Translations under genes and position numbers: made by a program
The notes under the pieces: generated by a model
What the model saw: the letters and a program-made list of their open reading frames with translations, nothing else
Databases searched by the model: none
What the model was told of the DNA's origin: nothing
Shown here: one piece after another, positions 1 to 64,000 of the stretch
Position numbering within the stretch: position 1 is the first letter of the stretch
Layout of the letters: every line of letters starts with the position of its first letter
DNA from: Candidatus Freyarchaeum deiterrae
GTDB lineage: Archaea; Asgardarchaeota; Jordiarchaeia; Jordiarchaeales; Jordiarchaeaceae
Direction: 5' to 3'
Length of the DNA stretch: 64,000 nucleotides
Assembly (NCBI GenBank): GCA_037305845.1
Contig: CP147778.1
Span: 2,976,001 to 3,040,000 of the forward strand

Positions 1-1
1 A

Positions 2-124
2 GTAGGGAAAGAAAATTTAACCTCTCGCAGAATGCTGGAGGGACTAGAAAATTTTGCAATTTCTGACGAAGGGGAATATGATAAAAATAAGAACTGGTTA
101 AAATACAGGAAAAAGCTTGACTGA
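2..124 (+). CDS. 3' end of a gene running in from the left edge, possibly a GNAT acetyltransferase
   Basis: Frame 2 is open to TGA at 122-124: VGKENLTSRRMLEGLENFAISDEGEYDKNKNWLKYRKKLD. The V-x3-N-x2-S-x2-M-x-E-x-L pattern resembles GNAT motif B. Confidence 0.4.
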   Translation, partial: VGKENLTSRRMLEGLENFAISDEGEYDKNKNWLKYRKKLD

Positions 125-240
125 ACAATCTTTAGTAACTCGAAAAAATTATTGAAAAAATAAACTTGGAATAATTTAAAAGGAAATTAAACCTTCTATT
201 CCAAAAATGTGATAGCTCGATAAATCATTAATTAATCAGG

Positions 241-1119
241 ATGGTAACACGATTGGTTGAAAAAGTTGAAGCTTCCAGCCTTCTTAATGAAGGTAAAGAA
301 TACCTTAAAAAAGAAGATTACAAAAAAGCCGAAAATAAATTTCAGGAAGCCTTAAACCAATTCTCAAAAGAAAATAATTTGAATGGTGTCGCCGAATCAG
401 AAACATATCTAGGAGTAGTTTTGCAGAATCAAAACAAGTTGTCGAAGGCAAAAGAGCACTTTGAAAAAGCTCTCAAACTCCACGAAGACTTGGATTATAA
501 ACAAGGAATTTCCAGAGTCTACACTAACTTGGGTAATCTTACCCTAGTAATGTCCAAAGATTTCGATAAGGCTCTTGAACTTCATCAAAAAGCTCTAGAT
601 ATTTCAAAAAAAGCCCGAGACGATGCAGGAAGGTCAAGAGTTCTGACGAATATTGGCTATGTTCAATTTAGACAGCAAAAGTTAGAAGAAGCATTAGAAA
701 CACTTAAAGAGGCTTTAGAACTAGCTAACAAAGCCGGTCATGAGCTCACCCAAGCGACTGCACTGTCCAATATGGGAATAATACTTTTTGATATGAAACG
801 ATACGAGGAAGCTCTTGAAAAGCACGAGGAAGTAGCAAAAATATTCGAAAAATGGGGAAACAAAAAAAGGTTAGCAATAGAACACAGACAGATGGGGTTT
901 ATACTAGAAAAACTGAATCGCTTCAACGAGGCAGAGGAGCACTACAAGGCTGCAGAGAAACTCTACGGAGAAGTCGGATTGAAAAAAGAGAAGAAAACGA
1001 TGAAATCCATGTCGAAGGCTTCGAAGACCCGTATGAGAAAATGTCCGTCATGCGGTACAATCATCCTATTGCCCAAGTTGAAGTACTGCCCTAATTGCAA
1101 CAAAGACTTGAAAACCTGA
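241..1119 (+). CDS. TPR-repeat protein (MalT-like TPRs) with C-terminal zinc ribbon
   Basis: Repeated N-L/I/M-G...A...AL ~40-aa units; C-terminal CPSCG...CPNC. Confidence 0.9.
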   Translation: MVTRLVEKVEASSLLNEGKEYLKKEDYKKAENKFQEALNQFSKENNLNGVAESETYLGVVLQNQNKLSKAKEHFEKALKLHEDLDYKQGISRVYTNLGNLTLVMSKDFDKALELHQKALDISKKARDDAGRSRVLTNIGYVQFRQQKLEEALETLKEALELANKAGHELTQATALSNMGIILFDMKRYEEALEKHEEVAKIFEKWGNKKRLAIEHRQMGFILEKLNRFNEAEEHYKAAEKLYGEVGLKKEKKTMKSMSKASKTRMRKCPSCGTIILLPKLKYCPNCNKDLKT

Positions 1120-1266
1120 ATATTCTATTTACAACCAAGCGAATAACTCAGGAAAAACAAATATTTTTGGAAAATTAAAAAAATACTCGGACACAAATTT
1201 TGTATTACATAACTAACTGTTAAGCAAAATTATTTCGTATTCTAATTATGCTGGAAGGTTTGGTGG

Positions 1267-1683
1267 ATGAGTTCTTCAAACGCTAGTGAAAAAACTCCAA
1301 GAATCGCGGTTGATGCAATAATACTCAAGGATGATTGTGTGGTTTTAATAAAACGAAAGAATCCCCCCTTTCAAGGCCATTACGCTCTTCCTGGAGGCTT
1401 TGTAGAAATCGGAGAATTTGTTGAGGAGGCTGTAGTGAGAGAGGCGAAGGAAGAAACGGGACTGGATGTTCAGGTGGAACGCTTCTCAGGAATCTATGAT
1501 AATCCAAAACGTGATCCCCGAGGACATGTTATAAGCATAGCATACCTTTGTAAGGTAGTAGGTGGGGAGCTCAAAGCGGGCTCAGATGCTAAGGACGCAA
1601 GTTGGATACTGGTAAAAGAAATTAAAAAAATAAAATTAGCCTTTGACCACGCACAGATACTCGCAAACGCGGGAATAGTCTAG
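1267..1683 (+). CDS. NUDIX hydrolase (ADP-ribose pyrophosphatase-like)
   Basis: Nudix box GGFVEIGEFVEEAVVREAKEETGL; RDPRGH and LAFDH motifs. Confidence 0.95.
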   Translation: MSSSNASEKTPRIAVDAIILKDDCVVLIKRKNPPFQGHYALPGGFVEIGEFVEEAVVREAKEETGLDVQVERFSGIYDNPKRDPRGHVISIAYLCKVVGGELKAGSDAKDASWILVKEIKKIKLAFDHAQILANAGIV

Positions 1684-1738
1684 TAGCTTTTGAACAATTT
1701 TCTCTGTGTTTTGTTTTTCAATTAGTATTATGATTCTT

Positions 1739-3250
1739 CTAAATGCTAGAGTTGATTCCGTAAACTATCATAGTGGGAAGTCCGGTCCTATAATCAGGAA
1801 TCACTAATTCTTTATAGTAGAGAGGGTTGGACTCTAAATCTGATAGAATCGGTATTGGTACGTAATCATAGAGGCTTATGAAAACCGCGCGCACGTAACC
1901 ACTTTTCGCCCAGCCATCCATCCATTCCGGGAAATTTGGGGTAAACACGCAAAGTCTATCGGTGTAGATTCTAACCATCGGGTACACGTTGGTGATTATT
2001 AGCTGCCACGGCGGCGTTGTGTATTTTAGATAATCATAAACTGGTATAGGATTGTATACTTCCGAGTTAGTGCGAACAAAATATACTCCCATAAATCCTA
2101 CAGAAATGTTGATGATCACTAATAAAATGGCGAGTTTCTTGCTTTTCATGAAAATGTTTTTCGAACGCGATTTAATAGCTTGACTTCTTTCTTTGTACTC
2201 ATCCGTAAGGAGCATGGTTAAACCCAAACCGGTGAGAACGCTGAAGGCGGGAAGTGAGCTTTGATTATACCTGAACAGGTCTACAAGCCTCGAGTTACTC
2301 ATTAGAATAAAGTAAAGCAACATGGATGAGAGTATCCAGAATATCAGGGTTTTATCCGCAACGCTCTTTTTACTTTTTAATGTGAAGTAAAAGTATGGGA
2401 ACAGTAAACTAGGAGTGAAAATAGGGAGCACCGCATATAACGCTGATTCCGAATAGAACGAAACAAAGTCTAACAGCGTTGGCGGGACGAACGGGTTAGT
2501 ATATATTGTTCTGATATAAGTTTGTGTTGAGGCGAAAAAGAGTTTCAACATTCCTAACCAATCTCCGGTGACAATTTCGCTGTAAAACAACCAGGGAAAT
2601 AGTGTTAGGAAGGCACAGATTATTCCCAAATAAAACCATGGAGACTTGAAGGTTTTTTTGGCATTCTTGGAAAAAAATATGTAAAACAAACCCACGAACA
2701 GGACGCTGCCCCCTGGGTACCTGGACAGAAAACTTAGGGTGAGGAAAATTCCTGCTGGCACATAGTATTTAGGATTTTTCTGAGCTCTAACTATAAACAG
2801 AAGGAACAATGCTGAAATCAAAATGAAAGGTACTTCGCTAAGGATACCCCAACAAATAACGATAAATGTGACGCCGCAGCTCAGCGCCAATGCGGAAAAT
2901 TTGCCCACCGTAGAACTATACATTTCTTTTCCCAAAAGATAAACCGCATAGACCCCTCCAATTGAAATTAGAAAAGAAACTTCTTGTGCAACTATTACGC
3001 TAGGCGTTGTAATCAGGTAAGCTAAATAAATGCTGAAATACAATACAGGGACTCTTGAAAAGTCTAGCAAAACTTGGAAAGGCTGCCAACAGTAAAAGCC
3101 GAAATAATAAAAATCGCTTGCCATATTAGAATATACCGCCTCATCCCATGATAGAGAAATGGGAAAGGCTGAAAGTACTCCTCTGATTCCGTTAACAACT
3201 ATGATAATAATAATTGCCCAGTCTATTTTTGAGCGCAGCGTTCCAAGCAT
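1739..3250 (-). CDS. GT-C fold glycosyltransferase (GT39/ArnT/PMT-like), polytopic membrane protein
   Basis: WDEAVY after the first TM helix, many hydrophobic helices, SE and RY motifs. Confidence 0.85.
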   Translation of the reverse strand: MLGTLRSKIDWAIIIIIVVNGIRGVLSAFPISLSWDEAVYSNMASDFYYFGFYCWQPFQVLLDFSRVPVLYFSIYLAYLITTPSVIVAQEVSFLISIGGVYAVYLLGKEMYSSTVGKFSALALSCGVTFIVICWGILSEVPFILISALFLLFIVRAQKNPKYYVPAGIFLTLSFLSRYPGGSVLFVGLFYIFFSKNAKKTFKSPWFYLGIICAFLTLFPWLFYSEIVTGDWLGMLKLFFASTQTYIRTIYTNPFVPPTLLDFVSFYSESALYAVLPIFTPSLLFPYFYFTLKSKKSVADKTLIFWILSSMLLYFILMSNSRLVDLFRYNQSSLPAFSVLTGLGLTMLLTDEYKERSQAIKSRSKNIFMKSKKLAILLVIINISVGFMGVYFVRTNSEVYNPIPVYDYLKYTTPPWQLIITNVYPMVRIYTDRLCVFTPNFPEWMDGWAKSGYVRAVFISLYDYVPIPILSDLESNPLYYKELVIPDYRTGLPTMIVYGINSSI

Positions 3251-3554
3251 TTAACTCACCATGAAATATACGTAAAATGTTCATTCCCCCATAAAAATTC
3301 TTCTGCACTTCTTATGTTAAAAATACTAGACAGTGAAAGGGGTCTCAAAAAACAGTATATAAATGTTAACATAGAGCATCTAGATTTAATGTACAGTCCA
3401 AAACGAGGGGCTGTTTTGTAGTTTATTATTTAGCCCAAATCATAGATGTATCGAAAGATTTTCTTAGGGCGAGGTTGACGAAAAGCATAGAGGAGATTTT
3501 TAACATAAAGAAAACGGCGAAAATAACAAAAACGGCGATGGGAACGATACAGAT

Positions 3555-4433
3555 ATGAAAAAATCTTACCAGAAAATTAGTCCCACTGCTAAACTCGTAG
3601 CGTACCTCAGAACGTTTACCGATATTCCGTTCGCCAAAGAGATAGCAGCGGAGAGCGGAGCGGAGAAAACTTTTCAAGAACTAACTGGTGGAAGCGCAAA
3701 ATCAATTGTTCGAGCTCCTGTATGGGAGGCGCGTTACAAGACTACTGATCGGATTCTTGTACAACGTAGCATAACTCAAATTTTAGAAATTGCCGCTGGG
3801 CTTTCACCTCGTGGTTTAGCAATGACCAAAAACCCAGATGTAGTTTATGTGGTTACGGATTTACCGCAGATTCTCGAGCAAGAAGAAGCTATTGCCAAAG
3901 CAATACTCGCAAGATTAAATAGTCGCCGTCCAAATCTCCATTTTCAGGTCGCAAATGCTCTTGATAGGGAAAGTTTATCGAGGGCGGCAGTCCCTTTTAA
4001 ATCCAATCGGCCTATAGCAATTATTACTGAAGGATTACTTCCCTATCTTAACCGTGGAGAAAAAGAAGTCTTAGCGGGCAACATTCACGAGCTTCTTGGA
4101 AAATACGGTGGAGTATGGATTACGTCGGACGTCAACACCAAACAGTTCATGGAAAGAATTTCTCAAGTGGACGAGAATGTGCAACGACGGCTAAGCAGAC
4201 TTTCTAGCTTTACGGAAAGTAACCTTGAGAGCAACCTTTTTGCCGACAAGAATGACATACTACAGTTTTTCAACAAAGCTGGATTTAATATAGAGGAATA
4301 CCCACATTCAAACGTTTATGAAGATTTATCTTCGGTAAAACTCTTGAATCTCAATCAGGAGGAGCTGCTAAGGATACAACAAGGACTTAAAATAGTTAAA
4401 ACTTTAATTCTGACACCGCGAAATACAACATAG
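3555..4433 (+). CDS. Class I SAM-dependent methyltransferase (LCM-like)
   Basis: ILEIAAGLSPRG, TDLP and ITEGLLPYL motifs. Confidence 0.85.
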   Translation: MKKSYQKISPTAKLVAYLRTFTDIPFAKEIAAESGAEKTFQELTGGSAKSIVRAPVWEARYKTTDRILVQRSITQILEIAAGLSPRGLAMTKNPDVVYVVTDLPQILEQEEAIAKAILARLNSRRPNLHFQVANALDRESLSRAAVPFKSNRPIAIITEGLLPYLNRGEKEVLAGNIHELLGKYGGVWITSDVNTKQFMERISQVDENVQRRLSRLSSFTESNLESNLFADKNDILQFFNKAGFNIEEYPHSNVYEDLSSVKLLNLNQEELLRIQQGLKIVKTLILTPRNTT

Positions 4434-4623
4434 AGCCGCTGCTTCAAGTCAGTTTGCCGTCAAAGAAAAACTTGAAATTGTTTACTGAACTTTTGTTTGT
4501 ATTTATTAAAAACAATAAGCTGACACAACCGAGAAAGCAAATATTAGCTTTAATCAACTGAAACAGCTTACAGATAAAGCTTTAAGATAGCTTAGACGGA
4601 TATTTCTGTTATGGTGGGTAAAA

Positions 4624-5451
4624 ATGGCTAAGAAAAAAGAAGGAAAGGCTACCAAAGAAGAAGGAAAAAGATGGATAATTAAAAACGTGTTACTATTAGT
4701 AGTCTTCTTCATAGTGAGTATGCTTTATAGTTACGTAACTGCATTCGAGTCTTCGCCACATGTACAATTCACGCCGATTGACTGGTCAATTCCTCTTTAT
4801 CCACCAGCCGTCGTCATTTACCTTTTCGTGTTCTACAGCTTCTTGTTCTTCGCTCTAGTCTACTATGCATTTATTCAGAGAGCTTACTTCAATCAATTGA
4901 TTATATCACTGATCGTCATAGAACTAATAGCAAGCATTGTATATGTCATCTATCCCACAATTATGATTCGACCCTACTGGGCACCTACCAGCCTTTCAGA
5001 TTGGATACTCTGGAGTAATTTGTTAAGCCCTCAATATATTTACAATTGGCTACTGTATGATTCTATTCAATTAAACTCAGGGCCGTTTAACTGGATGCTC
5101 TGGAATGTCTACGCGCATGACACGCCTCTAAACTGCTTCCCGAGCCTTCATGCAGCGGTGTCAACCATGGTAGCTTTCGGATTCTGGCAGGAAAAACGAA
5201 AATACGGCTGGGTATCCTGGCCCATAGCAATAGCTGTAATAGTTTCCACCTGGCTCGTGAAACAGCATGTTATCGTTGATTCAATATTTGGAGCCGCACT
5301 CGCACTAGCTGTGGGTTACATCTTCTACAAAAAAGTGTTTACAACACCAGAAACTCCACCGCAAAAATCAAAGTTATGGCAACTCACACTTATTCTAATC
5401 GTGGCAGAAATAGCAATGATTCTCTACATAAGTGGGACATATCTTCTATAG
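4624..5451 (+). CDS. PAP2-family membrane phosphatase/phosphotransferase (AUR1/PAP2_3-like)
   Basis: NCFPSLHAA and KQHVIVD motifs; multiple TM helices. Confidence 0.85.
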   Translation: MAKKKEGKATKEEGKRWIIKNVLLLVVFFIVSMLYSYVTAFESSPHVQFTPIDWSIPLYPPAVVIYLFVFYSFLFFALVYYAFIQRAYFNQLIISLIVIELIASIVYVIYPTIMIRPYWAPTSLSDWILWSNLLSPQYIYNWLLYDSIQLNSGPFNWMLWNVYAHDTPLNCFPSLHAAVSTMVAFGFWQEKRKYGWVSWPIAIAVIVSTWLVKQHVIVDSIFGAALALAVGYIFYKKVFTTPETPPQKSKLWQLTLILIVAEIAMILYISGTYLL

Positions 5452-5665
5452 GCATACTCCCACAGAGGGTATTTCCCCTTTTTTTAGTCAAAGAAGTTTT
5501 AATTCGATATCCAAATTGCAATGAAACTTTTTTCGCGAATTCAAACTGTAACTAAATGCAAATAATCAAAATTATAGTCGTATTTTACAGATTTGATTAA
5601 GACAATAAGTTGAGGGGGTTAAGTATATTTTAATTCTTTGTTTACGTCTTAGCTAGTGATGTAAG

Positions 5666-6082
5666 ATGCCTGACTGGGTAGAAATCAGTAAGAAAACTAA
5701 TGAAATACTTAATAAGATGATTCCCGAGGAAGGAGAGATTCTTTTCAAGGAACTATGCTCCTGTCAGACAGAAGAAGATTTTAATGATGGACTGCTGGTA
5801 TTCACAAATCGTAACATTATCTTCATCAAGAGGGATAGCTTTGAGCCTCAGTACGCTGTTGAATTACGCTCTCCTATCGAAAACATTTGCTACTTATCTT
5901 ACTCGGGTACTTTCTATCAAACAATTGAAATTGAAGTAAACGTTGACGGTTGCCCGAAAGCATTCAGCTTTATGGACTTTTCAACACACGTAGAAGGCGC
6001 AAGAAAAATATCCGAAATCCATGATGAACTCCAAAAAATAATCGAAAAAGTTACCGGAAAAAAACTAACTCCTAGTTCTTAA
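5666..6082 (+). CDS. Hypothetical protein, PH-like domain candidate
   Basis: E-x-IL...GLLVFTNRNIIFI pattern, beta-rich core and C-terminal helix, as in prokaryotic PH domains. Confidence 0.55.
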   Translation: MPDWVEISKKTNEILNKMIPEEGEILFKELCSCQTEEDFNDGLLVFTNRNIIFIKRDSFEPQYAVELRSPIENICYLSYSGTFYQTIEIEVNVDGCPKAFSFMDFSTHVEGARKISEIHDELQKIIEKVTGKKLTPSS

Positions 6083-6224
6083 CCAATTAGTTTGCTATTT
6101 TACGCTAAAAAGTTTTTAGTTCAAAAATTAATCTAAAGTTGAGAAAATTTATAATCTCTGGATACGAATTTCTGATGGGAATAATTGTTAGCTTATTTTA
6201 TTCAAAATAAAGAGAGTGTAAGCA

Positions 6225-6701
6225 ATGTCTTGGGATAAAGAGCCGGAAGACGATTTTGAAAGATGGATGTACCATATGATGAGAAGATTTTGGAAAAGGT
6301 CTCCAAAACAGTATATTTTTGATTTCCCCTTCGGATCCCTGCGCTTTGAACCCCCATCCTTTGAAGCTAAAAGCGAAGCTAGAAGCATATATGCCGATAT
6401 GAAAGAAACCGACAACGAAATTATAATTGAAGCCGAGCTGCCGGGAGTAAAAAAAGATGACATAAACATTAACGCCACAGAAAACAGCGTGGAAATCACA
6501 GCCGAAGCGAAAACAGAAGAAACGGAGGAGGAACGGGATTACATTCGTAAAGAGAGAGGAGAAAAAAAATTTTTCCGCGCCTTCACATTACCCGCAGAAG
6601 TTAACCCCGAAAATTCAAAGGCAACCTACAAAAACGGCATACTGGAATTAAGATTACCAAAGAAAGAAACAAGGGGGAAAAGATCAATTAAAATAGAATA
6701 A
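6225..6701 (+). CDS. hsp20: Small heat shock protein (Hsp20/alpha-crystallin)
   Basis: AELPGVKKDDI, FFRAFTLPAEV, KATYKNGILEL. Confidence 0.95.
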   Translation: MSWDKEPEDDFERWMYHMMRRFWKRSPKQYIFDFPFGSLRFEPPSFEAKSEARSIYADMKETDNEIIIEAELPGVKKDDININATENSVEITAEAKTEETEEERDYIRKERGEKKFFRAFTLPAEVNPENSKATYKNGILELRLPKKETRGKRSIKIE

Positions 6702-6768
6702 ACTCGAAAATACTAACTACGATCCTTTTTCTAAGAATATTTATGATTACAGATTGTTAGACCATTTT

Positions 6769-7197
6769 TTATTCTCCAATAATTTGGAGAATCACATTTC
6801 TATTTCTAGGTTTCACGTCCAACTCTACAAAAACAATCTGCTGCCAGGTACCCAACATGAGCTTCTTCTGAGTGAAAGGAACCGTTAGACTCGGGCCTAG
6901 GATTGATGCTCTGCAGTGACTATGGCCGTTTCCATCATGCCATCTTAACTCATGTTCATAGTCAATGTTCTTTGGTGAAATTCTCTCCAAAATTCTGGGA
7001 AAATCTTTTAGCAAACCGGGCTCGTATTCGATTGTGGTAACGGCTCCGGTGGCACCCGGGATAAAAACAGTTACGATTCCGCTTATTACTTTCGATTCCG
7101 AAACAGCTTTTTGAACCATATCTGTAATATCCACAATCTGAACTTCACCTTGAGTTGAAAAACTAATTTTCTTGGTTTCAACTGTCAACGCAAACAC
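6769..7197 (-). CDS. yjbQ: YjbQ/UPF0047 family protein
   Basis: HDGNGHSH...GPS and LGTWQQIVFVELD motifs. Confidence 0.93.
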   Translation of the reverse strand: MFALTVETKKISFSTQGEVQIVDITDMVQKAVSESKVISGIVTVFIPGATGAVTTIEYEPGLLKDFPRILERISPKNIDYEHELRWHDGNGHSHCRASILGPSLTVPFTQKKLMLGTWQQIVFVELDVKPRNRNVILQIIGE

Positions 7198-7653
7198 CCC
7201 CGATAATCAAAACAAATATAGTCTTTGTTTTAAACTTGGTACAATTTAAAAATATTGCAAAAAGATAAATAAAAAACAGCTTTCGTTATTCTATTCCCTC
7301 ATCTCTCCTCACTTAAGAGAGTTGGGTTTCCTTATGGAATTGTTTGTGAATGCTTTGATGAAGGTTAGAGCCGCAAAAATAGACCACTTGTGGGAAAATT
7401 CCCACTTTTTAAACTTTTTCAAAAGTTGGAAAAATATAACGGAAACGTATTTAAATACAAATTAATCTATACTAAATATAGCTACAATATAATTGTAACA
7501 TATTGCGAAAAACGCAACAGCTGCAAGTGAGAAAACTCGAGAAACAAAACTGTAAATCAATTCTACCAAAAAATCGTTGTGATAAACAAATTTCAAGAAA
7601 TTCGAGAGTTTTCAATGAAACTGAAAATAAAAAATTTAGTGTTGGGTGATGTT

Positions 7654-8034
7654 ATGCCTAAGAAATGGAGAGAAGAACTTGAAGGATTATTGAAAGCGAT
7701 GGCTGATGCAGACCCCGATGTAGTAGCATCTGCTGTGGTCAGAACCGACGGTTTGGTTATGGCTTCTGCACTACCAAAGGATGCCGATGAAGGATTAATT
7801 GCCGCAATGAGTGCGGCACTGCTCAACATTGGAAATCGAGCGGTGAGCGAGCTTGATCGAGGAAATCTCGACAAGGTTATAGTAAGTGGAACAAAGGGAG
7901 ACACTATTCTCCGTGGTGTTGGTACTGAAGCAGTCCTATCTGCCATTACGAAATCTGGTGCCAACATGGGTCTGGTCCTGGTTGAGATGCAGAGAACCGC
8001 TACCAAAGTTGCAGATGTACTTCGTTCGATGTAA
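7654..8034 (+). CDS. Roadblock/LC7 (MglB-like) protein
   Basis: SAVVRTDGLVMAS...IAAMSAALL...ELDRG...NMGLV. Start moved to ATG 7654, which follows a GGGTGA RBS; the ORF track starts at 7579. Confidence 0.93.
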   Translation: MPKKWREELEGLLKAMADADPDVVASAVVRTDGLVMASALPKDADEGLIAAMSAALLNIGNRAVSELDRGNLDKVIVSGTKGDTILRGVGTEAVLSAITKSGANMGLVLVEMQRTATKVADVLRSM

Positions 8035-8168
8035 AACCACGAACTAAAATTTAGCCCTTAAAAAACTCATAAATAAATTTTCGGAGTTTTTTTCCTTTTT
8101 TTATTTTTAATACATATTACCAGACAAAAAAGTAAATTCTTGAAAAATACTAATTATGGGGTAGTAGC

Positions 8169-8459
8169 GTGAGTACAAAAATCGTCTTGGAAAGGTTGAA
8201 GGAGCTTCTACAAGAGTTGGATATTGAGGACCTGGATCACTTGGATGACAAGTTAGAGAATTGCTGGGAGGAATGCAGGAAGAAAGAACACGACTTAGCG
8301 ATTTCCCAAGACTTGGTAGTTGAGAATAGAAAAATACTGCAGGAAATATCTATAGCCATCGAAGTGTACCAAGCCGGCGCAATAGACTCTGAAAGATTAC
8401 AAGAAATCAAAAAAAACCTATTAAAAAATAAAAACACCAAATATGTATCCAGTATCTAA
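8169..8459 (+). CDS. Small helical/coiled-coil hypothetical protein
   Basis: 96-aa charged helical ORF with an upstream GGGG RBS-like sequence. Confidence 0.65.
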   Translation: MSTKIVLERLKELLQELDIEDLDHLDDKLENCWEECRKKEHDLAISQDLVVENRKILQEISIAIEVYQAGAIDSERLQEIKKNLLKNKNTKYVSSI

Positions 8460-8467
8460 GATAAGTT

Positions 8468-9655
8468 TTAAACAATGGTTTTTGTGCTGCTTTTTTCATG
8501 GAGGATGTTTTGTAATTCTATTACGTTTTGGTCATATTTGGGCAAATATTTATCAATAATTTCAATTTCTTTTAGGATTGTCTCGTAATACTGTTCTAGA
8601 ACTGGACTATTAAGGTAGTCTGCCGCTTCTCTCATTGCTTTAACGGTTTCCTCTACCCTTTTATGAGCACTATATGCCAGAAGAATTTCGTTTCTGGCTT
8701 CTACCAGTCCGAACTCAAGATCCTGAAGCGAAAAGCTTGCTGGAATTAACTCTTCTAAAGGTGTTTCAGACCTTATGAATGATTGAAGTTTTTTACCAGC
8801 GTCTTCTACGCTGCCCCAAAGCATGGTTAAAATTTGAAGAAGAGATCCTGAAACACACTCGAACACCTTCGCCCTACACTTAACAAGTATAATTAAATCT
8901 CGTTTCGACAGTTTAATCGTTTCCGAAAACTGCCTAAGGTTATCTAGTGAAAGGTTTAATTTACCGACTAGAACTTGATTTATATGACTTACCAGATTCC
9001 TTAAATTGGCTGCTAATTTAGCAAACTCATTAATTACTCCAGAAATTTGATTTACACAAATAGAAATATCTCTTTCATCTTGCACGATTGAGAAGCACAG
9101 ATCTATTTTGTTTTGAATTTTATTCCAATAGTTTTTCTGTTTTTCAACCTCTTCAATAAATGTATTGAGCGCATCCGATTTCAAAATAGTAGACACTTCT
9201 CTGAGGCGGTCCAACTTTTCAATCGTATTAGCCGTAATTCTTTCAAACTGCGGATAGATTAATTCCTCTATGGCCCTCATTTGAAATTTCAGAAAGTCCA
9301 AGTCGATTGTATCGATCTTAATAATGTTCTCTAGATTATTTTTTTGACTAATAATTCCAGAATAATCTTTGACACCAAGAGACAAAACCAGGTTATAAAA
9401 AAATTCCAAGCCCTTAATAATCCCATCAACATAATCTTCAAAGAACAATGCCAATCTTGACACAGCATCGGCTGAACTCTGGAAAGATTCAGTTAAATGT
9501 CCAAATTCATATTTCTTAAGCGATTCCCCTACTCTTGAGGCGAAGTCTCTGTTCACAGAATAAATCGAGAAAACTATTTCCGATGCTATCCTGTAAATCG
9601 ACTCTAAAAGACCTTTAACCTCTTCATCCGACTCTAACAGGATAACATCCCCCAC
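8468..9655 (-). CDS. Unknown all-alpha protein, paralogue 1 of 3
   Basis: 395 aa; collinear homology with 9843-11021 and 11222-12379 (FSIYSV, DFLKFQ, LVKCRAK, LWGS, YLNSPVL). Confidence 0.85.
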   Translation of the reverse strand: MGDVILLESDEEVKGLLESIYRIASEIVFSIYSVNRDFASRVGESLKKYEFGHLTESFQSSADAVSRLALFFEDYVDGIIKGLEFFYNLVLSLGVKDYSGIISQKNNLENIIKIDTIDLDFLKFQMRAIEELIYPQFERITANTIEKLDRLREVSTILKSDALNTFIEEVEKQKNYWNKIQNKIDLCFSIVQDERDISICVNQISGVINEFAKLAANLRNLVSHINQVLVGKLNLSLDNLRQFSETIKLSKRDLIILVKCRAKVFECVSGSLLQILTMLWGSVEDAGKKLQSFIRSETPLEELIPASFSLQDLEFGLVEARNEILLAYSAHKRVEETVKAMREAADYLNSPVLEQYYETILKEIEIIDKYLPKYDQNVIELQNILHEKSSTKTIV

Positions 9656-9842
9656 TTTAATTATTCTATGTTATCTATATGATAATTAAACATTATTCTT
9701 GTATTTATAACTTGTTGCGAAAAACTACCAATTTTCTAAAGAATTTGCGAAAACCTAGAAAAGTTGAAAAAAAAATATTATAAATTAGCTAAATCTATCT
9801 CTCAAATTGGCTCGTCTCCTAAATTATTCTACTCGAAAGTTG

Positions 9843-11021
9843 TCATTCACTCTTCTCGATTGGTTCTACGCTTTTTCCATAGAGGCTATTTTGTAATTCT
9901 ATTATTTTTTGGTTATATTTAGGAAAATAATTATCAATAATTTCAATTTCTTTTACGATTATCTCGTAATACTCAGCTAGAACTGGACTATTAAGGTAGT
10001 CTGCCGCTTCTCTCATTGCTTTAACGGTTCCTTTTACCCTTTTATGAGCCCTATCCACTAGGAGAATTTGGTTTCGAGCCTGTACCAATCCAAACTCAAG
10101 ATCCTCAAGTGAGAGGTTTGGTGGAATTAAATTTTCTAATGGTGTTTCAGACCTTACGAGTGATTGGAATTTTTTACGAGCATTTTCTTCGCTGCCCCAA
10201 AGCATGGTTAAAATTTGAATGAAAGACCTTCCAAGATATTCAGCTCCCTTCGCTCTGCACTTCACAAGAATAATCAAGTCTTGGCTTAACTGTTTAATTT
10301 TTCCCGAAATCTGCTTGAAGTTATTTACAGAAAGTTCTAGTTTACCGCCCAGAAGCTGATTTAGATGACTTGCAAAACTTCTTAAATCGTCTGCAAAGAA
10401 AATAAGCTCATTAATTATCTCAGAAATTTGATTTATACAAATGGAAATATCTGTTGCTTTTTCAAAAATCGAGAAGCACAATTTTATTCTCTTTTGAATT
10501 TTATCCATTTTTTCCTTTTGTTTTTCAAACCCCTCTATAAATATATGGAGTCTATCCGATTCCAAAAAAGCAGACATCTCTCTAAGCAGCTCAAATTTTT
10601 GAATGATATCCGCTATACTTCTTTCGAACGGTGGGTAGATTAATTCCTCCGTGTTTCTCACTTGAAATTTGAGAAAGTCTAAGTCAATCTTATCAGGCTG
10701 AATAATTTGCTCCACCCTATTTCTTCGACTAAGAACTTCAGAATATTCTTTGATGCCGAGAGCAAAAACCAGATTAGAAAAAAATTCCAAGCCCTTAACA
10801 AAGGCCTCAATATAATTATCAAAAAATGATATCCATTTTGCCACAGCATCAGCTGAATTCTGGAAAGCCTCAATTAAATACCCAAATTCGTATTTTCCAA
10901 GCGATGCACCTACCCTTGAAGCAAAATCTTTATCCACAGAATAGATCGATAACATTAATTCTGATTCTATCCTAAAAATCGACTTTAAAAGATTTTCAAC
11001 TTCGCTTTCCGAATTTCCCAT
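9843..11021 (-). CDS. Unknown all-alpha protein, paralogue 2 of 3
   Basis: 392 aa; same motifs as its neighbours. Confidence 0.85.
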   Translation of the reverse strand: MGNSESEVENLLKSIFRIESELMLSIYSVDKDFASRVGASLGKYEFGYLIEAFQNSADAVAKWISFFDNYIEAFVKGLEFFSNLVFALGIKEYSEVLSRRNRVEQIIQPDKIDLDFLKFQVRNTEELIYPPFERSIADIIQKFELLREMSAFLESDRLHIFIEGFEKQKEKMDKIQKRIKLCFSIFEKATDISICINQISEIINELIFFADDLRSFASHLNQLLGGKLELSVNNFKQISGKIKQLSQDLIILVKCRAKGAEYLGRSFIQILTMLWGSEENARKKFQSLVRSETPLENLIPPNLSLEDLEFGLVQARNQILLVDRAHKRVKGTVKAMREAADYLNSPVLAEYYEIIVKEIEIIDNYFPKYNQKIIELQNSLYGKSVEPIEKSE

Positions 11022-11221
11022 AAAAGCTCCCTCGCGTGAATTATTTTCATGAAGCTTTCAGAAAATTATTTGAAATTCTTCGCAATTGTTTTAACAGTAA
11101 TTAATATTTATTCGAACTAACTATAAAACATTTCCAAAAGAATTAATCAAAACAAATCTCCAAAAAAATAAACACGCCAAGTATGTATCCAATATCTAAA
11201 ACAAATTTTAAACTATAGTCT

Positions 11222-12379
11222 TTATACTGCTTTTTCATGGAGAAGGCTTTGTAATTCTATTACGTTCTGGTTATACTTGGGCCAACCTTTATTGAAAATT
11301 TCAATTTCTTTAGTAATCATCTCGTAATACTGTCCTAGAACTGGACTATTAAGGTAGTTTGCCGCGTCCTTAATTGCTTTCGCATTTTCTTCTACTCTTT
11401 TTTGAGCTCTATCTGCTAGAAGCATTTTGTTTCGAGCCTGGACCAATCCAAACTCAAGATCCTCAAGTGAAAAGCTTGGTGGAATTAAATCTTCTAATGA
11501 TATTTCAGACCTTATGAGTGATTGAAGTTTTTTCTGAGCATTTTCTTCACTGCCCCAAAGTATGGTTAAAGGTAGAATATTAGACTCTATAACATACCCG
11601 GCTGCCTTCGCTCTACATTTAACAAGAATAATTAAATTTCGGCTTAACTGCCTAATTGTTTCCGAGAACTGTCTAACGCTATCTAGTGAAAGTTCTAATT
11701 TATTACTCCTAATTTGATTTATGCGACTTGCCAGATTCCTCAAATTGGCTGCAAACATAACAAGCTCATTAATTACCTCAGAAATTTGATTTACACAAGT
11801 AGAAATATCTGTTTCTTTTTCCACAGTCGAGAAGCATAACTTTATTCTATCCTGAATTTTATTCCAGTTACTTTCTTGTTTTTCAATATTCTCCATAAAT
11901 GTATTAATTGTATCCGATTCTAAAATAGCATAAACCTCTCTTAGGGATTCCAAGTTTTTAATCATCTTTACTGTAATTTTTTCTAACTGTGGGTAAATTA
12001 ATTCCTCCGTAGTTCTCATCTGGAATTTGAGAAAGTTCAAGTCGATCATATCCGGCTTAATTAGTTCTTCCACCTTATTTTTTTGACTAATAACTTCAGA
12101 ATATTCTTTGATGCCAAGAGACAAAGCCAGATTAGAAACAAATTCCAAGCCCCTAACAATCCCCTCAACATAATCTTCTAAGAATAATGCTAATCTTGAC
12201 ATAGCATCGGCTGAATTCTCGAAAGCTTGCATCATATGCCCAAATTTATATTTTCTAAGCGATTTACCTACCCTTGAGGAGAAATCTTTATCCACAGAAT
12301 AAATTGAAAATACTGTTTCTAATGCATTCCTGTAAATCGACTTTAAAAGACTATTAACCTTCTCTTCCAGCTTTCCCAA
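11222..12379 (-). CDS. Unknown all-alpha protein, paralogue 3 of 3
   Basis: 385 aa; same motifs as its neighbours. Confidence 0.85.
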   Translation of the reverse strand: MGKLEEKVNSLLKSIYRNALETVFSIYSVDKDFSSRVGKSLRKYKFGHMMQAFENSADAMSRLALFLEDYVEGIVRGLEFVSNLALSLGIKEYSEVISQKNKVEELIKPDMIDLNFLKFQMRTTEELIYPQLEKITVKMIKNLESLREVYAILESDTINTFMENIEKQESNWNKIQDRIKLCFSTVEKETDISTCVNQISEVINELVMFAANLRNLASRINQIRSNKLELSLDSVRQFSETIRQLSRNLIILVKCRAKAAGYVIESNILPLTILWGSEENAQKKLQSLIRSEISLEDLIPPSFSLEDLEFGLVQARNKMLLADRAQKRVEENAKAIKDAANYLNSPVLGQYYEMITKEIEIFNKGWPKYNQNVIELQSLLHEKAV

Positions 12380-12563
12380 GAAGACACTCTTCTTTGAATT
12401 GTTTCTATATAACTTGTAGCATATAAATAACTTATATTGAGACGAATTATAAAATAATTTCCCAAAGAGTTTGGAAATCTAGAAAAGTTAAATAAAAATG
12501 TAAGTTAGTTAATCTAGTTCCCTCAAATCCACTATACTCAAACTCGACTCGGCTCAGAATTTG

Positions 12564-13745
12564 TCATTTATTTTTACCACTTGTTTCTTCGTTTTTTCGG
12601 TTCTCCGATTTCATAGTGATTTGGGGTTCTTGATTTACCGTGTATACATCGAGAGTTTGCTGCATTCTGTTCATAACTGGTTGGGCGTTTATCCTCAGTC
12701 TCTTTTTTATCTCCTTCGCCAGCCTTACAGGGTTTCCAAAGGTAGTGTACACTAGCGATGGTTCTACAGCACTTACGTATTCTAAGAGTTGATTAAAGTC
12801 TGCGTGAGAGCTTAGTGGAAAAACAGCATCGATGTCGTAACTCTGTTGCATGGAGAAAAAGAAAGAACGATTAACCGCCCAGCCGGTACAAATGGCAATC
12901 TTAGGAAGCTTAGTTAAATTAAGGCTTTTTGCCACCTTCCTAGGAGCGTCTTTACTCAAACCAAATTGAGGCAATAAAATTACTCCTTTCCCTCCCTCAA
13001 TTATTTCCCTCCCTTCCTCCGAGTCTACCTCAATATACTTTCCTAATTCATATTTAAAGCGTTCAAAAATTTTGTTGAACTCGAAAATCTGCTTAGAAAC
13101 CAGAATGTCATAACCCAGTCCTTTAGAAATCAGCCTGGTTAACTCTTGACACTTGCCCAGAGAGTAGCCCATCAAAACTAGAGGAACGCCATTAGAGACA
13201 TTTTTTTCTACGTAATCCAAAATGTTAGCATTTAGCTCCTCCCTATCTGGAAAAACATATTCCTCAGAACCAAAAGTGGCTTCAATCACCAGAATGTCGC
13301 AGTCCATAACGTCTGCTTTCCGCTCGGTCATGCTCTCACAAAAATTAATATCCCCTGTATAACCAATCAAATGCTCGCCGGTATCTATCTTGAACTGTAA
13401 AGACCCCATGCAGTGCCCCGCATCATAAGCATTAATAGAAAACTTGTCAGTCTTAATTCCCAAGTTCTTATCAAAATAAACTGTGTTCTCCAAAACCTTC
13501 CTTTCCCTCTTCTCTCTCGCTAATCTGGTTATTTCATGAGTAATGCTTGAGGCACCAACCCTCTGCTTTTCCTCAGCCCCTAAAAGACCAGAAATATGGT
13601 CTCCGTGACCATGAGTAACAAGCACCAGGTTGGTAGATTGAAAATCCGCACTCGATTTGGGATCCAACAGAAACTTGAAGTCATCAGTTTCAACTATTAA
13701 GCCACTATCATAAAATACTCTCATGAAATTAGCCTCATACGGCAA
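12564..13745 (-). CDS. MBL-fold beta-CASP nuclease
   Basis: THGHGDH, AGHCMGS, YTGD, IEATFG, YSLGKCQE, LSSHADF. Confidence 0.88.
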   Translation of the reverse strand: MPYEANFMRVFYDSGLIVETDDFKFLLDPKSSADFQSTNLVLVTHGHGDHISGLLGAEEKQRVGASSITHEITRLAREKRERKVLENTVYFDKNLGIKTDKFSINAYDAGHCMGSLQFKIDTGEHLIGYTGDINFCESMTERKADVMDCDILVIEATFGSEEYVFPDREELNANILDYVEKNVSNGVPLVLMGYSLGKCQELTRLISKGLGYDILVSKQIFEFNKIFERFKYELGKYIEVDSEEGREIIEGGKGVILLPQFGLSKDAPRKVAKSLNLTKLPKIAICTGWAVNRSFFFSMQQSYDIDAVFPLSSHADFNQLLEYVSAVEPSLVYTTFGNPVRLAKEIKKRLRINAQPVMNRMQQTLDVYTVNQEPQITMKSENRKNEETSGKNK

Positions 13746-13802
13746 CCGCCTTTGTTTAACATACTTTTGAATTCTACTATTAGATTTTCATATTCGAAAC
13801 CT

Positions 13803-14786
13803 TTATTTTAAAATTATCTTGTCACCGTTCAAATCAATTGTTATTTTTCCCAATTTAACAAGTCTCTCGAGGTATGCTAGAGCCGCTCCCTGAAGAAAAT
13901 AGTTATTCCTGTCCGTATTATACGCTTCAGCGGTTAAATCTCCCAATGTAACTTCTTTCTTTTTTTTCAAAACTTTCAAAAAGATTTGTTCTCTGTTTAT
14001 TTTTCTTTCTGCATCCTCTCTTATTTTTTTATAAGGTTCAGTGATTGGGGGGCCATGAGCTGAAAGTATAAGTTTCAAATCTAAAGATTGTAACTTTTCC
14101 AGTGATTCAAGATATACAGTCATGATGTCCTTCTTATCATTACGACTATCTAACACTTCAAATATTCTTCTTAAGGAAATCTCTCGCCAGCTATATCCTA
14201 CGAAAGTTGTTCCAGTTCCAATTATATGGTCTCCCGAAAACAGAACTTTTCTATCTTCATCATATAAACAAATCTCTCCATCGGCATGGCCCGGGGTTTC
14301 GATAACACGTAGGTTAAAATTTCCTAGTTCAATTATGTCTCCCTCCCCTACTTTTCTTTCCACTCTGGACTCGTCAATTAAAAGGTTTAAATCCATATAC
14401 CTACTCACATTTTCCTTAATTTCAGGTTCAAGTTCAGAACCAAGTAGACTTTTTTTTAAACTCAATATGTACTGGTGATAATTCTCAATTATTCTACTAG
14501 TCTCAGGTGAAGCAATTACGTAAGCTTCTGAGGCGTCCTTAATTTTTTGGTTCCCCCCAAAGTGTTCGATATGCTCATGGGTGTTTATTATTGCCGAAAC
14601 ACCCCTCAAGCCTCGGTTTATCTTATCCAACTCTGAAGAAATTATACTCATGGACTTCGGATCCCCCATCCCCGTGTCTATTATGGTCGGCTGTTCTCCA
14701 TCCAAAAAGTAAACACTCAATGTGGGCGTGTTAAAAAAGGGAAGATCCAGGGTGAACATGTAAATATTGTCCAAGACTTTCTTCAT
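13803..14786 (-). CDS. MBL-fold metallo-hydrolase with C-terminal winged helix (LACTB2-like)
   Basis: IIDTG, THEHIEH, TPGH, FSGDH, SAHG. Confidence 0.88.
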   Translation of the reverse strand: MKKVLDNIYMFTLDLPFFNTPTLSVYFLDGEQPTIIDTGMGDPKSMSIISSELDKINRGLRGVSAIINTHEHIEHFGGNQKIKDASEAYVIASPETSRIIENYHQYILSLKKSLLGSELEPEIKENVSRYMDLNLLIDESRVERKVGEGDIIELGNFNLRVIETPGHADGEICLYDEDRKVLFSGDHIIGTGTTFVGYSWREISLRRIFEVLDSRNDKKDIMTVYLESLEKLQSLDLKLILSAHGPPITEPYKKIREDAERKINREQIFLKVLKKKKEVTLGDLTAEAYNTDRNNYFLQGAALAYLERLVKLGKITIDLNGDKIILK

Positions 14787-15065
14787 CTAGATTCTCCTCT
14801 TGATAATTCTAGCCTTAGCAAAAACTGTTGAAATTAAGCAAAACTAAAAAAACTCTGCTAATAAAATTTTTCCCAGCATAAAAGCCTGTAAATTTGAACT
14901 GTTACTGAATCCTTCAATAGTTGTCGCGCTAATAAGAAACTTAGGCTTTCTGGTTTAACCCATCCAGCTTCTCTTAATCACTTCCCACGAATCTGTTTAA
15001 TGTAATTCTCAGTAAATTATAAAGAAAATAATGATATGCAGTTAGTTACTTTAGCTTTTTCATGA

Positions 15066-15743
15066 TTATTTTTTGGCATAAAACCAGAGCCGAACTTTAT
15101 CTTCTTGCTGCTCTTCCGACACTTCAATGTTTGAGAAACCAGTTTCACATAATAAATCATGCAATTCTTCCTTTGAGAGAAGGTTTATTCGCATGTGCCA
15201 TATATTCCGTTTCAATTCCTTTCCAACAGATTTTAAAGGCTCTTTCCGCAAACCGCGCGTTGAGCCGAAAAAAATACCTCCCTGATTCAAGGTTTTATAA
15301 GCAGTTGAGACATATCTTTTGACCGTACGCTTATTGGCTAGGACGTGTATTACGGATCCAGAATAGACAATGCCAAAGGTTGATGATTTGAACGGGAATT
15401 TTTTCGACACAACGAATAGATATTCGAACGTACCGCGGTCTAGGTAGAGGTCGAAACCCAAATTGATGCTGCACCAGTTGACATCGTACCCAACAATGTT
15501 CCGGCGAGGGTAACCGTCATTCACCAAAGCCCGAATGTCGTCACCAGTACCACATCCATAATCGAGAAAACGCTCTTCTCTGTGCAAGATTTCATGGTAA
15601 TGGCTGTGTTTCCGAATATTCGGCTCTCCCATGCGCATGAGAATACGAGGGTACAGAATCTTGTATCTTTTGTACTTTTGGATCAAAGACTCGCGATATC
15701 CCCCCGGATAATTCACCCCATCCGATGCCAAGATATCCATCAC
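15066..15743 (-). CDS. Class I SAM-dependent methyltransferase; true start possibly ATC at 15821
   Basis: FLDYGCGTG motif I, VGYD, L-x2-GG-x-F. Confidence 0.88.
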   Translation of the reverse strand: MMDILASDGVNYPGGYRESLIQKYKRYKILYPRILMRMGEPNIRKHSHYHEILHREERFLDYGCGTGDDIRALVNDGYPRRNIVGYDVNWCSINLGFDLYLDRGTFEYLFVVSKKFPFKSSTFGIVYSGSVIHVLANKRTVKRYVSTAYKTLNQGGIFFGSTRGLRKEPLKSVGKELKRNIWHMRINLLSKEELHDLLCETGFSNIEVSEEQQEDKVRLWFYAKK

Positions 15744-15924
15744 GCGGTTAAGTTCAGATTCTAGAGTTATCCCTTCGGGAAAACTGTGTTTTCTTTTCGC
15801 ACTTTTTCGCCAGAAAATGATAGTTCCCCCTTAATAATGTCCCATTCATCGCGGGTATCTAACAAAATAGTATACTAATTTTTAACTTGTAAACTCCATT
15901 AACTTTCTCAAACGTATTTTCTCC

Positions 15925-16131
15925 TTACTCAGTATATTCTTCTCCTGATTGATCAGGTGAGCTGGTGTAGAATTCCGCTAGAAGTTTCATCTCTTCTTGA
16001 GCTATGAGTACTGCACACTCCTTACAGTACTTTTTTCCTTGGATAGTAACATAATTCCCTTCTTTTAGAATTTTGTTACAATTAATTACAGTACACTTCT
16101 CCGCTTCTTTATCCTTCAAAATTTTCACCAA
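15925..16131 (-). CDS. Small zinc-finger protein (single LIM/TRASH-like knuckle)
   Basis: C-x4-C...GKKYC-x2-C in 68 aa. Confidence 0.65.
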   Translation of the reverse strand: MVKILKDKEAEKCTVINCNKILKEGNYVTIQGKKYCKECAVLIAQEEMKLLAEFYTSSPDQSGEEYTE

Positions 16132-16625
16132 CTTACAATACCTTTTCTCATTTTAACGTGTTTCTAAAGAACTTTAAACCCGGAGGTTTGAAGCCGCTTC
16201 GTTTCTAATTTTATCAGCTCAGTTAGATTTTTACATGTTTTTTCTCTGATGAGAATATTTTTACAATTACCTACTTCTTCAACTTTTAAAGAGGGGATAA
16301 AACCAACTTTTTCAAAATAAGCGTCGTTAAGAGAAGGCTCCCCATCAGACTTTTGAAAGTCTGGAACTCGCCTCAAAGCTTTTTGAAGAAAAATTAGCGT
16401 TAATATTTGAGCTGGTTATCATCCAGGAGAACTTCAAAGACTGAAATCAACCTGTGTAAAAATTTTAACATATTCTGATTACTTTTAGGCGATGTTTTTA
16501 TACTCGGCTTAAAATTTTACACTATTCGCCGATTACCGAAAATCTCCAATTTTTTCGCTATTTATAGAATTTATGGGCAGAAAAAAATATAACAACTTAA
16601 TACGAAATTTATATTAACGACACAA

Positions 16626-17708
16626 ATGAGGTTTACTCTTTTGAGTGAAGAAAGTGAGGTAGGTAAGCTTATCGAGCTTGTTGAGCGGAATATAGGTACC
16701 TGGAAGCCCCTAGCGGTAGCCATAGTTGACGTAAACTACAAGGTTTGGGGCGAAAAGGGGGACGTTCCAAAAAATATTCTCAACTACTACAAGAAGTTCA
16801 CCCTATCAAGAATGCAAATGGGAGACAGTATTAACAACAGCGGCTCCTTTCTCATGAAGGTCACTGAGAAAACGGGAGTTCTAGTGGTTATGGAAGACTT
16901 TCAAATATCTAGGCTCGCTGCAATAAACCTCAGGGGCCGAATCAACGCCCTATCAGAGTTCTACAATCTAGAAAAACTCATCAAGGAACCTTTGAGCGAG
17001 GAGATCAATGTAGGTAAGCTTATTGAGCTTGTTGAGCGGAATATAGGTACCTGGAAGCCCCTAGCGGTAGCCATAGTTGACGTAAACTACAAGGTTTGGG
17101 GTGAAAAGGGTAGCGTTCCCAAAAATATTCTCAACTACTACAAGAAGTTCCCCCTATCAGATATACAAGTGGGGGACGGCATCAATAACAACGGCTCCTT
17201 CCTCATGAAAGTCACTGAGAAAACCGGAGTAATAGTAGTTATGGGAGACCCTCGCATATCCAGGCTCGCCGCAACAGATTTCAGGGGCCGGCTTAACGCC
17301 CTATCAGAGTTCTACAATCTAGAAAAACTCATCAAAGAGGATGAGAGAAATCCTTTGAGTGAAGCGAGTAACGTAGGTAAGCTTATTGAGCTTGTTGAGC
17401 TGAACGTTGGCAGCTGGAAGCCCCTAGCGGTAGCCATAGTTGACGTAAACTACAAGGTTTGGGGTGAGAAGGGTAGCGTTCCCAAAAATATTCTCAACTA
17501 CTACAAGAAGTTCCCCCTATCAGGCATGCAAGTGGGGGACAACATGAATAACAGCGGCTCCTTCCTCATGAAGGTCACTGAGAAAACCGGAGTAATAGTA
17601 GTTATGCAAGACCCCCATATATCAAGACTCGCCGCAACAGATCTCAAGGGTCGGCTCAACGCCCTATCAGAGTTTCTCACTAAGATAGCTCATCAAAGAG
17701 AAGTATAA
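16626..17708 (+). CDS. Protein of three tandem ~115-aa profilin/roadblock-like domains (copy A)
   Basis: Three near-identical units KLIELVE-x-NIG-x-WKPLAVAIVDVNYKVWGEKG...GSFLMKVTEKTGV...RLNALSEF. The fold assignment is inference. Confidence 0.8.
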   Translation: MRFTLLSEESEVGKLIELVERNIGTWKPLAVAIVDVNYKVWGEKGDVPKNILNYYKKFTLSRMQMGDSINNSGSFLMKVTEKTGVLVVMEDFQISRLAAINLRGRINALSEFYNLEKLIKEPLSEEINVGKLIELVERNIGTWKPLAVAIVDVNYKVWGEKGSVPKNILNYYKKFPLSDIQVGDGINNNGSFLMKVTEKTGVIVVMGDPRISRLAATDFRGRLNALSEFYNLEKLIKEDERNPLSEASNVGKLIELVELNVGSWKPLAVAIVDVNYKVWGEKGSVPKNILNYYKKFPLSGMQVGDNMNNSGSFLMKVTEKTGVIVVMQDPHISRLAATDLKGRLNALSEFLTKIAHQREV

Positions 17709-17835
17709 AAAACATACTTCACAAATGCTAAGAAAAGAGCAGAAGTACCTAATATACTAGAATAACTGAGTGATTTAGACGCTTTTTTAAAGGAAAACTT
17801 ACCTCTTATAAAGGCTTAAGTGTGTAGGCCTTCGT

Positions 17836-18008
17836 ATGAAGTTTCCTAGTGTGGATAGGATGATTGAACTGGTTGAACACAGAGAAAACAGGAATCATAT
17901 TTGTTATGGAAGATTCTCACAACTCCAGGCTCGCAGCAATAAACCTCAGGGAGAGACTCAACGCCCTGTCTGAGTTATACACCTCGAAAAGTCAATAAAA
18001 AAAGATAA
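17836..18008 (+). pseudogene. Internally deleted, frameshifted copy of the single-domain gene at 21490-21840
   Basis: MKFPSVDRMIELVE joins directly to cacagagaaaac...aggctcgcagcaataaacctcagggag...tcaataaaaaaagataa; about 175 nt are missing relative to 21490-21840. Confidence 0.88.
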
Positions 18009-18201
18009 AAAGTCTAGAATTGGGAAACCATGAAAAAGCCAAGGTAGGAACATAATAGTTTCATGAAAACAAAACTCCAGCAGGGCGGAGGAAAACCTAC
18101 CAAAAATAAAAAATATTTTTGCAACAGCAGGTAATAGTATTTATAAATTAGTAAACCAATAAATTATATTGACCACAATGCAATTGAGGTGAATTATACT
18201 T

Positions 18202-19944
18202 ATGTTTAGATTAAAAAAGTCCGTGAAGTTGCCAGACTATGTTAAGAAGAAAATCTGGTTGGATTACTATCCTAAGGATTTTCCCAAAGAGATTGAAATT
18301 CCTGAAAACATGTCATTACCCGATATATTCGACGAGTCAGTAGAAAAGTGGGGTGATGATGTTTTCCGGATTTTTTATGGTAAAGAATACACCCGCAGAC
18401 AGATCCAAGACTGGGCTAAGAGGTTAGCAACAGCCCTCTACAACCTGGGAGTGAGAAAGGGTGATGTGGTGGCAATCTACCTCCCCAACTCTCCCCAGTT
18501 CATTACCTCGTACTCAGCCATTTTACGGATAGGGGCTGTTGTTACCCCTATCAGTCCCCTGTTTGTGCCCCGTGAGGTTGCCTACCAGTTAAATGACAGC
18601 AGGGCTGAAACCATAATAACAACGGATCTCTTCTACGACAAAGTGAAGCAGATCAAGGACGAAACCCTGCTCAAACACGTTATTATATGCAACCTCCAGG
18701 GAGAGAAGCTTCAGGTCCCGAAGGAAGACTTGGACGAAGTATTGAACTACGACGAGTTGTTAGAGAAAACTCCACCCAACCCGCCAAAGGTGAAGATAAA
18801 ACCCAAAGAAGACGTAGCTGTGCTCCAGTACACCGGAGGCACAACCGGTCTACCTAAAGGCGCAATGCTTACCCACTACAACATTATAGCGGATGGTCAC
18901 CAGTTGGGGACGGTTTCAGAAGCTCTTAACAAAAAGTTAGGCATTGAGAGATCAATAGCGATATGTGTCTTGCCCTGGTATCACATTTATGGTCAGATCA
19001 CCGATGTTATCATTCCTCATTTGCGAAATACGTTCGCTGTTTGTTTTGCCCAGTTTGACCCCGTTCTGGTTCTTGAGGCGATTCAGAAGTATAAGCCTAA
19101 CCTCATGGCCGTGGTTCCTACTCTTTTGGCCTTTCTATTGATGCATCCCAAATCTCGTGATACTGATTTTTCCAGTTTGAAGTATGTTGTTGCGGCTGCG
19201 TCTCCCGCTTCCATTGAACTTACTAAGCAATGGAATAGTGTGTCGGGTAATCCTCTTAGTGAGGGTTATGGTTTGACGGAAGCTTCTCCTTCTACTCATA
19301 ATCGTTGTGCCCTGCTTTTTGGTGATGTGCCGGGTTCTATCGGTCCTCCTCTTCCGAACACCCTAGCGGGTATCGTGGATCCGGAAACCAATGATTTCTT
19401 GCCTATCGGTGAGGTGGGTGAGCTAGTGATTAGTGGTCCGCAGGTTATGAAGAGTTACTGGAATCGCCCCGAGGATACCAAGAAGGTGTTCTTTAAGGCT
19501 GGTGGTAAGAGGTGGTTGAAGACCGGTGACATTGGTAAGATGGATGAGAAAGGCTATTTCTACATTTTGGATCGTACCAAGGACATAATAAAGTATAAGG
19601 GACACAGTGTTTATCCCAGGGAGATTGAAGAAGTTTTATATCAGCATGAGGCGGTTTTGGACGCTGCGGTGATTGGTGTGCCTGACCCTGAGACGGGTGA
19701 GCAGATTAAGGCGTTTGTGGTTCTGAAGCCGGAGTTTAAGGGTAAGGTCCAAGAGGATGACATTCTGGACTGGTGCAAGGAGCGTATGGGTGCCGACAAG
19801 TATCCTAGGTACGTAGAGTTTAGGGACTTTGTTCCAAGGAGTTTGATTGGTAAGGCTCTAAGAAGAGTGCTGAGAGAAGAGGAAGCAAAGAAAGCACAGG
19901 CAGCAGAGAAAGCGCCGGAAATAAAGAAAGCAGAAATTATCTAG
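18202..19944 (+). CDS. fadD: Long-chain fatty acid--CoA ligase (copy A)
   Basis: YTGGTTGLPKG, GYGLTE, TGD, DRTKD, GK-x-LRR. Confidence 0.93.
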   Translation: MFRLKKSVKLPDYVKKKIWLDYYPKDFPKEIEIPENMSLPDIFDESVEKWGDDVFRIFYGKEYTRRQIQDWAKRLATALYNLGVRKGDVVAIYLPNSPQFITSYSAILRIGAVVTPISPLFVPREVAYQLNDSRAETIITTDLFYDKVKQIKDETLLKHVIICNLQGEKLQVPKEDLDEVLNYDELLEKTPPNPPKVKIKPKEDVAVLQYTGGTTGLPKGAMLTHYNIIADGHQLGTVSEALNKKLGIERSIAICVLPWYHIYGQITDVIIPHLRNTFAVCFAQFDPVLVLEAIQKYKPNLMAVVPTLLAFLLMHPKSRDTDFSSLKYVVAAASPASIELTKQWNSVSGNPLSEGYGLTEASPSTHNRCALLFGDVPGSIGPPLPNTLAGIVDPETNDFLPIGEVGELVISGPQVMKSYWNRPEDTKKVFFKAGGKRWLKTGDIGKMDEKGYFYILDRTKDIIKYKGHSVYPREIEEVLYQHEAVLDAAVIGVPDPETGEQIKAFVVLKPEFKGKVQEDDILDWCKERMGADKYPRYVEFRDFVPRSLIGKALRRVLREEEAKKAQAAEKAPEIKKAEII

Positions 19945-20271
19945 AATTTTCCTTCTCCCTTTTTACTCTTTATTTTTAATTTGTTCCTTTTTTTGGTCAG
20001 GCAGTTGATTTGGTTTGTATCTTTTTCCTAGCTTCTAAGAATATAAACCCAAACTGACAACACTTGTAATTACCATTTAAGATTATTGCAATTTTTCTAA
20101 AATCTTTCGCTTGAAATATTCTTTAGAGCTATATTATCAGCTCAGTTCGATTTTTACATGCCTACTCTCTGATGAGAATATTTTTTACTGAAGATCTTCA
20201 ATTTTTTTGCAACTATTTGTAAAATTTATGGACAGAAAAAAATATAATACAAAAATATACAATTTATATTA

Positions 20272-21363
20272 GTGACATTTGCGAGGAATGCAATTTTGAT
20301 TGAAGAGGTTAATGTTGACAAGCTTATCGAGCTTGTTGAGCGGAATATAGGTACTTGGAAGCCCCTAGCGGTAGCCATAGTTGACGTAAACTACAAGGTT
20401 TGGGGTGAAAAGGGGAGCGTTCCCAAAAATATTCTCGACTACTACAAGAAGTTCCCCCTATCAGGTATGCGCGTGGGGGACAGCATTAACAACAATGGCT
20501 CTTTTCTCATGAAGGTCACAGAGAAAACGGGTGTCATAGTGATTTTGGGCGACCATCAAATATCTAGGCTAGCCACAATAAATCTCAGGGGCCGGCTCAA
20601 CGCCCTGTCAGACTTCTACAATCTAGAAAAACTCGTCAAGGAACCTTTGAGTGAAGAGGTTAATGTTGACAAGCTTATCGAGCTTGTTGAGCTGAACGTA
20701 GGTAAATGGAAGCCCCTAGCGGTAGCCATAGTTGACGTAAACTACAAGCTTTGGGGCGAAAAGGGGAGCGTTCCCAAAAATATTCTCGACTACTACAAGA
20801 AGTTCTCCCTATCAGACATGCAAGTTGGAGACAACGTTAACAACAACGGCTCCTTCCTAATGAAGGTCACGAAGAAAACGGGAGTCATAGTAGTCATGGG
20901 CGACCATCAAATATCTAGGCTCGCCGCAATAAACCTAAGGGAGCGCCTCAACGCCTTATCAGACTTCTACAATCTAGAAAACCTCATCAAAGAGGAGGAA
21001 AAAAATCCTCTGAGCGAAGCAAGTAATGTAGAAAATCTAATTGAGCTCGTTGAGCGGAACATTGGTAACTGGAAGCCTTCATCGCTAGCCATAGTTGACC
21101 TAAACTACAAGGTTTGGGGCGAAAAGGGGAGCGTTCCCAAAAATATTCTCGACTACTATAAGAAGTTCCCCCTATCGGACATGCAAATGGGAGACAACAT
21201 GAACAATAGCGGTTCCTTCCTCATGAAGGTCAATGAGGAAACCGGAATCATAGCTGTTATGGGAGACCTTCAAATATCTAGGCGCGCCGCAATAACTCTC
21301 AGGGGCCGGCTTAACAACCTATCAGAGTTCTGCGCTCAGTTATCTCAAAAAAGAGAAGGATAA
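20272..21363 (+). CDS. Protein of three tandem profilin/roadblock-like domains (copy B)
   Basis: Paralogue of 16626-17708; the exact start is uncertain. Confidence 0.8.
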   Translation: MTFARNAILIEEVNVDKLIELVERNIGTWKPLAVAIVDVNYKVWGEKGSVPKNILDYYKKFPLSGMRVGDSINNNGSFLMKVTEKTGVIVILGDHQISRLATINLRGRLNALSDFYNLEKLVKEPLSEEVNVDKLIELVELNVGKWKPLAVAIVDVNYKLWGEKGSVPKNILDYYKKFSLSDMQVGDNVNNNGSFLMKVTKKTGVIVVMGDHQISRLAAINLRERLNALSDFYNLENLIKEEEKNPLSEASNVENLIELVERNIGNWKPSSLAIVDLNYKVWGEKGSVPKNILDYYKKFPLSDMQMGDNMNNSGSFLMKVNEETGIIAVMGDLQISRRAAITLRGRLNNLSEFCAQLSQKREG

Positions 21364-21489
21364 AAACCACATTTCGCGAAATGCTAAAAAGAGAGCAGAA
21401 GCATTAAATATACGAGAATAACTTAATAATTCTATACTTTTTAAAGAAAATTTTTGCTCTTTTAAAGGCTTAGGTGTGGAGGCCTTTGC

Positions 21490-21840
21490 ATGACGAATCC
21501 TAGTTTGGATAAGATGATTGAACTGGTTGAGCTGAATATTGGTCGTTTGAAGCCTGAAGCGGTGGGCATAGTTGACGTAAAATACGGGGTATGGGGTGAA
21601 AAGGGTAGTTTTCCTATGGGGACTCTCGATCATTACAAGAAGTTCCCCCTATCAGACATGCACCGAGGAGACAGCATTCACAACAACAATACGTTCCTCA
21701 TGAAGGTCACAGAGAAAACGGGAATCATAGTTGTTATGAGCGACCTCCACACAGCCAGGCTCGCAGCAATAAACCTCAGGGAGCATCTCAACGCGCTGTC
21801 AGACTTCTACAAACTCGAAAAATCAATAAAAAAAAGATAA
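21490..21840 (+). CDS. Single profilin/roadblock-like domain protein of the same family
   Basis: One copy of the repeat unit; GGAGG RBS upstream. Confidence 0.82.
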   Translation: MTNPSLDKMIELVELNIGRLKPEAVGIVDVKYGVWGEKGSFPMGTLDHYKKFPLSDMHRGDSIHNNNTFLMKVTEKTGIIVVMSDLHTARLAAINLREHLNALSDFYKLEKSIKKR

Positions 21841-22031
21841 AAAGTCTAGAATTGGGAAACCCGGAAAAACCCGAAGTAGGAAACCAAGAGTCTCATTAAA
21901 ACCCGAAGCAGGACAAGGGAAAACCCCACCCAAAAGAAAAAAATAATTTTACATCAGCGAATAATAGTATTTATTAATTTGTAAACCGATAAATTAAACT
22001 GTGCATATTTCAATTGAGGTGAATTATACTC

Positions 22032-23753
22032 ATGTTTAGATTAAAAAGGTCTGTGAAATTGCCAGACTATGTTAAGAAAAAAATCTGGTTGAAGTACTAT
22101 CCGAAGGATCTTCCCGCAAAAGTTGAAATTCCCAATAAGTCCTTACCTCAAGTATTCGAAGAAGCGGCGAAAACGCATGCTGAGGAAGTCAGCGTGATTT
22201 TTTATGGTAAAGAAGTCCGCCGCAAAGAAATCTATGAAGGGTCTTGCCGGCTTGCAACAGCGCTCCACAATATGGGAATAGGAAAGGGTGATGTGGTCGC
22301 GCTTTATCTGCCCAACTGCATAAATTTTATAATTTCATACCAGGGCATTCTAAGATCAGGGGCTATGGCTACCACTATCAATCCGCTGTTCGTGCCCCGT
22401 GAGATTGCCTACCAGTTACAGGATAGCGGAGCAGAAACCATCATAACAATGGACATGTTCTACAACAATGTGAAACAGATTAAAGATGAAACCCAGCTCA
22501 AAAACATTATTCTTTGCAACCTCAAGGGAGAGAAGCTCCAAGTCGATAAAGAAGACCTAGACAAAATATTGAACTACGACGAACTAATGGACAAAACTCC
22601 ACCAAACCCGCCGAATTTAGAGATAAACCCCACACAAGATATAGCTGTACTCCAATACACGGGCGGCACAACCGGCCTGCCTAAGGGCGTGTTGCTCACA
22701 CATCACAACCTCATAGCAAACGCATATCAAGTTGCAGCCGTGGGAAGGGCACATTTAAAAGCTATGAACGAAGACAAAGTTAGATCCATCAGTGTAATCC
22801 CTTGGTATCATATATACGGTCAGAGTAATGAGCTTGTTTTGTCTGCTTGCGAGTTGGTTCCTAAGGAGACGACCCATGCTTTTACCCAGTTTGATCCAGC
22901 TCAGATTCTTGACGCAATCCAGAAGTATAGGCCGAACGTTATGGCAGCAGTTCCTACCATTCTCGCCATGTTATTATATCATCCTAAGGCTAATGATACT
23001 GATTTTACCAGTTTGAAGGCTCTTACTATGGGTTCAAGTTCCTGTCCTATTGAGCTTTTGAAGAAGTGGGAGGAAGTGTCGGGCAATCCCCTTAGTGAAG
23101 GTTATGGTTTGACCGAGGCTAGCCCAGCTGTTCTTACTCGTCAAGCGTGGATTTTCGGTAATGTACCGGGTTCTGTTGGTGTCCCGATTCCGAGCACCCT
23201 AGCGGGTATCGTGGATCCCGATACTAATGATTTCTTACCGCTCGGTGAGCTGGGCGAACTGGTGGTTAGCGGTCCTCAAGTTATGAAGGGTTACTGGAAA
23301 CGCCCCGAAGACACTAAGAATGTATTCTTTAAGGCTGGCAGAAGGAGATGGTTGAAGACCGGCGACCTTGCACGAATGGATGAGAAGGGATACTTCTACA
23401 TTGTGGATCGTACCAAAGACATAATCAAATATAAGGGTCACAGTGTCTATCCGAGGGAAATTGAAGAAGTTTTATATGAGAACGAGGCTGTCATGGACGC
23501 TGCTGTTATCGGTGTGCCTGACTCCATGGTGGGTGAGCAGATCAAGGCTTTTATCGTTTTGAAGCCCGGTTTTAAGGGTAAGGTTAAAGAGTACGAAATT
23601 CTAGACTGGTGCAAAGAGCGTATGGGAGGGGACAAGTATCCAAGGAGCATAGAGTTAAGGGACTCTCTCCCCAAGAGTCTGATTGGTAAGACTCTAAGAA
23701 AAGTGCTGAGAGAACAGGAAGCAAAGAAAGCACGGGACACAGAGGTCGTTTAG
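22032..23753 (+). CDS. fadD: Long-chain fatty acid--CoA ligase (copy B)
   Basis: YTGGTTGLPKG, GYGLTE, TGD; paralogue of 18202-19944. Confidence 0.93.
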   Translation: MFRLKRSVKLPDYVKKKIWLKYYPKDLPAKVEIPNKSLPQVFEEAAKTHAEEVSVIFYGKEVRRKEIYEGSCRLATALHNMGIGKGDVVALYLPNCINFIISYQGILRSGAMATTINPLFVPREIAYQLQDSGAETIITMDMFYNNVKQIKDETQLKNIILCNLKGEKLQVDKEDLDKILNYDELMDKTPPNPPNLEINPTQDIAVLQYTGGTTGLPKGVLLTHHNLIANAYQVAAVGRAHLKAMNEDKVRSISVIPWYHIYGQSNELVLSACELVPKETTHAFTQFDPAQILDAIQKYRPNVMAAVPTILAMLLYHPKANDTDFTSLKALTMGSSSCPIELLKKWEEVSGNPLSEGYGLTEASPAVLTRQAWIFGNVPGSVGVPIPSTLAGIVDPDTNDFLPLGELGELVVSGPQVMKGYWKRPEDTKNVFFKAGRRRWLKTGDLARMDEKGYFYIVDRTKDIIKYKGHSVYPREIEEVLYENEAVMDAAVIGVPDSMVGEQIKAFIVLKPGFKGKVKEYEILDWCKERMGGDKYPRSIELRDSLPKSLIGKTLRKVLREQEAKKARDTEVV

Positions 23754-24009
23754 AATTTTCCTTCTCTTTTTTTTGTCTTTTTTTATTTTATAGCTTTTTG
23801 GCGAGTTTTGCGAATTGGTTTGTATCGTTTTCTTATTGTATAATGACTATATACCTAAACTTACAACCCTTGGAATTGCAATTCAATATTATCGCAATTA
23901 TTATGAACTATTTCGCGTTAAATATTCATGAAATATACAGATAATGCAGTTTTTTTCTCCTATTTTGCGAAAATAATATATGTACTTATTTTAAGTATAT
24001 TATGTAGCA

Positions 24010-24300
24010 ATGCTATTAAAAGGGGTGAAAGCAACAATGACAAAAAGGCAAAGAATAGAGTTTCCTAGAACAGTGAGACTCAATCTATTATATTGGCTGT
24101 ACTTCTGGAATCCCATATGTCTTGGTTTGTCATTCGTAGGTTTAATTGTTTCATTTATCTACTCGAATCCATGGGCGGTAACGGCCTTTGGATTAGGATT
24201 GGTTACTTCGCTTTGCCTAGAAGTTTGGAGAAGCTACTTGAAGCTGAAATACAATAAAGCCAACATAACGCAAAAAGCACAAGATAGAGAAAAAGACTAA
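24010..24300 (+). CDS. Small two-TM membrane protein; start possibly ATG 24037
   Basis: Two hydrophobic segments; GGGGTGA RBS before the second Met. Confidence 0.65.
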   Translation: MLLKGVKATMTKRQRIEFPRTVRLNLLYWLYFWNPICLGLSFVGLIVSFIYSNPWAVTAFGLGLVTSLCLEVWRSYLKLKYNKANITQKAQDREKD

Positions 24301-24569
24301 TTAAAGTGCTCTTCACTTATTTTTTGTATTATAAAAATTTTCCAAGCAATTCTTCTTTGTTTTTCCGTTTTATCCTATTTTGAGATTAAATACGATAATG
24401 ATTATCTCTACTGAAAACTTAAAATGTTGAATGCATTGCATTAAGATTGATTATTACAATTTTTCCTCATGTAACTATAAGACGAAGATCTTTTTGACTT
24501 GATGCTAGTTTTTTTCAGACATATGTATGCAATATTTAATGTCAGTTTCAAAAAGTTTAATTAGGCGAC

Positions 24570-25328
24570 ATGAATATTACCAAAGCCATGGATCCAATAT
24601 CGCAATTTTTGGCGCAATACATAAACTTCCTCATGAATCTCATTCCTCCATCTGGTTTACTGCAGCAATTATCAAGATTTCTCATGAATTTCATTTCTTC
24701 CGTAGGCTACCCTGGAGTCTTCCTACTTATGATTGCGGAGAGTGCGGTTCTCCCAGTGCCCAGCGAGGTTGTCATGCCTTTCGCTGGCTACTTGGCTTAT
24801 ACCGGCACGTTTGATATTTGGCTTGTAACACTTATGGGTGTCCTAGGCAACCTAGTCGGCTCTTGGATAGCGTACATTGTAGGTTTAAAGGTTGGAAGGG
24901 CCGGGATTATAAAATACGGCAAATATATTCTGCTTAGAGAGAGCCATGTTGAACAAGCAGAGAGCTGGTTCCAAAAATATGGAGACAAAGCCATTTTCGC
25001 AAGCAGACTTTTGCCAGTTCTTAGAACTGTAATTTCTCTGCCAGCTGGAATTGGTAAAATGGATCCCAAAAAGTTCACACTATATACTTTCGTTGGGTCT
25101 ATCCCTTGGGATTTCGCTCTCGCTTATCTAGGATATACACTCGGACAAAATTGGAACGCAATCGAGGGCTATTTTAAATACATTGACATTTTAATCATAG
25201 TGGCCGCAGTTGCTATCATAGCATTCTACATCATAAGAAGGAGAAGAAGAAAATCAACACAGCCTAAGCAATATGGTAAGGCTGAGGCTAAAGAGTCTAA
25301 GACAGCTTCTAAGGCAAAGAAAGCGTAA
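24570..25328 (+). CDS. dedA: DedA family membrane protein
   Basis: AESAVLPVPSEVVMPFAG, FQKYG, SRLLPVLRTVISLPAG. Confidence 0.93.
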   Translation: MNITKAMDPISQFLAQYINFLMNLIPPSGLLQQLSRFLMNFISSVGYPGVFLLMIAESAVLPVPSEVVMPFAGYLAYTGTFDIWLVTLMGVLGNLVGSWIAYIVGLKVGRAGIIKYGKYILLRESHVEQAESWFQKYGDKAIFASRLLPVLRTVISLPAGIGKMDPKKFTLYTFVGSIPWDFALAYLGYTLGQNWNAIEGYFKYIDILIIVAAVAIIAFYIIRRRRRKSTQPKQYGKAEAKESKTASKAKKA

Positions 25329-25536
25329 ACCGCCTCTAAAATAGAGGATGCTTAAGAATTAGAGGGTCTCTCTTTTTTATTTCATCCAATGCCACAAAAA
25401 CCTTCAATCCATTTTCCGCTTTGTTCCCTATTTTTAGCCATTTTAAACGGAACTGAAGGATAAAATTATTCTTATTAAAAAAATTTAAATATCGATTGCA
25501 AGGATTGCTATAAACAAAAGTAATGGAGGGTAAAGT

Positions 25537-26676
25537 TTGCCTATAGATTTTGGTTTTACCCCAGAGCAGGAAAAGCTAAGAGCTTCTGTGAAAGAGTGGT
25601 GTCAAAAAGAGATTACTCCATTAGTGAATGAGATGGAAGAGAAAGAAGAATTCAATAAAGGTCTCGTCGCTAAATTTAAGAAAAAATTTCTGAACATGTG
25701 GATTCCCAAAAAGTATGGAGGAACAGACGCCGATACTGTTGATATATGCATTGTGGCTGAAGAAGTCGGCTACGCTTGTGGCTCATGTCTAACCCTCCTT
25801 GAGGTAGGAGGTTTAGGATGCTTACCAATTGTATTCGGTGGAACCGAGGAACAGAAAAAGAAATTCCTAGTGCCAATAGCGAACGGAGAACATTTTTACG
25901 GTTTCGGATTAACCGATGAGGGATCAGGCTCAGACGTCGCAAACATGAAGCTAACAGCCGAGAAGAAAAACGGTGAATACGTTCTAAACGGTATGAAACG
26001 CTTAATAAGTAACTGTGATATAGCCCACAGCATTACCGTCTTCGCGAAAACAGATCCCGAAAAAGGAGCTGGAGGCATTAGCGCCTTCGTGGTTGATCTC
26101 GGAACCCCGGGATTTGTTATTGGTAAAAGACTGTGGGGGTGGGGAATAAAAGTACACCACACAAACGAATTAGAGTTCCATGACTGTGCATTACCTGCGG
26201 AAAGACTGTTAGGTGAAGAGAATAAAGGCTTCGTCTACGCCATGAAAACACTTGACAGAACCAGACTGGTTTTAGCTGCGGGCAATGTAGGAATAGGCCG
26301 AGCCGCCTTCGACGTAGCAGTAAAGTTCTCACAGGAAAGAGAGGCTTTCGGAAAACCCATATCAGAAAATCAGGCAATAAGTTTCAGACTCGCCGAATTA
26401 GCAACAGAGATTGAAGCCGCACGCCTCCTAGCGTACAAGGCAGCCTGGCTGGATAACAAGAAGGTTCGCCATACTGTAGAGACATCGATGGCTAAGTACT
26501 ACGCCTGCGAGTTGGCAGCAAAATCAGCTGAGTCCGCTGTGAAAATACTGGGCGGCTACGGTTGGAGCAAAGATTACCCAGTTATGATTCATCTACACGA
26601 CGCGCTGGGATTCATTAACGCTCAGGGAACATCAGAAATACACAAATTGATAATATCAAGATCCCTATACGATTAA
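25537..26676 (+). CDS. Acyl-CoA dehydrogenase
   Basis: FGLTDEGSGSD, LNGMKRLISN, REAFGKPI, ILGGYG, GTSEIH. Confidence 0.95.
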   Translation: MPIDFGFTPEQEKLRASVKEWCQKEITPLVNEMEEKEEFNKGLVAKFKKKFLNMWIPKKYGGTDADTVDICIVAEEVGYACGSCLTLLEVGGLGCLPIVFGGTEEQKKKFLVPIANGEHFYGFGLTDEGSGSDVANMKLTAEKKNGEYVLNGMKRLISNCDIAHSITVFAKTDPEKGAGGISAFVVDLGTPGFVIGKRLWGWGIKVHHTNELEFHDCALPAERLLGEENKGFVYAMKTLDRTRLVLAAGNVGIGRAAFDVAVKFSQEREAFGKPISENQAISFRLAELATEIEAARLLAYKAAWLDNKKVRHTVETSMAKYYACELAAKSAESAVKILGGYGWSKDYPVMIHLHDALGFINAQGTSEIHKLIISRSLYD

Positions 26677-26791
26677 ATTCTATTCCTTTTTTTTATATTA
26701 TTGTGATGCAAATGTATAGTTATTTCACTTTGAATTATCTGTTTGGATTTTTGGTGTAGTTGTACTCAGAACTATTTTTTGTAAAATTCTA

Positions 26792-27040
26792 TTATTCATG
26801 TTTCAGAACATGCTCTCTTAGAGTGGTGGTTTTCTCGGGCAAATATTTCTCCAAGATCTCAATTATCTGCTCGTTTATTTTTTCGTGTTGAGGTCCACAG
26901 GCGCTTACACTTTGTTTACCCCTTAAGATGCCTGCAGTGTTTTCGGTTATGCGGATCAGCTCGGTGGCAATTACTCCATTTAACCAGATAAGATCCTTTA
27001 GTAGTTCCTTCAACTCGTTCAGTTCTTTTTCAGCTTTCAC
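26792..27040 (-). CDS. Small helical hypothetical protein
   Basis: GTG start at 27040 after a GGGTGA RBS (ORF track starts at 27088); WLNGVIATELIRITENT. Confidence 0.65.
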   Translation of the reverse strand: MKAEKELNELKELLKDLIWLNGVIATELIRITENTAGILRGKQSVSACGPQHEKINEQIIEILEKYLPEKTTTLREHVLKHE

Positions 27041-27175
27041 ACAAATCACCCAGAATAACCCTTCAATAATAATTTCAAGTATATACAAAAAATTTTTTAT
27101 CTTAAAAGACTAGATTTTTTGACTTTAGTTTTGTTTAGAATGTTTAAAAAATGTGTCAAAAAATTGTTTTCATTT

Positions 27176-28195
27176 CTACTGTGTTTCCTGCTCTTTTTTT
27201 AATAAGAGTTCTCCTGCAGATTTAAAGAATTCGTCTACGTTTGTACCGAGTTTAGCGCTTGTTTCGAAGTAGGGTGCGTTTATCTCTTGAGCGTATTTCG
27301 AACACTCTGGCAATGGTATTTTTCTCTCTAAATCATTTTTGTTGCCAATCACAATTATTGATTGAAGGTTGCCAAAAGAGTTGTATACCTCCCAACGCCA
27401 CTTCTCCAAGTTTTTGAATGATTCGGGGTTGGTTAAGTCGAAAACTAGAACGACTAGGTCGGCGTCAATGTAGAGCTCCTTTCTCATTTCTTCAAAGTTA
27501 GCTGAACCAGCAAAATCCCAGAAATGCAGACGCACTTTGTTTTTTGCGATTTCTAGCTGTTTTGCAGTGAAGTCGCATCCAATAGTGGGGGAGTACTCTG
27601 TTGGGAATTTGTTTTCGGTGACTTTTTTAATTATACTTGTTTTCCCCACTTTTTTATCCCCCACAACAATAATCTTAAACATGAAAGTCTTTGATCTTCT
27701 AAGGACCTGCTTTAATGATGATGCGGCTGTTTTGGATGGTTCTTGGAGGGGAATTGAGGTTTTGGATATTACCTCTGTTGTCTCTGGAGTGATTAATTCG
27801 CGAATCCTACTCTGTAACAACATTCCATCGACTTTCACTCCAAATCCGGTAAACGGTTGTACATTTCCGTCCCATTGCTCGAGTAGGGGACCAAAATTTT
27901 TGATAAAAGCATCCAGTATATTGCCTAAGAAGCCTCTAACCAATTCTTCGTTGTCTTCCTTACCAACAACTGCCACCGCCATAATACTGTCACGCGGCTC
28001 ATAGAGCACTCTGTAATTTTTAAGAAGAATCTCCCGAAGACTCTCATCATCCGCACCCTGAATAAGTTTGCTGGAGAATCTAAGTATTGCGGTTAGAAAA
28101 CCTCCAATAAGGTTTTCATCGATTTCAATGGAACCATACTTTCTGCAAAGAATACAGATACCCCTACTATCGATAATGTAGATTCCCTGAATCAT
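27176..28195 (-). CDS. Longin-like domain fused to a Rab-like small GTPase
   Basis: N-terminal IQGIYIIDSRGICI...LIGGFLTAI-x2-F; G1 GDKKVGKTS, G2 YSPTIG, G3 WDFAG, G4 NKND, G5 ETSAK. Start placed at ATG 28195. Confidence 0.9.
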   Translation of the reverse strand: MIQGIYIIDSRGICILCRKYGSIEIDENLIGGFLTAILRFSSKLIQGADDESLREILLKNYRVLYEPRDSIMAVAVVGKEDNEELVRGFLGNILDAFIKNFGPLLEQWDGNVQPFTGFGVKVDGMLLQSRIRELITPETTEVISKTSIPLQEPSKTAASSLKQVLRRSKTFMFKIIVVGDKKVGKTSIIKKVTENKFPTEYSPTIGCDFTAKQLEIAKNKVRLHFWDFAGSANFEEMRKELYIDADLVVLVFDLTNPESFKNLEKWRWEVYNSFGNLQSIIVIGNKNDLERKIPLPECSKYAQEINAPYFETSAKLGTNVDEFFKSAGELLLKKEQETQ

Positions 28196-28612
28196 AAGGG
28201 TAAACCACACAATAATAATCATTCTCTGAATCAAAAGTAGTGAAGTTGCACTTAAATTCTTTATTATACCCTCTCCTAATGGTTCAATGTCAAGTTACTA
28301 TAAATAAACAACATTACCCTATTCAATTCAAGGCAAAAATTTGTAAAACGTTGATAGCTCAAGCTTGACGGTTGTTGATATTTTCAGAATAAAAAAGGGG
28401 GAAAGATAGACGAGAGTTGGGATATCATTCAGGAAATTCCAGAGAAGATGACACATAAAAATGAAGTTTTCTAAGCCAAGCCAAGTCCGGCCCGCGGTTC
28501 ATAGTAAGTGTGTTAAAATATCCTGTTCACTATTAAATTATTCACTCAAGAACTCCATTTACTTAACAAAGCTCATACGCTAAGCTTTTAAAATCCAACT
28601 TTGTTGTGAAGT

Positions 28613-29518
28613 GTGGTGATATTTATGGATTTTGAATTTCCTCCCTATCGTCCACCATCTGAGGCTTACAGTATGCTCATTAGGGTGACTAGGAACTGTC
28701 CTTGGAATAAGTGTGCCTTCTGTAGTATGTATAAGGGTCAAAAATTTTCGAGGAGACCGTTGGATGACGTTAAGAACGATATATCCATGGCGGCCGATGT
28801 TTACGGGGAAAGACCCACAATGTTCTGGGCAGACAGTAACTCCATCGTTCTAAAAACCGAGGAACTGGAAGAAATTCTAAACCACACCTACAAAGTTTAT
28901 CCCAACTTGGAAAGAATAACTAGCTACGCCCGAGCGAAAACCATTCTTCACACAAAAACCGTGGAAGAATTGAAAAGACTGCATGAGGCTGGGCTCACTA
29001 GACTGCATTTGGGTCTTGAAACTGGAGACGACTGGCTTTTGAAATTCATAAACAAGGGTGCAACTGGGGAGGAAATGATTAAAGGTGGAAGAATGGTGGT
29101 GGAATCCGGAATTCATCTCAGCGAGTATGTGATTCTGGGTTTGGGTGGAGTGGAGAGAAGCCAAATACACGCAAAGGAAACAGCTAAGGTATTAAACCAG
29201 ATAGACCCCGCTTTTATCCGCGTCCGCACACTAATACCAGTACCCACAACCCCGTTACACGAAGCCTTTCAAAAAGGAGTTCTTCATCTGTGCACCCCAC
29301 TAGATATTTTAAAAGAAACCAGAACGCTGATTGCTGAACTGGAAGTTAACAGCGAGTTTATTAGCGACCATGTTTCCAACTATTTAACAGTGGAGGGCAA
29401 ACTACCCGAAGATAAGGATACCATGTTGGAGTTTCTAGACTCCCACATTGAACTTTTAGAGCTCGACCCTGAAACCGGGAGAAAACTTCTCCAACCAGAA
29501 TACCTAAGAAGGCTCTAA
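28613..29518 (+). CDS. Radical SAM protein
   Basis: RPPSEA...CPWNKCAFC, GLETG, SDHVSNY. Confidence 0.92.
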   Translation: MVIFMDFEFPPYRPPSEAYSMLIRVTRNCPWNKCAFCSMYKGQKFSRRPLDDVKNDISMAADVYGERPTMFWADSNSIVLKTEELEEILNHTYKVYPNLERITSYARAKTILHTKTVEELKRLHEAGLTRLHLGLETGDDWLLKFINKGATGEEMIKGGRMVVESGIHLSEYVILGLGGVERSQIHAKETAKVLNQIDPAFIRVRTLIPVPTTPLHEAFQKGVLHLCTPLDILKETRTLIAELEVNSEFISDHVSNYLTVEGKLPEDKDTMLEFLDSHIELLELDPETGRKLLQPEYLRRL

Positions 29519-29548
29519 AAATAATATAGTTTAAAAATCTCACTCAAA

Positions 29549-30220
29549 CTATTTTTCAAATATTTTCAGAATCTCCCCCAAATCATGTATCACTAGATCC
29601 GCATTCTGTACTAGTTCTTCGGCTGGCCTGTAGGCTACGCCCAAACCTGGCACCGAGAGAAAGGATTTGTCAAATCTACTATCCCCCACTGCAATGCACT
29701 CATCAAGTTTAAAACCGTAGGATTCTGCAACCTTTTTAAGAGCTTCATCCTTTTTCAGTAGCTCCACTCTAAAAATTCCCTCACCCGTCAGAAAACCATT
29801 CCTGTCTACTTCTAGACCGTTAGCCACAGCACACTTTACACCTAATTTACCACCCACGTCCTTAGCTCTGATATCTATACCTGCTGATATTATACAAATT
29901 TTTAGTCCCAAATCTCCCAGCTTTTTTATGACGCGCTTGGCGTGTGGCTGAAACTTATAATCCAAAAGAACTCTTTCAACCTCATCGACGTGTGGGGGTG
30001 GTTGCCAGAGCTTGATGTCCCTTCTCATAAATTCCGAGTAATCAATTTTTCTCTCTAAGTAGTCTTTCAAATTTGTTTGATTTTCTACTCCGAAGTGCCT
30101 ATGCAGAGTCTGCCAACTATTGAATCCAGAGATTATTGTTCCATCCATATCGAAAGCGATTAAGCGGTATTCTCTCAAAACAATCTTCACCTGAATGACA
30201 TTAGTTGATTCTCCTCTCAT
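29549..30220 (-). CDS. HAD-IB phosphatase (SerB-like)
   Basis: FDMDGT, ISAG, conserved K, VGDS-x2-D. Confidence 0.9.
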   Translation of the reverse strand: MRGESTNVIQVKIVLREYRLIAFDMDGTIISGFNSWQTLHRHFGVENQTNLKDYLERKIDYSEFMRRDIKLWQPPPHVDEVERVLLDYKFQPHAKRVIKKLGDLGLKICIISAGIDIRAKDVGGKLGVKCAVANGLEVDRNGFLTGEGIFRVELLKKDEALKKVAESYGFKLDECIAVGDSRFDKSFLSVPGLGVAYRPAEELVQNADLVIHDLGEILKIFEK

Positions 30221-30415
30221 TTGGCTAATCTTTAAACTTGATTTATTTAATCTACTTTAGAGATTCGTTAAAATAATCTCAGCAAAACTCTTTTTTCTAT
30301 ACATAAAAACTTTTAACACTCTACCTGATTTATTCTAGCTATGGAAACATATAAGTTAGATTTTAACCTACGTGAATTAGCAAATTCCAAAATTATTATT
30401 TGAAGGGGTAATTTT

Positions 30416-31591
30416 ATGCTTATCGCAGTTTTAGGAGGCGCGGGGCTTGTTGGCTCTGCTGTTGTAGATGACTTGGTCAGAAGCGGCGTTGACGAGGTTG
30501 TTGTCGCAGATTTGAACATACACGCAGCTCAGGAGGTCATTGAAAAATACAAGAGAGCGGACACCAAGGTTTCCGCACAGTTCGTCGACGTCAACGAACA
30601 TAAAAGCTTGGTTGATGTTATCTCTGGAGCCGATGTAGTTTCAAGCAGCATCGGGCCGTCCTACGAGTACTGCAACAAAGTTCTTGAGGCAGCCATAGAA
30701 GCAAAAGTTAACCTGGTAGACCTCTGTGACGAATTCGACGCTGCGGAAGAAGCCTTTAAACACGACTCACAAGCCAAGAAGGCGGGAATAACCGCTTGCA
30801 TAGGCTGTGGCGCAAGCCCCGGATTAAGCAACATCGTTGCCAAGTATGCGTCCAGCAAAATGGACAGAGTAGAAAGCATTCAAATAGCCTGGGCAGTGAG
30901 CGTCCGTGACACCGGAGGCCCTGCTGCGAATTATCACTTCTTTCACTCTTTGAGCGGCAATATCCCCACTTTTCGCAAAGGTAAAATAAAATACATCCAA
31001 GCTGGCTCGGAGAAAGAACGAGTGAAATTCCCTGACCCTATAGGAGAAGTTGAAGTTTACAGCTTCGGCCACCCTGAACCCCTCACCCTACCCCGATTCA
31101 TTGAAGGTGTAAAGAACGTAAGCATAAAAGGCGCAACACTCCCCATATGGCTTGACGAGGTTTACAGAGGATTGAGCAAATCAGGATTAACCAGCAAACA
31201 ACCGATAAACGTTAAGGGAATATCCATCATCCCACTGGATTTTGCTGTTTCACTGACCTTCTCACAATACGCTCTTCCTTCGGAAATAAAAGAGATGATA
31301 GACAGAGACGCCCCAACCACCTCAGCAGAAAAATGCATAGTGACCGGAGAAAGAAAAGGAAACCCCACAAGATACACTTATGATGGACTGGCGAGTTTCG
31401 CCAAAACAACCGCTACCTCAGCCTCGGTAGCAGCGCAAATGATTGCCACCGACAAGACAACAAGTAAGGGAGTACTGCCACCAGAAGGATGCTTAGATGC
31501 TGTAACGTTTCTTAAAGAGTTTGTAAAAAGAAAAATAGAAATAACTGAAACTGAAGAGATAACACGAAGCCTAACTGAAGAAACAATCTAG
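30416..31591 (+). CDS. Saccharopine dehydrogenase family oxidoreductase
   Basis: GGAGLVG Rossmann motif, GCGASPGLSN, GHPEP, GVLPPE. Confidence 0.92.
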   Translation: MLIAVLGGAGLVGSAVVDDLVRSGVDEVVVADLNIHAAQEVIEKYKRADTKVSAQFVDVNEHKSLVDVISGADVVSSSIGPSYEYCNKVLEAAIEAKVNLVDLCDEFDAAEEAFKHDSQAKKAGITACIGCGASPGLSNIVAKYASSKMDRVESIQIAWAVSVRDTGGPAANYHFFHSLSGNIPTFRKGKIKYIQAGSEKERVKFPDPIGEVEVYSFGHPEPLTLPRFIEGVKNVSIKGATLPIWLDEVYRGLSKSGLTSKQPINVKGISIIPLDFAVSLTFSQYALPSEIKEMIDRDAPTTSAEKCIVTGERKGNPTRYTYDGLASFAKTTATSASVAAQMIATDKTTSKGVLPPEGCLDAVTFLKEFVKRKIEITETEEITRSLTEETI

Positions 31592-31925
31592 GAAGAAATT
31601 ATCAAATTTTATTTTTTAATTCCTTCCTAACACATCACCTTCATCGGATGAGTCAAAATCGGTTTTCCGCGACTTAATCTGCCTTCATTTTTTTAGATCA
31701 TTTCCAACTCTCAAAGCAAAAAGCACATCAAAAAACACATTTTTTTAAAAAAATAATTATGCCTTTTGGGCGACTCCACCACATAATCTGCGACTAATCA
31801 CTCCGAAAAACAAGAACAAATTTTAATTGAAATTACAAAATAAGAGAGTGTTAATCTAACCTCAGACGATCTCAAATATTCCTTAATTATTTGGAATTGG
31901 GAAGGGGGCATAGTTTTCCGAGAAA

Positions 31926-32642
31926 CTAATTGTTTTGTACCGGTATTAACCCGAAGTGTTGGTTGAGTTCGTGACAACCAGTCCAGCAGGTGTTCCAGCA
32001 TAGTGTAATATCCTTTCCAGGTATAGTTTGGTAATGATCAGGTATGCAAGCGCCAGCTGGATATTGGTTACTATCCACGCAGAATGATGAGCTTACATAG
32101 AATGTAGCATTCCATATGCTTGTGCAACATACATCTTGTGATGCTTCATTCCATTGGATGCCTATAGTACCTTGTTTTCCTTCCTTCCCTTGTATAACGC
32201 ATATGCTTCCGTCGCATGGTACGTAGCCACCATATACTTTAACTGCTACCCAGTATGAAGCTAACGTATCATTGCTTACGCATATTGGGAATAATTTTGG
32301 CACATTCATTCCGATAACATTAATCGTACCTTGTTCTGTGTTGATTTTATCAACGCAACCTGATTGGGCTACCGGCACGATTTCATCAATTTTCGGAATG
32401 GATGGCATTCCCTTAATTTGCGTTTGGATGCCGCTCTGACAGAGCATATTATAGCCAATCAATTGGGTAGTAACATTTGATTGACTGTATTGACTGTACG
32501 CGTAGGATGCCACCACTAAGCCCCCAATCACCAATAACATTGCCACTAAAAAATGGGCTAAACGAAATTGCTTCCCTTTCCATTTTTTCACTAGTGACGT
32601 TCGAGAGCAATTGTAATCAGTGTTCTTCTCCTTTTCAACCAC
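31926..32642 (-). CDS. Cys-rich, N-terminally membrane-anchored or secreted hypothetical protein
   Basis: Basic N-terminus, one hydrophobic helix (LAHFLVAMLLVIGGLVVASYAY), then a beta-rich domain with 12 Cys; GGAGG RBS upstream. Confidence 0.8.
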   Translation of the reverse strand: MVEKEKNTDYNCSRTSLVKKWKGKQFRLAHFLVAMLLVIGGLVVASYAYSQYSQSNVTTQLIGYNMLCQSGIQTQIKGMPSIPKIDEIVPVAQSGCVDKINTEQGTINVIGMNVPKLFPICVSNDTLASYWVAVKVYGGYVPCDGSICVIQGKEGKQGTIGIQWNEASQDVCCTSIWNATFYVSSSFCVDSNQYPAGACIPDHYQTIPGKDITLCWNTCWTGCHELNQHFGLIPVQNN

Positions 32643-32836
32643 TCTCGTCTTTCCTCCTTTTTTTATTGTGACAGAGAGTGTAGTTTTTCTGTACAGCCAC
32701 TATTCCACAACGTCCTCTATACTAGCCGACCAATGCTACACTAGGCCCTTCACCAGATTTTCGCTAACACGCGCCAGATAGTTACTAGACAACCCACCAG
32801 ACTAGCACTAAAAGTCTACACTAACCAAAACTGGAA

Positions 32837-32868
32837 GTTACTGTATCACTTTCTGTTACTGTATCACT
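32837..32868. repeat. 14-nt direct repeat GTTACTGTATCACT x2, possible operator
   Basis: Exact copies at 32837-32850 and 32855-32868. Confidence 0.6.
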
Positions 32869-33440
32869 AGATTATCAATATACCATTAATTGATGTTTCT
32901 AGCCCATTATTATTTGGTATTCTGAATAATTCCTATATAAATCTTTTGTTTCTATATAACAGATTTATAAAAAATTAGAGAAAATAGCTAAAAAAAGACA
33001 AATCTCACACATTATTTCAAAAATTCTAAGCAAAAAATCCAATAATTATGAAAAAATTACGACACCCGTCTACCAAAAATCCATAATATTCACGCCCATC
33101 ATGAAAAGGCGCCAGCTCAAGAACAAGCAGATGCATTCTAACAATTATACCGGTACTAACCCTGCACTTAACACATTTTCTGTCAGCCCCCAAACTCCAA
33201 TAAATTTCTGGCAACTCTGCACCACTTAGAAGTATCATAACACCTTTATTCCTTGAAAAGAAGGATCCTCTATTCCAAACATGTGCGGGAATATTGCAGA
33301 TAAAAACTGAAAGAATTATTCAACCTTATTTAAAGGGTTGATACTTCCTGGCCATCACAATCGTAAGATTTCTCGGAATAATTTCAAGCCTTCAATATCC
33401 GTAATCTTTATTAGAGAGTTTGAAAAAAGAATATCAATCT

Positions 33441-33522
33441 ATAATATATATAAGATAGATAATCAATATAACACTGTAATAATATATATACCAAATAAAT
33501 AATTAATATAACACAGGAATAA
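33441..33522 (+). promoter_or_regulatory. Tandemly duplicated ~38-40 nt AT-rich promoter-like unit
   Basis: ataatatatata...ataat.aatataacac.g.aataat occurs twice (33441, 33479) upstream of 33707. Confidence 0.45.
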
Positions 33523-33534
33523 TCATTCCCAACA

Positions 33535-33652
33535 CCGTAGAATACGGGCAGTGGAGAAAGAACTCTAAATAGGTAGCAGAATCTACCTGTAGGGCGTAAA
33601 TATGTAAAAAGGGGAAACAGGGCGTCCGAAACGGGGACCGGGCGCCTTGTTT
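33535..33652 (+). ncRNA. Candidate structured leader RNA with three hairpins
   Basis: Stems at 33535-33547 (5 bp), 33569-33590 (8 bp) and 33615-33652 (14 bp, two G-U), in a GC-rich island within AT-rich DNA. Confidence 0.35.
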
Positions 33653-33706
33653 ACCATGAGTAAAATCATAATATCGTATCCTTAGATAAATTAGCGGGTA
33701 ACAAAC

Positions 33707-36700
33707 ATGAAATCTATCGGGAGGAGAAGGCGAGCAGTAAAACTAGTAATTTTAGCTGCTATGCTTCTAATTGCAGCAACCCTAGCAGGTGTTTCAATCC
33801 AAAATCAAAATCAAAACACAAATCCAATTATCAACCAAAACCTATTTTTGTACATGAATACTCCTGCAAATCATCCCATATTTACAAAAGACAATCCGAC
33901 TATCAACTATCCTACGAATAATATTGTGCTTGCTTCTGGAAGCTTCAATGTCACCTGGACCAACACTAGAACAGACATAGACTACTACCTAGTTAGTAAC
34001 GACAGTTACAGTCCGGACAGTGTGGTTAATACGACCACTAGCTATCAAGTCAGCCTATCTGATGGTCTTCACACTGTGAATGTTACAGCCGTCTACCAAG
34101 ACGGTAACTCTAGTTCTAGCATTGTTTCCTTCACTGTGGACACCACTCCCCCCACTGTGACTATCACCTCACCCAGCAATGGTACTCTGTTTAACACCAG
34201 CAGTGTTATGGTGAACTGGACTGGTAGCGACGCCAACTCGGGCATAGCCTACTTTGAGGTCAGAATTGACGAAGGCAGCTGGACCAATGTATCTGCGAGC
34301 CCCAGCTACACTTTCACCAGTGTCACAAACGGTACTCACACCGTTGATGTCGTAGCCTTCGATTTAGCGGGTAACAATGCCACCGCTTCTGTTTCCTTTA
34401 ACGTGGACACCATTCCTCCCACGGTGACTATCACTTCACCCACCATGGGCGTGCTGCTTAACACCAGCAGTGTTACTGTGAACTGGACCGGCAGCGACGA
34501 TACGGGTATAAGCTACTACGAGGTCAGAAATGACTCCAGCTCTTGGATCAACATGGGGACGAGTACCAGCTACACATTCACCAGTTTGTCCGACGGTTCT
34601 CACACTGTTTATGTTATGGCTTTTGACTTGGCTGGTAACAACGCCACCACGTCTGTTTCCTTCACTGTGGACACCACTCCGCCTACAGTAACCATAACCT
34701 CACCCAGCAATAATGCTATGCTTAACACCAGTAGTGTTACGGTGAACTGGACGGGTAGCGACGCCACCTCGGGCATAAGCTACTTTGAGGTCAGAATTGA
34801 CGGCGGTACTTGGCTCAATGCATCTGCGAGTCTCAGTCACACTTTCACCGGTGTCTCAAACGGTTCTCACACCGTGTATGTTATGGCTTTTGACTTGGCT
34901 GGTAATAACGTCACTGCTTCTGTTCCCTTCAACGTGGACACCACTCCACCCACGGTGGCTATCACCTCACCCTCCTTGGGAGCTGTACTTCTCACCAATG
35001 TTGTGTTTAACTGGACCGGTAGCGACGACACCGGCATAGCCTACTTTGAGGTCAGAATTGACGGCGGTACTTGGCTCAATGTATCCACGAGCCTCAGCTA
35101 CACTTTCACCGGTGTCTTGAACGGTTCTCATACTGTTTATGTTATGGCTTTTGACTTGGCTGGTAATAACATCACTGCTTCTGTTCCCTTTAACGTGGAC
35201 ACCATTCCTCCCACTGTGACTATCACCTCACCCACCAATGGTACCCTGTTTAACACCGGCAGTGTTACAGAAAACTGGACGGGCAGCGACAACACCGGCA
35301 TAGCCTACTTTGAGGTCAGAAATGACGGCGGTAGCTGGATCAATGTATCTAAGAGTCTCAGCTACGCGTTTACCGGTCTCTCGAACGGTTCTCACTCCGT
35401 GGATGTCATAGCCTTCGACCTGGCTGGTAACAACGCCACCGCCTCTGTTCCCTTCACTGTGGACACCACTTTGCCTACAGTGACTATCACTTCACCCACC
35501 AATGGTGCGCTGTTTAATACTAGCAGTGTTACAGTAAACTGGACTGGTTACGCCTACTCAGGCATAAACTACTACGAGGTTAAGCTTGACGGCGGTACTT
35601 TTGGCAGTGTTGGAACAAATACCAGCTACACGTTCACCAGTCTTTCAGATGGGTCTCACACCGTTTATGTTAGGGCTTGGAGCCTGGTGGGTAACAATGC
35701 CACTGCATCTGTTTCATTTAACGTGGACACCATTCCTCCCACAGTGAATATTGCCTCACCCACCAATGGTGCGCTGTTTAATACTGGCAGTGTTACAGTG
35801 AACTGGACGGGCAGCGACGCCAACTCGGGCATAGCCTACTTTGAGGTCAGAATTGATGGCGGTAGCTGGATCAATGTATCCACGAGCCTCAGCCACACTT
35901 TCACCGGTCTCTCAACCGGTACTCACTCCGTGGATGTCATAGCCTTCGACCTGGCGGGTAACAATGCCACCGCTTCTGTTTTCTTCACTGTGGACACCAT
36001 TCCTCCCATAGTGACTATCACTTCACCCACCAATGGTACGCTGTTTAATACTAGCAGTGTTACAGTAAACTGGATAGGTAGCGACGGCAACGGCACTGGT
36101 ATAGCCTACTTTGAGGTCAGAATTGACGGCGGTATCTGGATCAATGTAGCTAAGGGTATGAGCTACCCGTTCACCGGTCTCTTAACCGGTTCTCACCCCG
36201 TGGATGTCATAGCCTTCGACCTGGCTGGTAACAACGCCACCGCCTCTGTTTCCTTCAACGTGGACACCACTCCACCCACGGTGACCATAACCACTCCGTA
36301 TAACGATACCTCGATTAATGTGGGGACTATCATAATTAGGGGTGTATATAACGGTACTGGTAGCAATATTCAGAAGATTGATTGTAACGACTCCCGTTTT
36401 ACTCTTCAGACCGCTCCTCCGTTTGGCGTTACTGGAACTTTTGTTTTTATTAATAAAACTAACCCTATTTATAGCGGTAGTTTTGGGTTGAGAGTTACTG
36501 TTTTGGATGATGCGGGTTTTACTACGTTTGTAGATAGGTGCGTAATAGTAAACCAGAGTGGAATTATCGGCTCTAATATTTCGGATTTGGGTATAGGTAA
36601 TAATTATATCGATGCTGTTTCCGTTGCAGGCGTGGAGCTTTGGTTGAATGTTAATGCTCCCGTAAGGGTTTACATTACTTGCACCGCCGCAAATCTGGGT

Positions 36701-37444
36701 GGTAGTGCTCCGACCGGATTCGGACTTCTCGGAAGGTTTTGGTCTATTTCGGTGAACGACACCTCTGCTATTCAAAGTGTAACTATTGGGGCAATATACT
36801 CGGATGAGAACGTTACAAAAGCTGGAATTGTAGCAGTCTCTGGACTAGGATACTGGAACGATACTAGCGGTATGTGGGAAGAAATTCCAAGTACTCTGGA
36901 TCCACCGAACAATATTGTAAAAGCGACTATCGATCATTTGTCTAGCTTCACTATCCTTGGAACTCTACCGTCTTCGGGAACTCCAACTTCGCCTTATCTT
37001 CCATTATTGTTACTGTCCCAGTCTTTAACAAGTGGGGTTAATCCTCTAGCTTATTTAGTTCTGGCTTTGGTTATGGTTTTACTTGTTTCTGTCGTAGTGG
37101 TAGCATTTAAAGGAAGTTTAAGGGGAAAAGCTGTTGAGCCAAAGGCTCCATTAACTCTCGTGAGGTCTGATGCTTCCAAGAAGGCAGGATGTTTCTACTG
37201 CGGCTCTGAGATTCCTGAAGACGCTGAGATCTGTCCTTACTGTGGCGAGATTAGAGCGAGGTGCTCGGTGTGTAATAGATACCTCATTGTGGGAGACCCG
37301 TTTGCTGAGTGCCCCTACTGCGGTGCCCTTAGTCACAAAGAACACCTACTACAATGGATTGGTTCGAAAGGATACTGTCCAAAATGCAAGGAGAAATTGT
37401 TTACAAGCCACATAAAACTAAAAGACTACTTTGAGCCTCGATAA
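33707..37444 (+). CDS. Single-pass surface protein: ~10 Ig-like repeats, ZU5/GPS-like juxtamembrane domain, TM, cytoplasmic zinc ribbon and RING-like finger
   Basis: Signal peptide; DT(T/I)PPTVTITSP ~89-aa repeats with many N-x-S/T sequons; ATIDHLSSFTIL; TM LAYLVLALVMVLLVSVVVVAF; CFYC..CPYC; CSVC..CPYC..H..H..W..CPKC. Confidence 0.88.
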   Translation: MKSIGRRRRAVKLVILAAMLLIAATLAGVSIQNQNQNTNPIINQNLFLYMNTPANHPIFTKDNPTINYPTNNIVLASGSFNVTWTNTRTDIDYYLVSNDSYSPDSVVNTTTSYQVSLSDGLHTVNVTAVYQDGNSSSSIVSFTVDTTPPTVTITSPSNGTLFNTSSVMVNWTGSDANSGIAYFEVRIDEGSWTNVSASPSYTFTSVTNGTHTVDVVAFDLAGNNATASVSFNVDTIPPTVTITSPTMGVLLNTSSVTVNWTGSDDTGISYYEVRNDSSSWINMGTSTSYTFTSLSDGSHTVYVMAFDLAGNNATTSVSFTVDTTPPTVTITSPSNNAMLNTSSVTVNWTGSDATSGISYFEVRIDGGTWLNASASLSHTFTGVSNGSHTVYVMAFDLAGNNVTASVPFNVDTTPPTVAITSPSLGAVLLTNVVFNWTGSDDTGIAYFEVRIDGGTWLNVSTSLSYTFTGVLNGSHTVYVMAFDLAGNNITASVPFNVDTIPPTVTITSPTNGTLFNTGSVTENWTGSDNTGIAYFEVRNDGGSWINVSKSLSYAFTGLSNGSHSVDVIAFDLAGNNATASVPFTVDTTLPTVTITSPTNGALFNTSSVTVNWTGYAYSGINYYEVKLDGGTFGSVGTNTSYTFTSLSDGSHTVYVRAWSLVGNNATASVSFNVDTIPPTVNIASPTNGALFNTGSVTVNWTGSDANSGIAYFEVRIDGGSWINVSTSLSHTFTGLSTGTHSVDVIAFDLAGNNATASVFFTVDTIPPIVTITSPTNGTLFNTSSVTVNWIGSDGNGTGIAYFEVRIDGGIWINVAKGMSYPFTGLLTGSHPVDVIAFDLAGNNATASVSFNVDTTPPTVTITTPYNDTSINVGTIIIRGVYNGTGSNIQKIDCNDSRFTLQTAPPFGVTGTFVFINKTNPIYSGSFGLRVTVLDDAGFTTFVDRCVIVNQSGIIGSNISDLGIGNNYIDAVSVAGVELWLNVNAPVRVYITCTAANLGGSAPTGFGLLGRFWSISVNDTSAIQSVTIGAIYSDENVTKAGIVAVSGLGYWNDTSGMWEEIPSTLDPPNNIVKATIDHLSSFTILGTLPSSGTPTSPYLPLLLLSQSLTSGVNPLAYLVLALVMVLLVSVVVVAFKGSLRGKAVEPKAPLTLVRSDASKKAGCFYCGSEIPEDAEICPYCGEIRARCSVCNRYLIVGDPFAECPYCGALSHKEHLLQWIGSKGYCPKCKEKLFTSHIKLKDYFEPR

Positions 37445-37674
37445 CCTACTCCCCCTTGGAAGAAATGAGAGAACTTGGTTATAGTGCGGGAGAGGTAAAG
37501 CCATTCCGTTCTGCTGTAAGCTGATGATCTAACACGGTGGTGAGGCTCGCATAAGGCGAAAGATTTAAACTTCTTCTTCATCATAATAAAATTTATATAT
37601 GTATTTGCCGCAAAAATATGGCATCGGACAATTTACGGAAGAATGAGGGTTAAAATTTTATGAAGGGAGGCTAA

Positions 37675-38133
37675 ATGGTTACATTTGATGAGATTAAAAA
37701 AATGGGGAAAAAATGGGCTGCAGAATATTGCAAAGCACTAAATAACACCCCAGAATATGAAGAAGCGGCAAAGGGATGGGGAGTCGATTTCGAAGGGGCT
37801 ATGTTATTTATAATGACTCCTAGTGGCGAAATAACATTTGATGTAGTTTCCTTCTTGGATTTAAAGGATGGTAAATGTTTAGGCATAAAATTACTTGAAC
37901 CCGGAGAAGCTCCCCCGAGAACGCCTGGATTGACGCTAAAAGCACCGATGTTGACGTGGAAAAAATTAGCCTTTAAGGAGCAAAATCCTGTACAAGCCTT
38001 AATGACGGGAGAGCTTCAACTCGAAGGAGATATGGATCTTGCTATGAAGTATTCCCAGGCTGCTATGCTGCTGGCTGATGTTACAGAAAAAACCGACAGA
38101 AGCTTATTTACCTCATTTGATCTCGGAGAATAG
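37675..38133 (+). CDS. SCP2 sterol/lipid-binding domain protein
   Basis: LDLKDGKC...TWKKL...NPVQALMTGELQLEGDM. Confidence 0.88.
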   Translation: MVTFDEIKKMGKKWAAEYCKALNNTPEYEEAAKGWGVDFEGAMLFIMTPSGEITFDVVSFLDLKDGKCLGIKLLEPGEAPPRTPGLTLKAPMLTWKKLAFKEQNPVQALMTGELQLEGDMDLAMKYSQAAMLLADVTEKTDRSLFTSFDLGE

Positions 38134-38143
38134 AGGGACTAGA

Positions 38144-38890
38144 ATGAGTGAAACTAGACAAATAGATTATTCGATGCCTCGCCAAAATGGGCATTATCCA
38201 CCACCCCCCTATGAATATCCAAATATGAGAGCCATAGTCTGCCTGTTCAAGACGACCCGTGAGGCTAAACGGCGAGTTTTACCCCCAGAATTGGAATCCA
38301 TCGAGTTTCCTTTCGATGCAATCTTCATTGCCGAATATCCCAATTCGACAATCGGACCCTACAATGAGAACTTAATTCTATTATATACCAAATATGAAAA
38401 AACACAGGGACTATTTGTCATGAATATTTACGTAGATGACGATGCTGCATTGACAGCAGGGCGAGAAATTTGGGGGTATCCTAAGAAATTATGTAATATA
38501 AAACTATCTCCGATAAAGGATGATAAAATTACAGGCACATTAGTCAGAAAAGGTAAAACAATTCTTCAAGTTAAAGCAGAATTAACCGATAAGTCACCTG
38601 GTGTAGATCCCAGCTATCTTATCAAAGCATTTCCACTCATTAATCTAAAATTGATTCCAGATGTTGCAGATAATTCGAAACCAGCTCTAAATCAATTAAC
38701 CGCAACGCAATTAGCATGGAATAATATTCGGGTAACAAAAGGACTAAAAGTGAAGTCAATAACCAGTGAATATTCAGACTATGATATCTGCTCAGAAGTC
38801 ATAAATGTCTCCGATACGAGTATTGGAGGTTTCTACGTCGAATGCGATCAAACCCTGCCAAACGGAAGGGTTTTAAAAAACTTAGTATAA
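38144..38890 (+). CDS. Acetoacetate decarboxylase-like family protein
   Basis: YPPPPY, IGPYNE, AGREIWGYPKK (Schiff-base Lys). Start placed at ATG 38144. Confidence 0.9.
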   Translation: MSETRQIDYSMPRQNGHYPPPPYEYPNMRAIVCLFKTTREAKRRVLPPELESIEFPFDAIFIAEYPNSTIGPYNENLILLYTKYEKTQGLFVMNIYVDDDAALTAGREIWGYPKKLCNIKLSPIKDDKITGTLVRKGKTILQVKAELTDKSPGVDPSYLIKAFPLINLKLIPDVADNSKPALNQLTATQLAWNNIRVTKGLKVKSITSEYSDYDICSEVINVSDTSIGGFYVECDQTLPNGRVLKNLV

Positions 38891-38955
38891 TACCCATTAT
38901 TTTTATTATAATTTTTTTACAAAAATTGTTAATGAACTAGTAAGTAGGTATTCAC

Positions 38956-40467
38956 TTGTCTAGAATAATGGAAGCTTTTGATAAAATTGAAGACATTGTG
39001 GGATCTAGATACGTTTCCGATTCAGAACCAGTTTTATATTCTTATTCAAGGAATGCAGATCCCATCCTAAGAGGCAAACCAGATATTGTTGTGAGACCCA
39101 AATCCACAGAAGAAGTTTCACAGATTGTAAAAGTTGCAAACGAAACAAAGACTAAAATAATACCGAGAGGTGGTGGTGCAGATCTAACTGGCGGTGCGAA
39201 ACCCATTGGTGATGGGGGTATAGTAATCGATTTAACGCGAATGAATAAAGTGCTGGATGTTGATCTTGGAGCTAGAATTGTGACGGTAGAATGCGGTATT
39301 TCGTGGTCGGAGTTATGTGATTATCTCCGCAAAATAGAAAATGGTTTATACACCGGCAGCACCGGTCCAGCAAGTGGATTTGGCGCAACAATAGGTGGAG
39401 GTTTATCGAATCATAGTGTTGGTGGCGGCGGTGCGGCGATGTATGGAGCCGTTACAGAGCAGTGCGTGGGTCTTGAAGTTGTTCTACCGACCGGCAAGGT
39501 CATCAATACTGGAGCCAAAGCTAACTCTTTCATGAATCGGGCTTTTTCTCGACTGGGCTTAGGACCAGATTATACGGGACTCTTCCTAGGTGATGTCGGA
39601 ATTCATGGCATTAAAACCAAAGCCTCTCTCAAATTATATCCTCTCCCCGAATATGCCGCGTTTAATACTTTCGATATCGAAACTACAAAAATGAAGCCCT
39701 CAGTTGAAAGAGCTACGGAAGTCATGTTAAAATGGCAACATAAGAACATTAAAATTCACGATTTCTATTTTTACACAGAAACTTATGCCCGCCTTTTAAA
39801 GATGTTTCAAGTTAAAAAAAGCTGGACTACCGCAGATATTAAGGGATCAGTTCTCTTTTATGTAACTGTAGCTGATTCCACGAGAGAGCTAGAAGAAGAT
39901 GTTGAAAAATTAGATAAAATTGCTAAGGAAGCTGAATTGCGAAAATTGGGACCCAGAGTTGAGGATGGAAACATAGCTAAATGGTTCTATGAGGAAGATG
40001 GACGATGGCAGTGGGCAGATATTTACTTCGGGATGCTCGGCCCGGGATCTGGGTCTTTGGGTACTTGTTTAAAAGCGCCCACAGATTTATTGCCCAAATA
40101 TGTTGATTTATATCAACGCTGGGCAACAGCAAATACAAAAGTACTTTCAGAAGTAGGAGGTGGGTCGGCGGATTTCATTGTTTTTGGAGTATACCCTAAT
40201 TATATCGATGTCACAGGCGGAATCTCAATAAAGCCGAGACCTCAGGATTATGAGAAAATTTATCAAATGTGGAAATCATTATTAATTGCTCAGATTAAGG
40301 AACTCGGTGCCATGCATTATTGGATGGGCGAAATTATAGGACATAGCCTCGTTGAATCAGGTGCACTGACACCAGAATATTTGGAATTCATGATAAATAT
40401 CAAAAAGGCCTTAGACCCAAATAAAATCATGAGCCCGGATAAGTTCTATCTCTCAAAACAATATTAA
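38956..40467 (+). CDS. FAD-binding oxidoreductase (GlcD/D-lactate dehydrogenase-like, FAD_binding_4)
   Basis: PDIVVRP, PRGGG, ATIGG, GLEVVLPTG, IKKALDPNKIMSP. Confidence 0.9.
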   Translation: MSRIMEAFDKIEDIVGSRYVSDSEPVLYSYSRNADPILRGKPDIVVRPKSTEEVSQIVKVANETKTKIIPRGGGADLTGGAKPIGDGGIVIDLTRMNKVLDVDLGARIVTVECGISWSELCDYLRKIENGLYTGSTGPASGFGATIGGGLSNHSVGGGGAAMYGAVTEQCVGLEVVLPTGKVINTGAKANSFMNRAFSRLGLGPDYTGLFLGDVGIHGIKTKASLKLYPLPEYAAFNTFDIETTKMKPSVERATEVMLKWQHKNIKIHDFYFYTETYARLLKMFQVKKSWTTADIKGSVLFYVTVADSTRELEEDVEKLDKIAKEAELRKLGPRVEDGNIAKWFYEEDGRWQWADIYFGMLGPGSGSLGTCLKAPTDLLPKYVDLYQRWATANTKVLSEVGGGSADFIVFGVYPNYIDVTGGISIKPRPQDYEKIYQMWKSLLIAQIKELGAMHYWMGEIIGHSLVESGALTPEYLEFMINIKKALDPNKIMSPDKFYLSKQY

Positions 40468-40476
40468 TGTGGTGAA

Positions 40477-41700
40477 TTGCTAATGGATGAATTGAAGAAC
40501 CTTAAGAAAGTTAAGGAAGCCGCTTTATCATGCGTGTCCTGTGGACAATGCCGAAATCCTCTTTGGCCCTCTAAAGGGCGATTCGGAGTTTGCCCTGTCT
40601 ATGAAACCGATTACACTCCTCGATTTGAACCATTTTTTTCACGAGGAAAAAATACCATATTAAAAGGCCTCCTCTGGAATGAATTACCCCTCTCTCGAGA
40701 TTTGGCTGATATTTTTTTCCAATGCACAGGTTGTGGGGCCTGCGAAGAATTTTGCCATAATGCACAGAATCCTAATATTGATTTTGCAACGCACCGATGG
40801 GCGGAAAATGTAAGGGTCTATGAAGCTCTCCGGGCAGATTTAGTTGAAGCGGGCTTTGCGTTAGAAGAACACCAAGAAATGAACGGGGCACTAATAGAGT
40901 TGGACAACCCATATGGCCGAGAAAGATCAGCGAAATTAGACTGGACAAAAGATCTGGATTTTGAAGTTAAAGATGCCTCAAAGAGTCCTGTAGAATACTT
41001 GTATTACGTCGGATGTACATCAGCACTTAGTTCATCGACTCAAATCGTTGCGAAAGCAACGGCGAAAATATTACATAAACTCGGTGTTGACTTTGGAATT
41101 CTTGGAGACATGGAGGTCTGTTGTGGAAGTGTCGCAAAACGGACCGGAAATCTGCAAGCATTTGACCATATCGTTGAAAAAAATGTTAAAATGCTACAAG
41201 ATTTAGGAATTAAGAAAATAATCACCAGTTGTGCAGGATGCTATCGTACCTTTACCAATGATTATAAAAATGAAATAAAGGGTATAGATGTCATCCATAC
41301 TTCAGAATTTATAACCACTTTCCTTAAAGACAAATCTACTAAATTGAAAAAATTAGACATTATCACCACCTATCACGACCCCTGTCATTTAGGTAGACAT
41401 TGCGGCTTTTATGACCCGCCTCGCGAATTACTGAAACAAATTTCGAATTTTCATGAAATGAAACGTATTCGAGAAAATGCAATGTGCTGTGGTGCAGGTG
41501 GGGGCGTTAAGAAGGCTTTTCCTGAATTAGCTTTGGAGATGGCTGAAAATCGAATTAAAGAAGCGGAGCAGACGCAAGCAACTTATTTAATTAGTACATG
41601 CCCATTCTGTCACAGGAATTTACTGGATAGTATCCAAGCTCTAAAATCTAAGTTAGAAATGCATGATTTATCCGAATTAATCCTTCAATCTTTGGAATAA
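40477..41700 (+). CDS. Fe-S oxidoreductase with two CCG domains (GlcF/HdrD-like)
   Basis: CVSCGQC, CTGCGACEEFC, two CCG motifs, YHDPCHLGR, CPFC. Confidence 0.92.
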   Translation: MLMDELKNLKKVKEAALSCVSCGQCRNPLWPSKGRFGVCPVYETDYTPRFEPFFSRGKNTILKGLLWNELPLSRDLADIFFQCTGCGACEEFCHNAQNPNIDFATHRWAENVRVYEALRADLVEAGFALEEHQEMNGALIELDNPYGRERSAKLDWTKDLDFEVKDASKSPVEYLYYVGCTSALSSSTQIVAKATAKILHKLGVDFGILGDMEVCCGSVAKRTGNLQAFDHIVEKNVKMLQDLGIKKIITSCAGCYRTFTNDYKNEIKGIDVIHTSEFITTFLKDKSTKLKKLDIITTYHDPCHLGRHCGFYDPPRELLKQISNFHEMKRIRENAMCCGAGGGVKKAFPELALEMAENRIKEAEQTQATYLISTCPFCHRNLLDSIQALKSKLEMHDLSELILQSLE

Positions 41701-41846
41701 TCTAAAAATCCCAAGAAATTTTTTAAAAACTTCTAGAAGAAATAGAAAATGAAGAAATCAATGAAAAGAGAACAGCTAAATAGGTTTTAGAATTTTTTAC
41801 GTTTTTTAAAAAAAATTGGGAGAATGTTTGTTAGTCTGAGGATTTT

Positions 41847-42062
41847 CTATTCTTGTTCTCCTCGTTCTATTTCGAAAATTATTTTTATTCTGGTTCGGAA
41901 GGCTACTACTTTGTCGTCCTCTATTTTTGCGTCAAATTCCTCTATCGAAACTCTTGTAATATTTCGTATAGTTTTCGCCGCCTCATTCACGGCGTTTTTC
42001 GTGGCATCCTCCCACGATTTGTCGGATATTCCTACGATTTCAACTAGTTTCCATACTGGCAT
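41847..42062 (-). CDS. Dodecin family flavin-binding protein
   Basis: VWKLVEIVGISDKSWEDATKNAVNEAAKTIRNI. Confidence 0.9.
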   Translation of the reverse strand: MPVWKLVEIVGISDKSWEDATKNAVNEAAKTIRNITRVSIEEFDAKIEDDKVVAFRTRIKIIFEIERGEQE

Positions 42063-42298
42063 TCTTCACACCTCATCCACTAAAATTATATTATTAAAAC
42101 TCTATAAAATATTTATATATTATTATAGACTACCTACAATTATATTAAGTTTTCCTTAAACGGAATTAAACCCAAGGTAGTCCACAATAAACTAACTATC
42201 CACTATCTATCAAAGTGTAAATTGGGAAAGACAAAAATATGAGACAAGTTTTATTTTAGTTTCGATTAGTTTGATCTGCTTATTGAGGGCGATGTTGC

Positions 42299-43132
42299 TT
42301 GTTCGATGTAGGGCTGATTTCCGAGATTGAAAATATAGGCGGGATTAAAGTTTCCGAGGGAAATTTGAGGTGGATACTGTTTACCGAGAGCCCACATCAG
42401 AGAATACTGATAGATAAGAGGGTACTATCTAAATTCCGTCATATGCAAATGGAGGAGGAAAATCATTACGCTTACATCAAGATAGGGAGTCTAGGACCTA
42501 GAGAAAAATTCGTCTCGAGAATAGATTTTAAGGCTGTCACTCGGGATATGCAGTTCAGAATTGCAGAATTTAACGCCCAAGATTATGCTGGAAGCCTGAT
42601 ACAAGAATACTGCAAGCCCAAAAAGTACTGGGAAACAAGAGACAAAATCATCACCTCTCTGGCCGAACAGATATTATCCACCAGCCCTAATATGATTAGC
42701 CTTCTTGTAAATATTTTCAAGTTGGTTCAGGACAGAATAAGTTTCAGAGAAAATCAGAAGGAAAGACTAGGAGCCGTAACCGCGTTCAAAACAAGGGTGG
42801 GCGACTGCGACGAATTCTCAGACCTTTTCATAACTCTCTGCAGAGCCTGCAGAATCCCCGCGAGAAGAGTCATAGGTTTAGTCGCTAAAAACGGAAACAA
42901 ATTCGAAAACCACGCCTGGGCAGAAGCCTACATACCCCAAACGGGCTGGGTTCCCTTCGACGCAGCACTTAACCTTTTTGCCGCCATAAGCAGCCGACAC
43001 ATCGCCAGATGCAAGATGGGAAAACAGTCTGACTACCCCACCATAAAACTCTCCTGGAAGGCACACAAAAAAACAGAAAAAAAACCCGTAAAAATAAATG
43101 AAAATGATGTGGAATACGTGAAACAAATTTAA
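42299..43132 (+). CDS. Transglutaminase-like domain protein
   Basis: GDCDEFS...LCRACRIPARRV.G...HAWAE...WVPFD catalytic triad. Confidence 0.9.
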   Translation: MFDVGLISEIENIGGIKVSEGNLRWILFTESPHQRILIDKRVLSKFRHMQMEEENHYAYIKIGSLGPREKFVSRIDFKAVTRDMQFRIAEFNAQDYAGSLIQEYCKPKKYWETRDKIITSLAEQILSTSPNMISLLVNIFKLVQDRISFRENQKERLGAVTAFKTRVGDCDEFSDLFITLCRACRIPARRVIGLVAKNGNKFENHAWAEAYIPQTGWVPFDAALNLFAAISSRHIARCKMGKQSDYPTIKLSWKAHKKTEKKPVKINENDVEYVKQI

Positions 43133-43274
43133 CCCTAATCAACTTTCTAAACGATTTAAACATCTCAATGGATGAGTTTGCAAGATAACTTTTAATTTTA
43201 AGGCTTGCCTTAATTAACACACCGAGTATTTCTATTAGATTGGGTTTGTTTGGGTGGTTTGTTAGGTGAGTTAA

Positions 43275-44576
43275 TTGAGTATAGTCGATGACGTTTTGAA
43301 GGAAGTTGATTCAAGAAAAAACGAGGTCATCGAACTCGTTCAAGAATTAATCAGGCACAAGACTGTAAATCCTCCGGGGGACACAAGCGAGATTGCGGGT
43401 TTCATTAAGGACTACCTTTCTGAACGGGGTCTAAAGATAAACGTTTACGAGTCGGAAAAAGGAAAAGTGAGCGTAGTAGCAACCCTGAAAGGAAGGGGTA
43501 AAAAGAAGCTTATATGGGATGGTCACGTCGATGTGGTGCCTATAGCTAAACCCGATGCTTGGACTGTTGACCCCTGGGAGGGTAAAATAGTTGATTCACG
43601 AATCGTGGGCAGAGGAGCCGCCGACATGAAGGGAAACGTCGGGGCCGCCATGGTAGCCGCTGCAATTCTGGCTGAGAAGGATTTAAGTCTTAGGGGGGAC
43701 CTTGTGCTGGCTATTGTTCCAGATGAAGAGACTGGTGGATTTCTCGGTACTGGTTACCTAGTTGATAAAGGGGTGTTGCAGGGGGACGCTTGTATAGTAG
43801 GAGAATTTTCCCCCTTTAATACGCTGTGTGTGGGAGAGAAGGGTATTTTGTGGATGAAGGTGAAGGCGAGCGGAATTCCGGCTCATGCGAGTATGAAAAT
43901 CCTAGGCGTTAATGCCATAGATATGCTTTTCAACTTCTTAGTGGAGCTTTATAAAATTGAGGCGATTGATAGAAAGCTTTCCGAAGAGGTCAATGGAATA
44001 ATCGATATGATTCAACCATCCCTGAAGCGGCTGGAAAGCCTAGGAATCCCCAAGGAGGTATTTAACAATCTGTTTAAAAGATTGTCCGTGAGTGTGGGAA
44101 CAATTAGAGGGGGGGAAAAAGTCAACATTATACCCGCCAACGCGGAAGCAGAAGTGGATATAAGAATTCTTCCGGGAATGGACCACAACCTCGTTTTGGA
44201 GGAAATGGATCAAATCCGAATCCGTTATAATAACCTTTTGAAGGAAAAATATCCCAACCTAAAGGCTTTAGGAATAGATGGAATAACAATGGAGGAAACA
44301 CTCAGATTTGACGCCTCCTACCAAAAACTCGATGTACCACTAGTGCCACTAATAAAAAAGCAAATACAAAAAGTAACCAGCAAAGAACCGTTACTATTCA
44401 TACAACCCGGAGGCACCGATGCCCGATTTTTCCGTGCCAAAGGCATCCCAACAGTTGTCTATGGAGCAGGCTCGGAAACCGCTCATGCAGTAAACGAATA
44501 CATCAACACAGATAATCTGATTGAAGTCACAAAAATTTACTCGCTGACTGCAATAGATTTCCTGAATACAACATAG
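43275..44576 (+). CDS. M20 family ArgE/DapE-like deacylase
   Basis: GHVDVVP, GRGAADMKG, DEE, GGTD, AH-x2-NE. Confidence 0.93.
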   Translation: MSIVDDVLKEVDSRKNEVIELVQELIRHKTVNPPGDTSEIAGFIKDYLSERGLKINVYESEKGKVSVVATLKGRGKKKLIWDGHVDVVPIAKPDAWTVDPWEGKIVDSRIVGRGAADMKGNVGAAMVAAAILAEKDLSLRGDLVLAIVPDEETGGFLGTGYLVDKGVLQGDACIVGEFSPFNTLCVGEKGILWMKVKASGIPAHASMKILGVNAIDMLFNFLVELYKIEAIDRKLSEEVNGIIDMIQPSLKRLESLGIPKEVFNNLFKRLSVSVGTIRGGEKVNIIPANAEAEVDIRILPGMDHNLVLEEMDQIRIRYNNLLKEKYPNLKALGIDGITMEETLRFDASYQKLDVPLVPLIKKQIQKVTSKEPLLFIQPGGTDARFFRAKGIPTVVYGAGSETAHAVNEYINTDNLIEVTKIYSLTAIDFLNTT

Positions 44577-44887
44577 AGTACATGTTACTCTATGGAAACT
44601 CGAGTTTTTAATACTCTTTGAAGTCCTCTGCAACATCCTTTCTCATAATGCTCAAGTTTTTGAGCAGATAACCGGACCTTAATCAAGTTAACTATCGAAC
44701 CCTGAAGGGAAGAGCTTGAAGGAACCCAGTTTTTTAGAAGATATGAACTTGCTGGGCTGCTGAGATTTAGGTTGAAAAACGGTGTCACCCAAGTAACCAA
44801 TTACTTTAAGTATGAAAAAACGGTTTTTACTATACAAAAAAGTTCAAATATAACATAGGCTTTAAAAAAATATAAAGGGCGTAGTAT

Positions 44888-45646
44888 ATGGAGGCCAGCC
44901 TTAGAGAAATCGCCGAAACTCTCAAGAAGTTTACAATTAAGAAATGTTCTGCAGCGTTTCTAGATGATTCTGGTAATCTACTCTATTCTTGTCTTACAGC
45001 GGAACTGGAAGGTTCCATCAAGAAGTTGAGCGGCGTTTTTCCAGTTTGGAACATAGGAGACTACCAGCTTAAAAAACTACCAAAAGGCAACGTACTGATC
45101 TACAAGGTTTCACCACACATTATCCTAGCGCTAGAAAGCTACGAGAATGAAGGAGCCCTAATCGTAATCGGTAAACGTTTAGAGGAAAATTATGGAGAAC
45201 GGTTTAAAAGCTTGGAAAGCCAGCTTCCCGCCGCACCGGCAAAGGCAGGGGGCGTGGTATCTTCAGAAAAGTCAAATCTCGGGCTGGTGCAAGAAGACCC
45301 CGCCACTGTAGAATTTGATCTATTTGAATCACTTCTAAAAGATACGGCCCCAAAGGAAATCAGGAGAGAGACTGTCAAAGAATCACCTGTGAAGTCCCCA
45401 TCAGCAGGAAATGGTGAGGAAATTATGACGGTGAGCTTCCCCGTCCTAGCTGACAGAAACATTCTAAAAAAGGTAAAAGAGCCTAACATAAACGCCATTC
45501 TTAACCTTTGTGACGGCCATCATACCATTGATGACATTTGTGAGGAACTCAGTATACCCAAAGCTCGGATAATGATAATTACTGGAGATTATAGCGCAAA
45601 GGGAGCGCTAAAGTACATCTCAGGGATAAGAACGACAAAGAGGTGA
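44888..45646 (+). CDS. Roadblock/longin-like N-domain, linker and C-terminal winged helix
   Basis: SAAFLDDSGNLLYS...IGDY...VLIYKVS..IILAL; C-terminal FPVL...ILNLCDGHHTIDDICEEL. Confidence 0.7.
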   Translation: MEASLREIAETLKKFTIKKCSAAFLDDSGNLLYSCLTAELEGSIKKLSGVFPVWNIGDYQLKKLPKGNVLIYKVSPHIILALESYENEGALIVIGKRLEENYGERFKSLESQLPAAPAKAGGVVSSEKSNLGLVQEDPATVEFDLFESLLKDTAPKEIRRETVKESPVKSPSAGNGEEIMTVSFPVLADRNILKKVKEPNINAILNLCDGHHTIDDICEELSIPKARIMIITGDYSAKGALKYISGIRTTKR

Positions 45647-46230
45647 AACTTTTGGGAGTAAAAGGCACACTAGCATGGAGAATTAAAGCCGAAAAAATAA
45701 ATGTAATGATTGTGAGAGCCGTATTGATCGCGGTGGCGGCTAAACTTATTAAAATATATGGCGACCCTGCTGTAGCTAACCAGGAAGGTAAAAACATAGG
45801 GAGAAGTATGGGAGAGTTCATTTTCACACAATATTTATCAGGGACTCAGAAACCCGCAAAAAGCATAGAGGAGCTAGCTGACCCCAAGTCAGCTTACAAT
45901 CTCGGCTTCAAATTCTTTACCGGAGTAACCTTCGATAAAATTGAATTGAAGAAAAACGTGAATGATGTCTACATAACTTACACAATAGCGGATTGTCCAC
46001 TATGCCGAGGCTTGGTTTCTCCGTCGCCACAAGTATTCCTGTGTAATGTTATGGCTGGTATCTTCGAATGGATAGAAGAGCAGAGATTAAATGAGTGGAA
46101 TGCGGAATCAATTAAATGTGATGAAGTTAAGTGTCGAGCTCGAGGAGACCCCGTCTGCCAGTTTGTCTTCCATTTCCGGTTAAAGGAACAAGAATTCTTT
46201 GGAGAAAAGGAATCAAAATTCTTTGAATAG
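45643..46230 (+). CDS. V4R / TRAPP-Bet3-like domain protein
   Basis: GK-x-IG, CPLC, LC-x2-MAG-x-FE, EVKC-x2-RGD-x2-C-x-F; overlaps the upstream gene by GTGA. Confidence 0.82.
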   Translation: MKLLGVKGTLAWRIKAEKINVMIVRAVLIAVAAKLIKIYGDPAVANQEGKNIGRSMGEFIFTQYLSGTQKPAKSIEELADPKSAYNLGFKFFTGVTFDKIELKKNVNDVYITYTIADCPLCRGLVSPSPQVFLCNVMAGIFEWIEEQRLNEWNAESIKCDEVKCRARGDPVCQFVFHFRLKEQEFFGEKESKFFE

Positions 46231-46357
46231 TAGCTCAAGGTTTCTTTAGTAATGGAGGATTTATTTTTCCATCAAAGTAATTATAAACGGTGTCGTATAA
46301 CAGGCTGTCGAAATAACAACAAACTTGTTATATTTTTCTAAGATTATCGTAATGAGT

Positions 46358-46597
46358 CTACATCCTCAACTTTTCCAGTGCTTCCTGAATGGTTAATTTT
46401 TCTAGTTTTTTTGCTTTTTTGTAATGCTCTCCGCAGAACCAATCTGCATAGGGCGGATGGCCGGTCATCCCTGGTTTTTTCATTTTTTCATCCCATTCAA
46501 GGTCACTCGCTATTTTCTTAAAATAGACTAGACCACCTTCTTTCTGGGGGTCGAATCTCTTAAGGCATATGCGACAAATTGGAGGTTTCATAAACAC
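46358..46597 (-). CDS. Small putative zinc-binding protein
   Basis: PPICRIC...GHPP...WFCGEH. Confidence 0.7.
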   Translation of the reverse strand: MFMKPPICRICLKRFDPQKEGGLVYFKKIASDLEWDEKMKKPGMTGHPPYADWFCGEHYKKAKKLEKLTIQEALEKLRM

Positions 46598-46932
46598 ACC
46601 TTTTTGAAAAGTATTTTTTACTTCAAACTCAAGATATAGTTTTTAAATAAATATTCTCTTCTTTTGGGAAAAGTGAGGGGGCATGTCAGTCTAGAGAACA
46701 CCTTACACTTTAATTTTTGATTTTCTAATTCAAGGAGCGTCTATCAATTTTTGGTTCAAAGAATTTATTTAAATTACGTTGTTATCAGGTCAGGCCATAG
46801 TTTTTCTAGAGAGAATATTTGCCTGTTAGCTGTGTATAAATCAGGTTTTTAAGATAGTAATAGTTTAAGTTCAGATATGTGGTTTGTTTTCCGTCTAACA
46901 TGGGTTGACTATATTGCACGTAGTATAGGTGG

Positions 46933-48066
46933 GTGTTATTGATGTTTGCGGATGTTTTGGATCGGCTTATTGACGATTTGGACAGGTATGTTGGTGAAAC
47001 TGATTTGGGGGATCCATTCTTTCCCGGTTCGGGATACAAGGCTTATCCCTTCAGTGTGGAGAACTTTAGAGAGGTAAAATCAGTTGAAACCGGTCGTAAA
47101 ATAGCTTTTGTTGATGGAGGAAATCAGGAGGTAGTGGGGGCTCCAAATTTTTCTGTGCAGATCAACCGCGTATTCTTCAACATTTTCCAAGACAAGGAGC
47201 GGATTTTGGAGAGGGAGATTCCCCGGCGGATAGAATTCTTCTCAGTCACCTTCTCAAGATTTAGACATGAAGAAATATTTTATGACACCTCCATTTTTCC
47301 GGTAAGCGAAGAATTTGAAAGCTTTCTACCGGACGTAAAGGATCTCTCATTTAGCTCAATGGATCGCAGCGTAATGCAGGGGAATCTCAGGGCTGATATA
47401 TCGCTGGTTTCATCTATTTCGAGAAGATTTGCGGAGTGGGAACTCTCCAAACACGTCATAGGAAATGAGCTCAAGGAAAAAGACGTACTCGTATTGGACG
47501 GCAGTCTTCAAACCGCTTTCACCAATGAGTCAAAGTACTCCAATGCGGTCTACGAACTAGCGAAGAAGAAGAACATCATTGTCTCGGGCTTAACCAAGAC
47601 TTGTGGGTTATTTACCACTACTGGCTTATCGCTTCTGGGAGCCGCGAGAAAATTCGCAAACAATAACAACATAAGTTACCCCATGTGGTACTACTATCCG
47701 GTAGCGGAAGCCTTCAGCCCCATCCACGAAGCGGTAATCCTCCTAGTAAAACTGAACCCCGTGACCGAACGCATATTCCGATTCGAAATATACCGCGACC
47801 AAGCAAAAAAACTAGGCACAAACGAAATAGACGAAATAATAACTTCCCTCTCTAACAATTCGGCGGACATAACATTCCCCGGCTACCCTTACGGACTCAT
47901 AGATGCAGATTCCAACGCCCGAGTAAGATTCGATGAGATGCAGAGATACAAATACGCACTACTCTCTGCAATGTCCAAAAAAGGAATATGGAAAAAATTA
48001 GCCAAGCACATCCAAGCCAAAGATGCACACGCCAAACTGAACGAGATAACCCGATGGGAAAGCTAA
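46933..48066 (+). CDS. nurA: DNA double-strand break repair nuclease NurA
   Basis: IAFVDGG, RRFAE, VLDGSL, GLTKT, PGYPYGLIDAD, H near the C-terminus; lies near herA/mre11/rad50. Confidence 0.92.
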   Translation: MLLMFADVLDRLIDDLDRYVGETDLGDPFFPGSGYKAYPFSVENFREVKSVETGRKIAFVDGGNQEVVGAPNFSVQINRVFFNIFQDKERILEREIPRRIEFFSVTFSRFRHEEIFYDTSIFPVSEEFESFLPDVKDLSFSSMDRSVMQGNLRADISLVSSISRRFAEWELSKHVIGNELKEKDVLVLDGSLQTAFTNESKYSNAVYELAKKKNIIVSGLTKTCGLFTTTGLSLLGAARKFANNNNISYPMWYYYPVAEAFSPIHEAVILLVKLNPVTERIFRFEIYRDQAKKLGTNEIDEIITSLSNNSADITFPGYPYGLIDADSNARVRFDEMQRYKYALLSAMSKKGIWKKLAKHIQAKDAHAKLNEITRWES

Positions 48067-48112
48067 ACACTTTACCGTAAAGCAAATAATAAAAAAGAGA
48101 GCAACCTGCTAA

Positions 48113-48241
48113 TCACTTCTTCCTCTTTGTCTTCTTCTTTTTCTTTTTTGAGCCTGATTTAGGCTTCCTCTTCTTCCTTTTCTTTCCAGATAACCTATCC
48201 ATACGCTTCTCAGTTCTCGCGCCTACCACTCTTTTACCCAA
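48113..48241 (-). CDS. Unannotated 42-aa extremely basic protein
   Basis: TTG start after AAGGGTGA RBS: MGKRVVGARTEKRMDRLSGKKRKKRKPKSGSKKKKKKTKRKK; upstream AATATAAA and downstream T-tract on the minus strand. Confidence 0.7.
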   Translation of the reverse strand: MGKRVVGARTEKRMDRLSGKKRKKRKPKSGSKKKKKKTKRKK

Positions 48242-48474
48242 AAGCTTCACCCTTGGCTTAATGCAAAGTTTTTTTAGTTTATATTCTCTTAACCCACTAA
48301 AATATTTGGACTAAAAACACACTATACATTGAAAGGATGTTAAGAAATATTGTTGTCTTTGCTGGAATTCCGTTTTCATCGCTGCTGGTTATGAACTTGG
48401 AACCTATGATTAACTTCATCTTACAGCTATAAGTTTTCTTCTAAATCTCTCTCTGGTAGCATACTTCGAAACTT

Positions 48475-49815
48475 CTATTTAGTAGTTTTGCCGCGCTTGC
48501 GCCCCTTTATCTTTCCAAGGGCCTCTTCTGCATTCCGTCGAACAGCCGTATCTTCATCTCGTTGTGCTTGTGTTAGTGGTTCTACTGCTTTTGCGTCCCC
48601 TATTCTTCCCAGGGCCTCTGCTGCGTTCCGTCGAACATCTACATCTTCATCATGTAGTGATTTTATCAGTGGCTTTACCGCTTTGGCGTTCCCTATCTCC
48701 CCGAGGGCCTCTGCTGCTCCCCTCCGAATAACCTCACTCTTATCACCCAGTGATTGTATTAGTGATTCTAACGCTGTTTCCCCCATCTTCACAAGAGCCT
48801 CAAGCGCATTACCTTGAACATCTTCGTCTTTTAGTGCTTGTGCTAGTGGTTCTACTGCTTTTGCGTCCCCTATTCTTCCCAGGGCCTCTGCTGCGTTCCG
48901 TCGAACCTCTTTATCTTCATTTTCGTCTTTTAGTGCTTGTGCTAGTGGTTCTACTGCTTTTGCGTCCTTTATCTCTCCCAGAGACTTCGCTGTTTCCCGT
49001 CGAACCTCTTTATCTTCGTCTTTTAGTGCTTGTATTAGTGGTTCTACTGCTTTTGCGTCCCCTATTCTTCCCAGAGTCTTCACTGCTTGTCTTCTAACCT
49101 CTTTATCTTCGTCTTTTAGTGTTTGTGTAAGAGGTTTTATTGCGGGTTCCCCTAATTTCGCTAGATCGTCCCACTCTCCCTTTGCAGTTAGGTAATAGGC
49201 CTTCTCTACATCGTTCTCAGGACTCCAGTCCAGTTTGTCAAGAACCTCTGCTACCTTCAACCGAAGAGTCGCACTATCGTCTTCAAATGCTCGTATTAGT
49301 GGTTTTGTCGATATTGCCCCCCCCATTTTCACAAGAGCTTCAAATGCACCCTTTCGAACACTTTCATCTTTATCCTTTAATTTCTGTGTTAGTGGTTCTA
49401 CTGCTTTTGCGTCCCCTATTCTTCCCAGGGCCTCTGCTGCTTCCCGCCGAACATACCCACTCTTATCATCTAGTGCTTGTATTAGTGGTTCTACTGCTTT
49501 TGCGTCCTTTATCTCTCCCAGGGACTCCGCTGCTTCCCGTCGAACATTTTCATCTTCGTCTTTTAGTGCTTGTATTAGTGGTTCTACTGCTTTTGCGTCT
49601 CCTATTCCTCCCAGAGCCCCTGCTGCATTCCATCTAACAATTTTATTTTCGTCTTTTAGTGCTTGTATTAGTGGTTCTACTGCTTTTGCGTCCCCTATTT
49701 TTCCCAGGGCCTCTGCGGCTTCCCATCGAACACTTGTGTCTTCATTATTTAAGGCCTTTATTAAACCTACTACGTCTTTCCCTTTTTCCAACTTTAATAT
49801 ATTCGGCTTTTCCAC
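48475..49815 (-). CDS. HEAT/PBS-lyase repeat protein
   Basis: Many 31-aa units [27 protein letters not shown]. Confidence 0.93.
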
Positions 49816-50115
49816 ATTTCCACTTCCTCAAGATGCTTAACGGGTGGTGAGCGATCATATAGTATTTAACTATGCGCCTCCGAATGAGTTCTACTATTCT
49901 ACTAAATCAGGAGGCTTATTCGAATAATTACTTCTCTCCCTCCTATATCGCTAAAATAGCTAAATGCTTTTTTGTCTTAAATTCTTAGCGGTTGTATGAA
50001 GTGAAGACAAGATAAGATGGGAGGAGATAAGATGCGGTGTCCTATAAACCTATGACAATAAACATGTCAGCGGCAATCGCCGAACACTTTCATTTTCATC
50101 CTTTAACGCTTTTAT

Positions 50116-50535
50116 TTAGTGTCCTTCCATTCTTTCCGCTATCTCTCTTAGAGCCTCCGCTGCATGTGTTTGGACCTTTTTAATTTCATCTTTTAGCTCT
50201 TGCATTCGTGGTTCTTTTGTTCTTTCCGCTATCTTTCCAAGAGCTTCGGCTGCATGCCATCGTACATGATGATGTTCGTCCTTTAGTGCTTGTGTTAGTG
50301 GTTCTACCGCTTTTATGTCTCCTGTCTCTCCCAGAGCCCAAGCTGATTTCTGTCGAACATTCTCCTCATTATCTTTTAGTGTTTGTGTTAGTGGTTCCAC
50401 TGCCTTTGCTTCCTTTATCCTTCCAAGCGCCTCCGCTGCACGCCTTCGAACAATTGGGTCACTACTTTTTAGGGCTTTTATCAAGCCATCTACATCTTTT
50501 CCCTTTTCCAACTCTTTCACATTCGGCTCTGCCAT
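50116..50535 (-). CDS. Short HEAT/PBS-lyase repeat protein
   Basis: Three repeats; N-terminus and upstream region homologous to 48475-49815. Confidence 0.88.
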
Positions 50536-50882
50536 ATTTCCACTTCCTTAGACTACTAAACTTGCGGTGACCGGTATATAACATATAAATAATCGTATCA
50601 GAATAAGTTCTAGTGTCCCCGTATAATTGGGAGATTTATTCGAATTACTGTTTTCACTCCCATTTATATGTATTGTTTCACGCAGACGTAAAAGAAAACA
50701 TTACAGTAAAAAACCTTTGTTTTCGCTCCATCTCAAAAAGATGGAATACCTAGAGCCCTTTTGTCTTTAGTGGTTGCATGAAGTGAAGATAATACATCTA
50801 TCAGAGATTCATTATAGGGAAGATAAACATGACATAATCTTTGTAAGACTTAATTCTTTAAACCAACAATAATTGTTTTATC

Positions 50883-50960
50883 GGAAAAGATTAAGAAGAC
50901 GTATGATTAAGAGTTTTTAAAAAGTGTCCTTTCTATTTTAATTTTTATACTGATGAGATG
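50883..50960 (+). repeat. Orphan duplicate of the herA promoter and start region (51971-52042)
   Basis: 44/45 identical nt ggaaaagattaagaaga.gtatgattaagagtttttaaaaagtgt, then tttttatactg.tgagATG. Confidence 0.9.
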
Positions 50961-51217
50961 AATATTGTACAAAATTAAGACAGGAGCGCTCTACGAGAAG
51001 CTTACTTCCCGCAAACACGAAGATTGATTACATTAACTAGGCAGCCGAATAAGAACTCCTCAAACAAGTAAAATAGGAAGCAAGAAAATTCTCAAGGACG
51101 CTTGAACAATTCAAGCAGTAATGGAGGAAAGCAAATAAGGCTGGAAAACAAGGAGAAAAACAGTCAGTCCCCAGTAAATGGGGGAAGACATAGAAAATTG
51201 TAATCTTTTACTAGGAG

Positions 51218-51454
51218 ATGCAAATCGTGAACTGGAAGGAAAGGATAATCATTGATCCAAAGATTCTGGTTGGGAAGCCAGTAATTAAGGGGACGAGAAT
51301 AGCTGTAGAGTTCATATTAGAGCTTTTGGCCAATGGGTGGAAAAGAGAGGAAATCCTAGAGAACTACCCACAGCTTAAGGAAGAGGACATAACCGCTGCG
51401 CTGTGCTACGCAACAGAGGTTTTGAAAGCTGAAAAGATTTACTTGTTCTTATAA
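51218..51454 (+). CDS. DUF433 antitoxin
   Basis: IIIDPKILVGKPVIKGTRI.V...EEILENYPQL..EDI.AAL.YA. Confidence 0.92.
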   Translation: MQIVNWKERIIIDPKILVGKPVIKGTRIAVEFILELLANGWKREEILENYPQLKEEDITAALCYATEVLKAEKIYLFL

Positions 51455-51817
51455 GTGAAGCCTATGAAATTTATTGCTAATGAAAACATAGCTCTCAAAA
51501 CAGTCGAATCATTAAAAAACCAGGGGATTGACATTCTTTCAATCAGAAATTACGGTTGTGGTTTAAAAGATGAGGAAGTCATTAAAATAGCTGCCAAGGA
51601 GCACAGGATTCTAATAACGCTAGATAAGGATTTCGGAGAGCTGGTTTTGAGAAAAGGGAAAAAGTGTGAAGGAATAATACTTCTGAGAATTCCCCCAAAA
51701 TCCTCTGAGTACTTGAAGGAAGCGTTAGTTAGTCTGTTAAAAAAGAATATAAATTTTGAAAACGCTTTCGTTGTGGTGAGCGTGGATAAAGTACGCATTC
51801 TCCCACTAACCGAATAG
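51455..51817 (+). CDS. DUF5615 PIN-like toxin
   Basis: MKFIANENI, G-x2-DEEV, RILITLDKDFGEL, GIILLR. Confidence 0.9.
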   Translation: MKPMKFIANENIALKTVESLKNQGIDILSIRNYGCGLKDEEVIKIAAKEHRILITLDKDFGELVLRKGKKCEGIILLRIPPKSSEYLKEALVSLLKKNINFENAFVVVSVDKVRILPLTE

Positions 51818-52039
51818 GAATGCAACAGGATATAACATGGCGTAAACTGTAACACCATGCTTAGATTAACTTTACAATTAAGCCGTAAATTTTTAGATAA
51901 TTATTGAAAAGAATTGTCCATAATTCTTGGCGAAAACTTGTAATCCTGAAAAGAAAAGCAATTACTTGCTGGAAAAGATTAAGAAGATGTATGATTAAGA
52001 GTTTTTAAAAAGTGTTTTTCTTATTTTTATACTGGTGAG

Positions 52040-53611
52040 ATGGCGAAAATGAGTGTTATTGGTCAGATTGTTGCGGGTAGGGTTTCTTCTATTCTTGTTC
52101 GTGAGAAGAGCGGTGAAAAAATTGAGTTGGGTGACCTTCTGGTTGTTGATGAGAAGGACGGCTACCTTGTCCTGAAGGTTTTCGACCTCCTGTACGGCAG
52201 TCAGGTTCCTCAGGCTGCCCGAGAGCTTCTCGCTGGTATGGAGCTGGAGGGTCACGGCGGAACTGTGGATTTTCTGGAACCAGAGCTAAGGAGCTATGTC
52301 ATGGCTGAGGTCAAAGCCATTGCCAAGGTTACCGATAAAATGGAGTTACTGGTACCCAAAACTTTACCGGGCTTCTTTAAGAGTGTGAGACCGATTTCCG
52401 AAAGGGACTTGGGTTTTTTGACCAAGCCTCCCTGTCCGGTTTATCTGGGTAGGGTTCGGAGTGGTTCCAAGGTTTTGGATGTGGATGTTTTTCTTAACGG
52501 CTTGGATGTCTTCACTCACCACGTTTTGATTCCGGCTACTACTGGTAGGGGTAAGAGTAACCTTGTGAAGGTGATGCTGTGGAGTGTTGTGGGTGAGAAC
52601 AATTTCGGGGTTCTGGTTCTCGACCCTCATGACGAGTATTACGGTCGACACCCTAACTCTAAGGGATTGAAGGATCACCCCAACGCCAAGGGCAATATTT
52701 TCTATTTTTCCTCTAATCCAGTTCCCGGCACTAACACTCTGGTTGTTAACTTGAAGTCCATTAAACCCTCGCACTTTGAGGGCATTGTTGACTTCACGGA
52801 AGCTCAATGGGATGCCATTAAAGCTTATTACAACCTTTATCAGGAGAGCTGGATCGAAAGCATTGTGAGCGGAGCTGAATGTAAGGCTGTGGCTTCCATA
52901 ACAATGGATGTACTTCAAAGGAAGTTCAATAATATACTTGGAGTTTACATGGACACTTCAGGAGTCCTGCAGTGTAGAAGCCGAGTGTTTAGCGACACCG
53001 CTGGAGAATCCACCATAAGAGAAATAATCCGGCTGCTTGAGGATGGAAGGGTAGTAATTCTCGACACCTCGCGTTTGCTCGATCAGGCTGAACTTCTTTT
53101 GGGAAGCATAGTGGTTGAGGGAATATTCAACAGATACCAGAGCTACAAATCTACGGGCGAACTTGACAATAAGCCGGTGGTAACCCTGGTAATTGAGGAG
53201 GCTCCACGCGTATTAGGAACCGAAGTGTTAGCCTCCATGGGCGAAAACATTTACGCCACCGTGGCTAGAGAAGGAAGGAAATTCAAAGTCGGCCTCATCG
53301 CCATCACCCAATTGACCAGCCTTATCCCCCGAACCATTCTTGCCAACATGAACACAAAGATTATCATGGGTAACGAGATGGCTACCGAGCGGAGAGCCAT
53401 TATTGAAAGCGCAGCTCAAGACCTCTCGGATGAGAATAGAACAATAGGGAGCCTCGACAAGGGTGAAGCGATTATAAGCAGCAACTTCACAAAATTCGCA
53501 ATCCCCATACACGTCCCCCTCTTTGAAGAATACATAAAAAATTCTGAAAGCAAGACCGGAACTGGAGCTAAAAAGAAGAAATCCGGAGATTCAACGGTTT
53601 TCATCGGTTAG
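52040..53611 (+). CDS. herA: HerA DNA translocase/helicase
   Basis: HAS-barrel N-terminus, Walker [29 protein letters not shown]. Confidence 0.95.
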
Positions 53612-53627
53612 ATTAGGGTGAATTGCT

Positions 53628-54881
53628 TTGAAGTTTGCTCACATATCGGACTGCCACCTCGGCTTCAATAGGGATCCCTTCCTCAAGACTCTCGAAATGG
53701 AAGCCTTCAACTATGCCCTAGACGAGTGCGTGAAGCGAAAGGTTGATTTCATCATCATAACTGGAGACCTCTTCCACTCCAACATTCCGGACCTAGCGGT
53801 GGTAAACTCCGCGGTTAAAAAAATGAATGAGGTAGTCAGTCAAGACATACCCATCTACGTCATATACGGCAGCCACGACTACAGCCCTAACGAAACATCC
53901 ATAGTGGACATCCTCAGCAGCGCGAACCTATTCACAAAAGTGGTTCACGGAGAAGTGATAGACGAAAAGCTGAAACTAGACTTTTTCACAGACCCCAAAA
54001 CAGGAGTAAAAATAGCAGGCATATCCGCCCGCAGACTGGGTCTAGAAAAGAAGTATTTCGAAATGCTTGACCGAGAAAGCCTAGAAAAAGAAACCGGATT
54101 CAAAATATTCGCCTTTCACACCGGAATAACTGAACTCAAACCCAAGCACCTGGCCCAAATAGAGTCAACTCCCCTTTCCTATCTCCCTAAAGGATTCAAC
54201 TACTATGCTGGGGGACACATCCACCAGCACACCGAGCAGAAAATGAAAGATTACGGAGTGATAGCCTACCCCGGCACGATCTTTGCCGGGTATCCCAGAG
54301 ACTTGGAAGACAACGCTAGAGGCGAAAAAAGAGGATTCCTCATAGTCTCTTTCGATAGCAAGATTGAGAACATAGAATTCGTGGAGATTCCCGGACCAGA
54401 GTATGCTCTTATCGAGTATGATGCCACTGGAAAGAACTCGACAAAAGTACTTGAGGAGCTCACAAAAAAAGTTAGTGAAGCTCCAGTCGAGAAAAGAATA
54501 GTCCTCCTGAAAGTCAGCGGAGAACTGTCTGGAGGAAACATATCAGACATTGACTTCATAAAGATGAGAAATACCCTCCTGGAGAGGGGCGCAAGCTATG
54601 TCAACATCAATCGTCACAGTTTAACCACCAAAGAATACGAAACAATACACGCCATGGGAGAGGACATAGGAGAAGTGGAGAGAACACTCTTCAAGGAAAA
54701 CATTGGAGCCGTAAAAGTATCTGTTGAATCCCTAAAAGGAGAGGACGGAGCAAATCTTGCCGCAGGGCTCTTAACACTCCTGAGACAGAACCAGAAAGCT
54801 GGAGAAACCAAGAAGGACTACGAGAACAGGCTGATGAAACAGGCAATCGATCTTCTAAAGTTGGAGGGAGCTTTCAAGTGA
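53628..54881 (+). CDS. mre11: Mre11 nuclease
   Basis: SDCHLG, TGDLF, GSHD, AFH, GGHIH, YPG. Confidence 0.95.
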   Translation: MKFAHISDCHLGFNRDPFLKTLEMEAFNYALDECVKRKVDFIIITGDLFHSNIPDLAVVNSAVKKMNEVVSQDIPIYVIYGSHDYSPNETSIVDILSSANLFTKVVHGEVIDEKLKLDFFTDPKTGVKIAGISARRLGLEKKYFEMLDRESLEKETGFKIFAFHTGITELKPKHLAQIESTPLSYLPKGFNYYAGGHIHQHTEQKMKDYGVIAYPGTIFAGYPRDLEDNARGEKRGFLIVSFDSKIENIEFVEIPGPEYALIEYDATGKNSTKVLEELTKKVSEAPVEKRIVLLKVSGELSGGNISDIDFIKMRNTLLERGASYVNINRHSLTTKEYETIHAMGEDIGEVERTLFKENIGAVKVSVESLKGEDGANLAAGLLTLLRQNQKAGETKKDYENRLMKQAIDLLKLEGAFK

Positions 54882-56908
54882 GAGCGAAATCACTAAGACT
54901 CGTAAACATACGCAGCTATAAAGATGAGAGCATAGAATTCCCATCAGGAACCACCCTTTTCGAGGGAGACATAGGCTCCGGCAAGTCAACCATACTGCTC
55001 GCCATAGAATTCGCCCTGTTCGGCCTGGGAGACCAGAAAGGGGCTTCTCTCCTAAGACTGGGAGCCAAAGAAGGCTACGTAACCTTCACCTTCGAAATGA
55101 ACGGAGACGATTACGAAGTCCAACGCAAGCTAGCAAGAAAAGGAAATACCATTCAACAGAAAGAGGGTTACATAACTATTGGCGGAAAAAGAACTGATTA
55201 CTCACCCACTGAATTAAAAGAAAAAATTCTGGAGATACTAAAATTTAATGAGCCATCCAACCCTAATGCTCAAAGCGTAATTTACAGATACGCCATTTTC
55301 ACACCGCAGGAAGAAATGAAATCTATCCTCTGGGCTAAGCCTCAGGAAAGACTACAAACAATGAGGAAAGCTTTCGGAATAGAGGACTACAAAACCGCTG
55401 CAGAAAACGCCAAAACTCTCACAGGCAATATCAAAGACAGAAGCAAATTTCTGGAAGGAAAAATAGAGGACTTGGAACAGAAGAAAAAAGAACTCGAAAC
55501 CAAAACAGACGAAATAAAAAAAGCCGAAGAAGAACTCAAAAAACTAGCCAAAGATAAGGAAAAACTGGACTCCGAGATAAAGCAGCAAGAAAACGAAATG
55601 GAAAACCTAAGAGAACAAGAAAAAGAACTCAGCAGCATCCAAGCACTCATCCCAAAACTCAAAGAAGACATAAAAGAAGGAACAAAGAGAAAAAGCACCC
55701 TGCTATCCGAAAACACTAAATACAAGAAAGAAATAGAAGAACAACTCCAACCTCAAATAGAAGGACTGAACAAACTCGAAAAGCCAACCGACAAGAAAGA
55801 AGAAGAACTAGAAAAAGAAACCGAAGACACGAGAAACGAGGAGCGGGAACTATTACAAACAGTCAACACCCTCAACACTAAAATCGAAGAATACCAGCAG
55901 ATAATCGACAACAAAATCTGCCCCACCTGCGACAGAGAAGTCGACCCCCAAGAATTCGGAGAAAAACTCAACAACAAAAAAACAGAAAGAGACCAAGCCG
56001 AAGAAAAACGCAAAAAACTAGCCGAAGCCCTTGAAAACACACAAGCACTGCTAAAGAGCCTAAGAAACTATAATAAGAGCCAAGAAAACCTTAACCAACT
56101 CACTCAAAACCTGGAGGACAAAAAGGAAAGACTCACCAAAAATTTGGAAGAAATACTAGAACTCACAAACCAAGTCGAGAAAACTGATACCGAACTGAGA
56201 AAACACCAGAAAAAACTTGAGGAACTAAAAGACATTTCCGAAAAGATTAAACAATCCAAAACAGCTCTAGAGGCTCTCAAACAGAAACACGAAGAAGCAG
56301 CCAATGAACTATCCAAAGCCGAGAAACAAATCGAAATCTACAAAGAAGAAAAGAAACAAATCGAGAAAGAAATCAAAGAAAAAGAAAAACAGGCAAAAAC
56401 AAAACAACTGCTAGACGAACACCGCATCTGGCTCCAAGACTACTTCACACCCACACTAGAAAGCATAGAGAAACACGTAATGAGAAACATAAACCAGGAA
56501 TTCAACACCCAGCTCCAGAAATGGTTCAACATCCTGGTGGACGACCCCAGCAAAAGCGTCAGAGTAGACGAAGAATTCACACCCATAATAGAACAGGACG
56601 GCTACGAGCAAAACGTAAACTACATGAGCGGAGGAGAAAAAACCAGCCTCGCCCTAGTATACAGACTAGCATTAAACACCATAGTCCTAAAAGTATCCAC
56701 CACAATGAAATCCAACATCCTAATACTCGACGAACCAACAGATGGATTTAGCAAAGAACAACTCTTCAAAATTCGGGAAATCTTAAACGAGCTACAGGAC
56801 GCGCAAGTAATTCTGGTCTCACATGAGAGAGAACTAGAAAGCTTCGCGGACCAAGTCTACAAAGTTGAAAAAAGAAACGGCGTCTCAAAAGTAGAACCCT
56901 CAACATAG
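54878..56908 (+). CDS. rad50: Rad50 ATPase
   Basis: NIRSY, GDIGSGKST, coiled coil with CPTC zinc hook, MSGGE, LDEPT, VSH. Confidence 0.95.
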   Translation: MRAKSLRLVNIRSYKDESIEFPSGTTLFEGDIGSGKSTILLAIEFALFGLGDQKGASLLRLGAKEGYVTFTFEMNGDDYEVQRKLARKGNTIQQKEGYITIGGKRTDYSPTELKEKILEILKFNEPSNPNAQSVIYRYAIFTPQEEMKSILWAKPQERLQTMRKAFGIEDYKTAAENAKTLTGNIKDRSKFLEGKIEDLEQKKKELETKTDEIKKAEEELKKLAKDKEKLDSEIKQQENEMENLREQEKELSSIQALIPKLKEDIKEGTKRKSTLLSENTKYKKEIEEQLQPQIEGLNKLEKPTDKKEEELEKETEDTRNEERELLQTVNTLNTKIEEYQQIIDNKICPTCDREVDPQEFGEKLNNKKTERDQAEEKRKKLAEALENTQALLKSLRNYNKSQENLNQLTQNLEDKKERLTKNLEEILELTNQVEKTDTELRKHQKKLEELKDISEKIKQSKTALEALKQKHEEAANELSKAEKQIEIYKEEKKQIEKEIKEKEKQAKTKQLLDEHRIWLQDYFTPTLESIEKHVMRNINQEFNTQLQKWFNILVDDPSKSVRVDEEFTPIIEQDGYEQNVNYMSGGEKTSLALVYRLALNTIVLKVSTTMKSNILILDEPTDGFSKEQLFKIREILNELQDAQVILVSHERELESFADQVYKVEKRNGVSKVEPST

Positions 56909-57108
56909 AAACAACCAGAAGAACACCATCAGACACTACTCTGAAGCTCCACTTTTTTCAGCTCAGTGATGCGTTGACGCACCTACTTAACACGTTCCAC
57001 GTGCTGCGGTGACGCAAACTTGACGTAATTCTGGTAAGCTTCAACGGCTCCTTTAAAGTCCCCTAAAGCCTCAAGGGCGACCCCCAGGTTGCTGTGAACT
57101 TCGGCATA
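56846..57108. repeat. Direct repeat copy 1 (rad50 3' end plus TPR-gene 3' end); copy 2 at ~62350-62613
   Basis: 48-nt exact core 56899-56946 = 62404-62451, with diverged homology on both sides. Confidence 0.92.
56929..57108 (-). pseudogene. 3'-terminal remnant of a TPR gene homologous to 62434-63648
   Basis: YAEVHSNLGVALEALGDFKGAVEAYQNYVKFASPQHVERVK*VRQRITELKKVELQSSV; TAG stands where the intact gene has CAG. Confidence 0.88.
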
Positions 57109-57319
57109 CGGTTTTTCAACTACGTCTTCACCAAAAGCAGCCAAGGGCTGTAACACACCAGTACCTTCACTGCTTCCAAGCCTACAACTACAACAACATT
57201 CGGCCCCACTAATCCCTAAACCAAAACACACCATCTCATCACAAAACGATACCCATCCAAAGATTACAACAGGCACCTGAGAAGACAAAAACTTCAAGCT
57301 AACAATACCTAGTCCGTGC
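57109..57319 (+). mobile_element. Decayed IS fragment (DDE transposase C-terminus, IS6/IS3/IS481-like)
   Basis: With one frameshift it reads RFFNYVFTKSSQ/AVTHQYLHCFQAYNYNNIRPH*SLNQNTP (YN-x2-RPH-x-SL-x3-TP hallmark). It ends in CCTAGTCCGTGC, similar to archaeal IS6 ends as I recall them. Confidence 0.6.
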
Positions 57320-57370
57320 ACGAAAAGTATTTATGCAACATTACCACTATATAAAAAAAGGGGTGCTAAT

Positions 57371-58213
57371 ATGAGTAAAATGCCAACTTCAGATCTCCTT
57401 TCCCAGTTTCTTGATCAAGGTGAGCAAATCCTTTTTTTCTCGGATAATGCTCAGGTTAGAGAACTTGCTATTGGAGGAAGACCTCTACACGCGAGGGCTC
57501 ATAGTGCTAATGAGCCGGATGCTGGTGATGAACCGCTAAACTGGTCTGGAAAACTTGCTATAACTGACTGGCGAATCTATCTAGTAGGGGGGACGATAAG
57601 AGGGCCAGGGAAAATCGCGTTTGAAGTGATGCTCAACTTCGCCTATGCCAAACAGCGTATAGAAAGCCTAAAGGCAAAATGGGAAGAGGCGTATCAGCAC
57701 AAGTCCCGTTTGGGTATACCTAAATTTGAAAAGGATCCTAAATATTTATATCCTCATAACATGCCGGCAATTCTAACATACGTTAACTTACAAAATGCCT
57801 CAATCGGTGGAGAATTTGGCTTACTCGGTGGAGAATACTTGCTTCTCAATATCCACTCTATACCCGTAGGCAAAGGAGCGCGAAGTATAGGGGTCCCTAA
57901 GGTTATATACGTAGGCAAAGGAGCGCGAAGTATAGCGGACAGTACGATTGGAAAGCGTTTTGACATAAATGAAATTACATGGGGGATACGGATTAAAGAG
58001 CCACTGAACATGACGAAAAAGGCTGAGGCAGATACCGCGGGTTTGGGTATGGTCGGCGGCTCAGCAGGGCCACCTGTGGTAGGGGCCGCTAAAACAATGG
58101 GGCACTCCAAGAGCAAATCCAACATCAATTATGAGCCGATTTTGCAAATACTGCAAATAAAGGCGGAAGAAATATCAAGACAGGTTAAGGAACTTGAGGA
58201 TTCTGCCGCTTGA
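57371..58213 (+). CDS. Hypothetical protein with PH-like elements
   Basis: LDQGEQILF...GKLAITDWRIYLV; GGGGGTG RBS upstream. Confidence 0.7.
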   Translation: MSKMPTSDLLSQFLDQGEQILFFSDNAQVRELAIGGRPLHARAHSANEPDAGDEPLNWSGKLAITDWRIYLVGGTIRGPGKIAFEVMLNFAYAKQRIESLKAKWEEAYQHKSRLGIPKFEKDPKYLYPHNMPAILTYVNLQNASIGGEFGLLGGEYLLLNIHSIPVGKGARSIGVPKVIYVGKGARSIADSTIGKRFDINEITWGIRIKEPLNMTKKAEADTAGLGMVGGSAGPPVVGAAKTMGHSKSKSNINYEPILQILQIKAEEISRQVKELEDSAA

Positions 58214-58364
58214 GCGCCGATTGCGCGCTCCTTGGATTATGCAACTAGTCCACTGATTTGTTTCTTTTCATTTCTTACAAAATAATATCAGGTTATTATA
58301 CTGGAAAGTGTGCCAAAGACTCTGACACTTACCTAATCATTTGGTAGTTTGAGGAAGTGGAAAT

Positions 58365-59894
58365 ATGGTAAAGCCGAATGTGGAAGACAAAGATAAAGAA
58401 AAAGATAACGATGACATAAAAGACTTAATACAGACACTAAATGATAAAGATGAAAATGTTCGAAGGACAGGAGTGAGGGCTCTCGTGGTGATAGGGAATA
58501 GGGCGGTGGAACCACTGATTCAAGCACTAAAGAATAAAAACCCTTTTATTCGGCGGTATGCAGCAGAGGCGCTTGTAGAGATAAGGGACGCCAGGGCGGT
58601 GGAACCACTAGCACAATTACTGAGTGATAAAGAAAAAGATATTCGATGGTACGCATTGAAGGCCCTTGTAGAGATGGGTGATGCTAGGGCGGTAGAGCCA
58701 CTAGTCCAAGCATTGAGTGATAATGATGCAAATGTTCGAAGTTACGCAACATGGGCTCTTGGAAAGATGGGGGACTCAAGGGCGGTAGAGCCACTAGTCC
58801 AAGCATTGAGTGATAATGATGCAAATGTTCGAAGGTATGCAGCGGAGGCTCTTGGAAAGATGGGGGACTCAAGGGCGGTAGAGCCTCTAGTCCAAGCATT
58901 GAGTGATAATGATGCAAATGTTCGAAGTTACGCAACATGGGCTCTTGGAAAGATGGGGGACTCAAGGGCGGTGGAACCACTAACACAGACATTAAAGGAT
59001 GACCATTTTTTTATTCGACAGCGTGCAGCGGAGGCTCTGGGAGAAATAGGTGATGCCAGGGCGGTGGAACCACTAACAAAAGCACTGGGTGATAAAGATG
59101 AAAATGTTCGACGGTACGCAACGGAAGCTCTTGGAAAGATAAGGCACGCCAGGGCAATGGATTTACAGACCCAAGCATTTAATGATAAAGATATTCATTT
59201 GGGTGCGGCGGAGGCTCTGGGAGAGATAGGTGATGCCAGGGCGCTAGAACCATTAATACAAGAACTAAGTGATAAAGATAAAGATAAAGATGTTCGGCGA
59301 AGTGCAGCGAAAGCTCTTGGAGAGGCACGTGATGTCAGGGCGGTAGAGCCACTAATCCAAGCACTAAGTGATAAAGATATTCATTGGGAGGCAGCGAAAG
59401 CTCTTGGAAAGATACGTGATGTCAGGGCTGTAGAGCCACTAATCCAAGCACTAAGTGATAAAGATAAAGAAATTCATTTGGGTGCAGCAGAGGCTCTGGG
59501 AGAGATAGGGGACAAAAGAGCATTAGAGCCACTAGTCCAAGCACTGAGTGATAAAGATGAAAATGTTAGACGGTACGCAATATCGGCTCTGGGAAAGATG
59601 AGGGACTCAAGGGCGGTGGAACCACTAATACAGACATTAAAGGATAAAAACTCTTTTATTCGGCGGTGTGCAGCGGAGGCTCTTGGAGAGACAGAGGACG
59701 CCAGGGCAGTAGAACCACTAGCACAAGCACTAAGGGATAAAGATGAAGATGTTCGGCGACACGCAGCGAAAGCTCTTGGAAAGATAGGTGATACAAGGGC
59801 GGTGGAACCACTAACAAAAGCACTGGGTGATAAAGATGAAAATGTTCAGCGGTGTGCGGCGGAGGCTTTGGGGAAGATGGAGAAAAGGGAGTAG
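58365..59894 (+). CDS. HEAT/PBS-lyase repeat protein
   Basis: About 15 HEAT units, including near-perfect 93-nt tandem copies at 58686, 58779 and 58872. Confidence 0.93.
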   Translation: MVKPNVEDKDKEKDNDDIKDLIQTLNDKDENVRRTGVRALVVIGNRAVEPLIQALKNKNPFIRRYAAEALVEIRDARAVEPLAQLLSDKEKDIRWYALKALVEMGDARAVEPLVQALSDNDANVRSYATWALGKMGDSRAVEPLVQALSDNDANVRRYAAEALGKMGDSRAVEPLVQALSDNDANVRSYATWALGKMGDSRAVEPLTQTLKDDHFFIRQRAAEALGEIGDARAVEPLTKALGDKDENVRRYATEALGKIRHARAMDLQTQAFNDKDIHLGAAEALGEIGDARALEPLIQELSDKDKDKDVRRSAAKALGEARDVRAVEPLIQALSDKDIHWEAAKALGKIRDVRAVEPLIQALSDKDKEIHLGAAEALGEIGDKRALEPLVQALSDKDENVRRYAISALGKMRDSRAVEPLIQTLKDKNSFIRRCAAEALGETEDARAVEPLAQALRDKDEDVRRHAAKALGKIGDTRAVEPLTKALGDKDENVQRCAAEALGKMEKRE

Positions 59895-60000
59895 AATTAC
59901 TGAATCGAAACATGGAAGTGAAGCCCGAAATTAAAAATACATCTAAACCAAAATTTTACTTTGTTTTAGTACATTCAAGTGGCAAAGCTGCCCAGTTGAA

Positions 60001-60273
60001 TCCAACGGGGAAAAGCAAAAACCATTCAAGTTCACAAAGGATGAGGTCGAGCTTCTAGCAAAAATGGAACACTCTCGATGGACCGCCGACCACTTCTTAA
60101 AGGGTTGGACTTACGGTAAAAGGAGTGCAGAACTAAGAACCAGTCCCTATTTGGTTGAATGGGAAAGACTAACCGATGACATAAAGGAGTCTTACCGACG
60201 AGGGGTACGTGACATCCCCGACCTATTGACGATAATTAACCTAGAGATTCAAAGAAATTCTCAAACTGGCTGA
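60001..60273 (+). pseudogene. 5'-truncated RyR-domain gene
   Basis: In-frame FTKDEVELLAKMEHSRW...GWTYG...RTSPYLVEWERLTDDIKESYR; no plausible start upstream of the domain (stop at 59944). Confidence 0.75.
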
Positions 60274-60465
60274 CCGCAATCTGTTTTTCCAAATTGTGAA
60301 TATTTTGAAGCAGGCAGATGTTTTTAAACAGAAATAGGAAAAGAAGAAGGAGAGGAAGAGACGAAAGCTTCAAGAACTCTTCAGCAGTAAGTTTGGAAAC
60401 TCAACAGAAGAAAAAAACCACAAAATCCACCGTAAAAACTCTAAACCACACCAGCAAAAAAAGAA

Positions 60466-62307
60466 TTGGAGACAGTGAACTCAATGGGTAAAATAAAAGT
60501 CGGCGTCCTCATAGGAGGACGATTTGAGGTACGCCGCATTCTCGGCGGCGAGGGCAAAAGCGGAATGGGGGCACTCTACGCCTGCATAGACCACAAATCT
60601 GGAGCAGTTGTAGCCCTGAAAACCTTCCAAGATAGGTACCTCAAAGACCAGGAGGCGAGGGAAGACTTCAAACGCGAAGCACTAGCCTGGACGCAACTCG
60701 AGAAGCACCCAAACATAGTACGGGCAATAGGTTTTGAGGAATTCGATAGCCGACCGTTCATCATCCTCGAGTTCATCGTCCCAGACGAGGAGGGAAGAAA
60801 CACCCTGGCCCAACACCTCCAAAAACCCATCCCCCTCCAACAAACGTTGAAGAGGGCCATACAGTTCTGCCGCGGGATGGAACACGCCGCAGCCCACGGC
60901 GTGACACCCCACAGAGACATAAATCCGAACAACATAATGATTACCAGAGACGGAACCCTTAAGATCACAGACTTCGGACTAGCAAAACTATGGGACCAGA
61001 AGAAACCCAAAAAAGGACATAAGATTCAGATTGATGAAGGACGGCCCGAACTTACCTTCATACAGGTCTCCGAAGAAAGGGTGTTGGCCGGCACACCCCC
61101 TTGGATGGCTCCCGAACAATTCGAAGGTAAAGCCGACACCAGAAGCGACATTTACAGCTTCGGAATAGTGCTCTTCCAGATGGTCAACAAAGGCAAACTA
61201 CCGTTCCAAGCCCAGACAGACGCAGATTACTACCAAGCCCACAAGACTAGGCCCGTACCCCAACTCAAAAGCAAACTGTTCCCGGTAATCGAACGATGCC
61301 TGCAGAAAAACCCGAAGGATCGCTACCAAAACTTCCAAGAACTGCGAAAAGACCTAGAAAAAATATACCAGCAGGAAACCAGAAGCCCTCCACCAAAACC
61401 ACCAAAAAAAACGAAACTAGAAGCATGGGAATATAACAACCAGGGACTATCATTCTATAATCTAGGGCTGCTCGACGAGGCGATAAGAGAATACAAGGAA
61501 GCTATAGGAATAAACCCTGACTATGCCGATGCCCACAACAACTTGGGAAACGCTCTAAAGGATAAAGGTCTGCTGGATGAGGCGATATCGGAATACACAG
61601 AAGCGCTAAAAATAAACCCTGACTATGCCGATACCCACAGCAATCTGGGTGTCGCCCTCAGGGGTAAAGGTATGCTGGATGAAGCGATACAGGAGTACAG
61701 AGAAGCACTACGAATAAAGCCCACCCTCACCGAAGCTCACAGCAACTTGGGTAATGCTCTAACGGAGCAGGGTCTGCTGGATGATGCGATACAGGAATAT
61801 AGAGAAGCGCTATCTATAAAGCCGGATCTAGCCAAGACTCACAGCGACTTGGGTAACGCACTTGTTGATAAAGGTTTGCTGGATGAAGCGATACAGGAGT
61901 ACAGAGAAGCACTACGAATAAACCCAGCCGATGCCGATGCTCACAGCAATCTGGGTGTCGCCCTTAAGAGTAAGGGTCAGCTCAACAAGGCAATAAGAGA
62001 ATACAGAGAAGCGATAAAGATAAAGCCCACCCTCGCCGAAGCCCACAGCAACCTGGGTAATGCTCTAAAGGATAAGGGCCTGCTGGATGAGGCGATAAAA
62101 GAATGGAAGGAGGCCATAAAAATAAACCCAGAATACGCCGAAGCCTACAACAATTTAGGAGTCGCCCTTGAAGCCTTAGGGGACTTTAAAGGAGCCATTG
62201 AAGCGTATCAGAAATTCATCAAAAACGCTCCACCGCAATACGCACAACAACACGTTAAGCGGGCACGCCAAGCCATCCGGGCATTGAAAAAGATGATAAA
62301 AGGATAA
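60466..62307 (+). CDS. Hanks-type Ser/Thr kinase with C-terminal TPR array
   Basis: GGEGKSGMG, VALK, HPNIV, HRDINPNN, DFG, GTPPWMAPE, SDIYSFG; about 8 TPRs. Confidence 0.93.
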   Translation: METVNSMGKIKVGVLIGGRFEVRRILGGEGKSGMGALYACIDHKSGAVVALKTFQDRYLKDQEAREDFKREALAWTQLEKHPNIVRAIGFEEFDSRPFIILEFIVPDEEGRNTLAQHLQKPIPLQQTLKRAIQFCRGMEHAAAHGVTPHRDINPNNIMITRDGTLKITDFGLAKLWDQKKPKKGHKIQIDEGRPELTFIQVSEERVLAGTPPWMAPEQFEGKADTRSDIYSFGIVLFQMVNKGKLPFQAQTDADYYQAHKTRPVPQLKSKLFPVIERCLQKNPKDRYQNFQELRKDLEKIYQQETRSPPPKPPKKTKLEAWEYNNQGLSFYNLGLLDEAIREYKEAIGINPDYADAHNNLGNALKDKGLLDEAISEYTEALKINPDYADTHSNLGVALRGKGMLDEAIQEYREALRIKPTLTEAHSNLGNALTEQGLLDDAIQEYREALSIKPDLAKTHSDLGNALVDKGLLDEAIQEYREALRINPADADAHSNLGVALKSKGQLNKAIREYREAIKIKPTLAEAHSNLGNALKDKGLLDEAIKEWKEAIKINPEYAEAYNNLGVALEALGDFKGAIEAYQKFIKNAPPQYAQQHVKRARQAIRALKKMIKG

Positions 62308-62349
62308 AGGGCTTCAAGGATTTTTCTGGCAGTATGTTTTGGGGTCGAG

Positions 62350-62613
62350 GCAGACCAAATAATTCTAAGTAGAAAAAAGAAACGGTATCATAAAAATAGA
62401 ACTCTCAACATAGAAACAACCAGAAGAACACCATCAGACACTACTCTGAAGATCCACTTTTTTCAGCTCACTAATGTGTTGACGAACCTGCTTAACGTGT
62501 TCCGCGTTCCGCCGTGATGCAAACTTGATGAAATTCTGGTAAGCTTCAACTGCTCCTTTAAAGTCCGCCATAGCTTCGAGTGCGACTCCCAGATTGTTGT
62601 AGGCTTCGGCGTA
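62350..62613. repeat. Direct repeat copy 2 (decayed rad50 3' end plus 3' end of the intact TPR gene)
   Basis: agaaaaaagaaacggtatcataaaaatagaactctcaacatag matches the rad50 end tgaaaaaagaaacggcgtctcaaaagtagaaccctcaacatag. Confidence 0.9.
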
Positions 62614-63648
62614 TTCTGGGTTTATTCTTACGGCTTCTCTGTATTCCTGTATTGCTTCATCGGGCAACCCCTTTTCATAGAGAGTAGCCCCTAGGTTGTA
62701 GTGGGCTGTGGCGTCGTCTGGTTTTATTTTCAGCGCCTCTCGGTGTTCCTGTATCACCTCGTCGAGCAGACCCTTGGCCCTGAGGGTGGTCTCTAGGCCG
62801 GTACGGGCTTCGATGTAGTCTGGTTTTATCCTCAAAGCCTCCTTGTACTCCTGTATGGCTTCGTCGAGTAGGCCTTTATTGTAAAGGATACTCCCAATGT
62901 TGTAGTGAGCTAAGTCTGGTTTCATTCTTAGTGCCATTCTGAGCTCTTGGCTCTCCTGATTGGGCAGCCCCTTATCATAAAGTATCTTTACTATGTTGCT
63001 GTAAGTTTCTCCAGGTTTTGGATCAACTAAACCCATTTTTTCGAGTTTTTCCAATATTTCCCCTACTTTTTCTACGGTGAACCCGGTCTCCTCTGCTATT
63101 TCCTCTTTGGATTTCGTTCCGTCACAAAGGTTTGCTACTTTTAAATAGTCCTCTTCCACAAAGATTCCCATCTTAGCGATAGGCTTTGGGATTTTCTTTT
63201 TCAGGAGGGGTTTTGGAACTGCGAGCTCTGCAATCATGCCTCCCAATGTTATTTTGTCAATTTCGGGTGAAAATTCTTTGAAGGGGTTGGTTTCACCGCG
63301 CCAATTCTTGAGATTAGAACCAAATCTTTGATTAAAACCACTAATCATTCGGCTGAGCGTATCACGGAGAACTTTCTCATCATCGCTTCTATCAGCACTC
63401 GCGGCAACCATTACGCTTTCTTGCCTTTCGTACACTATAGTATACCCTTTCATCTCCACCTCACGAAGGATTGTCGGTTGACCCTCCTGAGAACTGAGTT
63501 TTGAAGAGAATTGCTGCAACGCTGTTAGAAAACCACCAACAAGTCCTTCATCCAGTTCCACATCACCATAATTTCGGCAGATGAGACACACGCCACTAGA
63601 AGCCTCAATAACGTATATATCATGTATCAAGTTAAATTGCACTCCCAA
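62434..63648 (-). CDS. Longin-like domain, winged helix and TPR fusion protein
   Basis: N-domain homologous to that of 27176-28195 (IYVI..SG.C.ICR.YG..E.DE.L.GGFLTA...FSSKL); NLCDGTKSKEEIAEETG wHTH; C-terminal TPRs. Confidence 0.88.
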   Translation of the reverse strand: MGVQFNLIHDIYVIEASSGVCLICRNYGDVELDEGLVGGFLTALQQFSSKLSSQEGQPTILREVEMKGYTIVYERQESVMVAASADRSDDEKVLRDTLSRMISGFNQRFGSNLKNWRGETNPFKEFSPEIDKITLGGMIAELAVPKPLLKKKIPKPIAKMGIFVEEDYLKVANLCDGTKSKEEIAEETGFTVEKVGEILEKLEKMGLVDPKPGETYSNIVKILYDKGLPNQESQELRMALRMKPDLAHYNIGSILYNKGLLDEAIQEYKEALRIKPDYIEARTGLETTLRAKGLLDEVIQEHREALKIKPDDATAHYNLGATLYEKGLPDEAIQEYREAVRINPEYAEAYNNLGVALEAMADFKGAVEAYQNFIKFASRRNAEHVKQVRQHISELKKVDLQSSV

Positions 63649-64000
63649 CGCGAGTAACTTTCGAAACGAAATTAAACCCCTTTTAGTTTTAATTAGGATT
63701 CCGAGTTTTATAAATTTTTACAATAAGGAAAATCACCAAAATAATCATTAAATGATAGTGCAAGCATTATACTACGAGAAAACATTACATAAAAACACGC
63801 TTATGAATTACGCGTGTTTAAAAATGAACCAAGCCCTAGCCCACCAAACAGATTACTTGAAAATAGAGGAGGAGGCTAAGTAATGATGAAAAAAAGAGAG
63901 ACTTTAGAAAGGAAGGCGCTCCCAGAATAGAACACACAAAGCATCCTAAAGCAAAATACAAAAATATAAGAATTAGAAATTATACTGTAGCCAAATCTAA

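Follow-up and report, generated by a model that had tools for sequence, protein, structure and literature searches.

The surface protein described here carries, directly outside the membrane, a domain (aa 950–1086) that is best explained as an archaeal representative of MAIN (Microbial Autoproteolysis INducing), a family homologous to the GAIN_B/GPS subdomain of adhesion GPCRs (aGPCRs), and that is probably self-cleaving between Leu1078 and Ser1079. The MAIN-type domain itself belongs to an already known kind; what is new is the architecture, in which it is joined via one transmembrane (TM) helix to a cytoplasmic tail with zinc ribbon and RING-like finger. The host genome is that of an Asgard archaeon of the Freyarchaeia/Jordarchaeia, and coordinates refer to the window, the whole stretch of 64,000 nucleotides that was analysed. 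The gene and its parts are as follows.

33707..37444 (+): whole gene, encoding a 1245-residue type I surface protein (open reading frame and translation, Pfam, sequons and hydropathy)
33884..36283 (+): about nine sequon-rich, Big_7-type Ig-like repeats, about aa 60–859 (Pfam, NCBIfam)
36284..36553 (+): extra β-rich Ig-like module, aa 860–949, adjoining the MAIN-like domain (sequence)
36554..36964 (+): MAIN-type domain with predicted GAIN_B/ZU5 fold, aa 950–1086, about 135 residues (AlphaFold2, Foldseek, VIA-align, profiles)
36854..36877 (+): tryptophan pair resembling that of GPS motifs, W1050 and W1057, within YWNDTSGMW (alignment of profile A3)
36935..36943 (+): predicted autoproteolysis triad His1077-Leu1078-Ser1079 (conservation, position in the model, alignments to aGPCRs and YfkN)
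36941..36961 (+): last β-strand SSFTILG, aa 1079–1085 (DSSP of the model; aligned to ADGRF1 TSFSILM)
36962..37039 (+): stalk, aa 1086–1111 (sequence; common to paralogues)
37040..37105 (+): single TM helix, about aa 1112–1133, followed by the basic KGSLRGK (hydropathy)
37190..37243 (+): cytoplasmic C4 zinc ribbon, C1162, C1165, C1176 and C1179 (Pfam DZR/Zn_Ribbon_1; invariant Cys columns)
37262..37387 (+): RING-like cross-brace finger from C1186 to C1227, with W1217 (ligand columns, AlphaFold2, Foldseek)

The protein begins with a hydrophobic leader acting as signal or anchor peptide, followed in order by the Ig array, the MAIN-like domain, the TM helix and the tail of zinc ribbon and RING-like finger. 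Pfam assigned Big_7 to nine stretches of the Ig array (E 3.7e-62), along with Big_13 and Glucodextran_B, and NCBIfam matched an OmpL47-type domain there; the module at aa 860–949 occurs repeated in one relative, P0002. The stalk comprises an S/T/P-rich TLPSSGTPTSP and then a conserved YLPLLLL...SG(V/L)NPL that enters the membrane. A domain between an Ig array and an S/T/P-rich stalk, as the sequence-only reading had placed it, is thus what we find, with nine Big_7 repeats before it and TLPSSGTPTSP after it. Hydropathy in 19-residue windows gave one peak, aa 1113–1133, with its maximum at aa 1113–1118; the tail beyond it is soluble and rich in Cys and His. All 49 N-x-S/T sequons lie N-terminal of the TM helix and none C-terminal of it, which fits an external ectodomain. 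An antisense open reading frame at 36182–36775 (197 aa), wholly within the gene and unsupported, was rejected as spurious.

The HLSSF motif, with its histidine at 36935, is present as first read, and the quoted peptide, YWNDTSGMWEEI...IVKATIDHLSSFTILG, was confirmed in translation; His1077 is encoded at 36935–36937, Leu1078 at 36938–36940 and Ser1079 at 36941–36943. Its conservation was assessed in a set of 146 representative homologues of the domain. Across 178 homologous domain copies, orthologues and paralogues alike, the histidine is kept in 164 (92%), Ser/Thr in 173 (97%) and Phe, Trp or Tyr in 177, in favour of the earlier proposal of a self-cleavage site. Close relatives all retain the motif (DHLTGFAILG, NHLTDFAIFG, DHLTNFALMG, NHLTYFAILG and DHLSNFAIIG), as do all 22 homologues with a zinc-finger tail in the form H-L-S/T. 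Upstream, W1057 is near-invariant across the family. H-x-S/T is retained in 80 of 84 juxtamembrane copies (a TM helix at most 90 residues downstream) versus 71 of 90 internal copies, a comparison that counts related sequences and so is not an independent statistical test; the variants that lack the histidine are mostly internal copies.

By AlphaFold2, we obtained a model of aa 945–1093 with a pLDDT of 92.7 and a pTM of 0.85. In it, H-L-S occupies model residues 133–135, the turn between the last two strands (126–131 and 136–142 by DSSP). The best PDB matches by Foldseek were the GAIN domain of BAI3 (4dlo, E 2.8e-5), ankyrin ZU5, the GAIN domains of CD97 (9mqr, TMq 0.62) and BAI2, and the FIIND of NLRP1, with a probability of 1.00 to GAIN domains. 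VIA-align gave Z 10.8 for CD97 (128 residues, 3.2 Å) and Z 9.6 for BAI3, Z 9.9 for ankyrin ZU5 (3f59_D and 4d8o, each Z 9.9), and Z 8.6 and 8.3 for the FIINDs of NLRP1 (7crw) and CARD8, so that the structural comparison proposed in the sequence-only reading returned a GAIN_B/ZU5 fold. Pfam and NCBIfam found no family at E ≤ 1 in aa 882–1115, GPS and ZU5 included, and on ten full-length homologues no Pfam model covered the domain. An archaeal PGF-pre-PGF domain with an archaeosortase signal, considered as another identity, was unsupported, there being no Pfam or NCBIfam family at E ≤ 1. A sequence check found no cysteine between aa 993 and 1161, so the four GPS cysteines are absent.

Weak links at the level of sequence point to aGPCRs (E 0.006) and to YfkN (E about 1e-4). 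Profile A3, built from 44 domains (43 from Asgard archaea and one from Bacillales), was compared with all PDB sequences, and its three best matches were two constructs of ADGRF1 (E 0.006 and 0.009) and ADGRB2 (E 0.043). The register is that of the GPS, W..W...H-L-T/S-x-F, with HLS falling on the HL|T cleavage site of both receptors and the Trp pair on the W..W of their GPS motifs; the suspected GPS/ZU5 resemblance is borne out to this extent. Pfam GPS (PF01825) matched 3 of the 44 members of A3, with a best E of 6.9e-4, and did not match the domain described here at E ≤ 1. A narrow profile of four paralogues, A1, found nothing significant among PDB sequences (best E 1.5, unrelated), so that aGPCRs were reached with the broader A3 alone. 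In bacteria, 60 of 251 Bacilli genomes contain a match to A3, usually DHFTKFAV with SLH repeats after it. The profile also matches a YfkN equivalog (NF006937, 2712 bits, above cut-off), which bears an LPxTATN sorting signal, at THFSEYTVL with E 8.4e-5; hhalign gave E 4.4e-5, with HLS aligned on HFS. Among longer proteins, the A3 homologue search returned mostly Asgard hypothetical proteins and no named YfkN, and a search of genome contigs with back-translated patterns recovered only 3 loci, the patterns being subfamily-specific.

The main competitor to self-cleavage, which we consider improbable, is a GAIN_B/ZU5 fold that does not cut, in which H-L-S-x-F is kept for the turn and the buried last strand and the domain serves as a rigid spacer next to the membrane. 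Certain GAIN domains stay uncleaved although their HL|T/S is intact, and in ankyrin and UNC5 the ZU5 domain has a structural role only; fold plus motif is therefore no proof of cleavage. When folds were compared, non-cleaving ZU5 domains indeed did as well as GAIN (Z 9.9 and 10.8, respectively), copies without the histidine occur within the same family and are presumably folded, and none of the Pfam or NCBIfam models that would imply catalysis matches the domain. However, the needs of folding would not by themselves preserve a solvent-exposed histidine and a turn Ser/Thr at 92% and 97%; loss of the histidine, moreover, favours internal copies, in which release would be pointless, and nearly all MAIN domains tested in a recent preprint were cleaved (Brogan & Rudner, bioRxiv 10.64898/2026.05.12.724683). 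The sequence-only reading had allowed that HFS-type motifs, being common in prokaryotic surface proteins, might be merely structural; they are common, but they belong to the same self-cleaving family, and that part of the proposal falls.

Cleavage in trans, with the motif serving as the site for a surface protease or a sortase-like enzyme, for instance in archaeosortase-type processing, is very hard to sustain. The motif does lie about 33 residues outside the membrane, where sorting enzymes act, and processing near the C-terminal anchor is frequent in archaeal surface proteins. Yet NCBIfam gave no match to PGF-CTERM or other sorting-signal models, the AlphaFold2 model places the motif within a folded β-sandwich and not in a linker, and sortase substrates lack the long, functional tail that this protein has in the cytoplasm; homologous MAIN domains also cleave in E. 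coli without a partner (bioRxiv 10.64898/2026.05.12.724683). That the GPS/ZU5 resemblance is a chance pentapeptide in an unrelated β domain might be entertained, as H-L-S-x-F is short and the domain itself has no Pfam match, but this is refuted here: the motif is conserved across the 146 representative homologues, the prediction of a GAIN/ZU5 fold is of high confidence, and an independent profile match lands in register on the aGPCR GPS. Conservation, fold and profile matches together rule chance out.

Beyond the membrane, the tail of roughly 110 residues ends in a finger whose ligands, C1186-x2-C-x12-C-x2-C-x4-H1210-x2-H1213-x10-C-x2-C1227, are invariant or near-invariant in 29 relatives. Its AlphaFold2 model (pLDDT 88) matched, with a Foldseek probability of 1.00, the RINGs of LNX1/2, Rad18, Ring1B, RNF24 and TRAF6 and the ZnF-RINGs of IFT-A and GATOR2; Pfam zf-RING_2 gave E 0.013, below threshold. 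The layout of MAIN domain, TM helix, zinc ribbon and RING-like finger recurs in four paralogues with differing ectodomains, and the module of MAIN domain, TM helix and zinc tail is combined with no fewer than three ectodomain types: Ig array, β-helix and DUF2341. Genes for E2 (genome positions 1,910,348–1,910,749 and 1,986,166–1,986,543) and ubiquitin are present in the same genome.

With autoproteolysis the likely behaviour of the 1245-residue protein, a mechanism may be sketched. Shortly after it folds, the chain would be cut at the bond joining Leu1078 to Ser1079: His1077 would most likely act as general base for Ser1079, which would attack the Leu1078 carbonyl in an N-to-O acyl shift, and ester hydrolysis would follow. 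The C-terminal fragment would then begin SSFTILGTLPSSG. An ectodomain of about 1050 residues, glycosylated and built of Ig repeats, would be retained only by the β-sheet hydrogen bonds of the last strand, SSFTILG, which would remain continuous with stalk, TM helix and zinc ribbon–RING tail. A pull on the bound ectodomain, or denaturing stress, might detach it, with about 33 external residues remaining as a stub; such force-dependent release we judge to be evenly poised. Since the intracellular end of the chain is a RING-type zinc finger, shedding could be linked to signalling. The stub could alter the RING through clustering or unmasking, or else through release within the membrane by a site-2-type protease of the genome acting at the conserved S-G-(L/V)-N-P-L helix-breaker, whose N-P is N1111-P1112. 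Pfam models found four Peptidase_M50 genes and neither rhomboid (PF01694) nor SPP/presenilin (PF06550) in the complete genome, and a second, Notch-like cut therefore stays speculative. An effect of ectodomain release on the RING tail is on balance doubtful. Equally tentative is the wider suggestion that the Freyarchaeia/Jordarchaeia proteins of this layout are transmembrane receptors from which force or a bound ligand removes the self-cleaved ectodomain, the exposed stub then altering the state of the RING and so steering the cell's own E2/ubiquitin system.

GAIN-domain autoproteolysis underlies mechanosensing in animal adhesion GPCRs and polycystins. Within the archaea most closely related to eukaryotes, the protein is a candidate for coupling ectodomain shedding to ubiquitin-type signalling inside the cell. 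If it is such a receptor, it would be the first prokaryotic GAIN-like domain protein with a signalling output, and an Asgard case of the logic of adhesion ectodomain, autoproteolytic switch and intracellular effector that is known from adhesion GPCRs, polycystins and Notch. If there is no cleavage, or if the tail is uncoupled, it would be one more archaeal MAIN adhesin.

Several known systems invite comparison. Shedding receptors of the SEA/SEAL and Notch type (MUC1, the RsgI anti-sigma factors, Notch) follow the same logic as is proposed here, with a juxtamembrane module that is self-cut or cuttable, a non-covalently held ectodomain, a short stub upon release, and a single-pass topology with the output in the cytoplasmic part; they differ in having an unrelated fold (SEA is α/β), and a site-2 or intramembrane step is speculative here. 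The ZU5/FIIND proteins (PIDD, NLRP1, CARD8, ankyrin, UNC5) have the same fold, and PIDD and NLRP1 undergo self-cleavage of the H-F-S type. Their domains, however, lie in the cytoplasm in company with UPA, CARD or death domains, none of which Pfam found in the 1245-residue protein, whereas the domain described here is glycosylated, lies outside the cell and is nearer to GPS in sequence.

The GAIN/GPS domains of CD97 (9mqr), BAI3 (4dlo) and ADGRF1 (7wu3) include the best structural matches, with Z 9.6–10.8. The pattern W..W...H-L-S/T-x-F-x-I-L is in register, SSFTILG is the counterpart of TSFSILM, with which the tethered agonist of ADGRF1 starts, and in both the domain adjoins the membrane and is preceded by an adhesion ectodomain that varies. 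The archaeal protein differs in having neither the helical GAIN_A nor the four GPS cysteines; judged from the sequence, the interval between the last Big_7 repeat and the domain amounts to just 90 residues, β-rich and Ig-like, which leaves no room for GAIN_A. It also has one TM helix as against 7 or 11, so that tethered-agonist action on a helical bundle is unavailable, and its output would be a RING finger in place of a G-protein coupler.

The MAIN domains of prokaryotes, found for example in Bacillus subtilis YfkN and in the IgA-Fc receptor of S. agalactiae (Brogan & Rudner, bioRxiv 10.64898/2026.05.12.724683), are homologous to the aGPCR GAIN_B/GPS subdomain and fall within the wider ZU5 superfamily. 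Predicted in 2012 as 'ZU5 autopeptidases of bacterial surface proteins' (Zhang et al. 2012, PMC3482391), they were shown in the 2026 preprint to self-cleave in bacteria at H-X-|S; YfkN is cut at HF|S, the cut is abolished by an S-to-A change, and the fragments remain associated (bioRxiv 10.64898/2026.05.12.724683). The preprint treats MAIN explicitly as a release device, says that the anchored fragment has not been tied to any signalling, and makes no mention of Asgard archaea (bioRxiv 10.64898/2026.05.12.724683). The present protein shares with these systems the GAIN_B-only β-sandwich with H-X-S/T in its last turn, and the order of signal peptide, large adhesion ectodomain, MAIN domain and anchor. 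It departs from them in its motif, H-L-S/T as in aGPCRs versus H-F-S in Bacillota, and in its anchor, where the described MAIN proteins have a sortase signal, SLH or cell-wall-binding domains and this one a TM helix with a zinc ribbon/RING tail.

The receptor is encoded by a single long gene, in which the motif codons and the C-terminal tail occupy the following positions:

33707-37444, plus strand: window gene, a single long gene of 1245 residues
36935-36937, plus strand: codon of His1077
36938-36940, plus strand: codon of Leu1078
36941-36943, plus strand: codon of Ser1079
37172-37441: zinc ribbon and RING-like tail (aa 1156-1245)

The genome is closed (3.58 Mb) and belongs to the Freyarchaeia/Jordarchaeia lineage of Asgard archaea; the closest homologues of the protein come from MAGs labelled Lokiarchaeia or Freyarchaeota, and another genome assigned to its genus carries loci identical to Candidatus Jordarchaeum madagascariense contigs (L005 equals L009). 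A basic and hydrophobic N-terminal leader is followed by roughly nine Big_7-type Ig-like repeats (Pfam E 3.7e-62, nine stretches), one more Ig-like module (aa 860-949) and a domain of about 135 residues (aa 950-1086) that was matched by no Pfam or NCBIfam model. Downstream lie a short S/T/P-rich stalk, a single transmembrane helix at about aa 1112-1133 and the Cys/His-rich tail, with sub-threshold matches to Pfam DZR (E 1.8e-4) and zf-RING_2 (E 0.013). The sequence-only reading had placed the domain between the Ig array and the stalk; Pfam and the sequence bear out this order, and the peptide it quoted recurs letter for letter in the translation. All 49 N-x-S/T sequons lie upstream of the transmembrane helix and none downstream, a pattern consistent with a type I glycoprotein whose motif stands on the outer side, some 33 residues from the membrane. 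An antisense ORF of 197 aa (window 36182-36775, minus strand) sits wholly within the receptor gene, and we found no evidence for its being a gene.

AlphaFold2, run with a 50-row alignment, gave a confident all-β model of the domain (pLDDT 92.7, pTM 0.85), with H-L-S forming the turn that separates the last two strands. A comparison of the predicted structure with ZU5 and GAIN had been proposed earlier; both folds, and FIIND, were matched by Foldseek and VIA-align. The best Foldseek match in the PDB was the BAI3 GAIN domain (E 2.8e-5), followed by ankyrin ZU5, the CD97 GAIN (TMq 0.62), the BAI2 GAIN and the NLRP1 FIIND. By VIA-align, CD97 scored Z 10.8 over 128 residues at 3.2 Å, with ZU5 at 9.9, BAI3 at 9.6, NLRP1 at 8.6 and CARD8 at 8.3. 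The CD97 alignment runs to residue 144 of the model and residue 540 of the chain, a register that would put model L134|S135 on the CD97 cut (L530|S531).

A profile of the domain only, comprising 43 Asgard copies and one Bacillales copy, had as its top three matches among all PDB sequences two constructs of ADGRF1 (E 0.006 and 0.009) and ADGRB2 (E 0.043), with two weak elongation factor P rows below them (E ~0.2). The W..W...H-L-T/S-x-F of both receptors aligned in register with the profile at the GPS cleavage site, window SSFTILG being the counterpart of ADGRF1 TSFSILM, and the resemblance to a GPS-type site first noticed from the sequence alone is upheld by this alignment. Pfam GPS, matched by 3 of the 44 members (best E 6.9e-4), is the sole family matched by more than one. 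Of the 251 Bacilli genomes searched with the profile, 60 encode the domain, mostly as DHFTKFAV with SLH repeats C-terminal to it. The profile also matches, at THFSEYTVL, a protein with an LPxTATN sorting signal that NCBIfam scores above cut-off (2712 bits) as a YfkN-type trifunctional nucleotidase equivalog; hhalign places the window family's HLS on the HFS of this protein (E 4.4e-5).

Searching exhaustively with phmmer (query aa 945-1093, E <= 1e-3) yielded 146 representative proteins, from which 178 domain copies were recovered. Among these, the His column holds His in 164 copies and the +1 column Ser/Thr in 173, so the two residues are conserved in relatives; the +3 column is aromatic (Phe/Trp/Tyr) in 177. 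The three same-genome paralogues read DHLTNFALMG, NHLTYFAILG and DHLSNFAIIG. Judged by this conservation, the H-L-S motif is not a chance occurrence.

Whether the protein is cut can be weighed from where the motif is kept. Sorted by position, 80 of 84 copies with a transmembrane helix within 90 residues downstream retain H-x-S/T, versus 71 of 90 internal copies; the counts include related sequences and are an indication, not a test. Of 26 variants that lack the His ([SDG]-[LF]-S), 17 lie internally, many within giant Ig-rich proteins, where release would be purposeless. Eight such loci from other Asgard genomes (L025-L031, L035) carry internal copies with [S/D/G]-[L/F]-S, followed by further Ig-like domains and not by a membrane anchor; these copies probably serve a structural role and do not cleave. 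Two points count against cleavage: some GAIN domains remain whole despite an intact motif, and a ZU5 fold may have no role beyond structure. On the other side, an exposed His and Ser/Thr conserved in the manner of catalytic residues speak for function. By analogy with its homologues, we consider it fairly likely that the window protein self-cleaves. Small Asgard membrane proteins (loci L013, L016-L020, L023, L024, L032) carry two or three tandem H-F-S-type copies before a transmembrane helix with a short basic tail; cleavage of every copy would turn such a protein into a chain of non-covalently joined pieces.

Four proteins of the genome share a common block of MAIN-like (Microbial Autoproteolysis INducing) domain, stalk, transmembrane helix, linker, C4 zinc ribbon and RING-like finger. 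The stalk is conserved (YLP-LLLL...SG(L/V)NPL) and the ectodomain ahead varies: an Ig array in the window gene, right-handed β-helix repeats in paralogues L002 and L003, and a DUF2341-type ectodomain, assigned via homologues, in L004. Among 179 domain-bearing proteins, 15 have a zinc ribbon-RING tail and 7 a zinc ribbon only, and all 22 retain H-L-S/T; anchor-only copies mostly have H-F-S. The tail ligands, C-x2-C-x12-C-x2-C-x4-H-x2-H-x10-C-x2-C, are (nearly) invariant across 29 relatives, and two recovered relatives have the canonical RING-H2 C-G-H-x-F-H (L084, and L097 from outside that alignment). The folds closest to the AlphaFold2 model of the tail (pLDDT 88) are those of the ZnF-RING modules at the C-termini of IFT-A and GATOR2/SEA ('protocoatomer') subunits, ranked above the RINGs of LNX1/2, Rad18, Ring1B, RNF24 and TRAF6. 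The tail family occurs in 223 of 301 Asgard genomes searched, with at least 17 copies in the window's genome, where it forms, almost without exception, the C-terminal end of a membrane protein. The genome also encodes E2 (UQ_con) and ubiquitin-like genes; two clusters outside the window (G000:C1 1,909,982-1,910,749 and 1,985,127-1,987,285) pair genes of the two kinds and probably supply the partners for the numerous membrane proteins with a RING tail. In the orthologous β-helix-MAIN gene of Ca. Jordarchaeum madagascariense (L006, DXJA01000525.1) a frameshift at ~3130-3200 falls inside the MAIN-like domain, and in paralogue L005 an early TGA shortens the RING tail; both interruptions may reflect misassembly or pseudogenes.

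Brogan and Rudner (May 2026, bioRxiv 10.64898/2026.05.12.724683) gave prokaryotic GAIN_B homologues the name MAIN, found them in bacteria and archaea with sortase signals, cell-wall-binding or SLH domains as anchors, and showed that YfkN is cut at HF|S, that cleavage is lost in S-to-A and regained in S-to-T, that the fragments remain associated and that SDS or heat frees the ectodomain from cells. Zhang et al. 2012 (PMC3482391) had already united the ZU5, GPS and Nup98 autopeptidase domains and predicted that large surface proteins of bacteria undergo processing of the ZU5 type. The window domain is therefore an archaeal MAIN/GAIN_B-type domain of a known kind, and the sequence-only reading is confirmed in its observation and supported, by fold, conservation and MAIN homology, in its GPS/ZU5-type interpretation. 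What is new is that, in a paralogous family of Asgard receptors, such a domain is fused directly to a RING-type module on the cytoplasmic side. The preprint's main text mentions neither Asgard nor RING, zinc-ribbon entries are very few in its Pfam co-occurrence table of 15,000 proteins, and its authors state that no signalling mechanism has been tied to the anchored fragment (bioRxiv 10.64898/2026.05.12.724683). The fusion bears on the question, raised by the preprint, of whether the anchored fragment signals.

The analysis shows the domain's fold and family, where the motif lies, how well it is conserved and how the protein is built, and a mechanism can be proposed around these. Going by the homologues, cis-autoproteolysis would occur at L1078|S1079, after which the last strand alone would hold the Ig ectodomain and force could release it. 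More speculatively, loss of the ectodomain might alter the RING tail through clustering, or through intramembrane release at a conserved N-P helix-breaker. The S-G-(L/V)-N-P-L motif (S-G-V-N-P-L at window 37028-37045, aa 1108-1113) lies at the outer edge of the transmembrane helix and is conserved in the window gene, paralogues L002-L005 and the homologous proteins P0002/P0003. An Asn-Pro helix-breaker of this type is known in SREBP site-2-protease substrates; the genome has four Peptidase_M50 genes, and a search of it with Pfam models detected no rhomboid or presenilin-type genes. A tethered-agonist mechanism as in adhesion GPCRs is unlikely because the window protein, unlike those receptors, has just one transmembrane helix.
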